64,000 nucleotides of DNA from contig JAOZFH010000018.1 of NCBI GenBank assembly GCA_027491415.1, forward strand, positions 16,856-80,855, in the 5' to 3' direction. This document shows positions 1 through 64,000 of this stretch, piece after piece. The DNA comes from Thermoproteota archaeon (lineage in GTDB: Archaea; Korarchaeota; Korarchaeia; Korarchaeales; Korarchaeaceae). A program made the position numbers and the translations under genes. The notes below the pieces were generated by a model, which ran no database searches, was not told the DNA's origin, and saw only the letters and a program-made list of their open reading frames with translations. The stretch's first letter is position 1; every line of letters starts with the position of its first letter.

Positions 1-1
1 C

Positions 2-535
2 CCCGGCCTGCTCAGCAACCACCACCTGAACGCCGTCGCCGCCCTGGCCGTGGCGCTGGCGGAGCTGAAGGCCTTCGGGGAGTCCTACGCCGATCAGATC
101 ATCAGGAACGCCAAGGCTCTGGCCCAGGCCCTCCACGACCAGGGATTCAAGGTGTTGGGCGAGAAGAGGGGCTTCACCGAGAGCCACCAGGTGATGGTGG
201 AGGTCGCGGACCTGGGAGGCGGGATGTGGGCCGAGAAGACGCTGGAGGAGGCGAACATCATCGTCAACCGGAACCTCCTGCCCTGGGACATCAAGATGGG
301 CAGGAGCTTCATAGACCCAGGCGGAATCCGCCTCGGGACGTCGGAGGTAACGAGGCTTGGGATGAAGGAGGGTGACATGGAGGAGATAGCCAGGTTCTTC
401 AAGAGGGCCCTGATAGACAAGGAAGATCCCAAGAAGGTTGCCAAGGACGTGGCAGAGTTTAGGGAGAACTTCAGGCACATACACTACGCATTTGAGAGCG
501 CGAAGGAGGCCTACGCCTACATCAGGCTGAGGTGA
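2..535 (+). CDS. glyA: Serine hydroxymethyltransferase, archaeal type (5'-partial)
   Basis: Frame open from window edge: PGLLSNHH...FTESHQV...NIIVNRNLLPWD...GIRLGTSEVTRLGMKE, typical SHMT C-terminal half. Confidence 0.93.
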   Translation, partial: PGLLSNHHLNAVAALAVALAELKAFGESYADQIIRNAKALAQALHDQGFKVLGEKRGFTESHQVMVEVADLGGGMWAEKTLEEANIIVNRNLLPWDIKMGRSFIDPGGIRLGTSEVTRLGMKEGDMEEIARFFKRALIDKEDPKKVAKDVAEFRENFRHIHYAFESAKEAYAYIRLR

Positions 536-553
536 GGGCTCGGCCGGTCTTCG

Positions 554-754
554 CTATCCCTCCCTCTCCTCTCTCTTCGCCCCATCTTCCCCGACCTCCA
601 CCTCTATCTCCCCGTATATCGGCCCCCTGTACCCACAGTCTGGGCACACCCAAATCTCAGGCGTGAGCCATCCCGAGAGGGGGGACTCCTTCCTCAGCCT
701 CGTGCTGCCGCAGATGGGGCAAACCCTGACCCTCTGCGCCTTTCTCCCGCCCAT
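554..754 (-). CDS. Small zinc-ribbon protein
   Basis: CPICG...GWLTP...CPDCGYRGP; acidic tail; last gene of a tight minus-strand trio. Confidence 0.75.
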   Translation of the reverse strand: MGGRKAQRVRVCPICGSTRLRKESPLSGWLTPEIWVCPDCGYRGPIYGEIEVEVGEDGAKREEREG

Positions 755-760
755 CTGTCG

Positions 761-1543
761 TCACCACAGCGGCGGGCCCCTCTTTTCCTTCGTTGGCTCG
801 AATCGAGGCAGCCTCGGAGATATGGGCAGGGGAACCTCCTTGACACCCTCGGGCAGGGTCACCACGAGGTAGGTCTCCGTTCCAAACCTCATCCCGCCGA
901 AGTCGGCGGAGAAGGTGTAGGGGTAGAAGAAGAACAGGTCCTTGGGAACGGTGGGGTCGTGCGGCAGCTCGACCCTGATCGCCGTCTCCCCGGCGAGCGT
1001 GCCGGAGTCGCCCGGGGCGAGGGTCCAAGTGTACTCCCTCCTGTCGCCGTCCACCTCGAGCCACTCCCTCACCATGAGCTCGGCCGTCACGTCCTCGGGG
1101 GCAACGCCCTCGACCTTGATTCTGCCGAGGAGTTCGTCGTCGGGGTGGAACCTCCGACTGTTCAGGACCAGCCAGCCCAGGTCAGTCTCTATCTCCTCTG
1201 GAATCGGGGGGAGGACCTTGATCCGCAGGGTCGACCTCGGGAACAGGATCCTCCCGCCCAGCCGAGGGACCCCGAAGGTGATCGACCACCTCACCTTGTG
1301 CGCCCTGGTGGAGATGGTGGGCGGCAGGCCCCTGGGGTAGCGTATCTCGAACCTCCCGGGCTCAAGCCAGAAGGACTCTTTGTACAGCAGCCTCGCGCTG
1401 GGGATCGCCTCCCCCCTCGTCAGGAGGGTCGACGCCATCCACACTGAGAACACGGCGTAGACCCTGTCGCCCTCTACCACCCCGGCAATGGGCTCGCCCA
1501 GCCTGATGACGCTCCTCTCCACCCTCACGCTAGCCCGCGGCAT
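761..1543 (-). CDS. Hypothetical beta-rich protein, arrestin/SpoOM-like
   Basis: Two internally similar halves (IRLGEPIAGVV / RFHPDDELLGRIKV; LPPTISTRAHKVRW / YPYTFSADFG); fold call is inference. Confidence 0.55.
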   Translation of the reverse strand: MPRASVRVERSVIRLGEPIAGVVEGDRVYAVFSVWMASTLLTRGEAIPSARLLYKESFWLEPGRFEIRYPRGLPPTISTRAHKVRWSITFGVPRLGGRILFPRSTLRIKVLPPIPEEIETDLGWLVLNSRRFHPDDELLGRIKVEGVAPEDVTAELMVREWLEVDGDRREYTWTLAPGDSGTLAGETAIRVELPHDPTVPKDLFFFYPYTFSADFGGMRFGTETYLVVTLPEGVKEVPLPISPRLPRFEPTKEKRGPPLW

Positions 1544-2201
1544 CGAGCAGCACCTCCACCACGTACGTGTCCCTCAGGATGTTGGGCTTCTTGATCACGC
1601 GGATTCCCTCGTAGTCGGTCTTGAAGAGGTGGAGCCTGTGCTTCTTTGGCTTGAGGTCGTGCTCCTTGATAAGCTGGGCAAGCTTCCTTATCAGGCGGTT
1701 CGCCGTCTCCCTGAGGATCTTATCGCGGCCGGGCCTCTTGGCGAATTCCTGCAGGTAGAACTCCTCGAGCTTGACGAGGCTGTACCACCTCAGGAAGAAG
1801 ACGACGTAGAGTATGCCGGTCGAGGTGTAGAGGAGCCAGGGTGCCCAGTCCTTCCCGAGCGTCACAACGATCAGGCCGACCATGAATCCGAGCAGAGCGA
1901 TCCTGAGGAGGAACCTCACCACCAAGAACACTGCCGACCATTTTTTGGCTACATGGTCAATAGCGGGAAGATTGATCACGTAATCCGCGGTCTTCTCAAA
2001 CTTCTTCCTCAAACCCCCCGCAAAGACGTCGGTCAGCTCCTTTGCCCGACGGTCCATCACGTCTCTTATCCTGCGTAGGTCTGTATTTCGGCCAACTCTA
2101 TAACCGTCTGCGGCCTCTATCAGCAAAGCAATGTCCTCTGCCAGTTCTTTGTGTGGTTTCTTTGCACGCAGCCTCAATCCACCACCACCGCTCCCGGGCA
2201 C
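1530..2201 (-). CDS. Hypothetical membrane protein (2 TM)
   Basis: 223 aa ORF with a central hydrophobic hairpin and basic flanks; overlaps next gene by 14 nt. Confidence 0.7.
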   Translation of the reverse strand: MPGSGGGGLRLRAKKPHKELAEDIALLIEAADGYRVGRNTDLRRIRDVMDRRAKELTDVFAGGLRKKFEKTADYVINLPAIDHVAKKWSAVFLVVRFLLRIALLGFMVGLIVVTLGKDWAPWLLYTSTGILYVVFFLRWYSLVKLEEFYLQEFAKRPGRDKILRETANRLIRKLAQLIKEHDLKPKKHRLHLFKTDYEGIRVIKKPNILRDTYVVEVLLDAAG

Positions 2202-2342
2202 CCGTCAGCGGCTCACTAAAACATTTCATGGAGGTTAGGCGGGTCAATTTGTCGAAAGAGTTTTAATATAGACTTTCGTTGAGGGATCCAGCCGTATCCT
2301 ACGGCATAAGTCGAACATAGGGGTTGTAGGGGGTGTATCGCG

Positions 2343-4049
2343 ATGTCTGAGACCCCGACCCTGTTCGTAAGGAGGGCTTCAGGGCTGGTCAGGACAGTGG
2401 GTCCCTTCACGGCCTTCATGATAGTCTTCACACACACCGTCGGCGGAGGAATACACAGGCTCGCCGTAATCGCCGCCTACCAGCACCCCGACGCCTTCGT
2501 GCCCTTCTCGTTCCTGGTTACGGGCATCCTCGCCATGATTCCGACCGCCCTCGTCTACACCATGCTGGGCTCCATGATGCCCAGGACCGGCGGAGACTAC
2601 ATCTTCATCACCAGGGGCTTGAGCCCCGCCCTGGGCTTCTTGGCCTCTTGGGGATTCTGGTTCACCGAGGTGCTGAGCTACGGAATCATAGCTTGGTATA
2701 GCATTGACTTCTTCGTCAGCGCGGCCACCGCGGCTGGAGTCGCTCTGAAGAGCGAGGCATGGCTCTCTAGGGCCCAGTGGATGGCGAGTACTGAGGGGCA
2801 CTGGGTTCTGGGTCTGCTGTTCGTCATAGTGTTCGGCGCCATAGCCCTCTTCGGAATGAAGATCTACGGGTGGATCATCAACATCCTAGGGATCATTGCG
2901 ATAATTGGGTGCCTCAGCAATCTGCTCATCTTGGGAGCCTGGGGTAACAACACCGTCGCCGGTTGGAACTCCATCTACGGCCAGGGCGCCTATCAGAAGA
3001 TAGTCGAGGAGGCGTTTAAGCTGGGCATCCAGAATGGCGATCTGCCCGTGGCTGCCTTCAGCTGGGGCGGCACGATGAAGGCCAGCATAGGGGCCATCTG
3101 GGCATACATAGGAATCGTCTCAGCGGTCTTCGTCGGTGGCGAGCTTAAGTCTCCAGCCATGTCGCTCCTCGTGGCTCAGGTCGTTGGCACGCTTGTGATC
3201 ATGGCCTACTACATAGCCCTGCCGTTCATGGTGTACGGCGCCTGGAAGGTGCCTGAGCAGTACATACCCGCCGATGGCCTCGCCTACCTCAGGGCCAACA
3301 ACATCCCAACTGACAGAGTGTACTTCACCGCGCTCTACGCCTACCTGAAGGGGAAGCTAGGCGCCGACGGAGTGGCTCAGCTGCTCGGCGTACCCTCGAG
3401 CTGGCTCCTGCCCGAGAGGGTGATAACCAGCTTCACCATCCCGCTCGTGCCGAAGGGCATGGAGTGGCTCCAGGTGCTCAACGGCACCATAGTCGGCATC
3501 ATCCTGCTGAAGGACATCCCGGCGTTCTTCGTCGTCGCCAGCAGGATGGTCTTCGCCTGGGCGTTCGACAGGTTCTTCCCGGAGGTCTTCGCCTCGGTCA
3601 ACGAGCAGTTCCACAGCCCGCACTGGGCCATCATCCTCACCATGATAGGGGGCATCGTGGGCGTCTGGCTCACCGCCCAGGGAGACTGGGCCGCTGCGGC
3701 GGACACGACCAACCTGTACCAGTTCGCCGTCATGATGGCCTCGCTGGCTGCCGCGGTCCTGCCGTTCCTCAGGTCCGACCTCTACGAGAAGGCGCCGTAC
3801 AAGTGGGAGATAGGCGGAGTCCCCTTGCTCAGCATCATCGGAGCCTATGCATTTGCGGTGAACTTCTTCTTCTTCTTCGTGGCCACTCACGAGATCTTCT
3901 ACTACTTCGGCGGCTTCAGGCTGATGATCGCGCTGCATCAGGCCTTCTGGATGGGCCTTGGCGCCTTCATCTTCATGGGCTTCTTGGCCTACAACCAGAG
4001 GCGCGGCATCGACGTGAGGACCATCTACACGGAGATCCCGCCCGCCTGA
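2343..4049 (+). CDS. APC-family amino acid/amine permease
   Basis: LFVRRASGLVR N-terminus, MPRTGGDY, SRMVFAWAFDRFFP, about 12 TM, IYTEIPPA end. Confidence 0.92.
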   Translation: MSETPTLFVRRASGLVRTVGPFTAFMIVFTHTVGGGIHRLAVIAAYQHPDAFVPFSFLVTGILAMIPTALVYTMLGSMMPRTGGDYIFITRGLSPALGFLASWGFWFTEVLSYGIIAWYSIDFFVSAATAAGVALKSEAWLSRAQWMASTEGHWVLGLLFVIVFGAIALFGMKIYGWIINILGIIAIIGCLSNLLILGAWGNNTVAGWNSIYGQGAYQKIVEEAFKLGIQNGDLPVAAFSWGGTMKASIGAIWAYIGIVSAVFVGGELKSPAMSLLVAQVVGTLVIMAYYIALPFMVYGAWKVPEQYIPADGLAYLRANNIPTDRVYFTALYAYLKGKLGADGVAQLLGVPSSWLLPERVITSFTIPLVPKGMEWLQVLNGTIVGIILLKDIPAFFVVASRMVFAWAFDRFFPEVFASVNEQFHSPHWAIILTMIGGIVGVWLTAQGDWAAAADTTNLYQFAVMMASLAAAVLPFLRSDLYEKAPYKWEIGGVPLLSIIGAYAFAVNFFFFFVATHEIFYYFGGFRLMIALHQAFWMGLGAFIFMGFLAYNQRRGIDVRTIYTEIPPA

Positions 4050-4077
4050 GGGGCCCTCCCCCTCCTTTCCCTTTTTG
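4050..4077 (+). terminator. Pyrimidine/T-rich archaeal-type terminator candidate
   Basis: ccctccccctcctttccctttttg directly after the permease stop. Confidence 0.35.
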
Positions 4078-4159
4078 GCTCTCTCAGGTGCCTTAAGTGG
4101 GTGGTTTGACCTCCTGATTTGCTCCTCCCAGAGTTCAACCTTTATTTGGGTCGTGACTC

Positions 4160-5164
4160 ATGTCATGGTCCGACAGTGAGAGGTGGTTTCTGTTGGAGAG
4201 TTTCAGGATATTCTTCTCGGCGGACACCCACGGGAACACCGTGGTCTGGAGGAAGTGGCTCAGCGCCGTGCAGGTCTACAAGGCCGACGTGCTGATCTTC
4301 GCCGGAGACCTCACCGGCAAGGCTATTGTCCCCGTCTTCGACTACGGTGACCACTACGAGGCCGAGGTGCTGGGGCAGAAGAGGAAGGCGAAGACCAGGG
4401 ATGAGCTCCAGAAGCTCCTAGACTTCATCGAGGGCCTGAGCTACTACTACATTGTGGCCACCCCGGACGAGATCCAGGAGATAGCCGCAGATCCCAAGAA
4501 GCAGGCGGAACTGTTCGAGAGGCTGATGAAAGAGAGGATGAAGAAGTGGCTTGACCTCATCATTGAGAAGCTGAACCTAAACGAGGTGCTCCCCATCGTA
4601 ATGCCTGGGAACGACGACGAGCAGTACATAGACGAGATAATCAAGTCCTACGAGGACAGGGGCATCGTCTACCCCCTGGATAAGGTTGTGGAGATTCCCC
4701 TGGGCTACGCGATCGTGAGCCACGAGTACGTCAATCCCACCCCCTGGAACACGCCTAGGGAGGCCCCTGAGCCCAAGCTGAAGAAGATGCTTGAGAAGAA
4801 GATCAAGTGGGCAATGGACAAGGGCTACACCGACTTCGACAAGATAATCTTCAACTTCCACTGCCCGCCCTGGAACACGAAGCTCGACCTGGCGCCCAAG
4901 CTCACGAAGGACCTCAAGCCAGTCTACATCGGCGGCAAGCCCGTGATGGTTCACGTGGGATCCAAGGCGGTCAGGGAGGTCATAGAGAAGTACCAGCCCA
5001 TCCTGGGCCTGCACGGACACATCCACGAAAGCTACGCCAGCGACAAGATCGGCAGGACCGTGGTGCTCAACCCCGGGAGCGAGTACAGCGAGGGCATCCT
5101 GAGGGGCTTCGTGGTGGAGCTCACCGAGGAGGGCCTCAAGAACTGGTGGAAGATCGAGGGCTGA
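4160..5164 (+). CDS. Calcineurin-like metallophosphoesterase (Icc-related)
   Basis: ADTHG, GDLTGK, GNDD, HCPP, HGHIHE, NPGS motifs; true start may be the TTG near 4193. Confidence 0.9.
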   Translation: MSWSDSERWFLLESFRIFFSADTHGNTVVWRKWLSAVQVYKADVLIFAGDLTGKAIVPVFDYGDHYEAEVLGQKRKAKTRDELQKLLDFIEGLSYYYIVATPDEIQEIAADPKKQAELFERLMKERMKKWLDLIIEKLNLNEVLPIVMPGNDDEQYIDEIIKSYEDRGIVYPLDKVVEIPLGYAIVSHEYVNPTPWNTPREAPEPKLKKMLEKKIKWAMDKGYTDFDKIIFNFHCPPWNTKLDLAPKLTKDLKPVYIGGKPVMVHVGSKAVREVIEKYQPILGLHGHIHESYASDKIGRTVVLNPGSEYSEGILRGFVVELTEEGLKNWWKIEG

Positions 5165-5180
5165 ACCCAGGGGTGCCCGC

Positions 5181-6023
5181 ATGACCGAGGGTCACGAGGG
5201 AATCCACTTCGTCGAGCTGGATCCGGAGAAGTTCGTTCAGGAGTGCGTCGACATAATCAAGAGGGCCCAGGATAGGGGCATCGTCATCAGGATCCTCGGC
5301 GCGATGGCCGTCTACTTACACACCCAAGACAACCCCCGCGCCAGGGAGATACACCAGACCAGGTTCGGGGCCGGAGCGCCGATGTTCACCGACCTAGACG
5401 TCATGGCCTACAAGAAGCAGAAGAAGAAGATCAAGGAGTTCTTCGAGAAGGAGCTGAGGTTCCTCCCCGACAAGATGATCAACGCCCTGTTCGGAGACAG
5501 GAGGCTGATCTACTACCACCCGGAGGGGAAGTACCACGTCGATGTCTTCTTCGACAAGCTGGAGTTCAGCCACGACGTCCCGTTCGGGAAGAAGCCCGGC
5601 GAGGGGAGGCTCGAGCTGAGCTTCCCCGCCATCTCCCCGACTGACGTGGTGCTCGAGAAGCTCCAGATCCACGAGATCAACCCCAAGGACCTCGTCGATC
5701 TGATCGTCCTATTCCTGACGCACGAGATCGCGGATGAGGAGGGGGAGGGCAAGATCAACGGCAAGTACATCGCCCAGCTCCTGGCGGAGGACTGGGGCTT
5801 CTGGTACGACGCCGTGAACAACCTGAACCTGGTCAAGAAGTACGCCGACCAGATGGTGGGGGAGGGTAGGCTGAAGCCCGAGGAGAGAGATCTCGTTGCC
5901 CAGAAGGTGGATCGACTTCTCGGGAAGATAGAGGCGGAACCGAAGTCCAAGAAGTGGCAGAAGAGGGCCAAGACGGGCACCAAGAAGAAGTGGTGGCGCG
6001 ACGTCGAGGAGGTCGTGAGGTAG
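5181..6023 (+). CDS. Pol-beta-superfamily nucleotidyltransferase-like protein
   Basis: ILGAMAVYLH...TDLDV...HVDVF...LEKLQI...KDLVDL pattern. Confidence 0.65.
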   Translation: MTEGHEGIHFVELDPEKFVQECVDIIKRAQDRGIVIRILGAMAVYLHTQDNPRAREIHQTRFGAGAPMFTDLDVMAYKKQKKKIKEFFEKELRFLPDKMINALFGDRRLIYYHPEGKYHVDVFFDKLEFSHDVPFGKKPGEGRLELSFPAISPTDVVLEKLQIHEINPKDLVDLIVLFLTHEIADEEGEGKINGKYIAQLLAEDWGFWYDAVNNLNLVKKYADQMVGEGRLKPEERDLVAQKVDRLLGKIEAEPKSKKWQKRAKTGTKKKWWRDVEEVVR

Positions 6024-6069
6024 ACCTCCCCACCCAAACTATTTGAGGAGCCACCCGCAGGCCCGGGTG

Positions 6070-7455
6070 ATGCCAGACGTCGAGTGGCTCGTTGAGAGGG
6101 CCGAGTCTCTGGGGGCTGAGTTCGCGGAGGTCAGGTGGCAGAGGGTCGAGAGCACGCGACTCGTGGTCGTTGACGGCACGCTGAGGGAGCTCAACACCGG
6201 CGTCCGCGAGGGCTTCGGCATCAGGGCATTTGTGGGCGGAGCCTGGGGTTTCTCCACCGTCCACGGCGGAGACGAGTCCGCCGCCATGAGGGCCGTCGAG
6301 GAGGCCGTCAGGCTGGCCTCAGCCGCCTCCAAGCTGAAGTCCGAGAGCTTCAAGATGGGAGGCGAACCGAGCTCGGGCACGTGGGAGACCCGCGCCCGGA
6401 TGGACCCGAGGGAGGTGGACATATCCCGGAAGATCGACTTCACGATGGAGCTGAACGACTCAGCCAGGGCCGTCGACCAGAGGGTCAAGAACGTGAACGC
6501 GGCATACGTCGACACGGTCTCTGAGGAGAGGATAGCGAACACGCTGGGGACTCGAGTGTCCCAGGAAATCGTCAGGACGCGGGCAGCCGTTCAGATCTTT
6601 GCCCACGAGGCCGGGACGACCGAGAGGGCGTTTGAAAGCGTCGGCGGACTCGGAGGCTTTGAGATGGTTCAGACCGACAAGGCCTTGGCCATGGGGGAGG
6701 AGGCCGCCAGGCGCGCCGTCGACCTCCTCTCGGCCAAGTCGGCTCCGGCCGGTCCGTTCAAGGCCATACTGGACCCCAAGCTTGCGGGGGTCTTCATCCA
6801 CGAGGCGTTTGGCCACGCCTGCGAGGCCGACGAGGTTCTGGCGAAGATGAGCATCCTCGAGGGGAGGATAGGCGAGAGGGTCGGCAGGGAGATCGTGAAC
6901 GTGTCAGACGACCCGACCCTACCGGGCCTGTACGGTTCCTACGCGTTCGACTCCGAGGGTTCCCGCGCGAGGAAGAAGCACCTAGTCAGGGAGGGGGTGC
7001 TGACTTCATTCATGCACAACCTGGAGACGGCCAGCCGAATGGGCACGGTCAGCACCGGCAACGGGAGGGCCACGGACTACTCCCACCCGCCCATAGTCCG
7101 GATGAGCAACACGTTCATAGAGCCCGGGGACTGGGGCGTCGAGGAGATGTTCGCGGAGGTGAGAGACGGGATATACGCCGCGGGCAGCCTCTACGGCTAC
7201 ACCGACCCAGCGAAGGGAGAGTTCGTGTTCAAGGCCGAGGGAGGGTGGCGCATCAAGAACGGAGAGCGGGTGGAGAGGCTCAGGGAGGTGGCCATAACCG
7301 GCACGATCTTGGAGATACTTCACAACATCTCCGCAGTCGGCAGGGATCTCCAGTATGACCCAGGCCACTGCGGCAAGTTCGGCCAGTGGGTGCCGGTGAC
7401 GACCGGGTCTCCACACATACTGGTGGAGCGGGTCGTCTTCGGGGGCATGAGGTGA
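6070..7455 (+). CDS. tldD: TldD-family metalloprotease
   Basis: FIHEAFGHACEAD, FDSEG, GNGRA, RMSNT, CGKFGQ; ATG at 6070 chosen. Confidence 0.93.
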   Translation: MPDVEWLVERAESLGAEFAEVRWQRVESTRLVVVDGTLRELNTGVREGFGIRAFVGGAWGFSTVHGGDESAAMRAVEEAVRLASAASKLKSESFKMGGEPSSGTWETRARMDPREVDISRKIDFTMELNDSARAVDQRVKNVNAAYVDTVSEERIANTLGTRVSQEIVRTRAAVQIFAHEAGTTERAFESVGGLGGFEMVQTDKALAMGEEAARRAVDLLSAKSAPAGPFKAILDPKLAGVFIHEAFGHACEADEVLAKMSILEGRIGERVGREIVNVSDDPTLPGLYGSYAFDSEGSRARKKHLVREGVLTSFMHNLETASRMGTVSTGNGRATDYSHPPIVRMSNTFIEPGDWGVEEMFAEVRDGIYAAGSLYGYTDPAKGEFVFKAEGGWRIKNGERVERLREVAITGTILEILHNISAVGRDLQYDPGHCGKFGQWVPVTTGSPHILVERVVFGGMR

Positions 7456-7460
7456 TCGGT

Positions 7461-8795
7461 ATGGTGGACCTGCTGAGCGTAGGCGAGGATGTCGTCAGGA
7501 GGGCCGCCTCCGAGGGGGCCGAGGAGGCCGAGGCCTTCCTCGTCACCGGGAGGAGGATCTCCGTCGAGGTGGAGAAGGGAGAGGTCAAGACCGCCCGCTC
7601 CGAGATACTGTCGGGCATAGGCGTCAGGTCGGTCGTTCAGGGGAAGGTGGGCTTCGCCTACGCCACCAGCCTTTCTGACGCGCTCGATGTGGCTGTCAAG
7701 TCCGTAAAGAACGCCCTGGCCAGCAAGCCCGACCCTCACTTCAAGGGCCTGCCGGAACCCGGCCGCGTGTCTCCAGTAGAGGGTCTGTTTGACCCGCGGG
7801 TCGCCGACCTAGACGTGGCAGAGGCCGTGGAGTTCATCGGCGAGATGGTGTCCGCGGCAAGTTCCAAGGCCGGAGTCGTGTCGGTCGGCGGCGCCATGAG
7901 CGCCTCTTCCCAAGAGGTCGCAGTGGTGAGCAGCCGGGGAGTGAGCCTCTCCGAGAAGAGGACCTCCACATCTCTCTACGCGTTCGTGGCCGCGAGGGAT
8001 GGAGACAAGAGCAGCTCTGGCTTCGAGGTCAACTCTGGAAGGTTCTTGGGGGAGATAAATCCTTCGTGGGTGGGCTTCCAGGCCGGGGAGCTTGCCTCTA
8101 CCCTCCTCGAGGCCGTCAGAATCGAGACGGGCACGTACCCGATGGTGATAGACCCGCTGACCATGAGGCCCTTCATAGGCTTCCTGGTCTCTGCGGCGGC
8201 GAACGGCGAGAACGTGATGTATGGGAGGAGCTTTCTGGCGGGAAAGATCGGCCAGACGGTGGCGTCCGAGGGGGTGACCATACTCGACGACGGGACCCTG
8301 GCAGGGGGGGAGGGCAGCGCGAGCTTCGACGGGGAGGGCGTTCCGACTAGGAGGACCCCGATAGTGGAGAGGGGGGTACTCAGGAACTACATTCACAACA
8401 CGTATACCGCCGGCAGGATGGGGGTCGAGTCCACAGGAAACGCCTCCAGGTCCTTCGACTCGCTCCCCGGGGTAGGGTCTCGCAACGTCATCTTGGAGGC
8501 ACCGGATCTGGAGGTGTCGAACGAAGACCTCTTTGACGTCAAGAGGGGAGTTCTGCTCAAACTTACGGAGGACAGGCCAAACTTGGCCAACGGAGAGTTC
8601 AGCGGAATGGTCTACATGGGCTTCCTCATCGAGAACGGGGAGGTCACCACGGGCATCAGGGAGGCCAGCTTCGGGATACACCTCGTCGATCTCCTTAGGG
8701 GCATAGACGCGGTTGGCAGGGAAAAGAGGGCTGTGATGGGCACCATTTCACCGCCTGTGAGGGTTAGGGAGGTCCGGGTGGCCGGACCCTCCTGA
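7461..8795 (+). CDS. pmbA: PmbA/TldE family protein
   Basis: EAEAF, FDGEGVP, STGNAS, GEFSG; no HExxxH; follows tldD, with AGGTGA upstream of ATG. Confidence 0.88.
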   Translation: MVDLLSVGEDVVRRAASEGAEEAEAFLVTGRRISVEVEKGEVKTARSEILSGIGVRSVVQGKVGFAYATSLSDALDVAVKSVKNALASKPDPHFKGLPEPGRVSPVEGLFDPRVADLDVAEAVEFIGEMVSAASSKAGVVSVGGAMSASSQEVAVVSSRGVSLSEKRTSTSLYAFVAARDGDKSSSGFEVNSGRFLGEINPSWVGFQAGELASTLLEAVRIETGTYPMVIDPLTMRPFIGFLVSAAANGENVMYGRSFLAGKIGQTVASEGVTILDDGTLAGGEGSASFDGEGVPTRRTPIVERGVLRNYIHNTYTAGRMGVESTGNASRSFDSLPGVGSRNVILEAPDLEVSNEDLFDVKRGVLLKLTEDRPNLANGEFSGMVYMGFLIENGEVTTGIREASFGIHLVDLLRGIDAVGREKRAVMGTISPPVRVREVRVAGPS

Positions 8796-8858
8796 CGCCC
8801 TCCCCCTATAACCACCGTTGAGTTTTAATCTGGGGCCTGGTTAACACCGTGATAGGAT

Positions 8859-9092
8859 ATGTTGCTCGAGTCCCACATTCGGATGCTGAGAGAGGTCGCC
8901 GAGGCGGGCGAGGATGGTGTTCCAGCGAGCGAGCTCATCCCAAAGAGGGAGTACAGGGAGTTTGTCCTGAAGTTCCTCTCAAGAAAGGGGTACATCAGGG
9001 TCAAGAGGCAGGGCGCCGGTGGGAGGGTCTACATAACCCCCAAGGGGCTTCGGCTCATCAGGTCTAGGGCCCGATCGGAGAAGAGGGCTTAG
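8859..9092 (+). CDS. Small winged-helix protein
   Basis: LKFLSRKGYIRV...VYITPKG wHTH signature. Confidence 0.7.
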   Translation: MLLESHIRMLREVAEAGEDGVPASELIPKREYREFVLKFLSRKGYIRVKRQGAGGRVYITPKGLRLIRSRARSEKRA

Positions 9093-9093
9093 G

Positions 9094-9570
9094 TTAAGAA
9101 CCCGTTACACTGAAGCCGTCTAACCTTCCCTTCTCTTTCTCGACAACCTCAATCCGCTCGATCTTGGTGTGAGGGTACTGGCCGCGCTCGTCCTTCTCGT
9201 ACTTCTTTACCATGTCCCACACCGCCAAGAGCGCCGCGGAGACGCCGGCGAGGGCCTCCATCTCAACCCCCGTCTTGCCGACGCTCTTCACGATGACCTC
9301 CACCTCGACCCCATCGTCTAGCGCCCGGATGTCCACCTCTACCCCGGTGATGGGGATGGGGTGGCAGAGGGGCACCAGCTCGGGGGTCCTCTTGACAGCC
9401 AAGATTGCGGCCACCCTGGCCACCGAGTACACGTCGCCCTTCTCGACCTTTCCCTCTCTTATTCTCCTCAGGCTCTCCTCGGTCAGCCTGATGAATCCGC
9501 GGGCACGCGCGGCCCTGAACACGTCCCCCTTACCCGTTATGTCCACCATCCTAACGTCCAGCGACAACAC
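9094..9570 (-). CDS. moaC: Cyclic pyranopterin monophosphate synthase
   Basis: MVDITGK, LVPLCHPI, KTGVEMEAL, WDMVKKYEKD. Confidence 0.96.
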   Translation of the reverse strand: MLSLDVRMVDITGKGDVFRAARARGFIRLTEESLRRIREGKVEKGDVYSVARVAAILAVKRTPELVPLCHPIPITGVEVDIRALDDGVEVEVIVKSVGKTGVEMEALAGVSAALLAVWDMVKKYEKDERGQYPHTKIERIEVVEKEKGRLDGFSVTGS

Positions 9571-10516
9571 CCCCCTCCTCCGCCACCGGAACCACCCACC
9601 CGAAGTACGGCTTCCTGAGGGAGACCGCCCTTAGGTATATCTGCCTGAGTTCCTCGTCGCTGGCCCCCGATCTCATGGAACTAAGGAAGTCCACGGTGTT
9701 TTCCTCTAGAAACAGGCACGGCTTGAAGCGGCCGTCGCTTGTTATCCTTATCCTTGTGCACCTCGCGCAGAAGTCGGGGTTCCCCATTGGCCCGACCAGC
9801 TCCACCTCAACCCCGCCCACGTCGAAGACCAGCCGGTTCTGCATGTCGTGTCTGATGTGGACGAGCCTACCCCCCAGCCCCTTGACGGTCTCGACGAGCT
9901 CCTCGAGCGTGATCCCGTACCTCCTTATTAGGGGGGACTCCGGATCGGCATCCTCCAGCTGAATGAGCTGAACCACGGCTCCGACGTCCCTGGCAAGGTC
10001 GATGAGTTCGCGCGTCTCATCCTCATTCACGCCTCTCAGGAGGACCCTGTTCAGCTTGAGCTGCCTGAACCCGACGGCCGCGGCGGCCTCTACCCCCCGG
10101 ACGACCTCTCTCAGCATGTCCACCCGTGTTATGGCACGGAACCTCTCAGGGTACAGGCTGGGGAGACTCACGTTCAGCCTGTCTAGGCCAGCGTCCCTCA
10201 GCTCGGCGGCCAGGCCCGCGAGCTTCGACCCGTTGGTCACCATGCTCAGGTCGGCTATTCCATCCACCTCCGAGATGCGGCGGACTATTTCGACTATGTC
10301 GGGTCTGACGGTGGGCTCGCCGCCCGTGAGCTTCACCCTCGAGACGCCGGTCTCGGCCAAGATCTTTACGATCCTCCCTATCTCCTCCGCGGTCATCTCT
10401 GCGCCGTTGGGTACGTACCCCTCCCTGTGGCAGTAGAAGCAGGAGAAGTTGCAGGCGCTCGTGACGGATATCCTGACGTTGTGGACCGGTCGATCGAACG
10501 GGTCAACCACCCTCAA
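9551..10516 (-). CDS. moaA: GTP 3',8-cyclase
   Basis: RISVTSACNFSCFYCHREG, LTGGEP, FCARCTRIRITSDG.KPCL. Confidence 0.95.
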   Translation of the reverse strand: MRVVDPFDRPVHNVRISVTSACNFSCFYCHREGYVPNGAEMTAEEIGRIVKILAETGVSRVKLTGGEPTVRPDIVEIVRRISEVDGIADLSMVTNGSKLAGLAAELRDAGLDRLNVSLPSLYPERFRAITRVDMLREVVRGVEAAAAVGFRQLKLNRVLLRGVNEDETRELIDLARDVGAVVQLIQLEDADPESPLIRRYGITLEELVETVKGLGGRLVHIRHDMQNRLVFDVGGVEVELVGPMGNPDFCARCTRIRITSDGRFKPCLFLEENTVDFLSSMRSGASDEELRQIYLRAVSLRKPYFGWVVPVAEEGGVVAGR

Positions 10517-10558
10517 TTCGATCGAAGGCCCGGCTGAGGAGGAGGTAAAAAACCCACC

Positions 10559-11239
10559 TCAACCCCACGGGGTTCCCTCTTCGACCCATCTGCCGCCCTT
10601 TTCGGTGATTTCCTTCTTCCAGATCGGAACCCTGCTCTTAACGGCGTTAACCACGCGAGCGATCGTCTCGAACGCCTCCTTCCTGTGCTCGGCGGCCACG
10701 GCCACCAGCATCACGGGATCTCCCGGCTCCCTCACGCCGAGAGCGTGGTAGATCGCGACGTCCCTGATCCCCCTTGTCTGGAGCGCCTCCGCCCGGATTA
10801 ACTCCATCTCCCTGAGGGCCATCTCCTCGTAGGCCTCGTACTCCAGCCGGCGCACCCTGCCCTCCGGAGAGTGCCCCCTGACCACGCCGACGAACACAAC
10901 CACGGCCCCAGCCTCCCCGGACTCAGGAGACACCTCCGAAAGCAGGTCATCCACCGAGGGAAGTTCGTCGAAGAGGCCCACCTTGGGCCCCCCGCCCGAC
11001 ACAGGAGGGAAGACGGCCACCAGATCCCCGTCGCGCAGGGAGTCGTCAGGCCTCGCGAAGCGTCCGTTGACCGCCACGACGACCCTGCCTTCCTCGAGCC
11101 TTGCGACTATGTCGGGGATTAGACCTTCGAGTTTCCTAACTAGGTCCTTTACCTTCGAACCATCCCCCAGTTCCATATCCAGCTGAGACCTACCGGCAGC
11201 CTCCCTGAACGAGGCGAAGAGCCTCACTTGGACCCGCAC
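10559..11239 (-). CDS. MoaD-MoaE fusion (molybdopterin synthase)
   Basis: Ubiquitin-like N-domain ending PPVSGG fused to MoaE (FVGVVR, LEYEAY, HRKEAF, KSRVPIWKKE). Confidence 0.92.
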   Translation of the reverse strand: MRVQVRLFASFREAAGRSQLDMELGDGSKVKDLVRKLEGLIPDIVARLEEGRVVVAVNGRFARPDDSLRDGDLVAVFPPVSGGGPKVGLFDELPSVDDLLSEVSPESGEAGAVVVFVGVVRGHSPEGRVRRLEYEAYEEMALREMELIRAEALQTRGIRDVAIYHALGVREPGDPVMLVAVAAEHRKEAFETIARVVNAVKSRVPIWKKEITEKGGRWVEEGTPWG

Positions 11240-11309
11240 GGGGGTTCGGAACGGGGGTGGGAAATAAAGCCGTGGCTCTCCTTATAGCCACCCCGGAACG
11301 ACGTATCCG

Positions 11310-12281
11310 GTGCCTCTACCCCCCGGACCCGTCTACGTGGAGATCTTGAGGGCAGCCAGCTCGGTTCCCAGGGGGAAGCTGACGACCTTCGGAGAGATAG
11401 CGAGGACGCTCGGCGACTACAGGGCGGCCAAGGCGGTGGCCGAGGTGATTTCGGTCATGGGGAGGGCCTACGGGGTTCCGTGGCATAGGGTAGTGTCGTC
11501 GCGGGGCGAGATCCTGCGCGGGGCAGAGGACCCCCTGAGGGAGGAGGGCGTCGTCGTTAAGGGGGGGAGGGTGGTTGACCTGACTAGAAGGCTCGTAGAA
11601 GCCGGAGAACTCGAGGCCAGGCCCATTCTGGCTGAGATGAGAAGAACTCAACGGATATTGGCCGAGAGAGTGGTTTTGGAGGACGAGGTCGAGAGGCCAG
11701 AGCTCGTTGCGGGGGCCGACGTGGCGTACCGCTGGGAGCGCGACGAGGGGGGCCTCCCAGTCGAGGTCGCAAGAGGGGCCGTCGTCGTCGTGGACACGGA
11801 TCTCAGGGTGGTCGACGGGTCTATTCAGATCTCTCCGGCGGTAATGCCCTACGTGCCGACCTACCTGGGCTTTCGAGAGTTCCCGGCCCTGGCACGGGCG
11901 CTGTCGAGGCTGAGCTTTGACGTGGCAATGATGGACGGCCACGGAATTGCGCATCCGGTGTTCTTCGGTGAGGCCAGCCACGTCGGAGTCTGCCTCGACA
12001 TTCCAGCCCTAGGGGTGGCCAAGCGGAGGCTGGTCGGTAAGATCCGCGGAGAGGAGCTGATCTACATGACCAGGCAGGTGGGGTGGGCCCTCCCGGTGAA
12101 GCCTGAGGGCAGGCCGGTCTACGTCTCTCCCGGCCACAAGGTGTCCTTGGAGGGCTCTGCCGAGGTAGTCAAGAAGTTCAGGGGAGGAACGAGGATTCCC
12201 GCGCCTGTGAGGCTTGCCCACAAGTTAGCTGAGTTTCCCAAGCCGGGAGAGGGTCGCTTTGGTGAGGCTTCAAGTCTTTAA
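11310..12281 (+). CDS. Alkyltransferase-like (ATL) domain fused to endonuclease V
   Basis: N-term VPRGKLTTFGEIA...PWHRVV; C-term GADVAY, PYVPTYLGFRE, DGHGIAHP, GVAK, YVSPGH, RLAH. Confidence 0.9.
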   Translation: MPLPPGPVYVEILRAASSVPRGKLTTFGEIARTLGDYRAAKAVAEVISVMGRAYGVPWHRVVSSRGEILRGAEDPLREEGVVVKGGRVVDLTRRLVEAGELEARPILAEMRRTQRILAERVVLEDEVERPELVAGADVAYRWERDEGGLPVEVARGAVVVVDTDLRVVDGSIQISPAVMPYVPTYLGFREFPALARALSRLSFDVAMMDGHGIAHPVFFGEASHVGVCLDIPALGVAKRRLVGKIRGEELIYMTRQVGWALPVKPEGRPVYVSPGHKVSLEGSAEVVKKFRGGTRIPAPVRLAHKLAEFPKPGEGRFGEASSL

Positions 12282-12329
12282 CGTTTATGCCCGACAGCGC
12301 CTCCACGATCCAATTTGCCGCGGAGGCTG

Positions 12330-13754
12330 ATGGCCCACCCAATTCTCGAGTTCGACAGGGGGAGAGAGGTCGAGTTCAACTTCGAGGGCAGGCGAATAAG
12401 GGCCTTTGAGTCGGAGAGCATCGCCGCAGCCCTTGTGGCCGAGGGGATCCTCACCCTGGGCTGGAGCCCAAAGAGGCGGAGACCAAGAGGGTTCTTCTGC
12501 GGAATCGGGAAGTGCTCCTCCTGCCTGATGACCGTGGACGGCGTTCCAAACGTCAGGACGTGCATCACACCCGTGAGGGACGGCGTGGAGGTCCGGAGGC
12601 AGCGCCCCCTCGGCGAACTCCCAAAGGCCCCCCCTCCCGAGGCCAAGGCCGGCGAGCTGGACGTCGACCTCCTGGTGATAGGCGGCGGCCCGGCTGGGCT
12701 GTCTGCCGCCATAGAGGCGTCCAGGCTCGGGGCCAGGGTGGCCATCGCAGACGAGAACGTGAGGCCCGGCGGGCAGCTGATCAAGCAGACCCACAAGTTC
12801 TTCGGGTCGAGGGAGAACTACGCTGGCGTGAGGGGAATAGAGATAGCGAGGATCCTCCTCAGGGAGCTAGACGGGCTAAGCGCCACATGGCTCACCCGGG
12901 CGACCGTCATCGCCGATTACGCGGGTAGATCGCACGACGTCGTGGTGAGCACGCCCGAGGGGCCCTGGAGGATCAGGGCGGACGCGGTGGTGGTCTCCAC
13001 CGGGGCCACGGAGAACATGATCCCCTTCCCGAACAACGACCTGCCGGGGGTGATGGGGGCTGGCGGGCTGCAGACGCTCATGCACGTCTTCGGGGTGGTG
13101 CCCGGGGAGAGCGCCCTGATCGTGGGCGCCGGAAACGTGGGACTCATACTGGCCTACCAGCTCCTCCAGGCCGGGGTTGACGTCAAGGCGATCGTGGAGA
13201 TAATGCCGAAGATCGGGGGCTACGCGGTGCACGCCGCCAAGGTCAGGAGGATGGGGGTCCCCATTCTCCTGAGGCATACCCTCAGGAGGGCGGTCGGGAG
13301 GGAGAGGGTGGAGGGGGCGGAGATAGTCCGGGTGGACGAGAGTTTCAGGCCCATCGAGGGCACCGAGGAGCGCTTCGACGTGGACATGATCGTGCTGGCG
13401 GTGGGACTCACGCCCTCCACGGAGGTACCCCGGCAGGCTGGGGCCGCGTGGGACTACGTGCCGGAGCTGGGAGGGCCCGTCCCGATACACGACCCTTACC
13501 TCAGAACCTCCGTGGAGGGTATGTACGTGGCTGGAGACTCCTCGGGCATTGAGGAGGCGACGACGGCCATGCTGGAGGGGAGGGTGGCGGGCGCGCACGC
13601 CGCCGCCGAGCTGGGACTGAGGCCTGACAGGGCCGAGGGGGTGATCAAGGAGGCCCTTCGCCAGCTCGAGTCGTTCAGGAGCGGCCCGTTCAGCGCGAAG
13701 GTCGTGAGAGGCAAGCAGAGGGTGTGGGAGAGGGCCAGGGAGGTGATCGGATGA
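12330..13754 (+). CDS. Proline dehydrogenase/sarcosine oxidase alpha-like subunit (2Fe-2S + FAD)
   Basis: FCGIGKCSSC...RTC, GGGPAG, GGQLIKQTHKFFG, GAGNVG, AGD. Confidence 0.9.
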   Translation: MAHPILEFDRGREVEFNFEGRRIRAFESESIAAALVAEGILTLGWSPKRRRPRGFFCGIGKCSSCLMTVDGVPNVRTCITPVRDGVEVRRQRPLGELPKAPPPEAKAGELDVDLLVIGGGPAGLSAAIEASRLGARVAIADENVRPGGQLIKQTHKFFGSRENYAGVRGIEIARILLRELDGLSATWLTRATVIADYAGRSHDVVVSTPEGPWRIRADAVVVSTGATENMIPFPNNDLPGVMGAGGLQTLMHVFGVVPGESALIVGAGNVGLILAYQLLQAGVDVKAIVEIMPKIGGYAVHAAKVRRMGVPILLRHTLRRAVGRERVEGAEIVRVDESFRPIEGTEERFDVDMIVLAVGLTPSTEVPRQAGAAWDYVPELGGPVPIHDPYLRTSVEGMYVAGDSSGIEEATTAMLEGRVAGAHAAAELGLRPDRAEGVIKEALRQLESFRSGPFSAKVVRGKQRVWERAREVIG

Positions 13755-14236
13755 GCGAGCCCGGCGTCATTCCGGAGGATGTGCTGGCCGAGCTCCTCCC
13801 GCCGGACGAGAAGGCCGAGGGAAGAGCCGTCGCGGTCATAGAGTGCCACGAGGAGATCCCATGCGACACCTGCAGGTGGGTGTGCCCCGTCAAGGCGGTC
13901 ATCAAGCCCGCCATCACGACTCCGCCGAGGTGCGACTGGGACGCGTGCATCGGGTGCGGGACCTGCGTGCTGGCCTGCCCCGGGCTGGCGATCTTCATGG
14001 TGAAGCTCGACGGGGAGTGGGCCGAGGTGTCCGTCCCGTACGAGTTCCTCCCTGTCCCCAAGAGGGGGGAGGTCGTCTGGGCTCTGGACAGGGTGGGCAG
14101 GAGGGTGGCGACGGCCGAGGTGGTTAGGGCGGTGACGTCAAAGGACAGGACCTCCATGGTCACGATCAGAGTACCGAGGGGGCTGGCCCACAGCGTGCGG
14201 GCAATCCTCCCGCCGGAGGAGGGGACGGAGGGGTGA
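13751..14236 (+). CDS. 4Fe-4S ferredoxin subunit
   Basis: C.EEIPCDTCRWVCP and CIGCGTCVLACPG; ATGA overlap with upstream gene. Confidence 0.9.
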   Translation: MSEPGVIPEDVLAELLPPDEKAEGRAVAVIECHEEIPCDTCRWVCPVKAVIKPAITTPPRCDWDACIGCGTCVLACPGLAIFMVKLDGEWAEVSVPYEFLPVPKRGEVVWALDRVGRRVATAEVVRAVTSKDRTSMVTIRVPRGLAHSVRAILPPEEGTEG

Positions 14237-14243
14237 TGGTGGG

Positions 14244-14561
14244 TTGGCGGGCGAGGACGAGGTGACGATATGCAGGTGCGAGGATGTTACGATGGCTGAG
14301 GTCCTGGAGGCGATCAGGGTCCACGGCGCCAGGACGCTCGACGAGCTGAAGCGAATACTGAGGATCGGGATGGGGCCGTGCCAGGGGAGGACCTGCCTGA
14401 GGCTGGCCGCCGGGGTCTTGGCGAGGGAGCTGGGGGTCCCCGCCTCAGAGGTCATGCGAGAGCTCCCGAGGGTCAGGCCCCCCATAGTGCCCGTCCCCAT
14501 TGGACACCTGGTCCTGCTTGGGACCGGAGGGCGCGAGCCCAAGGGAGGGGGTGATCCGTGA
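14244..14561 (+). CDS. BFD-like [2Fe-2S] subunit
   Basis: ICRCEDVT...GMGPCQGRTC...RPPIVPVP. Confidence 0.9.
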   Translation: MAGEDEVTICRCEDVTMAEVLEAIRVHGARTLDELKRILRIGMGPCQGRTCLRLAAGVLARELGVPASEVMRELPRVRPPIVPVPIGHLVLLGTGGREPKGGGDP

Positions 14562-15715
14562 GGCGGCCGAGGGAGAGTTACGACGTCGCCGTGATTGGGG
14601 CGGGGATAATCGGCTGCGCGACCGCCTACTACCTCGCCAGCAGGGGACTGAGCGTTGCGGTCTTCGACCGCTCCTACATAACCTCGGGGGCGACAGGCCG
14701 CTGTCCTGGCGGGATAAGGCAGCAGTGGTCCACCGAGGATCATGTCAGACTGGCGATGAAGAGCGTCGAGATCTACAAGAACCTCGACCAGGAGCTGGGC
14801 GTTGAGACCGGATATAGGCAGGGCGGGTACTTGATCCTGGCGAAGACCGAGCGGGAGGTCAAGGACTTCGAGAGGAACATGAGGATGCAGAGGTCACTCG
14901 GCCTCCCCGTCAGGTGGCTGGAGCCCGGGGAAATTCGGGAGATAGTGCCCGAGCTGGACGTCGAGGGTATAGGGGCCCTTGGGGCGGCCTGGAATCCGAC
15001 AGACGGGTACGCGGATCCTTTCAAGGTCACGTTCGGCTATGCGAGGGCCGCCGAGAGGCTGGGGGCCGAGATATTCACCTTCACGGGGGTGGAGAGGGTA
15101 ATCGTGGAGGACGGCCAGGCCAGGGGCGTCAAGACCTCCAGGGGAGTAGTCAGGGCGGAGTGGGTCGTCAACGCGGCCGGAGCCTGGTCAAGGCTGGTCG
15201 CCGAGACGGCTGGGGTCAGTCTGCCCAACAAGCCCTACAGGCACGAGATACTGGTCACCGAACCAGTCAAGCCCTTCCTGAGGCCAATGGTGATCTCCTT
15301 CCACGACAACGTCTACTTCAGACAGTCCTCCCGGGGCGGGATAATCGGCGGCTGGGGAGACCCTAACGAGAAGCCGGGATACAACTTCGAGTCCAGCCCT
15401 AGGTTCCTGATCACCATGGCGAGACTCCTGGCCAAGTACATCCCTCCGCTGAGGGGGGTGAGGGTCGTCAGACAGTGGGCGGGTCTGTACGACGTCACCC
15501 CGGACGCGCGTCAGATCACGGGCCCTGTTAGGGGCGTTGAGGGCTTCATACAGGTCAACGGCTTCAGCGGGCACGGATTCATGATGGGCCCGGCCACAGC
15601 CCACCTGGTGGCCCAGTTCATAGCAGGGGAACCCCTTGACCTCCCACTGGAGCCGTTCTCGCCCGACAGATTTGAGAGAGGCGCGTTCGAGGGTGAAACG
15701 GCGGTGGTGGGGTAG
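14558..15715 (+). CDS. FAD-dependent oxidoreductase, proline dehydrogenase beta-like
   Basis: VIGAGIIG, GATGRC.GGIRQQ, WAGLYDVTPD, GFSGHGFM. Confidence 0.92.
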   Translation: MRRPRESYDVAVIGAGIIGCATAYYLASRGLSVAVFDRSYITSGATGRCPGGIRQQWSTEDHVRLAMKSVEIYKNLDQELGVETGYRQGGYLILAKTEREVKDFERNMRMQRSLGLPVRWLEPGEIREIVPELDVEGIGALGAAWNPTDGYADPFKVTFGYARAAERLGAEIFTFTGVERVIVEDGQARGVKTSRGVVRAEWVVNAAGAWSRLVAETAGVSLPNKPYRHEILVTEPVKPFLRPMVISFHDNVYFRQSSRGGIIGGWGDPNEKPGYNFESSPRFLITMARLLAKYIPPLRGVRVVRQWAGLYDVTPDARQITGPVRGVEGFIQVNGFSGHGFMMGPATAHLVAQFIAGEPLDLPLEPFSPDRFERGAFEGETAVVG

Positions 15716-15740
15716 GCGACCTCCCGCGCTGGGCGCGAGG

Positions 15741-16478
15741 CTACTCGAGGTGCTTGGCTATCGCCCTCAGGAGGTCCATCTCAGTCACTATGCCGACGAG
15801 CCGCCCCGCCGTCACCACCGGTAGCGCGCCTACCCCGGCCTCGGTGGTCCTCCTGACGGCGGCCATCACCCCGAACTGGGGGCTCACGGTCAGAGGATTC
15901 TTGGTCATGACCCTCTCCACAGGACCAAAGAAGGAGTCGGCGGCCGAGACATCCTCCTCGCACCCCGAAGCCAGGGCCACGAGATCCCGCGCCGTCACTA
16001 TGCCGAGGAGTTTGCCGCCCTCGTCCACCACGGGGTACCTCCTGAACCCGCCCTCGACCATGCCCCTGACGGCCATGTAAACCGGGTCGCCGGGCTTCAG
16101 GGTTCTCACATCCCGGGTCATGATCTCTTCGACGCTCTCCCGGACCTCTACAGAGTCTTTTAGGGCGTTGAGGAGGTCCCTCTCGGTAACTATGCCTAGC
16201 AGCCTTCCACTCTCGTCAACCACCAGCGCGGCTCCCGCGTCGGTCGACAGCACGGTCTCCAGCACATCCTTTATCGGGGCATAGGGGTCGACGACGGCGG
16301 GAGGGGCGTGGAGGACGCTCTTTAGGGGTTTTCTAAGGGCCTCTATTACGCAGGAGCGACCTGCGTCCGGTCTGATGGCCTCCGAGATGGCCTTCAACAC
16401 GTCTCTGGCCGTCACGAGCCCGATCACTCGGCCCTCCTCCAGCACCGGCAGGCGCCGGAACCACCCCCTCGTCATCAC
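15741..16478 (-). CDS. Tandem CBS-domain protein
   Basis: Four CBS repeats (GLVTARD, GIVTERD, GIVTARD, GIVTEMD); frame stays open upstream to a possible CTG at 16559. Confidence 0.9.
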   Translation of the reverse strand: MMTRGWFRRLPVLEEGRVIGLVTARDVLKAISEAIRPDAGRSCVIEALRKPLKSVLHAPPAVVDPYAPIKDVLETVLSTDAGAALVVDESGRLLGIVTERDLLNALKDSVEVRESVEEIMTRDVRTLKPGDPVYMAVRGMVEGGFRRYPVVDEGGKLLGIVTARDLVALASGCEEDVSAADSFFGPVERVMTKNPLTVSPQFGVMAAVRRTTEAGVGALPVVTAGRLVGIVTEMDLLRAIAKHLE

Positions 16479-16647
16479 CTTGGCTGCCTTCAGAATAGCG
16501 TCTTCAGGTCGGGCGGTGACTACTGAGAGCGTGGAGATCTCTATAGCCTTCCTCTTCAGCCCAAGACCCCCGGGGATGGGCGCGCCGCCAATTTGTTTAA
16601 AACATTCACACTAATCGCGTAGAGACTGCCCTCAATGTCCAAAGATC

Positions 16648-16947
16648 TCATGGGAACATTGGCTCGGCCCTCTGAGCCTCGCGGTTCCACACCATGAGCT
16701 TATCCCCCTTTTTCTCCCTTGGAATAACCATTAGGCGCCTGTTGGCTTGCTTCAGGGGGAGAATGAAGTACTCTTCCACCGCCCCGTCGTCTCCGATGAG
16801 CACGAGCTTGTACTTGTCCTCCGTCCTCTCCATGGTCTCCGGGTCCAGATACTCAATCAGGGCAAACTTACCCCTCCTGACTAGGGCTCTCACCTCCACC
16901 CTACCCTTTTTGGAGACGGTCAACACTTCTTCGGGGAACTCGGGCAT
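16648..16947 (-). CDS. Hypothetical protein
   Basis: Protein-like composition from ATG 16947 (MPEFPEEVLTVSKKGRVEVR...); ORF open to 17052. Confidence 0.6.
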   Translation of the reverse strand: MPEFPEEVLTVSKKGRVEVRALVRRGKFALIEYLDPETMERTEDKYKLVLIGDDGAVEEYFILPLKQANRRLMVIPREKKGDKLMVWNREAQRAEPMFP

Positions 16948-17149
16948 CCTTGATCGGGCGGGTCTTCCGCCCGCAAAAAACGTTTCACCAGGCAGATAGA
17001 CCGCCCCCACGACCCGCTCGAAAAGGCTCGCTTGGTTCGCATCCCTCGTCATCGTCGTCCTCGGACCTCTCGGTATGGTGGGGGGTAGAGAAACCTCGGT
17101 TTCGCTAGGGTGAAGCGAGGTATAAAGGTCGTTTCGCCATTACGTCGAC

Positions 17150-18505
17150 TTGATGGCCGCGCTAGGGCCCTGGAGGGCCGCCGCTGGGGCGATGCTGCTA
17201 GCGATGACTTTGGGCTACCTTCTGTCTCAAGGCGATCTGAGGCTCGTCGGACCACCCACGGCTCCTGTGCAGGGGTATTTGGCTGGGAAGTTGTGCGGCA
17301 GGCTGCCCGACGGCCGCACCGTTGGGGCGTTGGTGGATCTGAGGATCGAGGACTTGGCCCTCTCGCAGGTGTTCAAGACGGGATGGCCCGCGTACGTCTC
17401 CGTAAAGCTGTGGGGAAAGCTGGACAACTCGGAGATCGGGGAGTCCCTCGGCTTGGATTCGAGGGCTGTAGTCAAAATGTCGGGGGGAGGATTTGAGACC
17501 TGCTATCTAGGGGACCGCGATATCGAGGTGGCGAGGTTTCACGTACACCTCCACCCCCGTACCGAGGACGAGCTGATGGGCGGTGGGGAAGTCGGGGCCC
17601 TGGGGAGAGGTGTAGATGTGATCGTCGGGCAGATCGGCTACACCCTAAGACTCACGGACGGCGACGGGAGGGAGGTCTGGAGGTTGGACGCCCGCCCTCC
17701 CTTGTTTGAGGGCTCCTGGGTGGATTACTCTCCCGGGTACGACTTCACAACGTGGAGCTGGCGAAGGTGGGGCTGGTTCCTGGTGCCCGACCTCCAACCC
17801 GGCAACTACACACTTGTGGTTGTAGTGATAGATCTGCTCACCAACCTCACGGCCAGGGCGACTAGGCCCGTGGAGGTTGCGCCAGGCGAGGACCCCAGAT
17901 CCATCTTCAGACCCGAGCCCATCGGGATAGAGGGGGGCAAGGCAGCTCGTCGCGGGTTCCTGAGGCAGGCAGCCCTGTTGGGTTGGGGGACGTGTTGGAC
18001 GTCGGAGGGGATGCTTTGGGATGTCCAAGTCGGCCTCACGGGTGACCCGAGGCCAGCGTGGGCGTGGAGGGCGACCCTGATCTCCATGGCGGAGGGCAGG
18101 CCTCGCGTGGTCTTCGCGTCGATGTGGATACTCTCCGACGAAGGGCGAGCCTCCAGGTGGATGCTCTCCCTCCACCAACGCGGGTCTGAGTACGTAGAGG
18201 AGCTGAGGGGTCTAGGCAGTGAGGCCGTGATCCTGCGTGACCCCAGAAGCACCTTTAAGGACCCGGAGACGGGAGAGGTGGTGACGACCGGGGCGAGCGT
18301 CGAACTGGTGTTCAGGAAGGGTAACGTCGTCGTGAGCCTGTACTCCGAAGAGTTCAACCTCACCCCCCAGGCGCCAGCTCGGGGGATCTGCTCGTTGCGG
18401 GCCGACCGAGCAGTGGAGACCGCCCTGCCGTACGATGCGGAACTCCTAGCGCTGGCTGAGGCGATGGACTCAGCCCTCTCGAAGACTGCTGGATCAGGTG
18501 GGTAG
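17150..18505 (+). CDS. Hypothetical secreted/membrane-anchored protein
   Basis: N-terminal hydrophobic signal; Ig-like segment PGNYTLVVVVIDLLTN. Confidence 0.6.
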   Translation: MMAALGPWRAAAGAMLLAMTLGYLLSQGDLRLVGPPTAPVQGYLAGKLCGRLPDGRTVGALVDLRIEDLALSQVFKTGWPAYVSVKLWGKLDNSEIGESLGLDSRAVVKMSGGGFETCYLGDRDIEVARFHVHLHPRTEDELMGGGEVGALGRGVDVIVGQIGYTLRLTDGDGREVWRLDARPPLFEGSWVDYSPGYDFTTWSWRRWGWFLVPDLQPGNYTLVVVVIDLLTNLTARATRPVEVAPGEDPRSIFRPEPIGIEGGKAARRGFLRQAALLGWGTCWTSEGMLWDVQVGLTGDPRPAWAWRATLISMAEGRPRVVFASMWILSDEGRASRWMLSLHQRGSEYVEELRGLGSEAVILRDPRSTFKDPETGEVVTTGASVELVFRKGNVVVSLYSEEFNLTPQAPARGICSLRADRAVETALPYDAELLALAEAMDSALSKTAGSGG

Positions 18506-19025
18506 GTTGAAGCCTAGTGCCCGGAAAGGCCTGACTCTGGCCGCCCTATTTGCCTCCATGTTGGCTCTCACGAATCTGCTCGTAAAGAGGGAGACCCTCG
18601 TGATCTTGATGCCCGGTGGCGACAGGCTCGTGGTGACTAGCCCACTAATGTACAGCCTCGGGGAGACTCTCCTCATATCTGCCGCGTCGGCCGCGGCCGG
18701 ATTCTCTTTGGCCCTTCTCCTAGCTGGGAAGGGGGGTAACTCCGCCGGCCCTGAATTCCGGGGGCTGACTCGGAGCCCGAGTGCGGAGGAAGTGTTGAGG
18801 ATGCTTGACCCCAGGGACAGGGAGATAGTCAGGTTCCTCATTAGGAAGGGAGGTGAGGCGCTCCAGCGGGAGGTGTGGGCGGAACTCGGGATGAGCAGAG
18901 TGACTGCGTCAAGGAGGCTGGACTCTCTGGAGGAGAGGGGGGTCGTGGTCAGGGAGAGGGTGGGGGGAACATACAGGGTCAGGCTGAATGACTGGCTCAG
19001 GAGGCTCGCGTCGGTGGGAGGCTGA
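18498..19025 (+). CDS. Membrane-anchored winged-HTH regulator
   Basis: Two N-terminal TMs then LDPRDREIVRFL..GGEALQREV..ELGMSRVTASRRLDSLEERGVV. Confidence 0.8.
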   Translation: MGRLKPSARKGLTLAALFASMLALTNLLVKRETLVILMPGGDRLVVTSPLMYSLGETLLISAASAAAGFSLALLLAGKGGNSAGPEFRGLTRSPSAEEVLRMLDPRDREIVRFLIRKGGEALQREVWAELGMSRVTASRRLDSLEERGVVVRERVGGTYRVRLNDWLRRLASVGG

Positions 19026-19080
19026 ACTACCACGCCGCTTCCCGACCCGCCCTTTGAGCAACGCCGAACGAGGCCGGATG

Positions 19081-19836
19081 TTAAGGCGAGAGCGCTTCGA
19101 CCGCGGCCTTCGCGAGCGCCCTCCGAGACCTGTCTACCTTGCGCGATGAGAACCTCGCCCTCCAGACCCCCTCGAACAGCTCGTCGGTAATCGCTAGCCC
19201 GGCCGCCAGCCTGACCCCCCTGAACTCCGCCACCGCCATCAGGGCAGAGCACTCCATCTCAACCGCCAGGGCCCCGAGCAGAGAGTACCTTCGAACCTTT
19301 CCGACGGTCTCGCGAAACGGCGAGTCGGTGGTCCAGACCCCGCCCCTCAGCACCCTTACGCCCGACCCTCCGAGCGAGGATTCCAGGGCCTCGATCATCT
19401 CTGGGTCGGCGAGGGGGATCCTCTCAGGCGGCAGGTAGTGATAGCTCGTCCCCTCCTCCCTGATGGCCCACTCCGGCAGCACCACGTCCCCAATCCCAAC
19501 ATCGGGTGATATGGAGCCCGCCTCTCCCAGGACCAAGATCCTCTTCGCCCCACTTGCTGCCAGGACCTCCAGCAGCATTGCGGCCGCCGGCGCCCCGAAG
19601 TAGGCCAGCAGAAATGGGATGCCCTCGAAGTGGAACCTCTCCAAGCACCCGGCCGCCCGGCACCTCTCCGGGGTCGCCCCGAGGGTCTCGGCGGCGAGCC
19701 TAAAGATCCTGGGGGTCAGGGCGATGACGGCCGAACCTCCCCCCAGCCAGTCAACCCTCAGCTCGTATGGGTCTATTATAGGCTCGTCCCCCTCCGCCGG
19801 CAGGAAGTCGAGGACCGGCACACCCGTCGGATCCAA
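19081..19836 (-). CDS. Nucleoside phosphorylase (PNP/UDP family)
   Basis: GAPAA, GEAGSI, AIREEGTSYHY, WTTDSPFRET, VEMECSAL. Confidence 0.88.
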   Translation of the reverse strand: MDPTGVPVLDFLPAEGDEPIIDPYELRVDWLGGGSAVIALTPRIFRLAAETLGATPERCRAAGCLERFHFEGIPFLLAYFGAPAAAMLLEVLAASGAKRILVLGEAGSISPDVGIGDVVLPEWAIREEGTSYHYLPPERIPLADPEMIEALESSLGGSGVRVLRGGVWTTDSPFRETVGKVRRYSLLGALAVEMECSALMAVAEFRGVRLAAGLAITDELFEGVWRARFSSRKVDRSRRALAKAAVEALSP

Positions 19837-19864
19837 TCGGCCGGCTATTAAGGCCTCTCAGTGT

Positions 19865-20761
19865 TCAGACGAGCCTTAGAATCTTGGCGAGGGCCGTCTT
19901 CAGGAGTCCCTTGAGGAACGCCCTGCCCATGTTAGAGACCGGGGCCGTAACCGTGGAGTACCTGGCGTCGTCGCTCAGCGTCACCGGCGCCCCCCTGACG
20001 AGCACCGCAGGGATTCCCTCGGACCCCTGCCCCATGAGGAGGGCGGCCGCTGCCGCGAGCTCGTCGGCCACGAGGTCCACGCCCCCGAACTTGGGCTTCC
20101 CATAGAGGTCCGGCTCTCCGAAAGACCTCCTCACGGGGTCGATTCCGGAGACACCCACGGCCCAGTCCACGGAGCCCATCCTGAACGGCGCGAAGTCCGT
20201 GTCCGAGATCACCACGCCGACCCTGGCCCCCGTCAGCTCCCTGATGCGCTCCGCTATCTCCCGGGCCTCGGCGTCTGGGTCGGGGGGAGGGAGCGCGGCC
20301 ACACCCTCCGGGCAGTTGGACCAGTCGATCCCTGCGTCCGTGATCACGACTCCGGCCACCTCGGCCAGTATCGTCCCCCCCTCCTCCTCGACCATAGCCC
20401 TCGCCGCCTCCGGGTCCGGGGAGAACTCCTCCGGGAAGCCGGTCCCCCTGCTTGCCTCCGAGAAGGGAAGTATCAGCACGATCCTCCCGACGCTCCTGAC
20501 GAGTTCCACGAGCCAGGCCGGCCTGCCCGCTATCCTGGCCAAGATCCTGGACTTGAGGGAAGGCTTCACGTCAGAGATCCGCACCAAGTGGCCCTTCGCC
20601 TTGGAGACCACCTTGCTGGCTACCACCAGCACGTCGCCGTCACTGAGCTCGATTCCCATGGAATCGATCGCGGAGAGGATCACACTCGGGAGATCGTCTC
20701 CCTGCCTGAGTTCCGGGAGCCTCAACCCAATTAACTCAATCCTCCCACCCGGATTAGACAT
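19865..20761 (-). CDS. CofE-family (F420-0:gamma-glutamyl ligase-like) protein, copy 1
   Basis: GDDL, DGDVLVVASKVVSK, AGIDWSN, VISDT, ADELAAAAALLMGQ..EGIP; ATG 20761 preceded by GGAGG. Confidence 0.85.
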   Translation of the reverse strand: MSNPGGRIELIGLRLPELRQGDDLPSVILSAIDSMGIELSDGDVLVVASKVVSKAKGHLVRISDVKPSLKSRILARIAGRPAWLVELVRSVGRIVLILPFSEASRGTGFPEEFSPDPEAARAMVEEEGGTILAEVAGVVITDAGIDWSNCPEGVAALPPPDPDAEAREIAERIRELTGARVGVVISDTDFAPFRMGSVDWAVGVSGIDPVRRSFGEPDLYGKPKFGGVDLVADELAAAAALLMGQGSEGIPAVLVRGAPVTLSDDARYSTVTAPVSNMGRAFLKGLLKTALAKILRLV

Positions 20762-20888
20762 GAAATATCCTCCCCCCTGATCAGACGCCAAGACTATTAG
20801 CTGGTTTGCCTTCTACATACAAGCGTTCGTGGTGTTCGGCTCTCACTATGAATGAACCTGACGAGTCGAAGGGGAGCGCGGGAGGAGG

Positions 20889-22307
20889 TTGAAAATGTCC
20901 CCGAGGTCTCACGCTCTTTCCGCCTCCAGCACAAACATACCAGAGATTGCGTCGCTTGTCTGGGTTATCTTGGCCACGATCGTGCTGCTGGAGAGCACGG
21001 GAGACTGGGTGCCGAAGCAGGTCGACCCACTGAGCTTGCTCGGCAGGGCCGTGGGGCTCCTGGCGGCTGGTATGGCCCTCATCATCCTGTATTTCATCGT
21101 GCTTCAGAGGCTGGAGGCCCTTCTCTGGAGGGACTGGAAGTACTTCACCTGGGGGCAGGCACTCCTGGCATACTTCCTGCTCATCGAACTCGTCGACTCG
21201 GCCTTCGTCCTCCCTGAGTACGTGCACGTGATGGAACTCCTCACGATCCTAATCTCGGTGGGGATATGCTCCTGGTCACTCACGTCGATAATGGCCAGGC
21301 TGGCCTCCCTATTGACCGCCAAGAGGGGGGTCCCCAGGGTTCGACCGACTTGGATATTCGCAGCGTGGCTAGCTGTGCTGATCTCAGTCACCGCGTGGTC
21401 GCTTCGATACGTCAGGCCGCTCCCACGGCCGAGGTATCTGGACCTTACCTTGGACATAGCGATCGCGGGCGTGCTCGCCGCGAACCTGTGGAGGCTCACC
21501 AAAGCCCTGGGGACGGTCACAGGGGCCGGCAGGTGGCTAGTCGAGGCCTCCATCACCTCGATGGCACTTGGCGCGGTGGCGGAACTCTACGTGATGTTCG
21601 AGGACCTGTTCCTCACCCCAAAGACGATGAACGTTTTCGGTTACACTCTCACGGGAGCCATCGCTCTTGGGGTGGCCATATCCGGGTTCGGCTACTATCT
21701 GCTGGGAACCACGCCATATAGGGAGCCCCCCAACACGGAGGGGGAGGGTGGACCGGAGATTGACTGGAGGGAGTTTGGCCTGGACGTCGGAGGAGAGGGC
21801 GAGGTTATTCTGATGGAGTTCGAGCCTCTAACATCTCCCTCGGAGATGATAGCTAGCCTAGTGTCGTGGCTTAGGGAGCTCGACATGAAGATCGTGGTGA
21901 TCGCTAGGCGGGGTATCCCTCTGAGGGAGGTGGCGTCGGAGTCTGACCTGACTATCCGGGTCAGCCCTGGCAGGATGGCCGCGCCTAAGGAGCTGTCTCC
22001 GGGCGAGCTGGAGGTGGGCCTGAGCCCATCCGTGATCCTGGGGATCGTGAGCAGGTTGATCACGCCCGAGAGGAGGATGTCGCTCGTGGTGGAGAACGTC
22101 AGCGATATGACCACTCTCATCGGGTTGGACGGGGCCTACCGCCTGATCAGGGCCCTCATAGACATGCTGATCCCGGAGAGGGCCGTGGTAGTGCTCGTAG
22201 TGAACCGAGGCGCCCACGGCGATCGGGAGATGAACCTGATGAGGGGTCTCGCCACTTGGATCATTAACGCCACGCGATACCCACCCGAGATCAGGAAGGT
22301 GGCCTGA
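20889..22307 (+). CDS. Multi-TM protein with C-terminal inactive KaiC/DUF835-like domain, copy 1
   Basis: About 8 hydrophobic helices then an alpha/beta domain (VILMEF...LVVENVSD...AHGDREMNLMRGLA) with no Walker A. Confidence 0.7.
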   Translation: MKMSPRSHALSASSTNIPEIASLVWVILATIVLLESTGDWVPKQVDPLSLLGRAVGLLAAGMALIILYFIVLQRLEALLWRDWKYFTWGQALLAYFLLIELVDSAFVLPEYVHVMELLTILISVGICSWSLTSIMARLASLLTAKRGVPRVRPTWIFAAWLAVLISVTAWSLRYVRPLPRPRYLDLTLDIAIAGVLAANLWRLTKALGTVTGAGRWLVEASITSMALGAVAELYVMFEDLFLTPKTMNVFGYTLTGAIALGVAISGFGYYLLGTTPYREPPNTEGEGGPEIDWREFGLDVGGEGEVILMEFEPLTSPSEMIASLVSWLRELDMKIVVIARRGIPLREVASESDLTIRVSPGRMAAPKELSPGELEVGLSPSVILGIVSRLITPERRMSLVVENVSDMTTLIGLDGAYRLIRALIDMLIPERAVVVLVVNRGAHGDREMNLMRGLATWIINATRYPPEIRKVA

Positions 22308-22343
22308 GGTTTTTGGGGATCTAGGTTAGGGTTAAGACGGCCC

Positions 22344-23699
22344 TCAGCCGGATGCGAGCCTCGTCGCGGCCCGGGAGGCCCGCTCCACCACCTCCCCCGC
22401 GTCCATCGTCATTATCCGTCTGGCCCTGACAATCACCCTCCCGTCGACTATCACCGTGTCCACGTCGTCGCCGGTGGCAGAGAAGACCAGCGCCGATACC
22501 GGGTCCCTCTGAGTGGAGAGGTGGGGCCTCCTGAGGTCCACCAGGATTAGGTCGGCCCTCTTGCCGGCCTCCAGCGTTCCGATCTCATCGGCGAGTCCCA
22601 GCGCCCTCGCCCCGTTCACGGTCGCCATCCTGAGCACGTCCCAGGAGGTCAGCGCCCTTGGGTCGAGCCTACTCCCCCTCTGGAGGAGGGCCGCAAGGCG
22701 CATCTCTCTGAACATGTCGAGGGAGTCGTTGCTAGCCGGGCCGTCGGTCCCCAGGGCGACGTTCACCCCCTCCCTGAGCATGTCGGCCACCGGGGCGATG
22801 CCGGACGCCAGCTTTAGGTTGCTGGCCGGGCAGTGGACCACGCTCGCCCCCTTGGAGGCCAAGAGTGAGATCTCCTCCCGGTCGAGCCAGACCCCGTGGG
22901 CCGCCAGGACGTTGGGTCCCAGCACCCCGAGGGAGTCCAGGTAGGAGGGGGGCCCCTCCCCAGCTCTCTCCCTGAGCTCCTCAACCTCCCTCCTGGTCTC
23001 GGAGAGGTGTATGTGGAGCCTCAGACCCCTGGACCTGGCGAGCTCGGCGGAGGCGCGGAGGAGCTCCTCAGAGCACGTGTACGGGGCGTGCGGACCCACT
23101 GCCGCCCTTATTCTGCCGCCGCCAGCCATGTGCCAATCCTCTATGAACCTCTCGGCCTCCCTGAGCTCCTTAACGGTCTTGTCCGGATCCCTCTCCCAAC
23201 CCGGGGCGTCTATCATCCCGTAGGAAAGGACTGCCCTCACCCCGGACTCCAGAGCGGCCCTTGCCACCGAGTCCTCGTGGAAGTACATGTCCGAGAAGGT
23301 GGTTGTTCCCGAGAGGAGCATCTCCAAGATCCCCAGCCTCGCGCCGTCTAGCACCTCCTCTGGACCCATCTTGGCCTCTACCCTCCATATCTCCCTGAGC
23401 CACTCGTCCAGCGGCCTGTCGGAGGCGAGCCCCCTCAGCAGGGTCATGGCCACGTGGGTGTGGGCGTTTACCAGGCCGGGTAAGGCGACCATGCCCCTCC
23501 CCTCGACGACCTCCTCTGCGGAGACGGGCGGCATGGATGACCTCCTGCCGATTGAGACAATCCTACCTCCCTCGACGGCCACGTACCCATCTCGGATCAC
23601 GAGCCCTGGCGGGTCGACGGGGATCATTGCGGAGGCCAGCACCAGGAGGTCCACATTTAGCCTGGTCATCTTCAGCCGAGGCGGACCTCGGTCCGTCAA
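22344..23699 (-). CDS. MTA/SAH/5'-deoxyadenosine deaminase (amidohydrolase, MtaD/DadD-like)
   Basis: PGLVNAHTH, FSDMYF, GPHAPYTC, HIHLSET, AHGVW, HCPASNLKLASG, GTDGPASN; alternative ATG at 23669. Confidence 0.88.
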   Translation of the reverse strand: MTDRGPPRLKMTRLNVDLLVLASAMIPVDPPGLVIRDGYVAVEGGRIVSIGRRSSMPPVSAEEVVEGRGMVALPGLVNAHTHVAMTLLRGLASDRPLDEWLREIWRVEAKMGPEEVLDGARLGILEMLLSGTTTFSDMYFHEDSVARAALESGVRAVLSYGMIDAPGWERDPDKTVKELREAERFIEDWHMAGGGRIRAAVGPHAPYTCSEELLRASAELARSRGLRLHIHLSETRREVEELRERAGEGPPSYLDSLGVLGPNVLAAHGVWLDREEISLLASKGASVVHCPASNLKLASGIAPVADMLREGVNVALGTDGPASNDSLDMFREMRLAALLQRGSRLDPRALTSWDVLRMATVNGARALGLADEIGTLEAGKRADLILVDLRRPHLSTQRDPVSALVFSATGDDVDTVIVDGRVIVRARRIMTMDAGEVVERASRAATRLASG

Positions 23700-23733
23700 A
23701 ACGTTTTATCCACCGACCGACACGCGGAACGCG

Positions 23734-24963
23734 ATGAGGATAGAACTCCCCTACGGGCGGGGCTTCGTCTCCGCCGAGATACCAGAGACCGCGGACGTGA
23801 CCGTGCTGCATCCAAGGCCCCTCAAACCTGACGCCCAGGCAAGGGGGATCGTCTCCGAGGCGCTGGAGTCCGCGAGCCCGGGCCTGGAGGAGGAGCCCTC
23901 CGGCAGGGTCGTGATAGTGGTCGACGACCACACTAGGCCCTGCCCGACCGAGGTTATGCTGGACCACGTGCTGGGGAGGCTGAGGGTCCCCAGGAACCGG
24001 ATAACGGTGATCTTCGCAACCGGCACCCACAGGCCCGTTTCCCCGGATGAGGCGAAGGAGATCCTGGGAAAGCACCACGGAACCGTCGAGGCGGTCAGCC
24101 ACGACTGCAGGGGGGCCCACGTCTACCTCGGGGAGACCGGCAGGGGCACCCCCGTCGCGGTGGACGAGCTCTACAAGACCGCGGACTACCGCATCCTCCT
24201 GGGCGACGTCGAGCCGCACTACTTCGCCGGGTACGGCGGCGGTAGGAAGAGCGTACTCCCGGGAGTGAGCTCCTACGAGACCATACAGGCCAACCACAAG
24301 ATGATGTTCCTCCCGGGAGCCGAGGTGGGCGTCCTAGACGGGAACCCAGTCAGCGAGGACATGGAGGAGGCCGCCGACATGGCCGGGGCAGAGTTCACGC
24401 TCAACGTGGTGCAGAACGCCGAGCACGAGATAGTCTCTGCGCACGGCGGGCATCATAGGGACGTGCTCAGGGCCGGCGCGAGGGTCGTGGACCGAATGTA
24501 CAAGGTGAGGTACGAGGGGGAGCCAGCGGACGTGGTGATCGTTGCTGCCAACGGATACCCGCACGACGTAGACCTTTACCAGGCCTACAAGGCTCTTCAC
24601 ATGGCCCTCAGGGTCGTAAAGCCCGGGGGGGCGGTGGTGTTCGTCGCGGAGTGCAGGGACGGGGCGGGGAATAGGAAGTTTGTCGAGTACATGAGGAGGT
24701 ACTCCTCCTCAGACGAGGTCGAGGCTGCCCTCAAGCGGACGTTCGAGTTGGGGGGTCACAAGGCCTACTATCACCTTAGAGCCGTGGAGAGGAACAGGAT
24801 CCTGTCCCTGACCTCCATGGACCCCGCCGAGGTGAGGGGGCTCTACAAGATGGAGCCAATCTCCTCGCTCCAGGAGGGGGTCGACGCGGCCCTGAGGGGG
24901 CTCTCAAACCCGAGGGTCGTGGTGATGCCTGAGGGAACTACCACGATCCCCGCGCCAACCTGA
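23734..24963 (+). CDS. LarA-family nickel-pincer racemase/epimerase
   Basis: DDHTRP, ATGTHR, EPHYFAGYGGGRKSVLPG, DLYQAYK; start at ATG 23734 (upstream part of the tracked ORF is antisense to the deaminase). Confidence 0.9.
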   Translation: MRIELPYGRGFVSAEIPETADVTVLHPRPLKPDAQARGIVSEALESASPGLEEEPSGRVVIVVDDHTRPCPTEVMLDHVLGRLRVPRNRITVIFATGTHRPVSPDEAKEILGKHHGTVEAVSHDCRGAHVYLGETGRGTPVAVDELYKTADYRILLGDVEPHYFAGYGGGRKSVLPGVSSYETIQANHKMMFLPGAEVGVLDGNPVSEDMEEAADMAGAEFTLNVVQNAEHEIVSAHGGHHRDVLRAGARVVDRMYKVRYEGEPADVVIVAANGYPHDVDLYQAYKALHMALRVVKPGGAVVFVAECRDGAGNRKFVEYMRRYSSSDEVEAALKRTFELGGHKAYYHLRAVERNRILSLTSMDPAEVRGLYKMEPISSLQEGVDAALRGLSNPRVVVMPEGTTTIPAPT

Positions 24964-24970
24964 GCTCGGG

Positions 24971-26698
24971 TCAGACGGCCTTGGTTTGCCCTATCACCCT
25001 AGCGACGATGAAGTTCAGCGGGGGCGAGAGCCTCAGACACTCGCTGAGGGGGACTGTTGGGTACAGCTCCTTGTTTATGGCCACCTCCTTGTTAATGGTC
25101 AGCTCTCTGGCCCTCTCCAAGAACTCGGACTCCTCTTCTGGTGTGAGCGGTCCCCTCTGGAGTCTGGAGAATATTTCCCTGTCCAGCGCCACTCTCTCCT
25201 CGATTATCTCGTAGAGATCCTCCCCGATCATGCCCCTATTCCTCTTGACCCTCGCCAGATTAAGGGAGGCATTCAGGCTGGCCTCGACTATGTCCGGCCG
25301 ATCCATCCACTTCGTCCTGTAGTTGAGGGTGAGACTCCAGTGGGGCTCCTCGAGGGCCCTGCGGTGGGACTCCAAGTCCCTGAACAGAATCTCGTACCCG
25401 TAGGCTTCTGGATGCTCAAACGCCGGGCTCCCAGGGTCAACGAAGGGGGCGAGGGGGGCCGTGAAGGCGTCCATCCGTCCTCCGCCGTGCAGGTTGATGA
25501 GTCTATCCACGTAGTCCGCCACCCCGGCCGCTATCTCGGGGGTCTGCCTGGGGAGGCCAGTCATGAAGTAAAGGTCCAGCCTCCTGAAGCCCAGCTCTCC
25601 CGACGCCCTCACCATCCGCTCTAGCTCCTCGTTCCCGTAGATCCTCCCAAAGGCTCGTCTCACGGACTCATCTTGGCTCTCAGGCGAGATCTGTATGTAG
25701 ACGTCGTATCCGAGGGACCTCAAGGCCTCAAGGAGCCTCCTGCTGGCCGGGTAGAAGAACTCGAACATAAGGGGGTTGTCTAGGTCGGCCCTCTTGAGCC
25801 TCTCCACTACTTCCAGGGCCCCTTCCTCCCCTCTGCCGAGCCTTAGGTCCCCGATGAAGAATATCGTCATCTTGGAGATGGACGAGATCGACTCTGCCTC
25901 TCTGACTATGGCCTCTGGGCTCTTCAGGGCTACCCCTCTCCTGCCGAAGATCCTCTCCTGGGCGCTCCTCGAGCCGCCGCAGGTCACGCAGTTGTACGGA
26001 CAGCCCTTAACGGTCAGGACGGCGGCGATGGGCGTGCTGATGAAGGAGGCGCAGGGCGCCACGAGGGCCAGGTCCCTCTCCCGGAGCGTCATCTTCACCA
26101 GGATCCTGTGGTCCACCTCGTAAGGGTCGAGAGTCTGGGGAGGGTCTCGAGGAGGCTCGAGCCTGATCCTGCCGTCGGCATCCCTCCAGGCCACTCCGGG
26201 AATCCCCTCCAGGCCCCTCCCCCGGTCGACTCTCTCGACTATCTGCTCGACCGCCTCCTCCGTCGTGTCGCCCAGCGCGACAGCATCAACGTATGGGTGA
26301 GCCTCCAAGATCTCTCTCCAGAAGTACGTGGCCGAGACCCCCCCAAGGAGGACGAGAGAGTCGGGGTGCTCGGACTTGATCAACCTGGCTACCTCAAGGG
26401 CCCCGTGAGCGTGGACGAGCCAGTGAAGGTCCACGCCGTAGACGAGGGAGTTCACGGACCGGATCGTCTTCAGTGGGTCATAGTCGGGGTCGAGTATCAT
26501 CTTGGAAGCCAGGTTGAAGATGCCGACCCTCCTTCCCCGTCGGGACAGCCATGTGGAGAGGGTCAGGAAGCCGTAGGGGTACATGTCGAATACCTGGAAG
26601 GAGGGCACTACCTCGCTCGTCAGGCACTTAAACATGGCTCTGCGCCTGAAGTCGAAGACACTGGGGGCGTGGAACAGGGCGAGGTCGTATTTAGCCAT
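24971..26698 (-). CDS. B12-binding radical SAM protein (TIGR04190-like)
   Basis: HAPSVFDFR, FDMYPYGF, DLHWLVHAHG, KGCPYNCVTCGGS, SPESQD, PLAPFVDPGS. Confidence 0.85.
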   Translation of the reverse strand: MAKYDLALFHAPSVFDFRRRAMFKCLTSEVVPSFQVFDMYPYGFLTLSTWLSRRGRRVGIFNLASKMILDPDYDPLKTIRSVNSLVYGVDLHWLVHAHGALEVARLIKSEHPDSLVLLGGVSATYFWREILEAHPYVDAVALGDTTEEAVEQIVERVDRGRGLEGIPGVAWRDADGRIRLEPPRDPPQTLDPYEVDHRILVKMTLRERDLALVAPCASFISTPIAAVLTVKGCPYNCVTCGGSRSAQERIFGRRGVALKSPEAIVREAESISSISKMTIFFIGDLRLGRGEEGALEVVERLKRADLDNPLMFEFFYPASRRLLEALRSLGYDVYIQISPESQDESVRRAFGRIYGNEELERMVRASGELGFRRLDLYFMTGLPRQTPEIAAGVADYVDRLINLHGGGRMDAFTAPLAPFVDPGSPAFEHPEAYGYEILFRDLESHRRALEEPHWSLTLNYRTKWMDRPDIVEASLNASLNLARVKRNRGMIGEDLYEIIEERVALDREIFSRLQRGPLTPEEESEFLERARELTINKEVAINKELYPTVPLSECLRLSPPLNFIVARVIGQTKAV

Positions 26699-26733
26699 CT
26701 CCGGGCGGCCTTCTCAGCAATAGGAAAAAAATT

Positions 26734-27468
26734 TCACCGCAGCCTCTCGGCTACCACCCCAGTGAAGGTGCCCAGCGCGCGCCTGAACACCGTCCTTACC
26801 TCAAAGAGCCTTCTTATCTCTCTGACGAACTCTGATGAGGTCCACATGGCTTCGTACGTTGGGTAGAGCTCCCTCCACGGTGAGACGTCGACCCTCATGG
26901 TGGCCAGCCCGGCCAGGGCCGGGGCGATCCACCTGACGTAGGTCTTAGCCAGGGCGTCGACTGCCCGCCAGTCGGGCCTGGTGAGGTCGAGCACCCCCAG
27001 CCTCCCTCCTATCCTCAGGACGCGCCGCAGCTCCCTGAGGGCCTCTCTCCTATCTACGGCGTCCCGGAGGGAGTAGGCGGCCAGGGCCAGGTCCACGGAC
27101 TCGTCAGCCAGCGGGATGTCCTCGAACGTTGCCCTGACGGCTAGCAACGTGAGTCCACTCCCCGCGCGGCTCGCCCTCTCCCTAGCCGCGACGAGCATCT
27201 CATTGAGCGGGTCGAGGAGTATCAAGGTTCCACCTGGCGAGAGGGCCTTCGCCAGCAGTTCGGAAGACTGACCCGGGCCGCAGCCGGCGTCCAACGCTGC
27301 CTCCCCGGGTCTGGGCCGCAAGTCGACCACGAGCCTCTCCCTTAGCCTTCCCGCGAGTCCCAGCGACATGGCGGCGTTGGCCCTCTCGTACACATCCGTG
27401 AGTTCGCTCAGCGCGGCCTCCACCCTCCCCCAGCGGTCGCCGGGGAGACCGTCGCTCAACCCTCCCAC
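26734..27468 (-). CDS. UbiE/MenG-like class I SAM methyltransferase
   Basis: YERANAAMSLG, LDAGCGPG, YSLRD, RVLRIGG. Confidence 0.82.
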   Translation of the reverse strand: MGGLSDGLPGDRWGRVEAALSELTDVYERANAAMSLGLAGRLRERLVVDLRPRPGEAALDAGCGPGQSSELLAKALSPGGTLILLDPLNEMLVAARERASRAGSGLTLLAVRATFEDIPLADESVDLALAAYSLRDAVDRREALRELRRVLRIGGRLGVLDLTRPDWRAVDALAKTYVRWIAPALAGLATMRVDVSPWRELYPTYEAMWTSSEFVREIRRLFEVRTVFRRALGTFTGVVAERLR

Positions 27469-28277
27469 CTCGTCGCGTAAAGGGCTAGCTCCTTCAGGAG
27501 GTTCCTGGCCTCCGACGGCGGGACCAGGTCCTCCAGCAAGTCGACGGCCCTGCGAGTGAAGTCCTCTGACGCGGCGCCTATCGGGCCGACGGGTTTGGCC
27601 TCAACCAAGGCGCTTATCTCACCCGGCTTTCCGAAGTCCAGCAGGTCGTCCCTCAGCTGGTAGGCCATGCCGACCAGCCTGCCGAACTCGGCCATCCCGC
27701 TGATCACCCGATCCTCGGCCCCCGCGATGATCGCGCCCAGCTCGGTAGACGCGCTGAAGAGCGAGGCGGTCTTCTTCTCCAGTATCTGGAGGTAGGCGTC
27801 GAAGGATATCGGCTCACCCCTCGCCCTGATCCTAGCCTCCTCCGCCTCGCCCTCGCTCATGACCCTCGTGGTCCTCGACAGGGCCCTGGCGATCCTCGGA
27901 TTGCCGTAGTCGGCCGTCACGTCCAGCACGAGGGAGAGGACGAAGTCGGAGACGAGGATCGCGAGGTCTCGGCCGAACCTCATGTGAAAGGCGAGCTTCC
28001 CCCTACGGACCTGGTCGCCGTCTATCAGGTCGTCGTGAATCAGAGAGGCGGTGTGTATGAGCTCCACGGCCGCCGCGGCGGGGTCTGGATCTGGGTCTGC
28101 TCCGCCCCCGCAGACCTCGTGGCTCAAGTAGAGAAGGACCGGCCTGACCCTCTTCCCCCCAGAGACGAACTCCACGAGGGGCGCCGCGAATGGAGAGGAC
28201 ACGTGCTCGGACAGGAGCTTAGACAGGGCCTTATCAGCCCTCTCGACGTAGGGGCGGAGCCTCTCCCGGAGCAACAC
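27456..28277 (-). CDS. Polyprenyl diphosphate synthase
   Basis: GGKRVRP, ELIHTASLIHDDLIDGDQVRRG, KTASLF, YQLRDDLLD. Confidence 0.92.
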   Translation of the reverse strand: MLLRERLRPYVERADKALSKLLSEHVSSPFAAPLVEFVSGGKRVRPVLLYLSHEVCGGGADPDPDPAAAAVELIHTASLIHDDLIDGDQVRRGKLAFHMRFGRDLAILVSDFVLSLVLDVTADYGNPRIARALSRTTRVMSEGEAEEARIRARGEPISFDAYLQILEKKTASLFSASTELGAIIAGAEDRVISGMAEFGRLVGMAYQLRDDLLDFGKPGEISALVEAKPVGPIGAASEDFTRRAVDLLEDLVPPSEARNLLKELALYATRWEG

Positions 28278-28349
28278 CGATCGGTAGGGGGCTGTGAGTG
28301 GGGCGAAAATTAACCTTAGCCGACCAGGAGAGGGGAGCGCTTAATTCGG

Positions 28350-29534
28350 TTGGCCGACGAGGGCGGCCCCGTGGGTGACAGCGAGACCGTCGGGAAGAGG
28401 AACGTCGTGGCAATGGGGCTCACCAGCCTCCTGACCGACGTGAGCACCGAGATGGTGCTGGCTGGGCTCCCATTCTTCCTGACACAGGAGCTGGGCGGAG
28501 GAATGGCCGCTCTGGGCGCCATAGAGGGCTCGGCCGAGCTCACGGCGAGCCTCCTCAAGGCAATCTCTGGGAGGCTCAGCGACATCATGGGACGGAGGAA
28601 GCCCCTAGCCGTGCTGGGATACGCAGTCTCTGCCGTTCTGAAGCCCACGCTGGCGCTCGCCACCAGCTGGTGGCACGCCCTAGCCGTGAGGGTAGGGGAC
28701 AGGGTGGGCAAGGGCATCAGGACCTCCCCAAGGGACGCGCTAATAGCCGACAGCGTAGCGGAGGAGTTCAGAGGCAGAGCTTTCGGCCTCCACAGGGCGA
28801 TGGACACCGCCGGCGCCGTCTTGGGGCCGCTCCTGGCCCTGGCGCTGATCCCCAGGGTTGGGTACCGGGGCACCTTCGCCGCGTCGGCCATCCCCGGCCT
28901 GCTGGGAGTGCTCGTGCTGGCCGCCCTGGTGGCCGAGGTGAGGCCGAGGGAGAGGAGAAGGGTCCCGCCAGCGAAGGGCGCGCTGACTCCGGAGTTCAGG
29001 CTCTACTTGGCGTCGGTGGCGACCTTCAGCGCCGCGCAGTTCAGCTACGCCTTCCTTCTCACCAGACTCGTGGAGCTTGGCTGGAGCGTCGGGAGCGCCA
29101 TTGCTCTCTACGTAGCCGCCAACCTTGTGTACAGCTCCGCGGCGATACCCGTCGGGACGCTCGGGGACAAGGTCGGGAACCTGAGGGCCCTCCTTCTAGG
29201 GTATCTGAGCCTCGCGTTCACCGCCGTCATAGCCTCCACCGAGAGCAGGTGGACGGGCCCCGCGGCAGTGGTCGCGTTTGGGGTTTACATGGCCCTGGTG
29301 GACACCCTCGAGAGGGCCGCGCTTCCTTCCTTGGTGCCCGAGGATCTGAGGGGGACCGCGTACGGCGCGTTCCACGCCACCAAGGGGATCGCCACGATGC
29401 CAGGGAACCTCGCCTTCGGGCTCATCTATGACGCCTGGGGCGCCAGGGCGGCCTTCAGCCTCTCCTGCGTCCTTGCACTCCTGGCGACGATCCCGCTGGT
29501 AGGGCTGATCAGGAAGAGGTCTGGCCGGGGGTGA
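28350..29534 (+). CDS. MFS transporter
   Basis: GRLSDIMGRRK, RVGKGIRTSPRDALIADS, GRAFGLHRAMD; about 12 TM. Confidence 0.92.
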   Translation: MADEGGPVGDSETVGKRNVVAMGLTSLLTDVSTEMVLAGLPFFLTQELGGGMAALGAIEGSAELTASLLKAISGRLSDIMGRRKPLAVLGYAVSAVLKPTLALATSWWHALAVRVGDRVGKGIRTSPRDALIADSVAEEFRGRAFGLHRAMDTAGAVLGPLLALALIPRVGYRGTFAASAIPGLLGVLVLAALVAEVRPRERRRVPPAKGALTPEFRLYLASVATFSAAQFSYAFLLTRLVELGWSVGSAIALYVAANLVYSSAAIPVGTLGDKVGNLRALLLGYLSLAFTAVIASTESRWTGPAAVVAFGVYMALVDTLERAALPSLVPEDLRGTAYGAFHATKGIATMPGNLAFGLIYDAWGARAAFSLSCVLALLATIPLVGLIRKRSGRG

Positions 29535-29546
29535 GAGGGAGGCCGC

Positions 29547-30200
29547 TCAGGGAATACGGGTCAGCATTCTGAGGAGCTCTCCGAACCCGGAGACTCGGGC
29601 AACCCTCCTGACGGACTCTCTCTGGCCCAGAAAGATGGGCATCAGACCCAGCTGGGAGCTCGCAAGGGCCCTCTCAACGGCACCGGTGACGAAGACATCG
29701 GGAGGGTCGCCTCCCAGCGCCGAGAGGAGCCTCTTCAGAGACTCGAGCCACCCCTCCGAGCCGGAGTACAGGGAGACGTCAACGAGGCCAGCCAGGCCGG
29801 TGGACCTGAGGACTTCCGTCGGCGCCCTCTCCTCGGCCTCGACTCCGATGAACAAGACTCCAATGGAAGCCCCCATCCGCCTCAGAGACTCTAAGAGGCT
29901 CTTGGCGCCATGAACGGGCGTTACGGTGGATGTCCAAGCCTTGATGAAGGCGTCCACCGCCCTCTGGATGTCGTGAGGGGTGGGATGTATCCCCCTCTCG
30001 GAAAGGTACTCCCTGAGGAGCTCCCCGCGATTCACGCGCCCCGAGGAGCGTCGTAGAGATTCCAGCAGCGCCAGATCTCTGGCCATCTCCCTAGCCTCTC
30101 GCAGGTCCACGCCGAGGCTCCTCAGGGCGGCCAGATAGCAGACCGGGAGGCTGCTAGAGTCCTGTAGGATGGTGGTGAGGCCGTCGAAGACGACCCTCAT
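29547..30200 (-). CDS. Degenerate HAD-like hydrolase
   Basis: VVFDGLTTI (DxD incomplete), GAKSLLESLRRMG.SIGV, LGLMPIF. Confidence 0.5.
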   Translation of the reverse strand: MRVVFDGLTTILQDSSSLPVCYLAALRSLGVDLREAREMARDLALLESLRRSSGRVNRGELLREYLSERGIHPTPHDIQRAVDAFIKAWTSTVTPVHGAKSLLESLRRMGASIGVLFIGVEAEERAPTEVLRSTGLAGLVDVSLYSGSEGWLESLKRLLSALGGDPPDVFVTGAVERALASSQLGLMPIFLGQRESVRRVARVSGFGELLRMLTRIP

Positions 30201-30225
30201 GCCCGACGCGCCCTCCCGGCCCGGT

Positions 30226-30495
30226 TCACGGCCCGACCTGCCAAAGGCATATTCTGATCACCCTGGAGCGGGGTTTCTGAGACGTGGTGGCGACGAACCC
30301 CATCCTGCTGATCGAGTTCTCCAGCTCCACAAGGTCTATGGGGCCGTTAGACCTCACGAGCACCTCATACGAGACCGTCCTCGTTCCGTCCGGGAGGAAT
30401 GCGTCTGACTCTGCCACGCTCTCTATTTGGCCTAGCTTGGAGAGATACCCCAGCAGGCCGTTCAGGATGGGGTTATCGCCTCGGTATTGTCCCAT
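30226..30495 (-). CDS. Hypothetical small protein
   Basis: 89 aa ORF with GGTGC upstream of ATG, in a minus-strand run. Confidence 0.65.
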   Translation of the reverse strand: MGQYRGDNPILNGLLGYLSKLGQIESVAESDAFLPDGTRTVSYEVLVRSNGPIDLVELENSISRMGFVATTSQKPRSRVIRICLWQVGP

Positions 30496-30551
30496 GCACC
30501 TACCGATCCTGCGCGGCGGGCGACCGATTTAACCCCAACTCAACCCAGCGC

Positions 30552-30983
30552 TCACCTGCCGGAAACTCTCAGGAACTCGTTCACGTACGCAAGAACCTTC
30601 CTGGCCACAGATTGGAGAGATTCCGCCTCTCTGGTTGCCCGCTCCATGTCCTCCAGTATCCGGGACAGGGCCCTCTCGACCATCCCGTCTGGCGGGTACA
30701 AGGGGAGCGAGACATTCCAGGCGACCGAGATGTCCCTGGCGCGCCTGATCAGACCCCTGAGCTGATCTTCCAGGTCCTTAGAGGTCCTCCTGTCCAGACC
30801 CGTGGGCCGGCCGCGCGGTGGAGAGTTGAGACGGGCGAGGGCTAGCCTCAGCCTCCGCCTGAGGTCGGAGGCCGGGTCGTACCTCACCTGGATCAGCACC
30901 CTTCGACCCCTGACTGTGACGGTCGCCCAGTCGCCGAGGGCGGCCCGCACGCGGTGCACCCACTCTGGATCTGGATCGCGCAC
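30552..30983 (-). CDS. Hypothetical protein
   Basis: 143 aa helical ORF starting 4 nt after tsr3 stop, GGGTGA SD. Confidence 0.65.
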   Translation of the reverse strand: MRDPDPEWVHRVRAALGDWATVTVRGRRVLIQVRYDPASDLRRRLRLALARLNSPPRGRPTGLDRRTSKDLEDQLRGLIRRARDISVAWNVSLPLYPPDGMVERALSRILEDMERATREAESLQSVARKVLAYVNEFLRVSGR

Positions 30984-30986
30984 AGC

Positions 30987-31499
30987 TCACCCCCTCGCCA
31001 GCTCCTCGTAGAACTTCCTACTGAGCTCCTCTACCTCATCGGGACCCTCAGCCCTTGAGTAGGCCTCAAGCCAGTCCTCATTCAGCCTGAGGAACTCTGG
31101 ACCCCACTTGAACTCCGAGAGCACCCTCTCGGCCTGATCTCTGCGGCCCAAGATGAACAGAGCCGCGGCGAGGGCCTCTGCGGTTGAGAGCCTGAAGGGC
31201 CTGCCGTAGTTTATCGGATTGGCCGCAACTAGTAGCGGGAGCACCCTCCTCCTCCCTCGGGGCCACCTGACCTCGTCGATCCTGCGCCAGGAGGCGTCGA
31301 CCGCCACGAGACCCCTGGATTCCGCCGATTCGCGGTCTGCAGGGCTCAGGTAAACGTGAGAGGTTGGGTCCAAGATTACAGCCCCCCGTGGGGGTCTGTG
31401 AGTCCTCACGGCAAGGCCCCGCCTAATCAGCCTGATCCCTGTGGCCTTCCTCGGGTCGTCGTGCTCGAGCCTGACTACGAACAGCCTGATTTCCCTCAC
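30987..31499 (-). CDS. tsr3: 16S rRNA aminocarboxypropyltransferase
   Basis: DDPRKATG, VDASW, RVLPLLVAANPINYGRPFRLSTAEALAAAL, FKWG..FL.LN. Confidence 0.94.
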   Translation of the reverse strand: MREIRLFVVRLEHDDPRKATGIRLIRRGLAVRTHRPPRGAVILDPTSHVYLSPADRESAESRGLVAVDASWRRIDEVRWPRGRRRVLPLLVAANPINYGRPFRLSTAEALAAALFILGRRDQAERVLSEFKWGPEFLRLNEDWLEAYSRAEGPDEVEELSRKFYEELARG

Positions 31500-31735
31500 T
31501 TCAGCCTCTCCAGGACTATGAATGTCACGGTCTCCACTACATCCTCGTCGGACCTGATGTCCTCAAGCACCTTCGAGAGTTCGAAGGTGTTGTCGGCGAC
31601 TATCCTCAGGAGGAAGTCGAATGGTCCGGTGACGTAGAGGACCTCGACCACGTTGTTGAGGGTGGGGAAGACCTCCTTGAACTTGGGAGCTTTCGGGGGC
31701 TTGACTTTCACCGCCGTGTAGGCCTCCACCGGCAT
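31496..31735 (-). CDS. Stand-alone Lrp/AsnC ligand-binding domain protein
   Basis: VLYVTGPFDFLLRI...IRS...VVETVTFIVL; GTGA overlap with tsr3. Confidence 0.85.
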   Translation of the reverse strand: MPVEAYTAVKVKPPKAPKFKEVFPTLNNVVEVLYVTGPFDFLLRIVADNTFELSKVLEDIRSDEDVVETVTFIVLERLK

Positions 31736-31794
31736 GGCGGGTCAGGCGGCCCCACGGCTGAATATAATAAGGTGGGCATGCTGTCCAAATCGGC

Positions 31795-31856
31795 GGGGGA
31801 TGATGAGGCCGACTTGCCGGGCCTCCGCCGTGGCCGACGGTCGGCTTGCCGACCCC
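31795..31856 (+). ncRNA. Candidate box C/D sRNA
   Basis: GGGG stem, ATGATGA (31800-31806), CCGA (31849-31852), CCCC; about 60 nt; AT-rich TATA-like 31761-31770 upstream. Confidence 0.4.
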
Positions 31857-31859
31857 TCC

Positions 31860-32919
31860 CTACCTCCTGACGGTCGCCCTGATCTCGGTCGGGCTGGCCA
31901 GCTCATCGAGAACGATCAAGATCCCCGACTCGTCAACCCTCCTCACGCCCGACAGTTCGGGGGACTCTACCGCGCCGATCCTCCACTCAGGTCTGACCGA
32001 CAGCTCGATCGCCAGGCCCCTCACCGGCCTCTCGGCTTTGAGGTCAGCCCATAGCTCCCTTGCCATCGTAGCCCGGAGTGGCGGAGACTCCCCAGCGGCC
32101 TATCCACCAGGAGACGTAGGCCTTGAGGCCAACCCTGATGCCCGAGTCGTTCGAGCTTGTCGATAGGGCTACGAGCTTCCAGGCCCTGGTCTCAACGCTC
32201 AGCCCAGACTGGGGCGGTTCCAGTATCGGAAGGAGGCGTCCTCCAGGCATGGGGCGGAAGGGGAACGTCGTCCCTGCGCAGGGCCTGTCTCCAGTGGCTC
32301 TGAGGGACGTGACCACCCCTCTTCCGCCCGACCGGACGAACTTCAGCCAGTGAGCTCCATCGGGGGCGGGGGTCAGCCTCCTCGGGACTGGACTTACCGC
32401 CGTGAAATCTGCGCCCCTGGGGTGCGGCCAGATCCTCACGAAGGGCAGGTCCCAAGAGTGATAACAGGCCTCCAGCAGGCGCCTCAGCAGATCGGCCATG
32501 GAGTCCAGCGGGGGTATCCTCCCCCTGCACGGCCCTCCCCTGCCAGAGTAGAACTCCAGCGCGGCCCCGACGGGGTCCACACCTAGGTGGATGACCTCGC
32601 CGACCGCCGAGATGAACCCGTCCGCATCCACCCTGGCGCCGTCGGGAGTGTGCATCGGGCCGGCTACCGGGAACCTCCTGCCGAAGACCCGGATGTAGCC
32701 GGAGGAGGCGGCCTTCGGAGACTCGACGCTCCGACCCCTCGCCCCTCTCGCGCCAAGAACTACCGAGGTGACTGTGGGGTCGGGTGGATCCATGCCGGGC
32801 GGGACTATTACGACTTGGTGCTTCTCGGGGTCTGGCCGGCCCGTAAGCTGTCTCGGGACTCCAATTACGTTCAGCAGCTGCTCCAGGGCGGCCGCGCTCG
32901 TGCGGTCCGCCTCCAGCAC
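31860..32919 (-). pseudogene. Degenerate polysaccharide-deacetylase-like gene with probable frameshift
   Basis: DLLRRLLE...PFVRIWPHP.G and GTTFPFRP..LPILE motifs but no THDVD core; removing one A at 32060-32061 fuses the 291 aa and 68 aa ORFs (YDGRELWADL). Confidence 0.4.
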
Positions 32920-33038
32920 GGCCAGCCTCAGGTGAGGACCCTAAGCGCGTGACGGCGGGAGTGGGCTTAATTGTGCGGCGCAGCGGAGTAACTACGCATG
33001 TAATACGGAGGGTATAGGAAGAAATGAGTCCATAATTT

Positions 33039-33242
33039 GGCACGTTCGTCTGTCAGATGCGTTGAGGGAAGCATCGGCCCCGTGGGACCACTTGGGTCCG
33101 CGAAATAGGCCCGTTTCGGCTGAAAGCTCAAACCTTCGGAGTGGAGTTATCTCGCTCGATGTAACGCGACCCCTACGAGGAAAGAGAAGGCGCTGAGGCC
33201 TTTTTCGAGCTCACAGATGACTTTTTACTTGACGCACGTGCC
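33039..33242 (+). ncRNA. Candidate structured RNA / leader (unclassified)
   Basis: Closing inverted repeat GGCACGTTCGTC / GACGCACGTGCC enclosing several hairpins, including a cUUCGg loop; no long ORF. Confidence 0.3.
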
Positions 33243-33279
33243 GCCGAACCCTGAAGAAGCTCTGTCGGGGTGGTCACGA

Positions 33280-34101
33280 TTGACGGCCAGCCCGACCGAT
33301 AGGCTGATGACGGGGATCGAACCCATCGACTACACCCTTGGCGGCCTGCCCCGCGGCTACAACGTCCTGATCCTAGGGAAGCCCGGAACGGGCAAGACCC
33401 TATTCAGCATCAAGATGGCGTATCACATGGCTTCTTCAGGCGAGAGGGTAGTCTTCGTCACTATCCCCACCCCAAAGAGCATGTTCGAGGCCCAAGTGGC
33501 CTCGATGGGCATCGACCTAGCCGAGCTGGAGAGGAGGGGGGTCCTCAAGCTCATCTCGCTGGCCGACCCGAGCAACCGGGTTGAGGGGGAGAGCCTCTTC
33601 GTCTCGATGCTAGGCACGATAGAGGAGCACGATCCTTCCGTCGTGATAGTGGACGACCCCTCCATCTTGGTCACTAGGGTGAGCGTGCCCTTCCTAGTGG
33701 GGACGATCTCAGGCGAGCTGGGCAGGGAGACAAAAGAGCTAGGGAGGCTTCTGGTGGCTGCCATGGACGAGGACATCCTCAGGATATACAGAGAGCACCA
33801 CGCGTTCCTGCTTAGCAGGGCAGACATCGTTTTGAGGCTGGAGAGCGAGAAGCGGGGCGGGAGGATGGTTAGGAGGATGGTCGTCGTGAAGTCCAGGGGT
33901 ATGGCCCCAACCGCCCACTGCGTCGACTTCGAGGTGGACCAGGCGGGGAGAATCCGCCTGGCTCACCCCAGCCGGCCCGGGTGCTCTGAGGGGGTGAGGA
34001 GGGGGCTCGAGTGGGAGAGGAGATCCCCCAGGGCGTCCCAGGGGAGGGTCAGAGGGGTCGGCGCTGAGGACCTGGCGCCCGGGGCCGACCAGATGGCGTG
34101 A
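33280..34101 (+). CDS. KaiC-like/RAD55 RecA-superfamily ATPase
   Basis: LMTGIEPID..LGGLP, GKPGTGKT, VIVDD, ADIVLRL, VVKSRG; TTG at 33280 with GGGGTGG SD. Confidence 0.88.
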   Translation: MTASPTDRLMTGIEPIDYTLGGLPRGYNVLILGKPGTGKTLFSIKMAYHMASSGERVVFVTIPTPKSMFEAQVASMGIDLAELERRGVLKLISLADPSNRVEGESLFVSMLGTIEEHDPSVVIVDDPSILVTRVSVPFLVGTISGELGRETKELGRLLVAAMDEDILRIYREHHAFLLSRADIVLRLESEKRGGRMVRRMVVVKSRGMAPTAHCVDFEVDQAGRIRLAHPSRPGCSEGVRRGLEWERRSPRASQGRVRGVGAEDLAPGADQMA

Positions 34102-34146
34102 TGGGAATCGTTAAGGTGGTCCTAACGCGCGGCCTCGGGGTCGGCG

Positions 34147-34974
34147 TTGAGGGTCTACGTGTCGGCGGACCTCGAGGGAGTGTGGGGAGTCGTCCACGGA
34201 GAGCACACCTTTAGGGATGGGAGGGAGCACGACAGGGCCAGGAGGTGGATGACTGAAGAGGTGAACGCGGCCGTCGAGGGTGCGATCAGGGCTGGGGCGG
34301 AGGAGGTCATGGTGAACGACTCGCACGGGACCATGAGGAACGTTATCCCGGAGGAGCTTCACCCCGAGGCCTCGCTCATCACCGGGTCGCCCAAGCCCAT
34401 GGGCGTGCTGGAGGGGCTGACCGCCGAGTTCGACTGCGCATTCTTCCTAGGCTACCAGCCATGGCCGGGGAGAGGGGCGTGCTGAGCCACACCTACAGCG
34501 GGAGGACCGTCAGGCGCGTGGCGGTGGGCGGGAGAGAAGTGGGCGAGTTCGGGCTCAACGCGATGGTCGCCCACCACCTGGGCGTGCCAGTGGTCCTGGT
34601 GACGGGGGACGACGCGCTCGCGGGGGAGGCGAGAGAGGCCGCGCCGGAGGCGGTAGCAGTGGCGACGAAGAGAGCGCTCGGCAGGTACGCCGCGATGTGC
34701 CCGCCTCGAAGGAGGGTGCTGGAGGAGATAGAGGAGGCCGCGTTCCAGGCAGCGAGGGGGGGTCGCGGAGGGGCGCGTCAGGGTCAGGCCCCCGGCTGGG
34801 CCGCTGGATGTCGAGGTCGAGTTCACGGATCCCGGGATGGCCGACGTCGCCCACCTGGTCCCGGGGTTGGTGAGAGTGAGTCCGACAACCCTGAGGTTTC
34901 GGGCGGAGGACGCGCTCGAGGCATACAGGGTCGTCAGGGCGTTCATGTACCTCGCCATCGCCGTGGCAAGGTAG
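34147..34974 (+). pseudogene. dppA: D-aminopeptidase DppA (M55), two frameshifts
   Basis: SADLEG, VNDSHG, GY-(-1 nt near 34458)-AMAGERGVLSHTY, VTGDD, then an extra G in the G7 run 34756-34762 before the VEVEFTD...EAYR C-terminus. Confidence 0.85.
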
Positions 34975-35054
34975 GCAGAAGGAGATCCTCGTGGGGGGTG
35001 GGGGCCCTCCCGCCGTTATAACTTGCCGAAGGCGCCCCACCCCCGGTGGTCTGA

Positions 35055-35831
35055 GTGGCCGTCGACAAGAGAGAGGTCTCCAAGGGGAGGCTGCAGTATC
35101 ACCTCAAGGTGAGGCCGGGCGACGTGGCCCGGTACGTCCTCCTCCCTGGCGACCCTGGTAGAGTCAGGAGGATAGCCGAGCACATGGACGAGGCTGAGGA
35201 GGTGGCCCACAACAGGGAGTTTCTGACCGTCACCGGGACCTACAAGGGGGTCAGGGTCTCCGCCACCTCCACGGGGATAGGGTGCCCTTCCGCCTCGATA
35301 GCCGTGGAGGAACTCGCGAACGTGGGGGCCGAGGTGTTCATCCGCGTAGGCACCTCCGCGGCGCTCCAGCCTCACGTGAGAATAGCCGACCTGATCATAC
35401 CCAACGGGGCCGTTAGGAACGAGGGGACGTCGTACTTCTACGTGCCCGAGGGATTCCCGGCCGTGCCCAGCCTTGGGGTGCTCCTGGCCCTCAGGAGGGC
35501 GGCGGAGTCGCTGGGATACAGGCACCACGTGGGCATTATCAGCTCCGATGATGCCTTCTACGCCGAGACGCCAGAGTACCTAGAAGGGCTCAGGGAGCTC
35601 GGGGTGATCAGCCTAGACATGGAGAGTTCCGCCATATTCATCGTGAGTCACCTGCGCGGGCTGGAGGCGGGCACGGTCAACGGCGTCGTTGCGAATCTCA
35701 GCACGGGCGAGGGCGGTCTGGTCGATCAGGACGACCCCAGGCGGGCCGAGGCCATAGACAGGGCAATCAAGACCGCACTGGAGGCCGTCGTCATCCTTGA
35801 GGGGGAGAGGGAGGGGAAGAGGGGAGGGTAG
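35055..35831 (+). CDS. Uridine phosphorylase family
   Basis: QYHL, LLPGDPGRV, STGIGCPSASIAVEEL, IRVGT, RNEGTS, DAFY, DMESS. Confidence 0.9.
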   Translation: MAVDKREVSKGRLQYHLKVRPGDVARYVLLPGDPGRVRRIAEHMDEAEEVAHNREFLTVTGTYKGVRVSATSTGIGCPSASIAVEELANVGAEVFIRVGTSAALQPHVRIADLIIPNGAVRNEGTSYFYVPEGFPAVPSLGVLLALRRAAESLGYRHHVGIISSDDAFYAETPEYLEGLRELGVISLDMESSAIFIVSHLRGLEAGTVNGVVANLSTGEGGLVDQDDPRRAEAIDRAIKTALEAVVILEGEREGKRGG

Positions 35832-36111
35832 GGTTCTGGGGGCCCTGGAGAGGCTGAGGGAGAGCTACAGGCGGTACGGGCTGGCGCTCACCCTGGCAAC
35901 GCTGGCCTGCGTCCTCGGATCCATCGGGACCGCTGTCAGCGCTCTTCGGGGGTCGAGGGCCTCGGCGATCATCTACGCGACCCTGACCGCCGCCGCCCTG
36001 GCGGCCGTCGTCAGGGCCTGGAGGAGGAGGAAGGGGGCCGGAGCCCCGCTGAAGTACCTAGAGGAGGTCTGGGAGGAGGGTGATCCTCGGCGGTCAAGCG
36101 GGCCGTCTTGA
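35797..36111 (+). CDS. Small 2-TM membrane protein (start uncertain)
   Basis: Two hydrophobic helices followed by RRRK; annotated start lies inside the previous gene. Confidence 0.5.
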   Translation: MRGRGRGRGEGRVLGALERLRESYRRYGLALTLATLACVLGSIGTAVSALRGSRASAIIYATLTAAALAAVVRAWRRRKGAGAPLKYLEEVWEEGDPRRSSGPS

Positions 36112-36139
36112 GGATCAGGAGCCTCCAGAACTCGCCTCC

Positions 36140-36292
36140 AGGGTCTACTGCCCCGCCCTGCCGGGGAGCGCCGTCAGAGGAGATCTCTTAGAGTGCAGGA
36201 ACGACGTAGATCTCTTCTTGATGATCGAGTGGCCCAGGATCACGAGGGAGAACTGGAGAGGGAGGTCAGGTCCGCCTTCGAGGGGGGAGTAG
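36140..36292 (+). pseudogene. Remnant of a minimal nucleotidyltransferase (MNT)
   Basis: LPGSAVRGD....NDVDLFLMI matches GS..RGD...DxD; short and truncated. Confidence 0.4.
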
Positions 36293-36317
36293 AGTCCCCC
36301 ATCTGTGAAGGCCATTC

Positions 36318-36349
36318 TTTTATACCATGTGAAGAATTTTTCTTTCACA
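36318..36349 (+). promoter_or_regulatory. TATA box plus palindromic operator
   Basis: TTTTATA 36318-36324; TGTGAA-N10-TTCACA 36328-36349 just before ATG 36352; extra TGTGAAG at 36304. Confidence 0.6.
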
Positions 36350-36351
36350 CG

Positions 36352-36681
36352 ATGGAAGGAATAATCGACACGGTAGTCCGCACCCTCGGACTGAGGCCCA
36401 GGGCCGCGGAGATCCTCCACCTCCTGGCGAAGGAGGGCGAGCTCACCATATCCGAGGTGGCCAGGGCGCTCAGCATCTCGCGGAGGGCCGCCCACGACTG
36501 GCTCCACCACCTCCTCTCCAGGAGGCTGATCAGGCGGCGACCGGTGGAGAGGGGTGGCAGGCTGTCCTACGCCTACTTCCTGCCGCCCCCCTCGGAGATG
36601 ATCCAGGCGGCCGCGGATCACCTGAGGGAAAGGATCCGGGAGCTGGAGCGCCTGCTCGAGGGAGGTGAGCGGCTTGAGTGA
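36352..36681 (+). CDS. TrmB-type HTH transcriptional regulator
   Basis: LGLRPRAAEIL.LL..EGELTISEVARALSISRRA...LLSRRLIRR...YAY; ATG 28 nt after TATA. Confidence 0.82.
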   Translation: MEGIIDTVVRTLGLRPRAAEILHLLAKEGELTISEVARALSISRRAAHDWLHHLLSRRLIRRRPVERGGRLSYAYFLPPPSEMIQAAADHLRERIRELERLLEGGERLE

Positions 36682-38122
36682 CCTGGCCGGGTCCGTCGGG
36701 GCCTTCAAGAGGGTCATCGAGAGCCCGGCCTCGAGGATGCTGCTTCGGAGGCTCCTGAAGGAATGCCCTGGGACGGGAAAGACCAGACTTGAGGTGTCCC
36801 TGGAGGTCATCGCGGGGGTCAGAGACCGGGAGCGCCTACCGATGCCCTGCCGGACGGCCGCAAGGCTGACCGAGCTCGTGCTCAGGATGGGCGCCAAGGC
36901 GTTCGGGGCCGACTTCTCGGAGCTGAGGAGCAGGATGGGCGAAGAGCACTGGAGGAGGGCGCTGGTCAGCGTCATAAGGGGGCTGGAGGCCTTCGGCGTG
37001 CGCAGGCCCTTCGTGCCTGGGGCCCCCTTCCTGGTGGTCTGGGACGTCACGTACGCCTGCAACCTCCGGTGCAGGCACTGCTACGCCAACGCGGGCGTGC
37101 CTCTGGAGGACGAGCTGACCACGCAGGAGGCGAGGAGGGTCATCGACATCCTGCACAGGGCCGGCGTCGTGGCGATAGCCTGGTCCGGGGGAGAGCCCCT
37201 GGTGAGGCCCGACATATACGAGCTGAGCAGGTACGCCCACCAGAAGGGGTTCTACGTGGCCATGGCGACGAACGGCACGCTCATAGACGAGGAGACCGCC
37301 GACAGGCTCTGGGACTCCGGGGTGAGGTTCCTCCAGATAAGCCTCGATGGGGCCTCGCCGGAGACCCACGACGGGTTCAGGGGCGTCCCCGGCGCCTGGG
37401 AGAGGACTGTGAGGGGGATAAAGGTCGCGGTCAAGAGGGGCTTCTTCGTCAACGTGGCGACCACGGCGACGAAGCTGAACTACCGGGAGATTCCCCGGAT
37501 CGTGGATCTCGTGCGGGAGCTTGGGGCCCAGTGGTTCATGGTGTACAACTTTGTGCCCACCGGCAGGGGCGTGTTCATCGACCGGTTCGACCTCTCGCCA
37601 GAGGAGAGGGAGGAGCTGCTCAGGTGGCTCTGGGAGAAGCTGAGGGAAGGAGGAAGCCCGAAGGTGCTGACCACGGCCCCCCAGTTCGCCAGGGTGTCCC
37701 TGCAGGCGGAGGCGAGGGAGGGCAGGCGTAGCAAGCTGGTGCTGCCGACCCACTTCTACGACGCCGAGCTGGGCGGGAGGCTCAGGAGCCTGGCCGACTT
37801 CATAGGCGGTTGCGGGGCTGGCAGGTTCTACATCGGGCTCTCGCCCAACGGGGACGTGAGGCCGTGCGTGTTCTTCCCGAAGACCCTGGCCAACGTGCTC
37901 GAGCTGGAGAACGACTTCGAGGAGTGGTGGCGCACCGACGAGTTCCTGTGGAGGCTCAGGGACAAGGACTCCCTGAAGGAGCCCTGCGGGACCTGCCCGT
38001 TCAGGTACGTCTGCGGGGGGTGCAGGGCGAGGGCCTACGGCTACCTGGGAGACCCACAGGCGCCCGACCCCGGTTGCCTGCTGGTCGCGAGGGCAAGGGC
38101 GGAGAAGGTCCGCGTCGCGTGA
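36665..38122 (+). CDS. Radical SAM/SPASM protein with N-terminal helical extension
   Basis: CNLRCRHC, GGEP, ATNG, NFVPTGR, TTAPQFAR, GGCGAG, PCVF, CGTC..YVCGGCRARA..DPGC. Confidence 0.92.
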   Translation: MSGLSDLAGSVGAFKRVIESPASRMLLRRLLKECPGTGKTRLEVSLEVIAGVRDRERLPMPCRTAARLTELVLRMGAKAFGADFSELRSRMGEEHWRRALVSVIRGLEAFGVRRPFVPGAPFLVVWDVTYACNLRCRHCYANAGVPLEDELTTQEARRVIDILHRAGVVAIAWSGGEPLVRPDIYELSRYAHQKGFYVAMATNGTLIDEETADRLWDSGVRFLQISLDGASPETHDGFRGVPGAWERTVRGIKVAVKRGFFVNVATTATKLNYREIPRIVDLVRELGAQWFMVYNFVPTGRGVFIDRFDLSPEEREELLRWLWEKLREGGSPKVLTTAPQFARVSLQAEAREGRRSKLVLPTHFYDAELGGRLRSLADFIGGCGAGRFYIGLSPNGDVRPCVFFPKTLANVLELENDFEEWWRTDEFLWRLRDKDSLKEPCGTCPFRYVCGGCRARAYGYLGDPQAPDPGCLLVARARAEKVRVA

Positions 38123-38886
38123 GCGACCGCCGACGCAAGCTCAGCTCGACCGGCCCGCCTGGAGAGGAGCGGGAGCGCTCGGCTCGCCCCGCCCCGCCCC
38201 CTGGACCCTCCTCCAGCCTCGACTATCTCACCGTCCCTGATCCTCACTATCCTCTCCATCCTCCTGGCCACGTCTACGTCGTGGGTCACGACCAAGAGGG
38301 TCGTGCCGAGCCTATCTTTCACATCCAGCAGGAGGCCCAGCACCTGCTCCCGCGTCTTGCTGTCCAGGGCCCCGGTGGGCTCGTCGGCGATTATCAGCTT
38401 CGGGGACTTGGCCAGCGCCATGGCGATGGCCACCCTCTGCTGCTGACCCCCGCTCAGCTCGTGCGGCCTGTGGTTCGCGTGTCCCTCGAGGCCAACGAGT
38501 CTTAGGGTTCTGAGGGCCTCCTCCCTGTCTGTCCTGCCGAACCTCGCCTTCTGGGCCAACATGACGTTCTCCAGGGCCGTGAGCTCCGATATGAGGTTGT
38601 AGCTCTGGAAGATGAAGCTCACCCTCGACCTCCTGAACCTCGCCAGCTCGTCCTCGCTCAGGTAGACGAGGTCCACCCCGTCGACGTAGACGTGGCCGTA
38701 GGAGGGTCTGTCTAGGCCAGCAATGATGTTGAGGAGGGTCGTCTTGCCCGAGCCGCTCTTCCCCAGGATGGCGACGGACTCCCCCCTCTCGACCTCCAGG
38801 CTCACGCCCCTCAGCACGACCAGGTACCTGCTGCCGATCCTATAGGCCTTGTAGACGTCGACCAGCCTCACCATCGGCTCACTCAT
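38041..38886 (-). CDS. ABC transporter ATP-binding protein (LolD/MacB type)
   Basis: GKSGSGKTT, FIFQSYNL, LSGGQQQRV, ADEPTG, VVTHD. Confidence 0.95.
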   Translation of the reverse strand: MSEPMVRLVDVYKAYRIGSRYLVVLRGVSLEVERGESVAILGKSGSGKTTLLNIIAGLDRPSYGHVYVDGVDLVYLSEDELARFRRSRVSFIFQSYNLISELTALENVMLAQKARFGRTDREEALRTLRLVGLEGHANHRPHELSGGQQQRVAIAMALAKSPKLIIADEPTGALDSKTREQVLGLLLDVKDRLGTTLLVVTHDVDVARRMERIVRIRDGEIVEAGGGSRGRGGASRALPLLSRRAGRAELASAVAHATRTFSALALATSRQPGSGACGSPR

Positions 38887-40051
38887 GGGACAGCGCCTCC
38901 ACGACCCTCATGCTCGCCGCCCTCCTCGCGGGTGGGATGGAGGCAATCAGGCTGACCGCGAGCGATATGGCGAGTCCAGCCACCACGGACTGCGGGCCGA
39001 ACTCAAGGGGGAGCGCGTAGCCCCTGACCGACAGGGCCGAGGACACGAACTTGGCCGCCAGCACGCCCGCGGCAACGCCGATCGGCCCCCCGACCGCCGA
39101 GTACGCCAGCCCCTCGACGATGAATATACGGAGGATCTCGCCCCTCGTGTAGCCGAGGGCCTTCAGGATGCCGATCTCCCTGACCTTCTCGTTCACGCTC
39201 ATCATGACCGAGTTCGTTATGCTCAGGCCCGCAATTAGCATGGATATGCTCCCTATGCCCAGCAGGACCGCGTCCAGTATCCCGAGTATCGAGCCGACGT
39301 TTTGCATCACCTGGTCGGTCTCCACTATCATGAGGTCGGGGTACCTCTTGACCAGGACCTCCCTGACGGCCTCGGCCGCCTCGGGGTCGTCGACCCTCAC
39401 GAAGACCAGATTCACAACGCCCTCCTGACCATAGAACTCCTGGACGGTCTCAAGCGGCAGGTAGATCGCCTGGTCCTGGAGGAATGTCCCGGTGGAGGAC
39501 AGGATCCCCACGACCCTCACTGAGAGCCCCTCCTTGTCGTAGGGCCTCTTCAGGATCTCTATTCTGTCCCCGGGCTTGGCCGACAGCATCTTGGCTGCCG
39601 TGGCCCCCAACACGGCCTCCCTGTCGCCCGTCCAGTAGGACCCCTCGATGAGGCCCGGCAGCCCCTTCTCCAGCCCGCTGAGCGGCGTGCCTATCACGAG
39701 CAGGGCGGAGTCCCCCGTCTGCCTGGTGAACCCGACCTGGGTCAGCACGGGCGTCACGAGGCTGACGCCGTAGATCTCGTCGATGCCCTCGATCTCCCCC
39801 TCTGGGATGACCCCCATCGGGGATACGGATCCCAGGCCGAGCCCACCGGAGGACGTCCCCCCGGAGGGCATGAGGATGAAGCCCATGTTCACCAGGCCCT
39901 CTAGGTTCTCCCTCACGGCCGCCCTCATCCCGTACCCTATGGCCAGGAGAGAGACCAGGGAGGCCACTCCAATCACTATCCCCAGCGCCGTGAGCACGGT
40001 CCGCAGGTTCCGGGGGTTGAGGTCCGCTAGGACTATCCTGTAGAGCGTCAC
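38879..40051 (-). CDS. ABC transporter permease (MacB/FtsX type)
   Basis: RTVLTALGIVIGVAS, large extracellular domain, SVNEKVREIGILKALG, PARRAA...EAL. Confidence 0.93.
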   Translation of the reverse strand: MTLYRIVLADLNPRNLRTVLTALGIVIGVASLVSLLAIGYGMRAAVRENLEGLVNMGFILMPSGGTSSGGLGLGSVSPMGVIPEGEIEGIDEIYGVSLVTPVLTQVGFTRQTGDSALLVIGTPLSGLEKGLPGLIEGSYWTGDREAVLGATAAKMLSAKPGDRIEILKRPYDKEGLSVRVVGILSSTGTFLQDQAIYLPLETVQEFYGQEGVVNLVFVRVDDPEAAEAVREVLVKRYPDLMIVETDQVMQNVGSILGILDAVLLGIGSISMLIAGLSITNSVMMSVNEKVREIGILKALGYTRGEILRIFIVEGLAYSAVGGPIGVAAGVLAAKFVSSALSVRGYALPLEFGPQSVVAGLAISLAVSLIASIPPARRAASMRVVEALSHE

Positions 40052-42036
40052 GCCCCCTCACCCCCAGCCGCGGCCGGAACCGGGGAGAATCCCTCGGGCT
40101 CGTAGTGCGGCCCTCCCCGCCTCCTCCTCACGGTCGCGAGGCCGAGGGCGCCCGCCGCCCCTGACCCCGCCAGGAGGACGATCCAGGGAGTTAGAGACCT
40201 CAGGCTCACCCCTCCGGAGACCTGGGAGGGAGGCTCCACCACCACGACGGCGGTAGACTCCGCGTAGAAGGTCTGGGAGAGCCCGCCCCTGTAGGACACG
40301 CGGAAGATTAGCTCGTAAGTCCCGGGTGGAGTCGCGTCGCTCACCAGCAGTCGTATGCCGACGTCCTCTCTGTCCACGGTAGGGATTCTGGACACCACCG
40401 CCGGGGCGAGCTGCCTGAAGTACCCGCCGCCGTCAACGAGTTCCACCACGACCCCCTCGGCGTCCCCCTCCCCGAGGTTCACGAGGTCCCCCCTGAGGGT
40501 TACCTCCCCCCCAGGGTGGGCTGTCGAGTCCTCGAGGATGAGGGCGAGCTCCGCCCGCCTCGCGACGGGGATCGCGATTCTGAGGGACTCCTCGTACCTG
40601 TTCCCGAGCTCGTCCCGGTACCTCAGCAGGAGGGGAACCTCTAGGAAGCCCGACTCCGCCGAGGAGTCGACGCCGACCTCGAAGCTCACCGTGACGTTCT
40701 CCCCGGCCTTCAGGTCCCCGAGGAAGATCCTGTTGGCCCCCCTGAGGACCCTTAGCGGAGACTCGCCGCCCTCTGCCTGCGAAGCCTGTGGAGCTCCCAT
40801 GTACGGGATGCCGCCCGCCATCCCCATCAGGCCGGCCAGCGACGCCTGCTGCGCCTCCTCGCCAGCTGGGAGGAGGTCCAGCGACAGGCCGTAGGCGTCC
40901 CCAGGGCCCGCGTTGAGGAGGACGAGCGTCAGGCTGCCAGCGCCGCCCACCGGCAGGGGGTCAGGCGAGGTCAGCGCAGAGACCAGGTTGACGTGCGGCC
41001 TGTCTGGCTCTATCGATGTCGGCCTGCTGAGCGGGGTGGAGACGACAACCTGAGCCACGGTTAGCTCCTCCACGTGGGTCCCGTCGACCCTCCTGTACGA
41101 GACCCTAACGGGGAGCTGGTAGATGCCCCTCGGGCAGCCCTCGCTCACCCTCACGCTGATGGTGAAGCGGGCCGAGCCCATCGGGGGTATGCTCTCGAAG
41201 AAGAACTCCCTCCTACCCTCGACGGCCACCCCAGCCGACTGTAGAGAAGAGCCGCCGGTCGTCAGCCCCCCGAGGTCGAACCCCGGAGAACCGCCGCCCG
41301 CATGGAAGCTGGCCCCGATTCCGACGGGCTCCACCTCCACCAGCACGTCCCTGAGCGCCTCCCTGCCCAGGTTCCTGAGGGAGATGATCAGGGCGCCGGC
41401 GTCGCCCGCCCTGAGCACGGCCGGATACTGGGTCACCCCGAGGGACAGGACCCCGCAGGGCCTGCCGACGACTACCTCGACCACGAACTCCTGCTCGACC
41501 TCCGGCCCGTAGGCCAGAACGGGTAGGGTCACCGCGGCGCTCCCGGTGGAGTCGAACGTGTCGTTGTTCACCCAGCTGATCGAGATCGGAGAGCTGTGGT
41601 CGATCTCTATGGTGCGGTAGGTGAGCGTCAGCGGGATCCGGTACACCCCTGGGGTGGCGTTCCCCAAGACTTCCAAGAGGAACGTGGCCTCGAACGCCCC
41701 GCCCGGCAGGACGATTATCGGCGAGACGACGGCCCTCGGATCGTTCTCACCTCCCCCGCCGCGGAACGGGAGGCCCTCCAGGTGCGCCACGACAGAGATG
41801 GCCCCTATGGCCTGCTCCCCGTTTACGAAGGTGACTTTCAGAGGAACCTGCCTGTCGCCCGGGTATACTCCGCACCCCCACTCCCAGCCCCACCTGACCG
41901 CGGCTATCTGGACATCTCCTGCCGCCTGCTGGGCCGCAGGCTGGGAGAGAGGGGTAAGCGAGATCACCAGAGCGGCCGTTAGCCAGATCGCGAGAGTCCT
42001 GAGTGTAGCACCCGCGCCCGATCGCTCCGCCGACAC
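40048..42036 (-). CDS. S-layer-domain (COG1361-like) surface protein
   Basis: Signal peptide, repeated Ig-like units (N.G...A..V, G.Y.LP...Y), C-terminal TM plus RRRR. Confidence 0.8.
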   Translation of the reverse strand: MSAERSGAGATLRTLAIWLTAALVISLTPLSQPAAQQAAGDVQIAAVRWGWEWGCGVYPGDRQVPLKVTFVNGEQAIGAISVVAHLEGLPFRGGGGENDPRAVVSPIIVLPGGAFEATFLLEVLGNATPGVYRIPLTLTYRTIEIDHSSPISISWVNNDTFDSTGSAAVTLPVLAYGPEVEQEFVVEVVVGRPCGVLSLGVTQYPAVLRAGDAGALIISLRNLGREALRDVLVEVEPVGIGASFHAGGGSPGFDLGGLTTGGSSLQSAGVAVEGRREFFFESIPPMGSARFTISVRVSEGCPRGIYQLPVRVSYRRVDGTHVEELTVAQVVVSTPLSRPTSIEPDRPHVNLVSALTSPDPLPVGGAGSLTLVLLNAGPGDAYGLSLDLLPAGEEAQQASLAGLMGMAGGIPYMGAPQASQAEGGESPLRVLRGANRIFLGDLKAGENVTVSFEVGVDSSAESGFLEVPLLLRYRDELGNRYEESLRIAIPVARRAELALILEDSTAHPGGEVTLRGDLVNLGEGDAEGVVVELVDGGGYFRQLAPAVVSRIPTVDREDVGIRLLVSDATPPGTYELIFRVSYRGGLSQTFYAESTAVVVVEPPSQVSGGVSLRSLTPWIVLLAGSGAAGALGLATVRRRRGGPHYEPEGFSPVPAAAGGEGA

Positions 42037-42042
42037 CGCTGA

Positions 42043-42546
42043 TCACCTCTCGCCCCTCACCGTCACCTTCCCGACCCCGCGGCAGACGGACAGGACTAGG
42101 ACCTTCGGGAGGCCCTCGGGGATCACGACCTCTCCGCAGCGATAGATTCCCCTCACCCTGGACCTGAAGGTCTCCTCGTCGACGTCGTCCGCGAACTCGA
42201 GCCTCTTGATCCGGATCAGGACCAGCTCCCTGTCCGCCTCAAGCAGGTCCTTCCTCGTGAGGGTGAGCTCGTCTATGTCCTCTATGACGCGCCCAAGCCC
42301 CTCCAAGAAGCCCCTCATGAATTCGGCCGAAATGCCGATGGCCCCTCCGGGGAGGGGCGGCTCTCGGTCGTGGGGAAACATCGAGAGAAAGAGCTCCATG
42401 GACTGGTTGAGGAGCGTGCCGACATTTACCCCCATCCTCCTGGCCAGCCGACTCAGCCGCCTGTAGAGGGAGCGATCCACGCCCCGCACGGTGATCTGCC
42501 CGAACCTCCTCTCCTGGCGGCTCTCCCCGTTTCCCGCGCTGTGCAT
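42043..42546 (-). CDS. Ribbon-helix-helix-like regulator with C-terminal domain
   Basis: ITVRGVDRSLYRRLSRLARRMGVNVGTLLNQSM; ATG 42546 about 32 nt from TATA. Confidence 0.7.
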   Translation of the reverse strand: MHSAGNGESRQERRFGQITVRGVDRSLYRRLSRLARRMGVNVGTLLNQSMELFLSMFPHDREPPLPGGAIGISAEFMRGFLEGLGRVIEDIDELTLTRKDLLEADRELVLIRIKRLEFADDVDEETFRSRVRGIYRCGEVVIPEGLPKVLVLSVCRGVGKVTVRGER

Positions 42547-42585
42547 TTGTGATCGGATGTAGTGCAAATGTAATGCGTATATAAA
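42542..42585 (-). promoter_or_regulatory. TATA box with repeat operator
   Basis: TATATAAA 42578-42585 (+ strand reading); direct repeats ATGTAGTGC (42557-42565) and ATGTAATGC (42568-42576), 11 bp apart. Confidence 0.55.
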
Positions 42586-42777
42586 TGACGCAGCCGGGCC
42601 ACCTGGTCGAGCTGGTGCGAAGGGGGACGAGCGGCGCTGAGGCCGACGCGATCGACCTCGCCGGGGCCACGACCTCTCGCCCGCGGAGCGTCTGGCGGAG
42701 GGGACTCTCGACCTCCTGCTAGATCTGGGAGGTCCTCGCAACCGTTATATACTGCCTGGCCCCAGAGGGCGTGCGGT

Positions 42778-42916
42778 GGGGCCGTGGCCCAGCCAGGTGG
42801 CCTCCCGATGATAAGGCCGAGGTCGCCCTGGAAAGGTCAGGGCGGCGGGCTCCAGTCGGTGGAGCACTGAGGGGGAGACCCGTAGGACGTGGGTTCAAAT
42901 CCCACCGGCCCCACCA
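42778..42916 (+). tRNA. tRNA-Trp(CCA) with two introns (42795-42833 in D-loop; 42856-42877 at 37/38)
   Basis: Acceptor GGGGCCG/CGGCCCC-A-CCA, D stem GCCC/GGGC, anticodon stem GCGGG/CCCGT with CCA at 42852-42854, T arm GTGGG-TTCAAAT-CCCAC; BHB motifs at both introns; TTATATA at 42745. Confidence 0.92.
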
Positions 42917-43246
42917 CGCTTTTCTGCCCGTTTTTGGGCTCTCTTATTTCTTATCTTCTCGCTTGGGCCATTCTCCGGGCGATTAGATGCGGCAGGTACG
43001 CCGACCCAAGGGCAACGAGCCCCGGAGGAGGGCTCCAGCAAGCAGCGCGGCAACCCTGAGGCTCTCAGTCGGGTTGAAGACGTCCCAGACGATCATCATT
43101 GCCAAGAAGGCTGCCGATGGAGCCAGCGTGAGGAAAGTCCCAAAAACTACGTTGAGGTCACGCTGAGGGCCTACCCAGCGATCGTATGGCCAGGCGAGCC
43201 GATCTGGATGGAGGCCTTCGCCCCCGTGGCGATCCCGCCTCAACCC

Positions 43247-44650
43247 CTAGGTCAGGTCGATTATGTTCGTGGCGAGGCTCCTCAGCAGGTTGACCAGCTT
43301 CGGGTCGTGGGCCTCCGGCGGCAGGACTATCACCACCACGGAATCGTGAGCGGCCAGCTGGTCGATCATCGCCCTGAGGAGCCTGTAGGTGCTCTCCCCA
43401 CCCAGGAGAACCAGCAGGCCGGTGGTGTCCTCGACGATCACAGCCAGCCTGTCTCCCTCCTCCCTGGCCCTGGATATCATCCCCAGGATTACGGCCGGAT
43501 CCGCCCCTATCTCGAACTCCCCCACCCCGACCTGCTTAGGCGGTCCCATCCTGCCGGCGGAGACGTAGAGAGCGAGCGAGGCGTGCTTGGCGATCTTGGG
43601 GGCCGCGGGGGATGACCTCCTCCCTATCAGCACGACCCTGTACCCCTCCGACTCCAGGTGGGAGGCCAGGTCCTCGAGCGCATCGGCGTAGCCCCTCATT
43701 GTGGAGACCTCGAACAGGATGACCCTCCCGGAGAACGTCCCCAGGCGGCTCCACTCGTCCGGACGCCTGGACCTGATTGGCCCCACCTCTGGCAGGCCCA
43801 AGGGCCGGGTAACTTCGGGGAGCGGAGGCCTGAGAGCCGTCGTGCCGTACAGGTAGTAGGCGACCAGCGCGAGCGCCAACCCCAGGGCCACGGCGGCGCT
43901 CCCGCTCACCCCGACGATTCTCACGACGTGGGGGATGATCAGCGTGTCGTCCAGCGTGGTGAAGACGCTGGCGGCGGCCCCCAGGTACAGCGCGCCGGAG
44001 CCGCACCTCAGCAGCCACCTGGCCGGGTAGCCGGACCTCCTCGACTCCAGCAGGAGCCTCGTGCCCAGGACGGCGTCGAACGCGAGGTTGATTATGTCGA
44101 ACGGGACCTCCCCCAGCTTGGGTTCGGGCATCGTCGGCCACTCCCACGGCCTCTGGGCGATAACCACTGCAGTCAGGAATGCGAGCCAGCCGACGAGCAC
44201 CAGCAGGGGGTCCACCCGCGGGGTCGCCCTCTTGGCCGTTAGCCCACTCGTTAGGTCGGTCAGGTAGCTCGCGAGGCTCCAGCCAGCCACGAGCGTTGCC
44301 AGCACCGTGCACCCGAGCTTGTAGAAGTGCACGATGGGCGGAACCTCGAAGACCGTCTCTACTACGTCCAGCCAGCCGAACATCACCATCACGCTCAGGC
44401 CCGCCAGGACTCCCCTCCAGTGCCCCGACAGGAGCGCCTCGACCTTCGACTTCCAGGCCGTGTAGAGGAGCGAAGTGAAGGCCATTGCCCCTAGGAGGCC
44501 GATAAACCTCAGGAGGAACTCAGCCTGGGTGAGGGGGCGGAGGCTCCACTGGCGAGATGTGGCGGCGACGACGATGGCCCCTAAGGCGATCCAGATGGCA
44601 GCGAGGGCCTCCTGAACTGAGAGCCGCAGGCCCCTACCCTCCTCGTTCAA
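43247..44650 (-). CDS. Multi-TM protein with C-terminal inactive KaiC/DUF835-like domain, copy 2
   Basis: Full-length paralog of 20889-22307 (LTAKR..PRV.P, YYL.GTT, VS.GRM..PK, YRL.RA.ID.L, AH...NL.R.LAT.II). Confidence 0.75.
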   Translation of the reverse strand: MNEEGRGLRLSVQEALAAIWIALGAIVVAATSRQWSLRPLTQAEFLLRFIGLLGAMAFTSLLYTAWKSKVEALLSGHWRGVLAGLSVMVMFGWLDVVETVFEVPPIVHFYKLGCTVLATLVAGWSLASYLTDLTSGLTAKRATPRVDPLLVLVGWLAFLTAVVIAQRPWEWPTMPEPKLGEVPFDIINLAFDAVLGTRLLLESRRSGYPARWLLRCGSGALYLGAAASVFTTLDDTLIIPHVVRIVGVSGSAAVALGLALALVAYYLYGTTALRPPLPEVTRPLGLPEVGPIRSRRPDEWSRLGTFSGRVILFEVSTMRGYADALEDLASHLESEGYRVVLIGRRSSPAAPKIAKHASLALYVSAGRMGPPKQVGVGEFEIGADPAVILGMISRAREEGDRLAVIVEDTTGLLVLLGGESTYRLLRAMIDQLAAHDSVVVIVLPPEAHDPKLVNLLRSLATNIIDLT

Positions 44651-44813
44651 CGCCTAAACACCCGTCTACGGTTTCTTCGTGGGCACCCGAGGCCCCCCCA
44701 TAAAAGTGATAGGTCGGTTAGGCTTTCGAACCCGGCCGCCGCTACGTTCGCCCCTCCTGTCCGGAAAAAACGCCGCGGTCAGATTAAATTCCGAGCCGAG
44801 AGTGCGTCGCCTA

Positions 44814-45728
44814 ATGAGATCTCCCTCCAAGGAGGATTCTCACCCCGCGGATGTCAGGATGATCGGGCTCAGGCTCCCTCGGGTTTTGGAGGGAGATGAC
44901 CTGGCCGGGCTCATCGTCCAGGCCGCAGGTGAGGTTGGAGAGAGGCTCGAGGACGGAGACGTGCTCGTGGTGGCGAGCAAGGTGGTCTCTCGCGCCAAGG
45001 GATACGTCGTGAAGCCAGGGGAGGTCAAGCCGAGTATCAGGAGCAAGCTGTTGGCGTGGCTGACAGGCCGAGAGCCCTGGGAGGTCGAGCTGATCAGGGA
45101 GAGGGGAAGCCTCGCGTTCATCATGCCCTTCTCTAAGGCCACCAGGGGGACGGGCTTCCCGGAGAGGTTCGCGGTTGACCCGGAAGAAGCCAGGAAGATG
45201 GTGGAGTCCGCCGGGGATGTCATGCTCATGAGAGCCAGGGGGCTGACCCTCGTCGACGCTGGGATGGACTACTCCAACTGCCCCGAGGGCCACGTCTGCC
45301 TGCTGCCGACAGATCCGGATGAGGAGGCCCGAGAGATAGCCGACCGCATAAGGGAACTCACGGGCGCCAGGGTGGGGGTCGTGATCTCTGACACGGAGTT
45401 TCAGCCCATGAAGATCGGCTCCATCGACGTGGCGGTGGGGGTCGCCAACGTCTTTCCGATCCGCAGGAGGTTCGGGGCCAGAGACTACTTTGGAAGGCCG
45501 AAGTTCGGGGGAGACGACTCCGTGGCCGACGAGCTCGCGGCCGCGGCGGCCCTGCTCATGGGGCAGGCCGACGAGGGCATACCCGTCGTGCTGTTCAAGG
45601 GGTTAGATGTTGAGATGGACGAAGAGGCCAGCTCCGAGGATTGGATAGCCCCCAGCGGGAAGGTGACCCGGGTCATTATCGTAGGGGCCCTAAAGACGCT
45701 GATCGCAAAGCTCCTGAGGCTGGCTTAG
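44814..45728 (+). CDS. CofE-family protein, copy 2
   Basis: DGDVLVVASKVVS, AGMDYSNCPEG, VISDT, ADELAAAAALLMGQ; paralog of 19865-20761; ATG 44814 downstream of ATTAAA. Confidence 0.85.
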   Translation: MRSPSKEDSHPADVRMIGLRLPRVLEGDDLAGLIVQAAGEVGERLEDGDVLVVASKVVSRAKGYVVKPGEVKPSIRSKLLAWLTGREPWEVELIRERGSLAFIMPFSKATRGTGFPERFAVDPEEARKMVESAGDVMLMRARGLTLVDAGMDYSNCPEGHVCLLPTDPDEEAREIADRIRELTGARVGVVISDTEFQPMKIGSIDVAVGVANVFPIRRRFGARDYFGRPKFGGDDSVADELAAAAALLMGQADEGIPVVLFKGLDVEMDEEASSEDWIAPSGKVTRVIIVGALKTLIAKLLRLA

Positions 45729-45777
45729 TCGACGAGCGGGACGACCTCAGTTAATTAGAGGGCGGCAGCGGCCGCCC

Positions 45778-46719
45778 ATGATGGCGACCGAGCGCTGCTT
45801 GTACTGCGAGAGACCCGGGGAGCACTTCGTCCCGAACCTCGGCGGCAGGGTCTGCACCGAGCACTTCCTGAGGTACTTCAGGAAGAGGGTGAGGAGGGTC
45901 CTCAGGAGGGTGGGCAGGGGCAAGAGGGTGCTCGTCGGCGTCTCCGGCGGGAAGGACTCTGTGGCAGCCCTCTACGCGCTTGCGGAGATGGCCGACGAGT
46001 TCTCCCTGGAGATAGGGGCCCTAATGATAGATGTGGGCGTGCCAGGCAACGAGGCGTGCGTCGAGGTGTTCGGGAGGGCGGTCTCGGAAGTCGGGGCCAG
46101 GAGGCACCTCGTCTCGCTGAGGGACGACCTCGGCATCAGGGTGCCGGACGACCCCTCATTCGCCTGCGTGGTCTGCGGGACCGTTACGAGGTACGTCCTT
46201 AACAGGGTGGCCCACGAGGCGGGCTACGACTACGTCGCGACGGGACACAACCTGGACGACATGGCCTACTTCGCCCTCAACAACATGATCACCCACAACA
46301 TCGCTTACCTTCGATCCCTCGACTCGGTCACGCCGCCCATCCCCGAGCTCAAGCTGGTCGGGAGGGTGAGGCCCCTCTTCTGGCTCAGCGACGCCGACGC
46401 CGAGACGTACGTGAGGATCATCGGAGCCCCGAGGTGCTCCACTAAGTGCCCACACGAGGGCCAGGACAAGCAGGCTCTCGTAAAGCCCCTCCTCAACGAC
46501 CTCCGCTCGCTCTGGCCCACCAGCATCGTGAACTTCGTCGACTCGATGAGGGAGCTGGCCAGAATGGCTGGCCTGCTGGGGGAGAAGATGGAGGGATTCA
46601 GAGAGTGCGTCAGGTGCGGCTACCCGAGCAGAACGGAGGTGTGCTCGTTCTGCAGGCTGGTAGAGAAGCTGGGGGGCAGGGTCCCGAGCAGGCTGGTCGG
46701 TGGCGAGTCAAGGGGTTAA
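45778..46719 (+). CDS. TtuA/Ncs6-like tRNA thiolase (PP-loop ATPase)
   Basis: SGGKDS, CVVC, TGHNLDD, RVRPL, terminal Zn fingers. Confidence 0.85.
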   Translation: MMATERCLYCERPGEHFVPNLGGRVCTEHFLRYFRKRVRRVLRRVGRGKRVLVGVSGGKDSVAALYALAEMADEFSLEIGALMIDVGVPGNEACVEVFGRAVSEVGARRHLVSLRDDLGIRVPDDPSFACVVCGTVTRYVLNRVAHEAGYDYVATGHNLDDMAYFALNNMITHNIAYLRSLDSVTPPIPELKLVGRVRPLFWLSDADAETYVRIIGAPRCSTKCPHEGQDKQALVKPLLNDLRSLWPTSIVNFVDSMRELARMAGLLGEKMEGFRECVRCGYPSRTEVCSFCRLVEKLGGRVPSRLVGGESRG

Positions 46720-46750
46720 TTTTATACCACCATCGGACGCGGGTCCGGAA

Positions 46751-47044
46751 ATGCGTGAGGTCGAGTGTCCCATCTGCGGGGCCAGGATCCCGGTTGGGTC
46801 CCCCGACTTTCAGGGCGAGGTGGAGTGCCCTGACTGCGGAGCGCGGCTCTTTGTCGTTATTGAAGGGGGCTCTGTTCGGCTGATTGAACTCCGGGAGGAG
46901 GAACTCGAGTTTGAGGAGGAAGAGCTCGAGCTTTCGGAACTTGAGGCCGAGGTAGAGGGACTGGAGCTTGAGGATGACCTTGAGCCGGAGGATGTCGACC
47001 TGGAGGACCTCGAGGAGCTGGATGAAGGGTTGGGGGGCTTCTGA
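46751..47044 (+). CDS. LysW-like zinc ribbon with long acidic tail
   Basis: ECPICG...ECPDCGARLFVV then about 50 aa E/D/L-rich tail ending GLGGF; TTTTATA upstream. Confidence 0.75.
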   Translation: MREVECPICGARIPVGSPDFQGEVECPDCGARLFVVIEGGSVRLIELREEELEFEEEELELSELEAEVEGLELEDDLEPEDVDLEDLEELDEGLGGF

Positions 47045-47059
47045 CCGGGTCGGAGTGGG

Positions 47060-48127
47060 GTGGTAACCCTGCCCTTGATCGAGGCGCCCGGGTCGATGAG
47101 GCTGGGCCTCAAGGTCCCCCCTGGGTGGTACGACCTCCACGTGCACACGAGGTGGTCGAGGGACTCCCCCTCAAGACCCGCGTCCATCGCGAAGTGGGCC
47201 AAGAGGAGGGGCCTCGCTGGCCTGGCCGTGACCGACCACGGAGAGACCCTTGGCTACAGGGAAGTGTGTAGGGCTGCCGAGAGGTTCGGACTCGCGGTGA
47301 TCCCCGGGGAGGAGATCAAGACTTCGAGGGGGGAGATCATCGGGCTCAACCTCTCGGACTGGGTTAGGCAGAACATGGATCCCCTCGAAACCGCCGACGA
47401 GATCGTGGAGCACGGAGGTCTCATCACCGTCCCGCACCCAGGGGACTGGACTAGAAAGAACGCCATGAGCGCGGCCACGGTTAGGGAGATATCCCACAAG
47501 ATACACGCCCTGGAGGCGTCCAACTCTAGATCCCCGATGGAGTCTAATAGGCGAGCTCAGAGGCTGGCCGCCGAGCTCGGCCTCCCCTGGACGGGCGGCA
47601 GCGACGGTCACCTGGCGCTTGAGGTTGGGAGGTCGGCGGTTCTGATCGGCGATGGCGGCCAGGTGGTGGCGCTCAAGATGCCCAGGATGAGCGGGGCCCT
47701 CCTCGCCCCGATATCCCACGCTGTGAAGCTCTTGAAGCACAGGCTGGCCAGACTGCCGGATTTCGTTCACGACGCGTCAAAGGCATTCCCCTCCGGCATT
47801 TCCGCCGCCGTAGCCACTCCGCCTGGGTGGGAAATCTGGCTCGTCTCCGGGGGCAGGGCCTTCATGGTCGGGGCCCACGGAGGCAAGACTCGCATCCTGA
47901 GAGAGGCCTCCTTAGATGAGTTAGAGGATCCAGTTGCGCTCTGGACCTCCGGCGCCCCTGGAGGCTGGAGGAAGTTGTCGCTGGTAGGCTGGCCAGGCGA
48001 CTCGGGACTTGCCGTCGTGGACTGCCACGAGTCTAAGGTGACGCACTTGGTGATCCGCAGGGGGTCGGAGGTCGTCCCGCTCCCGACCCGCGGCCTCCGA
48101 CTCGCTGAGTTCAAGCCGTCCGCTTGA
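47060..48127 (+). CDS. PHP-domain phosphoesterase with C-terminal extension
   Basis: DLHVHT, VTDH, PGEE, PHP, GGSDGH. Confidence 0.85.
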   Translation: MVTLPLIEAPGSMRLGLKVPPGWYDLHVHTRWSRDSPSRPASIAKWAKRRGLAGLAVTDHGETLGYREVCRAAERFGLAVIPGEEIKTSRGEIIGLNLSDWVRQNMDPLETADEIVEHGGLITVPHPGDWTRKNAMSAATVREISHKIHALEASNSRSPMESNRRAQRLAAELGLPWTGGSDGHLALEVGRSAVLIGDGGQVVALKMPRMSGALLAPISHAVKLLKHRLARLPDFVHDASKAFPSGISAAVATPPGWEIWLVSGGRAFMVGAHGGKTRILREASLDELEDPVALWTSGAPGGWRKLSLVGWPGDSGLAVVDCHESKVTHLVIRRGSEVVPLPTRGLRLAEFKPSA

Positions 48128-48160
48128 TGATGGAGTGGTAGCAACATATTTACCCCTCGC

Positions 48161-48943
48161 GTGCGCGAAATCGGGATGCCGTCGCTGAGGCTGTTCGACG
48201 CGCACTGCCACTTGGAGGACCCCTCCTTCGACGACGACAGGTGGGAGGTCATCGACAGGGCCGTCAAGGCCGGCGTGATCGGAATGGTCTCGTCCTCGCT
48301 GGACAGCTCGGATGCGGAGAAGGCCCTTAGGCTCTTCCTCCCAACCAACGTCGTTCACATCTCTCTGGGCCTCGACCCCAGGGACGTGGACGACGAGACC
48401 GAGATTAAAGCCGTCGAGAGGCTCATCTTGGAGAACGAGAAGGACATCGTCGCGGTGGGGGAGGTGGGGATGGACTACAGGATAGCCAAGCAGGAGTCCG
48501 TCAGGAAGAGGCAAGAGGAGGTGTTCAGGAGGTTCATCCGACTCGCAGAGGAGATAGACAAGCCCATCGTCGTGCACAGCCTGTGGGCTCAGAGGCCGGT
48601 CTTGAGGGTCCTAGAGGACGAGGGCGCCACGAGGGTTGTACTCCACGCCTTCGGTGGATCTCAGAGGGACGTGAGAACGGCGGTAGAGAGGGGGTGGTAT
48701 GTGAGCATAGCCACCAACGTAACAAGGAGCGCCAACGTGCAGAAGGTAGCCGAGGCTACGCCCATTGAGTACATGGTCCTAGAGAGCGACTCTCCGGTTC
48801 TGAGCCCAGACTCCAGGGGAAGAAACGAGCCGGCAAACCTGGTTAAGTCGGCGAAGTTCCTGGCCAAGCTGAAGGGTATGAAGCCAGCAGAGCTCGCCGA
48901 AGTAACGACCACGAACGCCATGGAGGTATACGGCCTGAGGTAG
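48161..48943 (+). CDS. tatD: TatD-family nuclease
   Basis: DAHCH, GEVGMDY, VHS, LHAF, ESDSP, RNEP. Confidence 0.92.
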   Translation: MREIGMPSLRLFDAHCHLEDPSFDDDRWEVIDRAVKAGVIGMVSSSLDSSDAEKALRLFLPTNVVHISLGLDPRDVDDETEIKAVERLILENEKDIVAVGEVGMDYRIAKQESVRKRQEEVFRRFIRLAEEIDKPIVVHSLWAQRPVLRVLEDEGATRVVLHAFGGSQRDVRTAVERGWYVSIATNVTRSANVQKVAEATPIEYMVLESDSPVLSPDSRGRNEPANLVKSAKFLAKLKGMKPAELAEVTTTNAMEVYGLR

Positions 48944-48954
48944 GTCCATGGGGA

Positions 48955-49848
48955 GTGGGGCGGGTGGACTCTGTCGGGGGGCCCTCCACGCCCGACGCCG
49001 GTACGAAGCGTGGAGAGAGAAGGGGTTTGGAGCGAATAGCCTATGACCTGATTGGTTCTAGAGAGACTGGGGCCGTCGCGATTATCGAGGTCCCCGAGGG
49101 GATGGACCCGGCCGGGGCCGCGAGGGAAGTCTCCTCGAGACACAGGCACGTCAAGTCGGTTCTGATTAAGCGAGGACCCAGGGAGGGAGAGGAAAGGCTG
49201 AGGCAGTACGAGCTGGTCTGGGGGGATGAGAACACAGAGGTGATCCACAAGGAGCACGGGTACCGGCTCAGGCTGGACCCCAGGAGGGTGTATTTCTCTC
49301 CCAGAGAGGCCACGGACAGGATGGAGGTCGCCTCGATGGTGAGGCCCGGCGAGCGGGTGCTGGTCATGTTCGCGGGCGTGGGCCCCTACGCGGTGGCCAT
49401 GGCGAGGGCCCAGCCGAAGGTCAGGGAGGTGGTGGGCGTCGAGATAAACCCGGACGCCGTCAGGTACTTCGAGGAGAACATCAGGCTCAACAGGCTGGAG
49501 GGGAAAGTTCGAGCGATTCTCGGGGACGTCAGAGAGGTTTGTCCCTCCATGTTTGGCGAGTTTGACAGGGTGGTCATGCCGCTCCCCAAGGGGGCGTACA
49601 TGTTCCTCGACCTGGCCCTGAGGTGCCTCCGACCCGAGGGAGGGGTGATCCACTTCTACTACTGGGGCGGGGAGGACGCTCCGGAGAGGGCCGCCGCGCT
49701 TATCGAGGGGGCCGCGAGTCGGATTGGCTTGGAGGCGAGGGTTCTGGGGTGGAGGAGGGTCGGCAGCTACTCCCCCCGGAAGTGGAAGTTCAGGATAGAC
49801 GTTGAGGTAAGGCCGAAGCGGCGTAGCGGCGGCAACCCAAGTTTATAG
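48955..49848 (+). CDS. Trm5/Taw2-family tRNA-modifying SAM transferase
   Basis: YDLIG, HKEHG..L.LD..VYFSPR, MFAGVGPY, EINP, VVMPLP. Confidence 0.88.
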   Translation: MGRVDSVGGPSTPDAGTKRGERRGLERIAYDLIGSRETGAVAIIEVPEGMDPAGAAREVSSRHRHVKSVLIKRGPREGEERLRQYELVWGDENTEVIHKEHGYRLRLDPRRVYFSPREATDRMEVASMVRPGERVLVMFAGVGPYAVAMARAQPKVREVVGVEINPDAVRYFEENIRLNRLEGKVRAILGDVREVCPSMFGEFDRVVMPLPKGAYMFLDLALRCLRPEGGVIHFYYWGGEDAPERAAALIEGAASRIGLEARVLGWRRVGSYSPRKWKFRIDVEVRPKRRSGGNPSL

Positions 49849-49916
49849 TAATCGGACCCGGCTGGGTATTTTGGGCCCTTCCGGCCTATTCACGCAAAAA
49901 GAGAGGAGGATAGGGT

Positions 49917-50585
49917 ATGGAACGCCCGGGAGAGGACTCCTTCAGGGAGATCAAGGAAGAGGTCGAAAGGGAGTTTAGGCAGAGGTATCTAGGCGACCTA
50001 GACAGGCTGAGGAAGGAGTTTGCCTCTGAGCTGAGTGGGGTCCTCTCGAGGAAGGTCATCGAGCACATGAACCTCAAGAAGGAGCACTACAGGGAGATCT
50101 TTCTGAACGGGCTGAAGCTGACGCTGGACGGCTGCGGAGATGAGCGCGGTGAGGACCTTGCGGCCGTGTTTGATGACACCTACAGCACGATACTAACGGA
50201 CCTCGTGAAGCTGATACCCGAGCTGGTCGAGGGCATGTTCAGGTGGACCGGCGGGGAGGTCGTTGAGGAGCTGGTCAGCAGGATGGAGGAACTCATCGGG
50301 ATGGCCTCCGAACTCGAGGCTAGAAAGAGAGTTGGCGCCGAGGTCGAGTCTGAGATCGTGCAGAAGCTGATAAACGAATTGACGAAGAGGGACAAGGGGC
50401 TGAGGGCCCTGAGGTTCCTAGAGGTTCAGGGTCCCAAGACCAGCGTTGAGGTGGCCAGCTTCTTGGGCGTTGCGGATCCGACTGCGAGGGATTACCTGAA
50501 GAGGCTGGAGGCCCAGGGATATGTGAAGAGAATAGAGGGTCGCCCGATAAGGTACAAGTTCGTCAGGGCACCTTGGAGCCAGTAG
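49917..50585 (+). CDS. Coiled-coil protein with C-terminal wHTH
   Basis: GPKTSVEVASFLGVADPTARDYLKRLEAQGYV; AGAGGAGG SD. Confidence 0.75.
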   Translation: MERPGEDSFREIKEEVEREFRQRYLGDLDRLRKEFASELSGVLSRKVIEHMNLKKEHYREIFLNGLKLTLDGCGDERGEDLAAVFDDTYSTILTDLVKLIPELVEGMFRWTGGEVVEELVSRMEELIGMASELEARKRVGAEVESEIVQKLINELTKRDKGLRALRFLEVQGPKTSVEVASFLGVADPTARDYLKRLEAQGYVKRIEGRPIRYKFVRAPWSQ

Positions 50586-50614
50586 CATTACCCCGAGGGG
50601 GCCGGTGACCCGTT

Positions 50615-50866
50615 TTGAAGGTAACCCTCCTGGTCTCCCCGCTGTGCGACCCCTCGCTCGAGGCCGCCAAGTTCGTCAGCAGATTCTGCCTGGAGAGGGG
50701 GCTGGAGTACGAGGAGGTCTCGGTGAGGACGATGGAGGGTCAGAGGATGGCCCTGCGGGCGGGAGTGAAGCTCCTTCCCGCCCTCCTGATCGACGGTAAG
50801 CTCGTCCACCAGGGACCCATCTCCGAGGAGGCGCTGCGGAGAATTGTCGAGCAGGCTGAGGACTAG
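50615..50866 (+). CDS. Thioredoxin/glutaredoxin-like protein (CxxS)
   Basis: SPLCDPS, GVKLLPALLIDG...QG. Confidence 0.7.
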   Translation: MKVTLLVSPLCDPSLEAAKFVSRFCLERGLEYEEVSVRTMEGQRMALRAGVKLLPALLIDGKLVHQGPISEEALRRIVEQAED

Positions 50867-52007
50867 CGTCCTGATCGTGGGGGCGGGCCCGGCGGGCTCC
50901 TCCGCCGCGGGCGTGTTGGCGGAGGCAGGTGTTGACGTGATCACGCTGGAGGCCAAGTCTCTACCGGGCCTTAAGACGGCGTGCTCAGGCATTCTAGGCC
51001 CGCTGGCATGGGAGGCCCTCCCCATCAGGCGTCAGGACTGGGTTGTGGGCCGCATAGAGTGGGCCCGATTCATCTCGCCCCTGGGTTCACGGCTGGAAGT
51101 GGAGGGCCGGGGCCTCGCCAGGGTGGTGGACAGGGAGGCGCTGAACCGGGATCTGGCTCGGAGGGCCGAGGATGCGGGGGCTGTCCTGCTGACCGGCTCG
51201 AAGTTGATTGGGTTGTCTCCGGGACTTGCCGTCGCCAAGAGGGGTGGTGCGAGGTTGGAAGTTCGCTTCGACTACCTGATCGCCGCCGATGGAGCGAACT
51301 CCACGGTAAGGAGCATCCTGGGGCTCAGCAATCCGGGGATCGAGCTGGGAGTCAACGTCAGGTGCTCTGACGGGGACATGGACGGATACGAGGTCCGCCT
51401 GAGGGGAGGGTCTAAGTTCTCGTGGATACACCCCGGGCCGGGCGGCCTCATGGCCGGGGCCCTCGGTCGCCTGGGAGATCCCGTGGTGGACTGGGCTAAC
51501 TCGCACGCGAGGTGTCCCCGAGGAGAGGTCAGGGGAGGGCTCATTCCGAGGAGGCCGCTCAGGAGACTCGCGGTCAGGTTTGGCGACTCTTGGGTTGTCC
51601 TGGTCGGGGACGCGGCCGGCCAGGTCAAGCCGCTGAGCCGGGGCGGGATTTACTGGGGGGTCTCTGCTGCCAGAATGGCCGCTGAAGCTATTCTAGACGA
51701 GCTGGATGGCCGCGGGTCCGTGGTGGCCTACCAGAGACGCTGGTGGGGGAAGTTCGAGAGAGAAGTGGCCCTCTCCCTCTCTGCCCGCTCCTATTTGGAG
51801 CGACTGAGTCCGAGGGGAATCGAAAAGTTGTTCCAGCTCTTGAAGAGCAGAGAGGAGATCCTCAGAGACAGCTTTCACGTCGACCTGCAGGGAGGGGCGG
51901 CAGCCAAGCTTTTGAGCCCGGCGGTGGCGGCCAGCTTGGCCGCGATATCTCCCACCGCCGCCGCGTCGGCGGTCGCCAGGCTGATAACCGAACTCGTGGG
52001 GTGGTGA
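50844..52007 (+). CDS. Geranylgeranyl reductase-family flavoprotein
   Basis: IVGAGPAGS, ACSG, AADGANS, VGDAAGQVKPLS.GGI. Confidence 0.85.
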   Translation: MSSRLRTSVLIVGAGPAGSSAAGVLAEAGVDVITLEAKSLPGLKTACSGILGPLAWEALPIRRQDWVVGRIEWARFISPLGSRLEVEGRGLARVVDREALNRDLARRAEDAGAVLLTGSKLIGLSPGLAVAKRGGARLEVRFDYLIAADGANSTVRSILGLSNPGIELGVNVRCSDGDMDGYEVRLRGGSKFSWIHPGPGGLMAGALGRLGDPVVDWANSHARCPRGEVRGGLIPRRPLRRLAVRFGDSWVVLVGDAAGQVKPLSRGGIYWGVSAARMAAEAILDELDGRGSVVAYQRRWWGKFEREVALSLSARSYLERLSPRGIEKLFQLLKSREEILRDSFHVDLQGGAAAKLLSPAVAASLAAISPTAAASAVARLITELVGW

Positions 52008-52014
52008 TTGAGCC

Positions 52015-52650
52015 TTGTCCGTCCTCCTGAGACCGTTAATCTTCTCCCTGATTGGCTTGCTTACCTTTCTCATCCTTCAGAGGTACTCTAGGGTTCCCAA
52101 GGCCACCTCTGCCCTTCTGGCTGCCGTCATGGCAGGCTATGCGGCCTCTCTCGGGGGATTTCTCGTCCCGTCGAGGGCCATCCTGTACGCCTGGGGATCC
52201 TCCCTCGACGCTATTTTGTCGGGAAGGTCGTACACCCTCGTGACGTCCATTTTCCTCCACGCTGGTCTCCTCCACCTGGCTTTCAACTCGTACGCGCTCT
52301 ACGTCCTGGGAACGCTGACGGAGCAGGTGTTGGGCCCCGCCCGCATGCTGGCGACGTTCTTCGCGGCAGCCTTGGTGGGGGGTCTCGGGTCCGCGGTCCT
52401 CACCCCCTGGGCCGTGTCCGTCGGGGCCTCGGGTGGGATACTGGGCCTTTTTGGCGTTGCCATTATTCTCGAGTGGGTCAGATTCGGGAGGGTCTCGTCC
52501 AGCACAATCATCGTGGCCGCGCTAGCCGTTGGAGGGGGCTTCCTTCAGGGGATTGACGTGATAGCCCACGTGCTGGGGCTCGCGGTCGGGGCGGCCATGG
52601 GCTGGGCATTCTTGGGAAGGCCCGAGAGGGGGGCCCGGTTGTGGCACTGA
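52015..52650 (+). CDS. Rhomboid intramembrane serine protease
   Basis: TSIFLHAG.LHL.FN, VGASGG, AHVLG. Confidence 0.9.
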   Translation: MSVLLRPLIFSLIGLLTFLILQRYSRVPKATSALLAAVMAGYAASLGGFLVPSRAILYAWGSSLDAILSGRSYTLVTSIFLHAGLLHLAFNSYALYVLGTLTEQVLGPARMLATFFAAALVGGLGSAVLTPWAVSVGASGGILGLFGVAIILEWVRFGRVSSSTIIVAALAVGGGFLQGIDVIAHVLGLAVGAAMGWAFLGRPERGARLWH

Positions 52651-52680
52651 GCCCCCTACGGGGAGGGCCGGTTCGGAGCG

Positions 52681-54624
52681 TCAGAGCCCTCTCCTGGACC
52701 TGGTGATCGCCAGGGTCACCGCCGCCCCGGCGAAAAATCCGAGCAGCCCCATGGCCACCAGGCCCGCCCTGTCAAATTCCGCCGGCTGTGGCCTCTTTGT
52801 CGGCCCCTGAGAGGGCGGAGTCTCGGTTGGAGCCGGAGAGACCAGCGGCGGGCCCTCGAGGGGGGGTTGGAGCTCGGCCATCAGAGAGTCGAGGTTGGCG
52901 TAGGTGGCGGCGAGTTCGTAGAACAGGAGAGCCGTAGTGAGGTCTCCCTGGGACTCGGATACCTCCGCGTGCTCGAGGTAGCTCAAGGCCAGCACCGGGA
53001 CTGCGCCCGTCTTCATAACTCTCGATATGAGCCACCTTGACTCCTCCGAAACCGCCCCTGCGAGGGAGCCCGGGTCCGCCGTGGCGAACGCGCCGTGAAT
53101 GCTAAGCGTGGCGTAAGAGATGGCTTCGGCGGCCAGGCCGAGTGCGGCATACGCCCGGCCGTCATCTTCGGCCATCTTCGCCATGCTCAGGCTAGACAAG
53201 GCCCTGTCTAGGAATCCGCTCTGCGCGCCGATCTCCTCCAGCAGGGTGGCTGCGTACCCAACGACGCTATCAGCCTCGTATACCATCGTGGAGGCGACCC
53301 TGTAGACGCCAGCCCGGGATGGGGGCGGCCCTCCGGAGACCCTGAGGGACGCCCAGTTCTCAGCCGTCTTAGCCCTCCAGTTTGCGTAACAAAGCCACTC
53401 TGCCGCAGATATCAAGTTCCCCTCCTTGTACGACGACTCTGCCTGGGCCATAGCTTGCTTGGCGTCGTAGAGCCTCTCCCACGCCCCTACCAAGACCTCC
53501 AGCTCGGTCAGCGAGTTTGGCTCGAGGGACGACAGCGCGGCCTCGGCCGACGACAGCGACCCGTTCGCCTCGGAGGCGTAGGAGAGCAGCTCTTCTTCCG
53601 GCGAATCAGCAGTAGCCATCCTAGCGACTAGTCTCGCCCTGTCAGCCTCTATGGCCGCCCTGAAGGCGGAACTCGCGGCCGAATAAACCCTTCCCTCGGC
53701 GAGGAGATCTTCAGACCCCCTGGCCTCTCTGTCCGCTAACGAGAGGGCCTGTGCGACGTACTCACCCAGGGATCGGCTCGAAATACCGGCGAGCAGGGAC
53801 TTTGCCTCCGCACTTGCGGACCTGTAGGCCTCCATGTAGGAGTCTATCCACGAGGCGATCTCGGACCTCACGTTCTCAGGCAGCGATACGTCCCCGGCGA
53901 CTTCCCTCTCTATCCTCCACCCTGTGAAGATCTCGAGAGCCTCCCTGACCGTCATCACCTCCCTGACCTCCACCCCGAGTTCCCTGCCGAGCTGCGTTAC
54001 GTTCACCTGCTCTCTGACGAGCCTTCTGGTGACCCAAAATGGACCTCTCTCCTCCACGACCCTGCTCTCGATAACCACCTCCTGGCCAGCCGGGATCAGG
54101 AAGAGGCGGGCCCCGCCGGCGGCCGCGGCGCGGAGCTTGTCAGGGATGCCCCCCACCGGGCCAATCGTGCCGTCAGGGTTGACCATGCCGGTGACGATCA
54201 CGTCCGACCTCAGGCTCAGGTTCGCGAGGGCCGCCACCATCCCGACCGCCATGGCGGCCCCGGCGCTGGGCCCCCCGACGACCATGCTGTCGGACTCCAT
54301 GCTGACGTAGAAGTCGTACTTTGAAGGGTCGACGCCCAGGAGCGAGCAAGCCACCAGCGCTGCGGTCCTAGCGGCGGACTGAGTGTCGAGTTGGGTGAGC
54401 GGGTCGGCCGAAAAGTACACACGGCCAGAGCCCCCTTCAACCCTGATGTTGAGCCTTCCCAGGACCCCCTCTCCGCTCGTGCTGACGGCGGGCACGATGA
54501 GCGTCGCCTCTCCACCGCCAGCCGACTGGGCCCACGCGCCACCGACGCCAGAGATGGGGAGGAGGGAGACGACGAGCATGGCTAGAAGGAGGGACCCTGA
54601 TAGCCGAGCCCCCCTCTCCAACAA
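52681..54624 (-). CDS. Secreted/anchored S16 (Lon-like) serine protease, COG1750-like
   Basis: Signal peptide, GGPSAG, TGMVNPDGTIGPVGGIPDK, C-terminal Pro/Thr linker and TM. Confidence 0.88.
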   Translation of the reverse strand: MLERGARLSGSLLLAMLVVSLLPISGVGGAWAQSAGGGEATLIVPAVSTSGEGVLGRLNIRVEGGSGRVYFSADPLTQLDTQSAARTAALVACSLLGVDPSKYDFYVSMESDSMVVGGPSAGAAMAVGMVAALANLSLRSDVIVTGMVNPDGTIGPVGGIPDKLRAAAAGGARLFLIPAGQEVVIESRVVEERGPFWVTRRLVREQVNVTQLGRELGVEVREVMTVREALEIFTGWRIEREVAGDVSLPENVRSEIASWIDSYMEAYRSASAEAKSLLAGISSRSLGEYVAQALSLADREARGSEDLLAEGRVYSAASSAFRAAIEADRARLVARMATADSPEEELLSYASEANGSLSSAEAALSSLEPNSLTELEVLVGAWERLYDAKQAMAQAESSYKEGNLISAAEWLCYANWRAKTAENWASLRVSGGPPPSRAGVYRVASTMVYEADSVVGYAATLLEEIGAQSGFLDRALSSLSMAKMAEDDGRAYAALGLAAEAISYATLSIHGAFATADPGSLAGAVSEESRWLISRVMKTGAVPVLALSYLEHAEVSESQGDLTTALLFYELAATYANLDSLMAELQPPLEGPPLVSPAPTETPPSQGPTKRPQPAEFDRAGLVAMGLLGFFAGAAVTLAITRSRRGL

Positions 54625-54625
54625 C

Positions 54626-55066
54626 TCAGAGGCCTCCCATCACGTCTCCAAGGGCATCCATCCACCAGTTCAGCAGCTCTTTCCTCCTCTTCTCGATGTA
54701 GCCCTCGTCGTAGAAGGCAAGCGTCGTCGGATCTCCCCAGCTGTCGATTGACTTCGATATCTCCGATTCCCACACGCCCGACACGGTCTGAGAGCGAATC
54801 CAGTCCACCGGGTTCACGTCCGCGGGCGCTGCCGGAGCTGGCCAGTCCTCCCTGCCAGCGAACTTGACGTGAATCATGCCCGACTCATCCACCCGCGCCT
54901 CCTCCAGCGTCACCGATTGAAGCTCCAGCCGCCCCGCGACACCCTCGCTCTTTAGGGCCTCGAGCCATTGCGACGCCGAGTCTCCTCCCTGAAGCCTCTT
55001 CAGGAGGGACTCCAGAGGTGCTAGCTCTTTGAAGACCAGTTCGCCCCTAGCCTCGATCTCGCCCAA
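54626..55066 (-). CDS. Hypothetical protein
   Basis: 146 aa ORF ending 2 nt before the protease start. Confidence 0.6.
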   Translation of the reverse strand: MGEIEARGELVFKELAPLESLLKRLQGGDSASQWLEALKSEGVAGRLELQSVTLEEARVDESGMIHVKFAGREDWPAPAAPADVNPVDWIRSQTVSGVWESEISKSIDSWGDPTTLAFYDEGYIEKRRKELLNWWMDALGDVMGGL

Positions 55067-55179
55067 GTCTCAGCACCGGGTGAGCGTAGGGTACCCGTCT
55101 ATTTACCCCTTCCCAAGCGCGAGGCCCTTTGCAGTATTGTGCTTGACTGTCGTGCGGAGAGCTTATAAATTGTCTTAGC

Positions 55180-55854
55180 GTGCCTACAGGGATTCCCTTG
55201 GGGGAGGAGAGGGTCTGCCAGCTTGCACTGGTTTCAGGCAGTTTCACAGAGGCTCTAACGGCCGCGCTGAGAGAGCGTCAGGTCCACGGGCTGGTTTTGA
55301 TATTCAGGAGAGAGGAGATGGAGGCCGTAACAGCCCAATCAGATGTCCTCAGCGCTCTACTGAGTCTCCCGATAAAGCTAGTTCCTTACCAGGACTCCAA
55401 GAGTCCGGAAGAGATGGCTACAATAATAAGGGAGGTCATGAACCAGCTCTGTGGGGGTTACACCTCCATCGAGGTCAACGTCGGCGCGGCCGACAAGAGC
55501 CAGGCCGTGGCCGGCCTCCTGGCGGCCATGGCCCACGGTCTCCCCTGCTTCGACGTCGTCGACGGAAAGATAATCAGCCTGCCCACGCCGCCCAACGGGC
55601 TCAGGGTCGGGCTGAGTGAGGAGAAGCTGGGCATACTCGCGGCCCTGTGGTCGGAGGGTGGGAGAGTGGAGGGGCTCGACAACCTATCGAGGAAGACCGC
55701 GATGAGTCGAGCCCTCTTAAGCTACCACATAAGGGGGTCCGAGAGGACGCCGGGGCTGGAGGCCATGGGATTCGTGAAGGTGACCCGCATCGGACGGAGG
55801 ACGGCCGTAGAGCTTACTCCCCTCGGCAGGCTCGTCGCCGCCTCGATAGGGTGA
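55180..55854 (+). CDS. CARF-like domain + wHTH regulator (Csa3/DUF6293-like)
   Basis: Rossmann-like N-domain (IEVNVGAADK..AV..LLAA) and HTH LSRKT.MSRALLSYHI.G...GL..MGFV...ELTPLG; TTATAAA upstream. Confidence 0.6.
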   Translation: MPTGIPLGEERVCQLALVSGSFTEALTAALRERQVHGLVLIFRREEMEAVTAQSDVLSALLSLPIKLVPYQDSKSPEEMATIIREVMNQLCGGYTSIEVNVGAADKSQAVAGLLAAMAHGLPCFDVVDGKIISLPTPPNGLRVGLSEEKLGILAALWSEGGRVEGLDNLSRKTAMSRALLSYHIRGSERTPGLEAMGFVKVTRIGRRTAVELTPLGRLVAASIG

Positions 55855-55860
55855 TTCCCC

Positions 55861-56526
55861 TTGAGGCTCGTCATCATGGGGCCTCCGGGCGCGGGTAAGG
55901 GGACTCAATCCGCCCTGATCTCGTCTAAGTATGGGATACCTCACGTGTCCACTGGAGACATGTTCAGAGAGATCCTCAAGAGGAGCGATGGCCTCGCCAA
56001 CCGAATAAGAAAGTACGTCGAATCGGGGGAACTCGTACCCGACGAGCTCGTCGTCGAGATGGTCCGAGATCGGATATGCAGGCCCGACTGCGAGGGGGGG
56101 TTCATCCTGGACGGGTTCCCCAGAACGGTCGCCCAGGCCGAGGCGCTCGATAGGATGCTTGAGAGCGCGGGCAAGGAGCTCAACGCGGTGCTCTACCTCA
56201 GAGTCTCTGAGGAGGCCGTCGTGCGCAGGCTCTCGAGGAGGAGGGTGTGCGAGCGTTGCGGGGCCATCTATCACCTGGATTACAACCCACCTAAGAGGCC
56301 CGGGGTCTGCGATCGGTGCGGGGGCAGGCTGATTCAGAGGGACGATGACCGGGAAGAGGTCATAAGGGAGCGGCTGAGGGTGTATCACGAGCAGACCGAG
56401 CCCCTCATAAACTACTACGGAGAAAAGGGTCTCCTGGTGGAGATCGACGGGTGCAAGGAGATCCACCAAGTCTGGGAGGACGTTCAGAGGGTTCTCGACC
56501 CCATAGCGTCCCGGGGGGACTGCTGA
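55861..56526 (+). CDS. adk: Adenylate kinase (bacterial type, Zn lid)
   Basis: GPPGAGKGTQ, STGDMFR, GELVPD, LDGFPRT, CERC..CDRC lid, QRDDD. Confidence 0.95.
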   Translation: MRLVIMGPPGAGKGTQSALISSKYGIPHVSTGDMFREILKRSDGLANRIRKYVESGELVPDELVVEMVRDRICRPDCEGGFILDGFPRTVAQAEALDRMLESAGKELNAVLYLRVSEEAVVRRLSRRRVCERCGAIYHLDYNPPKRPGVCDRCGGRLIQRDDDREEVIRERLRVYHEQTEPLINYYGEKGLLVEIDGCKEIHQVWEDVQRVLDPIASRGDC

Positions 56527-56529
56527 ACG

Positions 56530-57454
56530 GTCGACCGCGAACTGTGGTTTTACGCCAGGCGCTAGCCATGACCTCTGCCGTGGATCTGGCGGATGCGTAG
56601 GCCTCGGGTATGGCCGTTGCGTTGGCCTGGGCCTCCGCCAGAGTCTCGGATATCGCCTGTAGAGCCGACCTCGCGCCCTCAGCCCGCTTGGCGGCGGCCT
56701 CCGCGGCCCAGCTGGCCACATCCAGGGGCACCTCGTCAATGACGACCTCCGCCTCACCCCCGCCTCGGAGAGGGCGCCGACGCCGAAGAGGTAATCCTCT
56801 ATCTCACCCCCCTCGAACTCGCCGGTCCCATCCCACCCCCCACTCCAGCGAACACGGCCTCGTCGACGGGCTCGCTGGTGAGAGCGATTCGCATCTAGGC
56901 CGGGAAAGGGGGTGGGATGTCAAGCCTGACCTCGCCGCCCATGTGATGGTTGAGGGCCTCGTTCCTCACAAACCACTCGTCCCTCCACTCGCCGTCGCGG
57001 TCGATGTCCACCGAGACGTTGAAGTACCAAGTTGATGCCGCCGCCCCCGGCTCCAGGGTGACGTTGACGTAGTAGGGGGAGGGGCTGGTTGACCGAGAGC
57101 CCGTCGTCGTACGAGTCGTCATCGATCCCATTCTGCCTGACATTCGGGTCACCTGGGTCCAGTGTCCCCTCTCCGAGCTGACCTTCAGCCCCAGCACCGC
57201 CCCCACAGGGTTGAGAACTACGCCCCCGTGCCCGCCCAACCCGCCTTTGGGGTCTCATACCACGTCGGGAACCTATCATCGACACCGTCATAGGGGCTAG
57301 CATATTCCGCAAGGAGGACACCAGGGGCGTCTCCGTAATTCCCATGAGGGACAGACGGAGCCCGAGCTCCAGCCAAGAAGTGGACCCCAAGGAGGGCACC
57401 CGCAGCCACCTCTGATGCGGCCGCCAATCCGACGAGAGCGAGGGAACTCCTCAA
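56530..57454 (-). pseudogene. Decayed secreted GEVED-domain protein
   Basis: Signal peptide, NYGDAP, D.DRDGEW..EWFVRN, in-frame TAG 56895-56897 before MRIAL, GEIEDY at 56791-56808, at least four frameshifts. Confidence 0.65.
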
Positions 57455-57673
57455 CGTTGCAATGAAGGCGCGTGAGTGCGAATTAAATCTGATTGCGCCT
57501 TAAGCTGGATAGTTCTGAGTTTTTTAAAGAAAGAAGGACATCAGCAGCCCGGCATTCGCTCCCTCGGCCTCAGTGGAACTAACATCCTCGGGGCGGCGTG
57601 TGGTCTCCTCCCATCTTTGCCCGAGCTTAAGTTAATTGACGCGGCCGGGCGGGGCGGGGGAGGGTGACACGAA

Positions 57674-58951
57674 ATGCAGGAGAACCTCACCTCGGTCAAC
57701 CAGGCCCTGCAGTCCATAATGCCCCTGATCTACCTCATGGCGCTGGGGATCGTCGCTTCCATCCTCTTCTCCATCGTAGACATGTTCTCAATCGACAGGG
57801 TCCTGAAGCTCGTGAGGGGGAGGAGGGTCTTCGTCTTCCTCGGGAAGGAGGCGCACTACGGTAGGCTGGAGACCCCCCCAAGGAGCAAGGGCGGCTTTGA
57901 GGTCTTCTACACCGACTCAGGGATAGAGAACCCGCTGTCGCTTGTGGCGTTCCTCGTCGAGAACTACCACGAGACCGGGAACGAGAGGTTCCTTGAGAAG
58001 GCCGAGATCCTCCTCCAGTACCTGAAGGACAGGGGCATGATCGACCCGAAGGTCACGATAGAGGATGTGAAGATCGACTCCTGGGCCCCCCCGAGCCGGG
58101 TGTCCCGGAAGGTGTACTCCAACGAGCTAGGCGACCTCTGGATGATAATCAGCTTCGTGGACGAGATGACGGAGGAAGAGAAGCTCAGGAGGTGGAAGGA
58201 GCTCTCAGACCTCTACAGCAAGCCGCTCCTGAAGAGCGCGAAGAGGAAGATCTACAACTCTCTCAGCTACGTGAAGGACAAGGTCGCGGCGGCGCTGTCC
58301 TCGTCCACCGGCATGCTGATGTCCAGCTTGCCCGCCGATCTGAGGAAGGCCGTTGAGGAGGCCCAGGCGAAGGCTCTCGGAGCGGCCGTGGGTCAATCTT
58401 ACGATCCGCTGCTCGAGAACAGCATAGGCAGGCTCGTCACCGTCAGGGTCGACGACGTCGATGGGGAGAGGAAGTATTACCAAGGTGTGCTGGGGGAGTA
58501 CTCCGACAGGTACATCTACGTCTTGGATGTGGACTACAGGCTCCAGCTCACGGCGGAGGTCTCCGGGACTGAGGTTCGGAGGGTTGTCCCGGTCGTGCGG
58601 TTCTTCGGGGAGAGGCTGGATGTCGCCAGAGAGAGGCACTTCGAGCTCTCCAGGGGGAGCAACGGTATCCTAGAGATCAAGAACTCGTGGAGGAGGCCAA
58701 TCAAGGTGGAGAAGGTCACGTTCGGCGACAAGGAGGTCTCTGTCGGGAGGGTCCTGTTCCCCGGCGACTCGGTCGAGGCGAGGGGAGTCCCCGAGACCTG
58801 CTCCATCCACTACGAGATAGCCCTGGAGTCCGATGTGGTCTGGCCCAGATCCAAGGCTGTGATCGTTGGACTGGGAGACTACCCGCCGAGGATACTCCGG
58901 TCTGTGCTTGAGGGACTGAAGGTCAAGAACCTGGTCAAGAGGGTTATCTGA
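57674..58951 (+). CDS. Hypothetical protein with N-terminal TM
   Basis: 425 aa, strong codon bias, GGGTGA SD. Confidence 0.8.
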   Translation: MQENLTSVNQALQSIMPLIYLMALGIVASILFSIVDMFSIDRVLKLVRGRRVFVFLGKEAHYGRLETPPRSKGGFEVFYTDSGIENPLSLVAFLVENYHETGNERFLEKAEILLQYLKDRGMIDPKVTIEDVKIDSWAPPSRVSRKVYSNELGDLWMIISFVDEMTEEEKLRRWKELSDLYSKPLLKSAKRKIYNSLSYVKDKVAAALSSSTGMLMSSLPADLRKAVEEAQAKALGAAVGQSYDPLLENSIGRLVTVRVDDVDGERKYYQGVLGEYSDRYIYVLDVDYRLQLTAEVSGTEVRRVVPVVRFFGERLDVARERHFELSRGSNGILEIKNSWRRPIKVEKVTFGDKEVSVGRVLFPGDSVEARGVPETCSIHYEIALESDVVWPRSKAVIVGLGDYPPRILRSVLEGLKVKNLVKRVI

Positions 58952-58989
58952 CCGCCGACCACGGGAGCCCGGCCGGCTCTGCCCTCCTC

Positions 58990-59511
58990 CTACTCCCCCT
59001 TCCACGGGAGCCTGATCTTCGACTTTAGGAACTGGAACCCCTCCTCCTTCCCCATGCCCTCCAACACGTCTCTGTACTCCTCCTCCAGGAGCTTGAGCTG
59101 GCAGTAGACGTAGAGGGCGTCGTAGAGGAAGAATTGCCTCTCGAGCGCCTCATAGTCGTCCTCCACCAGGAACATGGCGCCCCTCGCGATGGCCTCCAGC
59201 CCGGCGGCCTCCGGGGCCAGGTGCCTGTCCTTCTTGATGTCCGCGGCGTGCACTATCTTGGCCAGCTCGAGGAGGGCCGGGTCGTCCAACCCGTACTTCT
59301 CGATGATCGCCTCGAAGCTGCACTTGCCGTCGTGGTGCCCAAGCTCCACTCCCGGTATGTCAAATGGGATTCCATCCTCGGTCTTAAGCTCGGTTCCCGG
59401 CCACGGGACGAACTTGAACTCCGCCTCAGGGTCGATGAACCGCTTGATGAGCCAGGGACAGGCGACCCTGTCCACGTGAACCCGCGCCCGGGTCACCCAC
59501 CTCAGACGCAA
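58990..59511 (-). CDS. Chromate resistance protein ChrB-like domain
   Basis: WVTRARVHVDRVACPWLIKRFIDPEAEF, PFDIPG, CSFE, APEAAGL. Confidence 0.88.
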   Translation of the reverse strand: MRLRWVTRARVHVDRVACPWLIKRFIDPEAEFKFVPWPGTELKTEDGIPFDIPGVELGHHDGKCSFEAIIEKYGLDDPALLELAKIVHAADIKKDRHLAPEAAGLEAIARGAMFLVEDDYEALERQFFLYDALYVYCQLKLLEEEYRDVLEGMGKEEGFQFLKSKIRLPWKGE

Positions 59512-59574
59512 CCACCCCGGAGAAGTCTGTCGATACCGTAAAAAGGGGAGGGCAAGTCAAGGGGCCGGGTCGGC

Positions 59575-60801
59575 TTGCCCTCCGGGGGGAGGAGTAGATC
59601 GACGGAATTCGCACTTCTGTGCCTGATGGGGGCGTTCGCCATCTTCAGCTCCACAGCTTCCAAGTCACCGCTCCTCTCCTGGTTTGCAGGGCATCTGGGG
59701 GCCACCGAGTTTGAGATAGGGCTCATAGCGTCCGCCAGCACCGTCACGGGTGTTGTCGTGAACGTCGCGGCCGGCGCTCTGTCGGACATCTACGGAAGGA
59801 GGAAGCTCCTCCTCACGTCCGCCTTCGTTTTCGCCTCCGCCCCCTTCCTCTACCTCCTGGTGAGGACGCCCTGGCAGCTGGGCCTCCTGAGGGTCTACCA
59901 CGGGGTCGCCACGGCCGTGTTCACGCCCGTGTCCATGGCGGCCATTGCCGACATGTTCCCTCTGGAGAGCAGGGGGAAGACGATGGGGACCTTCTCCTCC
60001 GCCACGATGGTGGGGAGACTGATCGCCCCGGCCGCGTCCGGCGCGCTGGTCTCGGTGCAGTTGCTCGGCCCATTCCGCCTGGCCTACCTGGTGTGTGGGG
60101 TCATGGGTTCCATCAGCCTGGCGCTGGCTCTCAGGCTGGACGTGGGCTCCGGCCCTGAGGGCAGGGGAATGAGTCCCCGAGACGCGCTGAGGGGGATCTC
60201 CTCCGTCCTCCGCGACCGCAGGGTTCTCCTGGTCAGCTCGGCGGAGGCGGCGTCCTACTTCAGCCTCGGCGGAGTTGAGGCCTTCCTCCCACTGTACGCC
60301 GACCTGGTGGGAATGGAGAGGTGGGTCACCGGCGCCCTGATGGGCTTGGAGGTGCTCACCATAGCGCTGGTCAAGCCTGCGACAGGGGCGCTCTCAGACA
60401 GGCTCGGCAGGGTCAGGTTCATCTTGGCCGGCCTGGCGGTTTCCGCCGCAGGGTCGGCCGCCCTGGCCTTGGCAAGGGACCCCCTGACTATCGGGCTCTG
60501 CCTCGTCGCCCACGGGGTGGGCACCGCTTCGGCCACGTCGGCGACATCCCCCCTGATATCGGAGATAGCCCCACGATCGGCGGTCGGGTCAGGTCTCGGG
60601 GCTCTGGAGTCCATTAAGGACGTGGGCCACGCCTCTGGCCCAATTGTGGCCGGAGTCCTCGCGTGGACCCTGGGGTACCGGGCGGCATTTCTCGGGGGCG
60701 CAATCGCCCCGCTCGTCGACGCCGTAGCGGTCGCCATCCTGCTCGGCTTGGGGGGCCCTTCTAGTAGGGAGGGCGCGGACTCGCGCCCCGGAAGTTTATA
60801 G
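59575..60801 (+). CDS. MFS transporter
   Basis: GALSDIYGRRK, GALSDRLGR; 12 TM. Confidence 0.92.
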   Translation: MPSGGRSRSTEFALLCLMGAFAIFSSTASKSPLLSWFAGHLGATEFEIGLIASASTVTGVVVNVAAGALSDIYGRRKLLLTSAFVFASAPFLYLLVRTPWQLGLLRVYHGVATAVFTPVSMAAIADMFPLESRGKTMGTFSSATMVGRLIAPAASGALVSVQLLGPFRLAYLVCGVMGSISLALALRLDVGSGPEGRGMSPRDALRGISSVLRDRRVLLVSSAEAASYFSLGGVEAFLPLYADLVGMERWVTGALMGLEVLTIALVKPATGALSDRLGRVRFILAGLAVSAAGSAALALARDPLTIGLCLVAHGVGTASATSATSPLISEIAPRSAVGSGLGALESIKDVGHASGPIVAGVLAWTLGYRAAFLGGAIAPLVDAVAVAILLGLGGPSSREGADSRPGSL

Positions 60802-60825
60802 GGCGCCCGCAGGCGACGGGCCAGA

Positions 60826-61449
60826 GTGGGATTGTCGAGCCCCGATTCCCCCGCCCGCCCCCAGCGATCGAGGGTCTCGGTCGAGGAACTCAGGACTAGG
60901 CTTGGCCGTCTCCTGACGAGCTTAATTGAACTCGCGATCGCCCTGGGCCTCCTGTTCATCTTCGGTAGGGTCTTGGACGGAGCGTCGATAGACCTCTTCG
61001 GCATAACGATAAGCGGGTTCGAGATCGTGGGCATGCTTCGGCTGGCGGCGGTCGTCTACTTCGGCTACAGCATGCTATCAGAACTCCTCTGGCTGCTCGA
61101 TGTCTCCGCCAAGAGGCTGTCCAGGCTGCTCGGGCTTGCGGAGGTACGTGGAATAAGGAGGGTCGGGCAGGACGTGATCTACCTGATGGGGCTAGCCCTC
61201 GCCTGGTACGCCGTCTCCCCGCTGGTTAGCTCCATCCCCCCCGGGGCGGCGAGGCTCGTGCCCTCGCTCGCGTTCCTCGCGGTTGGAGTCCTCCTGTTCT
61301 ACGACCTCGCAAAGAGCGTCTACAGACTCTTCAAGGAGAAGTTTGAGGTTCTCCTAGACGGTCTCACCGAGTTCCTGGCCCGGGGCCTCTTAGAACAGGA
61401 GGAAGGGGATTCTGCGCGACCCGAGGGAGGAGCCAGTCGGGAGGGCTGA
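60826..61449 (+). CDS. Hypothetical membrane protein (4 TM)
   Basis: Four hydrophobic helices; start uncertain. Confidence 0.7.
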   Translation: MGLSSPDSPARPQRSRVSVEELRTRLGRLLTSLIELAIALGLLFIFGRVLDGASIDLFGITISGFEIVGMLRLAAVVYFGYSMLSELLWLLDVSAKRLSRLLGLAEVRGIRRVGQDVIYLMGLALAWYAVSPLVSSIPPGAARLVPSLAFLAVGVLLFYDLAKSVYRLFKEKFEVLLDGLTEFLARGLLEQEEGDSARPEGGASREG

Positions 61450-61464
61450 GGAGAGGCGTTGACC

Positions 61465-62757
61465 TCACAGCCCCAGCCTCAGCAGCATGTAGGCATCCGC
61501 AACGGCCAGGTGGAGGAGCGTCATGGGGGCCCCGACCTTGACGAACTCCCACGGAGTGAACCCGGGCTCCTCCCGCTCAAGGATGCTCACGGCAATGAGG
61601 GAAGGTGGGGAGGCGAAGTAGGTGAGGCTCCCGCCGAGGTTCGCCCCTATGGCCAGCGCCCAGGCCATCAGGTTGGGGGCCGAGCCTCCCGCGGCCGCGG
61701 CCTTCTCGACGATGGGAATGAGGGTCAGGGTTATCGGGATGTTGTCCACGATCCCGCTGGCCAGCCCGGCGATCCAGAGCGTGATGGAGGAGCTCAGCGG
61801 CCAGGGAAGGCCGTAGATCGGGGCCACCTGCTTGGCCAGGAGGTCGAGGACTCCAGCCCTCTCCTCTGCCCCAACGAGCACGTAGAAGCCGGCCAGGAAG
61901 AAGAAGGTCCCCCAGTCCAGCGACCTGAGGATGTCCTCCGGCTCTGCCGCGCCCAGCCACAGCATGGCCACGCCGCCCATCAGCGCAACTATGTCCATCG
62001 GCACGCCCGTCCTGTCGGAGAGGGCGAGGAGGGCCACGAAGGCTACGAATATGGCTCCGGATCGGGCAAGCGACCAGACTCCCTTGACCGCCTTCCAGGG
62101 ATCGATGTCAACCTCTATTCGACATCCCTCGCCTCGCGCGAGGCCGCCGGTCCAGAGTCCGACGGCCGTGGTCACGGCGGCGAGCAGGAGGGCGAGTGGA
62201 GCCGTGATGGAGACGAAGTCCGCGAACGTGAAGCCGAACTCCGCCGCCACTATGAGGTTGGGGATCGAGCTGATCATCAGGCCGATGGAGCCCGCGTTGC
62301 AGGCCACCGCCTCGTAGAGGATCCACTTTCTCAGCCTGATGGGAGCCCGCCTGGCCACCGAGGCGGTGATCGCCCCGATGATCAGCATGGCCGGCAGGTT
62401 CGGGATCACGAGGGTCAGTCCCGTCGACATGAACATGAAGGCGGTGAAGAGGAGCCTGACGTTCCCCCTGACCAGCCTGACAATCCAGAGCCCGATGAAC
62501 TGGAACAGGCCGGACCTGGCGAGGCCCTCCATGAGCAAGAGGACGCCCAGGATGAGCCTCATAGTCGGCCCGTCGATGAAGGTCGAGACGGCCTCCTCTG
62601 GGCTGAAGATGTGGTAGACGAAACCCCCAAAGTAGACGGCAAGGGAGGCGCCCAGGAGGGCCGACACCACGCGGTGGTACTTCTCCGTCACGAGGGCGGC
62701 CACGGTGAAGGCGAAGACCAACATCATCACTGTCTGCCCCTGAGAGGCCTCCAGCAT
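61465..62757 (-). CDS. ArsB/NhaD/SLC13-type permease
   Basis: SGLFQ, DWGTFFFLAG, SGIVDNIP, GANLGGSLT.FASP. Confidence 0.88.
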   Translation of the reverse strand: MLEASQGQTVMMLVFAFTVAALVTEKYHRVVSALLGASLAVYFGGFVYHIFSPEEAVSTFIDGPTMRLILGVLLLMEGLARSGLFQFIGLWIVRLVRGNVRLLFTAFMFMSTGLTLVIPNLPAMLIIGAITASVARRAPIRLRKWILYEAVACNAGSIGLMISSIPNLIVAAEFGFTFADFVSITAPLALLLAAVTTAVGLWTGGLARGEGCRIEVDIDPWKAVKGVWSLARSGAIFVAFVALLALSDRTGVPMDIVALMGGVAMLWLGAAEPEDILRSLDWGTFFFLAGFYVLVGAEERAGVLDLLAKQVAPIYGLPWPLSSSITLWIAGLASGIVDNIPITLTLIPIVEKAAAAGGSAPNLMAWALAIGANLGGSLTYFASPPSLIAVSILEREEPGFTPWEFVKVGAPMTLLHLAVADAYMLLRLGL

Positions 62758-62760
62758 GTC

Positions 62761-62943
62761 CTACTTCCTCCTGGACAGGAGATACTCGAGGGCGAGCCTC
62801 TCGACCCTCTTCTCGAACTCCTCGTCGCCCTCCAAGGACTTAAACTCATCTTCGGAGATCCCCTCCGGCATGTAGACCCTTATCTTGATGAAGGGCCTGA
62901 CCGCGTAGTCCACCTGATCCCTTATCCTGGCGTACTCGTCCAT
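62761..62943 (-). CDS. Small hypothetical protein
   Basis: MDEYARIRDQVDY... with GAGGT SD; ends 4 nt before the permease. Confidence 0.55.
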   Translation of the reverse strand: MDEYARIRDQVDYAVRPFIKIRVYMPEGISEDEFKSLEGDEEFEKRVERLALEYLLSRRK

Positions 62944-63107
62944 CGCAACCTCGCTCGCCCTCTTCACGGGCCTCCTGCCCAGGCCCCCCTCCTCGGACTT
63001 CGGCCCGTCCGCCGAAACCACCCGGGCGCGCGTGGATGATGAACGTGATAAAGGGTTCTCGGCCCCGCGCGGAAAAGTAGTAATCGATCCGCCGCGAAGC
63101 GATACCG

Positions 63108-64000
63108 ATGGACACCAGCTACAGGGTCCGGGACATCTCTCTCGCCCCCTCGGGCGCGGAGAAGATCGATTGGGTCTCCAGGTTCATGCCCGTCCTGCGC
63201 AGGATCGGCGAGAGGTTCAGGGAGGAGAGGCCGCTCGAGGGCCTGAAGGTGGCCGCGTGCCTCCACGTGGAGATGAAGACGGCCTTTCTGGCCTTAACCC
63301 TGCAGCAGGCGGGCGCCGAGGTGAGCCTGGCCGCGAGCAACCCCCTCACGACCCAAGACGACGTCGCCGCCGCCCTGGCCGAGGAGGGGGTGAGGGTGTT
63401 CGCCTGGAGGGGTGAGACGGAGGAGGAGTACTTCGAGAACATGGACAGGGCCCTCGACGTGCGGCCTGACCTGGTGATAGACGACGGAGCCGACATGATA
63501 GCCAGCCTGCACTCTCACAGGACCGAGTTCCTCGACGGGGTGATGGGCGCCACCGAGGAGACCACCACAGGGGTGATCAGGCTCAGGGCGATGGAGGGGG
63601 AGGGGGCGCTCAGGATCCCGGTCGTGGCTGTGAACGACGCACTCTGCAAGTACCTCTTCGACAACAGGTACGGGACGGGGCAGTCGACCTGGGACGGCAT
63701 CATGAGGGCCACAAACCTTCTGATAGCGGGCAAGAGCGTTGTCGTGGCCGGCTACGGCTGGGTGGGCAGGGGAATCGCGATGAGGGCCCGCGGCCTCGGT
63801 GCCAGGGTGATTGTCACGGAGGTGGATCCGATAAGGGCCCTGGAGGCCGCCATGGACGGGTTCGAGGTCATGCCCATGTCCGAGGCCGCCAGTGTGGGCG
63901 ACATCTTCGTGACGGCCACGGGGGATGTGGACGTGATCACGGCGGAGCACTTCAGAGTCATGAAGGACGGCGCAATCTTGGCGAACGCTGGGCACTTCAA
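63108..64000 (+). CDS. ahcY: S-adenosyl/inosyl-homocysteine hydrolase (3'-partial; missing from ORF track)
   Basis: [75 protein letters not shown]. Confidence 0.96.

Follow-up and report, generated by a model that had tools for sequence, protein, structure and literature searches.

Two genes of a Korarchaeia-type archaeon from a hot spring, one for a CofE-fold amide ligase and one for a membrane protein ending in a KaiC-like domain without a P-loop, stand head to head twice in the window (the whole analysed stretch of DNA, 64,000 nt). The two genes adjoin each other in every species of the genus, in surroundings that vary, and both were duplicated long ago in parallel. The pair is plausibly a functional module. 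The preferred reading, given a probability of about 0.4, is that it is a lineage-specific two-gene module of this genus in which the membrane protein is the membrane partner of the ligase. The original prediction had placed a second copy at 43247-45728, inverted and with other flanking genes, and this is a true copy with matching coordinates. The features of both pairs are as follows.

19081..19836, minus strand: PNP_UDP_1-family phosphorylase (PF01048, 5.4e-34), 29 nt downstream of lig1
19865..20761, minus strand: lig1 of pair 1, insertion-type CofE-fold amide ligase, 298 aa (PF01996, fold, start from orthologues)
19874..19939, minus strand: C-terminal cationic amphipathic helix of lig1, model residues 275-296 (AF2 secondary structure)
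20354..20461, minus strand: lineage-specific insertion of lig1, P0001 residues 111-146 (two-stretch alignment to 2phn/7uld)
20762..20894, no strand: divergent intergenic region of pair 1, 133 nt (sequences read by eye)
20895..22307, plus strand: membrane protein A of pair 1, 470 aa from ATG (AF2 model, fold matches)
about 20937-21710, plus strand: eight predicted transmembrane (TM) helices of membrane protein A
about 21801-22298, plus strand: P-loop-less RecA/KaiC-like domain of membrane protein A
43247..44650, minus strand: membrane protein B of pair 2, 467 aa, built like its paralogue A (32% identity, DUF7504/DUF835 scores)
44651..44813, no strand: divergent intergenic region of pair 2, 163 nt
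44814..45728, plus strand: lig2 of pair 2, second insertion-type ligase, 304 aa from ATG 44814 (PF01996, 57% identity to lig1)
45778..46719, plus strand: TtuA/NcsA-like PP-loop protein with zinc fingers (PF01171), 50 nt downstream of lig2

The lig1 open reading frame reaches up to a TTG at 20791, and the preferred start is the ATG at 20761. The starts of lig1, lig2 (ATG 44814), and membrane protein A (ATG 20895) were corrected to fit the orthologues and the TATA-like and SD-like sequences that lie upstream, which makes the intergenic regions 133 and 163 nt long. The region of pair 1, read by eye and without statistics, features a TATA-like box that is conserved in orthologues and an SD-like GGAGG ahead of the membrane gene. 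A motif common to both regions, as expected of a shared operator, was not seen by eye. Rfam places a tRNA at 42778-42913 that was not found by ARAGORN, and a LysW-like carrier with an acidic tail is encoded two genes downstream.

Conservation of the ligase and membrane protein linkage

The two ligases share 166/290 identities (57%, E 1e-109) in BLASTP, and membrane proteins A and B align over their full length with 148/463 identities (32%, E 1e-63). The six short motifs that had been read from the membrane proteins are all present in this alignment. The trees and the adjacency across the genus bear out the claim of an old duplication with the linkage kept. The insertion-type ligases fall into a single clade (100/100) that contains separate lig1 (94/99) and lig2 (100/99) clades, and the membrane proteins are divided in the same way into A (97/99) and B (84/86). 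From these separate clades it follows that both duplications are older than the species/genus radiation, and the old duplications of the two partners run in parallel.

A ligase adjoins a membrane gene in 5/5 species of the genus (g1) and in all four metagenome contigs that could be assessed among the seven found. Three arrangements are represented, namely the two divergent pairs and a single ligase with a membrane gene on either side, and the flanking genes vary between them. In a second genus (g4, genome G007) the ligase abuts a gene for a 468-aa membrane/KaiC-like protein, and no further neighbour is in common with g1. A profile built from the genus alone aligns the G007 membrane protein over 403 columns and four other paralogues on the C-domain only; the TM part of the G007 protein adds little score (91 bits vs 87-89 bits for the paralogues matched on the C-domain only).

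Conserved linkage was found in the genus and in g4, and not in the other genera examined. The genome G002 (97% complete) keeps membrane protein A past a breakpoint that removed lig1, so that A has no adjacent ligase, and no lig1 type was found among its three PF01996 matches. Genomes G003 and G001 have one ligase per two membrane genes. A partner membrane gene was not found near the insertion-type ligases of two g5 genomes (G008, about 5 kb of flank searched; G011, about 4 kb), of a g3 genome (G041, 0.8-2 kb), or of an Acidilobus MAG (6 kb), and genome-wide P0002 searches of G008 (87% complete) and G011 (82% complete) gave no match. The coupling is not obligatory, since G002 lacks the adjacent ligase, G003 and G001 share one, and other genera have the ligase only.

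It is quite possible that the adjacency was conserved without a direct partnership, as inherited synteny or through a shared bidirectional control region. The membrane proteins would then belong to KaiC-type signalling and the ligase to cofactor or tRNA-related metabolism. The ligase-only genera, the retention of A in G002 after the loss of lig1, and the confinement of the linkage to two related genera are consistent with this explanation. It also draws on TtuA-like genes beside the ligases and on a paralogue of the membrane proteins. The TtuA/NcsA-like gene, whose product scores 159.5 bits against NF049949 and is thus under the cut-off of 450, adjoins lig2 or membrane protein B in every locus of the genus that reaches that far, and a TtuA-like gene with about 30% identity adjoins the ligase in g5. 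The ligase adjoins a TtuA-like PP-loop gene (g1, g5) as often as a membrane gene (g1, g4), and the TtuA/NcsA-like gene possibly belongs to one unit with lig2. The phosphorylase gene is possibly co-transcribed with lig1, which it also follows in G004 and metagenome contig L069. On contig C1, a paralogue of the membrane proteins forms a row of three same-strand genes with a DHH/DHHA1 phosphoesterase and a KaiC ATPase, which shows that a ligase is not needed for members of the membrane family to work. Mere synteny is opposed by an adjacency that outlasted at least three rearrangements despite changing flanks, by its being the sole neighbourhood common to g1 and g4, and by the matching old duplications in both genes.

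The membrane proteins and their KaiC-like domain

The membrane proteins feature eight predicted TM helices, joined by very short outer loops of 4-8 residues, and a cytoplasmic domain that had been predicted to be RecA/KaiC-like. The structural matches agree with that assignment. The AF2 model of membrane protein A (pLDDT 77) matched PH0250 (2ekd) in Foldseek with an E-value of 4.9e-5, and FlaH, KaiC, and RecA were also matched. In the VIA comparison the C-domain (model residues 289-472) superimposes on 2ekd with a Z of 14.0 and an rmsd of 3.2 over 166 aligned residues. The Z values to PH0250, Elp4/5/6, PH0284, FlaH, and KaiC are 12-14 (FlaH, 12.8), and the VIA matches listed all span about 286-472 only, except for a stray match to 2zpa_B (141-465). 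The closest structures, PH0250, FlaH/ArlH, and KaiC CI, are small archaeal RecA-superfamily proteins that share 11-16% identity with the domain; FlaH and KaiC bind ATP, whereas the domain described here is a RecA-like alpha/beta core without the Walker A motif GxxxxGK[ST]. The GK[ST] after strand 1 is absent in 10/10 aligned sequences, and the segment at this position reads EPLTSPSE in A and STMRGYAD in B.

The likeness of this domain to DUF835 that had been proposed shows in weak matches. DUF835 (PF05763) matches both proteins with E-values of 4.4e-3 (A) and 4.6e-3 (B), but the score of 17.2 bits is under the Pfam cut-off of 33.1. DUF7504 (PF24336) matches copy B only, at model positions 99-178/179, where its 27.2 bits (6e-6) barely exceed the cut-off of 27. 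Relatives of the membrane proteins give the same weak trio of Pfam families. Proteins of the DUF835, DUF7504, and DUF7090 families likewise consist of a Walker-A-less RecA/KaiC-like C-domain fused to an N-terminal membrane domain; the proteins described here differ in scoring below or barely at the Pfam cut-offs and in having a distinct type of 8-TM domain. A profile search at E<=1e-3 found 274 representatives that share the C-domain behind many different N-termini, and the 8-TM domain type was found at full length only in the two Korarchaeial genera and in C1-type paralogues. The 8-TM domain matched no transporter family in profile searches, residues 1-290 gave a best score of 0.84 and no named family in the ESM Atlas, and hhalign of halves and quarters detected no internal repeat (probabilities under 2%).

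Membrane proteins with an inactivated KaiC domain at their end are common among archaea, where they are regarded as signalling parts. The original prediction had accordingly proposed a sensor-enzyme system, perhaps acting through a KaiC ATPase encoded in the window. Sensor-enzyme signalling fits the findings, as do several other readings. The link to the KaiC gene (33217-34101) was not upheld, because about 11 kb with unrelated genes separate this gene from either pair; neither pair is flanked by a KaiC gene, and the C1 paralogue is. The interpretation as a whole is thus partly supported, and the observation on which it was built is confirmed. The term 'iKaiC' for an inactivated KaiC domain is used by Galperin et al. 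2018 (PMC5847659), with Makarova et al. 2017 as a reference. A literature search for DUF835 together with F420 found no CofE-type ligase paired with an inactivated-KaiC membrane protein.

The ligases and their likely acceptors

Both ligases belong to the CofE/F420_ligase family (COG1478), with PF01996 scores of 197.5 bits (lig1, 2.6e-58) and 192.6 bits (lig2, 8.5e-57) against a cut-off of 25. This organism has four CofE-family paralogues. The AF2 model of lig1 (pLDDT 88.7) matches A. fulgidus CofE (AfCofE; PDB 2PHN, 2G9I, 7ULD), an F420-0:gamma-glutamyl ligase, with a Foldseek E-value of 9e-28, a TM-score of 0.84, and 38% identity to 2phn. The sequences match with an E-value of 2e-44, and the alignment to 2phn/7uld is in two stretches. 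They are separated by an insertion, net about 29 aa over AfCofE, that directly follows the residue aligned with F92 of AfCofE. In a column comparison of 10 insertion-type ligases with 21 other family members, one of which (L059, G045) carries the insertion, 28 insertion columns with a DPE.A motif are common to all 10. Residues that are invariant in the 31 family members (K60, D156, N159, D197, and D228 in P0001 numbering) are present in the ligase, and the Phe equivalent to F92 (F110) is kept in both copies. The glutamate E208 of AfCofE, which we take to be a metal ligand, is replaced by Gln in 10/10 insertion-type ligases, and the ligase activity may therefore differ. The E208-to-Gln exchange was rejected as a marker of the insertion clade, because Q or K is found there in other Korarchaeial paralogues.

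The ligases end in a longer cationic helix than AfCofE does. In the genus the tails feature 3-4 K/R and zero acidic residues per 18-mer, with 3-7 K/R in other insertion-type ligases, and the muH of the helix is 0.34-0.49 in the genus and reaches 0.68 outside it. Membrane association of the ligase through this amphipathic helix is plausible from the model.

The missing F420 pathway is a further difference from A. fulgidus. CofC, CofD, CofG, CofH, and FrhB/FrhB_C were not found in G000, a 96.3% complete Korarchaeia-type genome, in searches that gave matches in control genomes, and CofD was found in 0/5 relatives. The genes beside the ligases are the PNP-family gene, an amidohydrolase gene, and the TtuA-like gene, and lig1 and lig2 lie outside pterin/folate clusters. 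The C29 paralogue of CofE is in a pterin cluster, between the GTP cyclohydrolase gene folE2 and genes for an MptE-like kinase and a pterin-binding enzyme. The precedent for a different acceptor in the CofE family is FolC2 (CT611, COG1478) of Chlamydia, which lacks other cof genes; this CofE homologue serves as a folylglutamate synthase and complements an E. coli folC mutant according to two reports (PMC1971073, PMC4161248). FolC was not found in this genome. Unlike FolC2, the ligases score far below the TIGR04132 cut-off of 350 (70.6 bits for lig1 and 60.2 for lig2), and the pterin cluster of this genome holds the C29 paralogue and not lig1 or lig2.

An unlikely alternative to the membrane-partner reading builds on this precedent, which proves that a CofE-family member can act outside F420 synthesis. 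The 8-TM domain would act as a permease that takes up a cofactor or precursor from outside, and the membrane-held ligase would glutamylate the imported compound, which would be retained in the cell much as folates are by polyglutamylation; the inactive KaiC-like domain would gate the permease or dock the ligase. The short outer loops leave no room for an extracellular sensor domain, the ligase tail is cationic and amphipathic, and a 5-formyl-THF cyclo-ligase gene is located two genes from the ligase in one g5 genome, all of which favour import. The lack of a transporter family match, the signalling role ascribed to membrane proteins of this architecture, the CofE paralogue that the pterin cluster already has, and the low TIGR04132 scores argue against it.

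The prediction of a CofE-like ligase holds for the fold and the family but is not to be read as an F420 ligase. According to a study of AfCofE (PMC10861534), its chromophore contacts are F92, G153-C155, and R234 of the dimer partner. The R234 region could not be aligned with these ligases, and the G153-C155 segment (GRC) is replaced by FAP/FQP in them. Both ligases exceed the TIGR01916 equivalog cut-off of 180.65 (197.8 bits for lig1 and 204.1 for lig2) with a match that is split by the insertion into two stretches; both fail NF009809 (173.5 and 174.2 bits vs a cut-off of 274) and NF009810. Since the F420 pathway genes were not found and the ligases form a distinct insertion-bearing clade, lig1 and lig2 are unlikely to make F420. 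The reading of both as standard CofE enzymes with F420-0 as the acceptor of glutamates, to which the fold, the TIGR01916 scores, and the retained Phe lend themselves, is extremely improbable in view of the missing pathway, the split TIGR01916 match, the NF009809 scores, and the altered chromophore-contacting segment.

Proposed role of the pair

In the membrane-partner reading, the ligase would be a nucleotide-dependent amide ligase of the gamma-glutamyl type that forms a separate subfamily of the CofE fold. Its acceptor side would be remodelled by the insertion after the F92-equivalent and by FAP/FQP in place of G153-C155, and the cationic helix would keep the enzyme at the membrane's inner face. 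The KaiC-like cytoplasmic end of the 8-TM protein is predicted not to bind nucleotide via a P-loop. The membrane protein may serve the ligase as a docking platform or as a regulator, with the inactive KaiC-like domain and a conserved basic loop (LTAKR..PRV.P) as candidate contact surfaces. The substrate of the ligase, tailed at the membrane, would then be a cofactor or metabolite that bears a carboxylate and is not F420.

In a stronger form of this proposal, which is improbable on present evidence, the inactivated-KaiC membrane protein would directly control or scaffold a metabolic enzyme without an active KaiC ATPase, and a non-F420 acceptor would be glutamylated at the membrane. The acceptor could be an imported cofactor or a protein carboxylate, for example the acidic tail of a LysW-like carrier. 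To our knowledge, no output has been assigned to any of the archaeal inactivated-KaiC membrane proteins. If direct control is true, this signalling architecture of archaea would gain in the ligase its first assigned enzyme output.

Automatic annotation would call both ligases 'coenzyme F420-0:L-glutamate ligase', because the TIGR01916 cut-off is passed. The relevance of the pair is limited by its narrow distribution in two uncultured Korarchaeial genera. For the CofE family it is a clear case of acceptors beyond F420, for which FolC2 is the known precedent, and for the inactivated-KaiC membrane proteins the conserved, twice-duplicated pairing with an enzyme offers a concrete and testable partner.

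Two ligase-membrane gene pairs

Two head-to-head gene pairs are found in the window, each joining a CofE-fold ligase gene (lig1, lig2) to a gene for a protein with eight predicted transmembrane (TM) helices and an inactive KaiC-like domain (membrane proteins A, B). Our favored reading, with a probability of about 0.4, is that the pair is a functional module in which the CofE-type ligase would sit peripherally at the membrane and the 8-TM, inactive-KaiC protein would dock or regulate it. ORF listing and translation place the pairs as follows.

Open reading frames of the two pairs
19865-20791, minus strand: pair 1 ligase, 308 aa
20889-22307, plus strand: pair 1 membrane protein, 472 aa
43247-44650, minus strand: pair 2 membrane protein, 467 aa
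44679-45728, plus strand: pair 2 ligase, 349 aa

The genes flanking pair 1 are unrelated to those flanking pair 2, as the original prediction held. Identity is 57% over 290 residues between the ligases and 32% over 463 residues (E 1e-63) between the membrane proteins, and every motif previously quoted for the membrane proteins is present in the A-versus-B alignment. Orthologues and upstream sequence indicate that the true starts lie at 20761 (lig1), 44814 (lig2), and 20895 (membrane protein A), so that the divergent intergenic regions would be 133 nt (pair 1) and 163 nt (pair 2). Rfam reports a 136-nt tRNA match adjoining pair 2 (42778-42913, 45.5 bits), presumably intron-containing, where ARAGORN reports no tRNA. 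The role proposed in the pair system for the KaiC gene at 33217-34101 found no support. The Peptidase_M55 (D-aminopeptidase) gene at 34147-35021 is broken by a frameshift, either genuine or introduced in assembly: one ORF, 34147-34485, covers profile positions 1-103, and a second that overlaps it, 34461-35021, covers positions 107-206.

Linkage and history of the pairs

A search of 41 genomes with protein A gave full-length matches only in its genus (g1), in all five genomes including the source genome. Seven metagenome contigs were also found, of which four could be assessed and three end at the head of the membrane gene.

Gene arrangements in genus genomes (G) and metagenome contigs (L)
G004: pair 1 and pair 2 both retained
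G002: pair 2 retained; membrane gene A adjoins an ABC ATPase gene, without lig1
G003, G001: membrane gene A, ligase (divergent), membrane gene B (convergent), TtuA-like gene; the single ligase is lig1-type
L069: divergent pair
L071, L073: single ligase flanked by two membrane genes
L074: pair-2-like

Trees resolve clades for lig1 (94/99), lig2 (100/99), membrane protein A (97/99), and membrane protein B (84/86). Each clade spans several species, so both duplications are older than the genus, which bears out the proposal of an old duplication with retained linkage. The later losses are of lig1 in G002 and of lig2 in G003 and G001. All arrangements could be explained if the whole pair was duplicated in tandem beside the TtuA-like gene and copies were later lost or separated. 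The G002 breakpoint falls inside the divergent intergenic region; at this locus (L068, 5127-8905) membrane gene A keeps its synteny with the amidohydrolase and LarA-like genes on the tail side, and on its head side ABC transporter genes stand in place of lig1 and the PNP gene. Membrane gene B of G001 (L020/L023) features one in-frame TAG and the pair-2-like membrane gene of L074 lies in two frames, which may mean that copy B is decaying or that the sequence contains errors.

In G007, of the related genus g4, a ligase sharing 51% identity with lig1 and a 468-aa membrane/KaiC-like gene converge across an 8-nt gap, and all other neighbors differ from the genus loci. A genus-only profile aligns with the whole length of this membrane protein (probability 97.4%), at a score near those of four other paralogues, in which the C-domain alone aligns. 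Insertion-type ligases, the CofE-family clade that includes lig1 and lig2, were found in 10 of the 40 genomes of the class (five in g1, one in g4, two in g3, two in g5) and once in an Acidilobus MAG. The linkage holds in the genus and G007; in G008 and G011 (both g5), G041, and the Acidilobus contig, the flanks examined contain no membrane-family ORF beside the ligase (G045 was left out). The alternative that adjacency was conserved without partnership is somewhat less probable than a functional module. In g5 the ligase and a TtuA-like PP-loop gene are arranged divergently, and in the genus a row beginning with such a gene always comes next after lig2 or membrane gene B; the ligase is therefore tied to this row across as wide a range as to the membrane gene.

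Conserved row in the window
45778-48127: TtuA/NcsA-like PP-loop protein, 114-aa LysW-like zinc ribbon, PHP-domain protein

The TtuA/NcsA-like protein scores under all equivalog cut-offs, and the zinc ribbon features a long acidic tail with a terminal GLGGF. The row is a possible carrier-protein system, perhaps linked to the ligase.

The membrane proteins and their paralogues

The AF2 model of membrane protein A (pLDDT 77) places residues 17-274 in eight TM helices and residues 305-470 in a subsequent alpha/beta domain, with modeled outer loops of 4-8 residues. The basic, conserved helix 4-5 loop, LTAKRGVPRVR, is predicted to be cytoplasmic by even-helix topology. An import-and-trap unit, another reading considered for the pair, is unlikely. 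The C-domain matches PH0250, Elp4/5/6, PH0284, FlaH, and KaiC (Z 12-14; also with Foldseek), and GK[ST] after its first strand is found in 0 of 10 aligned sequences, in agreement with the predicted inactive RecA/KaiC-like domain. Pfam matches (DUF835, DUF7504, DUF7090) are all weak. Of 1.84 billion representatives searched with a profile, 274 matched at E<=1e-3, almost all through the C-domain alone; clusters of the ligase-linked full-length type came from the genus and G007 only. The source genome has additional paralogues, one of which, on contig C1, has the TM domain in common.

Row on contig C1 of the source genome (L007)
50-3422, one strand: DHH/DHHA1 phosphoesterase (318 aa), 8-TM/inactive-KaiC paralogue (490 aa), KaiC ATPase (241 aa)

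This three-gene order recurs in G004 (L024) and G002 (L025) and is a candidate KaiC-hub signalling unit.

The ligase clade and its acceptors

Both ligases match PF01996 (E about 1e-57 to 1e-58) and A. fulgidus CofE (AfCofE; E 2e-44), and the AF2 model of lig1 (pLDDT 88.7) superposes on the AfCofE structure 2PHN with a TM score of 0.84. The source genome has four PF01996 genes; the window ligases and their relatives form one clade (support 100/100) apart from the other two paralogues. Its distinguishing marks are 28 additional alignment columns containing a DPE.A motif, together with N-to-D, R-to-F, and T-to-G substitutions where columns are conserved elsewhere. A further mark is the C-terminal helix, which has 3-4 K/R and lacks acidic residues in the tails of the genus; in other insertion-type ligases it has 3-7 K/R. 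AfCofE E208, which we take to be a metal ligand, aligns with Gln in 10 of 10 insertion-type sequences, a position that varies in other Korarchaeial paralogues too. With AfCofE numbering verified through the G153-R-C155 match, the insertion starts immediately after the Phe aligned with F92, and in place of GRC153-155 lig1 has FAP and lig2 has FQP; both AfCofE segments are described as touching the deazaflavin (PMC10861534).

That the ligases are ordinary F420 CofE enzymes is highly improbable, their passing of the TIGR01916 cut-off notwithstanding. A search of the source genome (probably of a Korarchaeia-type archaeon; 1.78 Mb, 96% complete, from a family that includes complete 1.6-Mb genomes) turned up none of CofD, CofG, CofC, CofH, and FrhB_C, with matches in the control genomes; CofD was found in 0 of 5 relatives, and FolC was not found in the source genome.

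Pterin cluster on contig C29 of the source genome (L001/L077)
About 10.7-16 kb: folE2-type GTP cyclohydrolase, CofE paralogue, MptE-like 6-hydroxymethylpterin diphosphokinase, pterin-binding (DHPS-like) gene

This CofE paralogue is likely a FolC2-type pterin or folate glutamyl ligase. It resembles the Chlamydia CofE homologue FolC2/CT611, reported to stand in for FolC (PMC1971073, PMC4161248), in being a CofE-family protein, here within a pterin cluster, in a genome where FolC was not found. The window ligases are a further type, distinct from this paralogue. In G011 a 129-aa ORF and then a gene of the 5-formyltetrahydrofolate cyclo-ligase (5-FCL) family come after an insertion-type ligase (L065, 3865-6103), which hints at a pterin-type acceptor; folC2 is described as clustering with 5-FCL genes (PMC1971073, Fig. 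5A legend).

Among the papers searched, none contained both 'DUF835' and 'F420', and for CofE in Korarchaeota only general F420 papers came up. The component parts fall in already known superfamilies; what appears to be undescribed is the ligase clade, this type of 8-TM domain, and the conserved pairing of the two. Given the F420 genes and FolC not found, the C29 cluster, and the FolC2/CT611 parallel, the CofE-family enzymes of this lineage most likely serve acceptors other than F420, and automatic annotation, through the TIGR01916 cut-off, will probably give lig1 and lig2 the wrong label.
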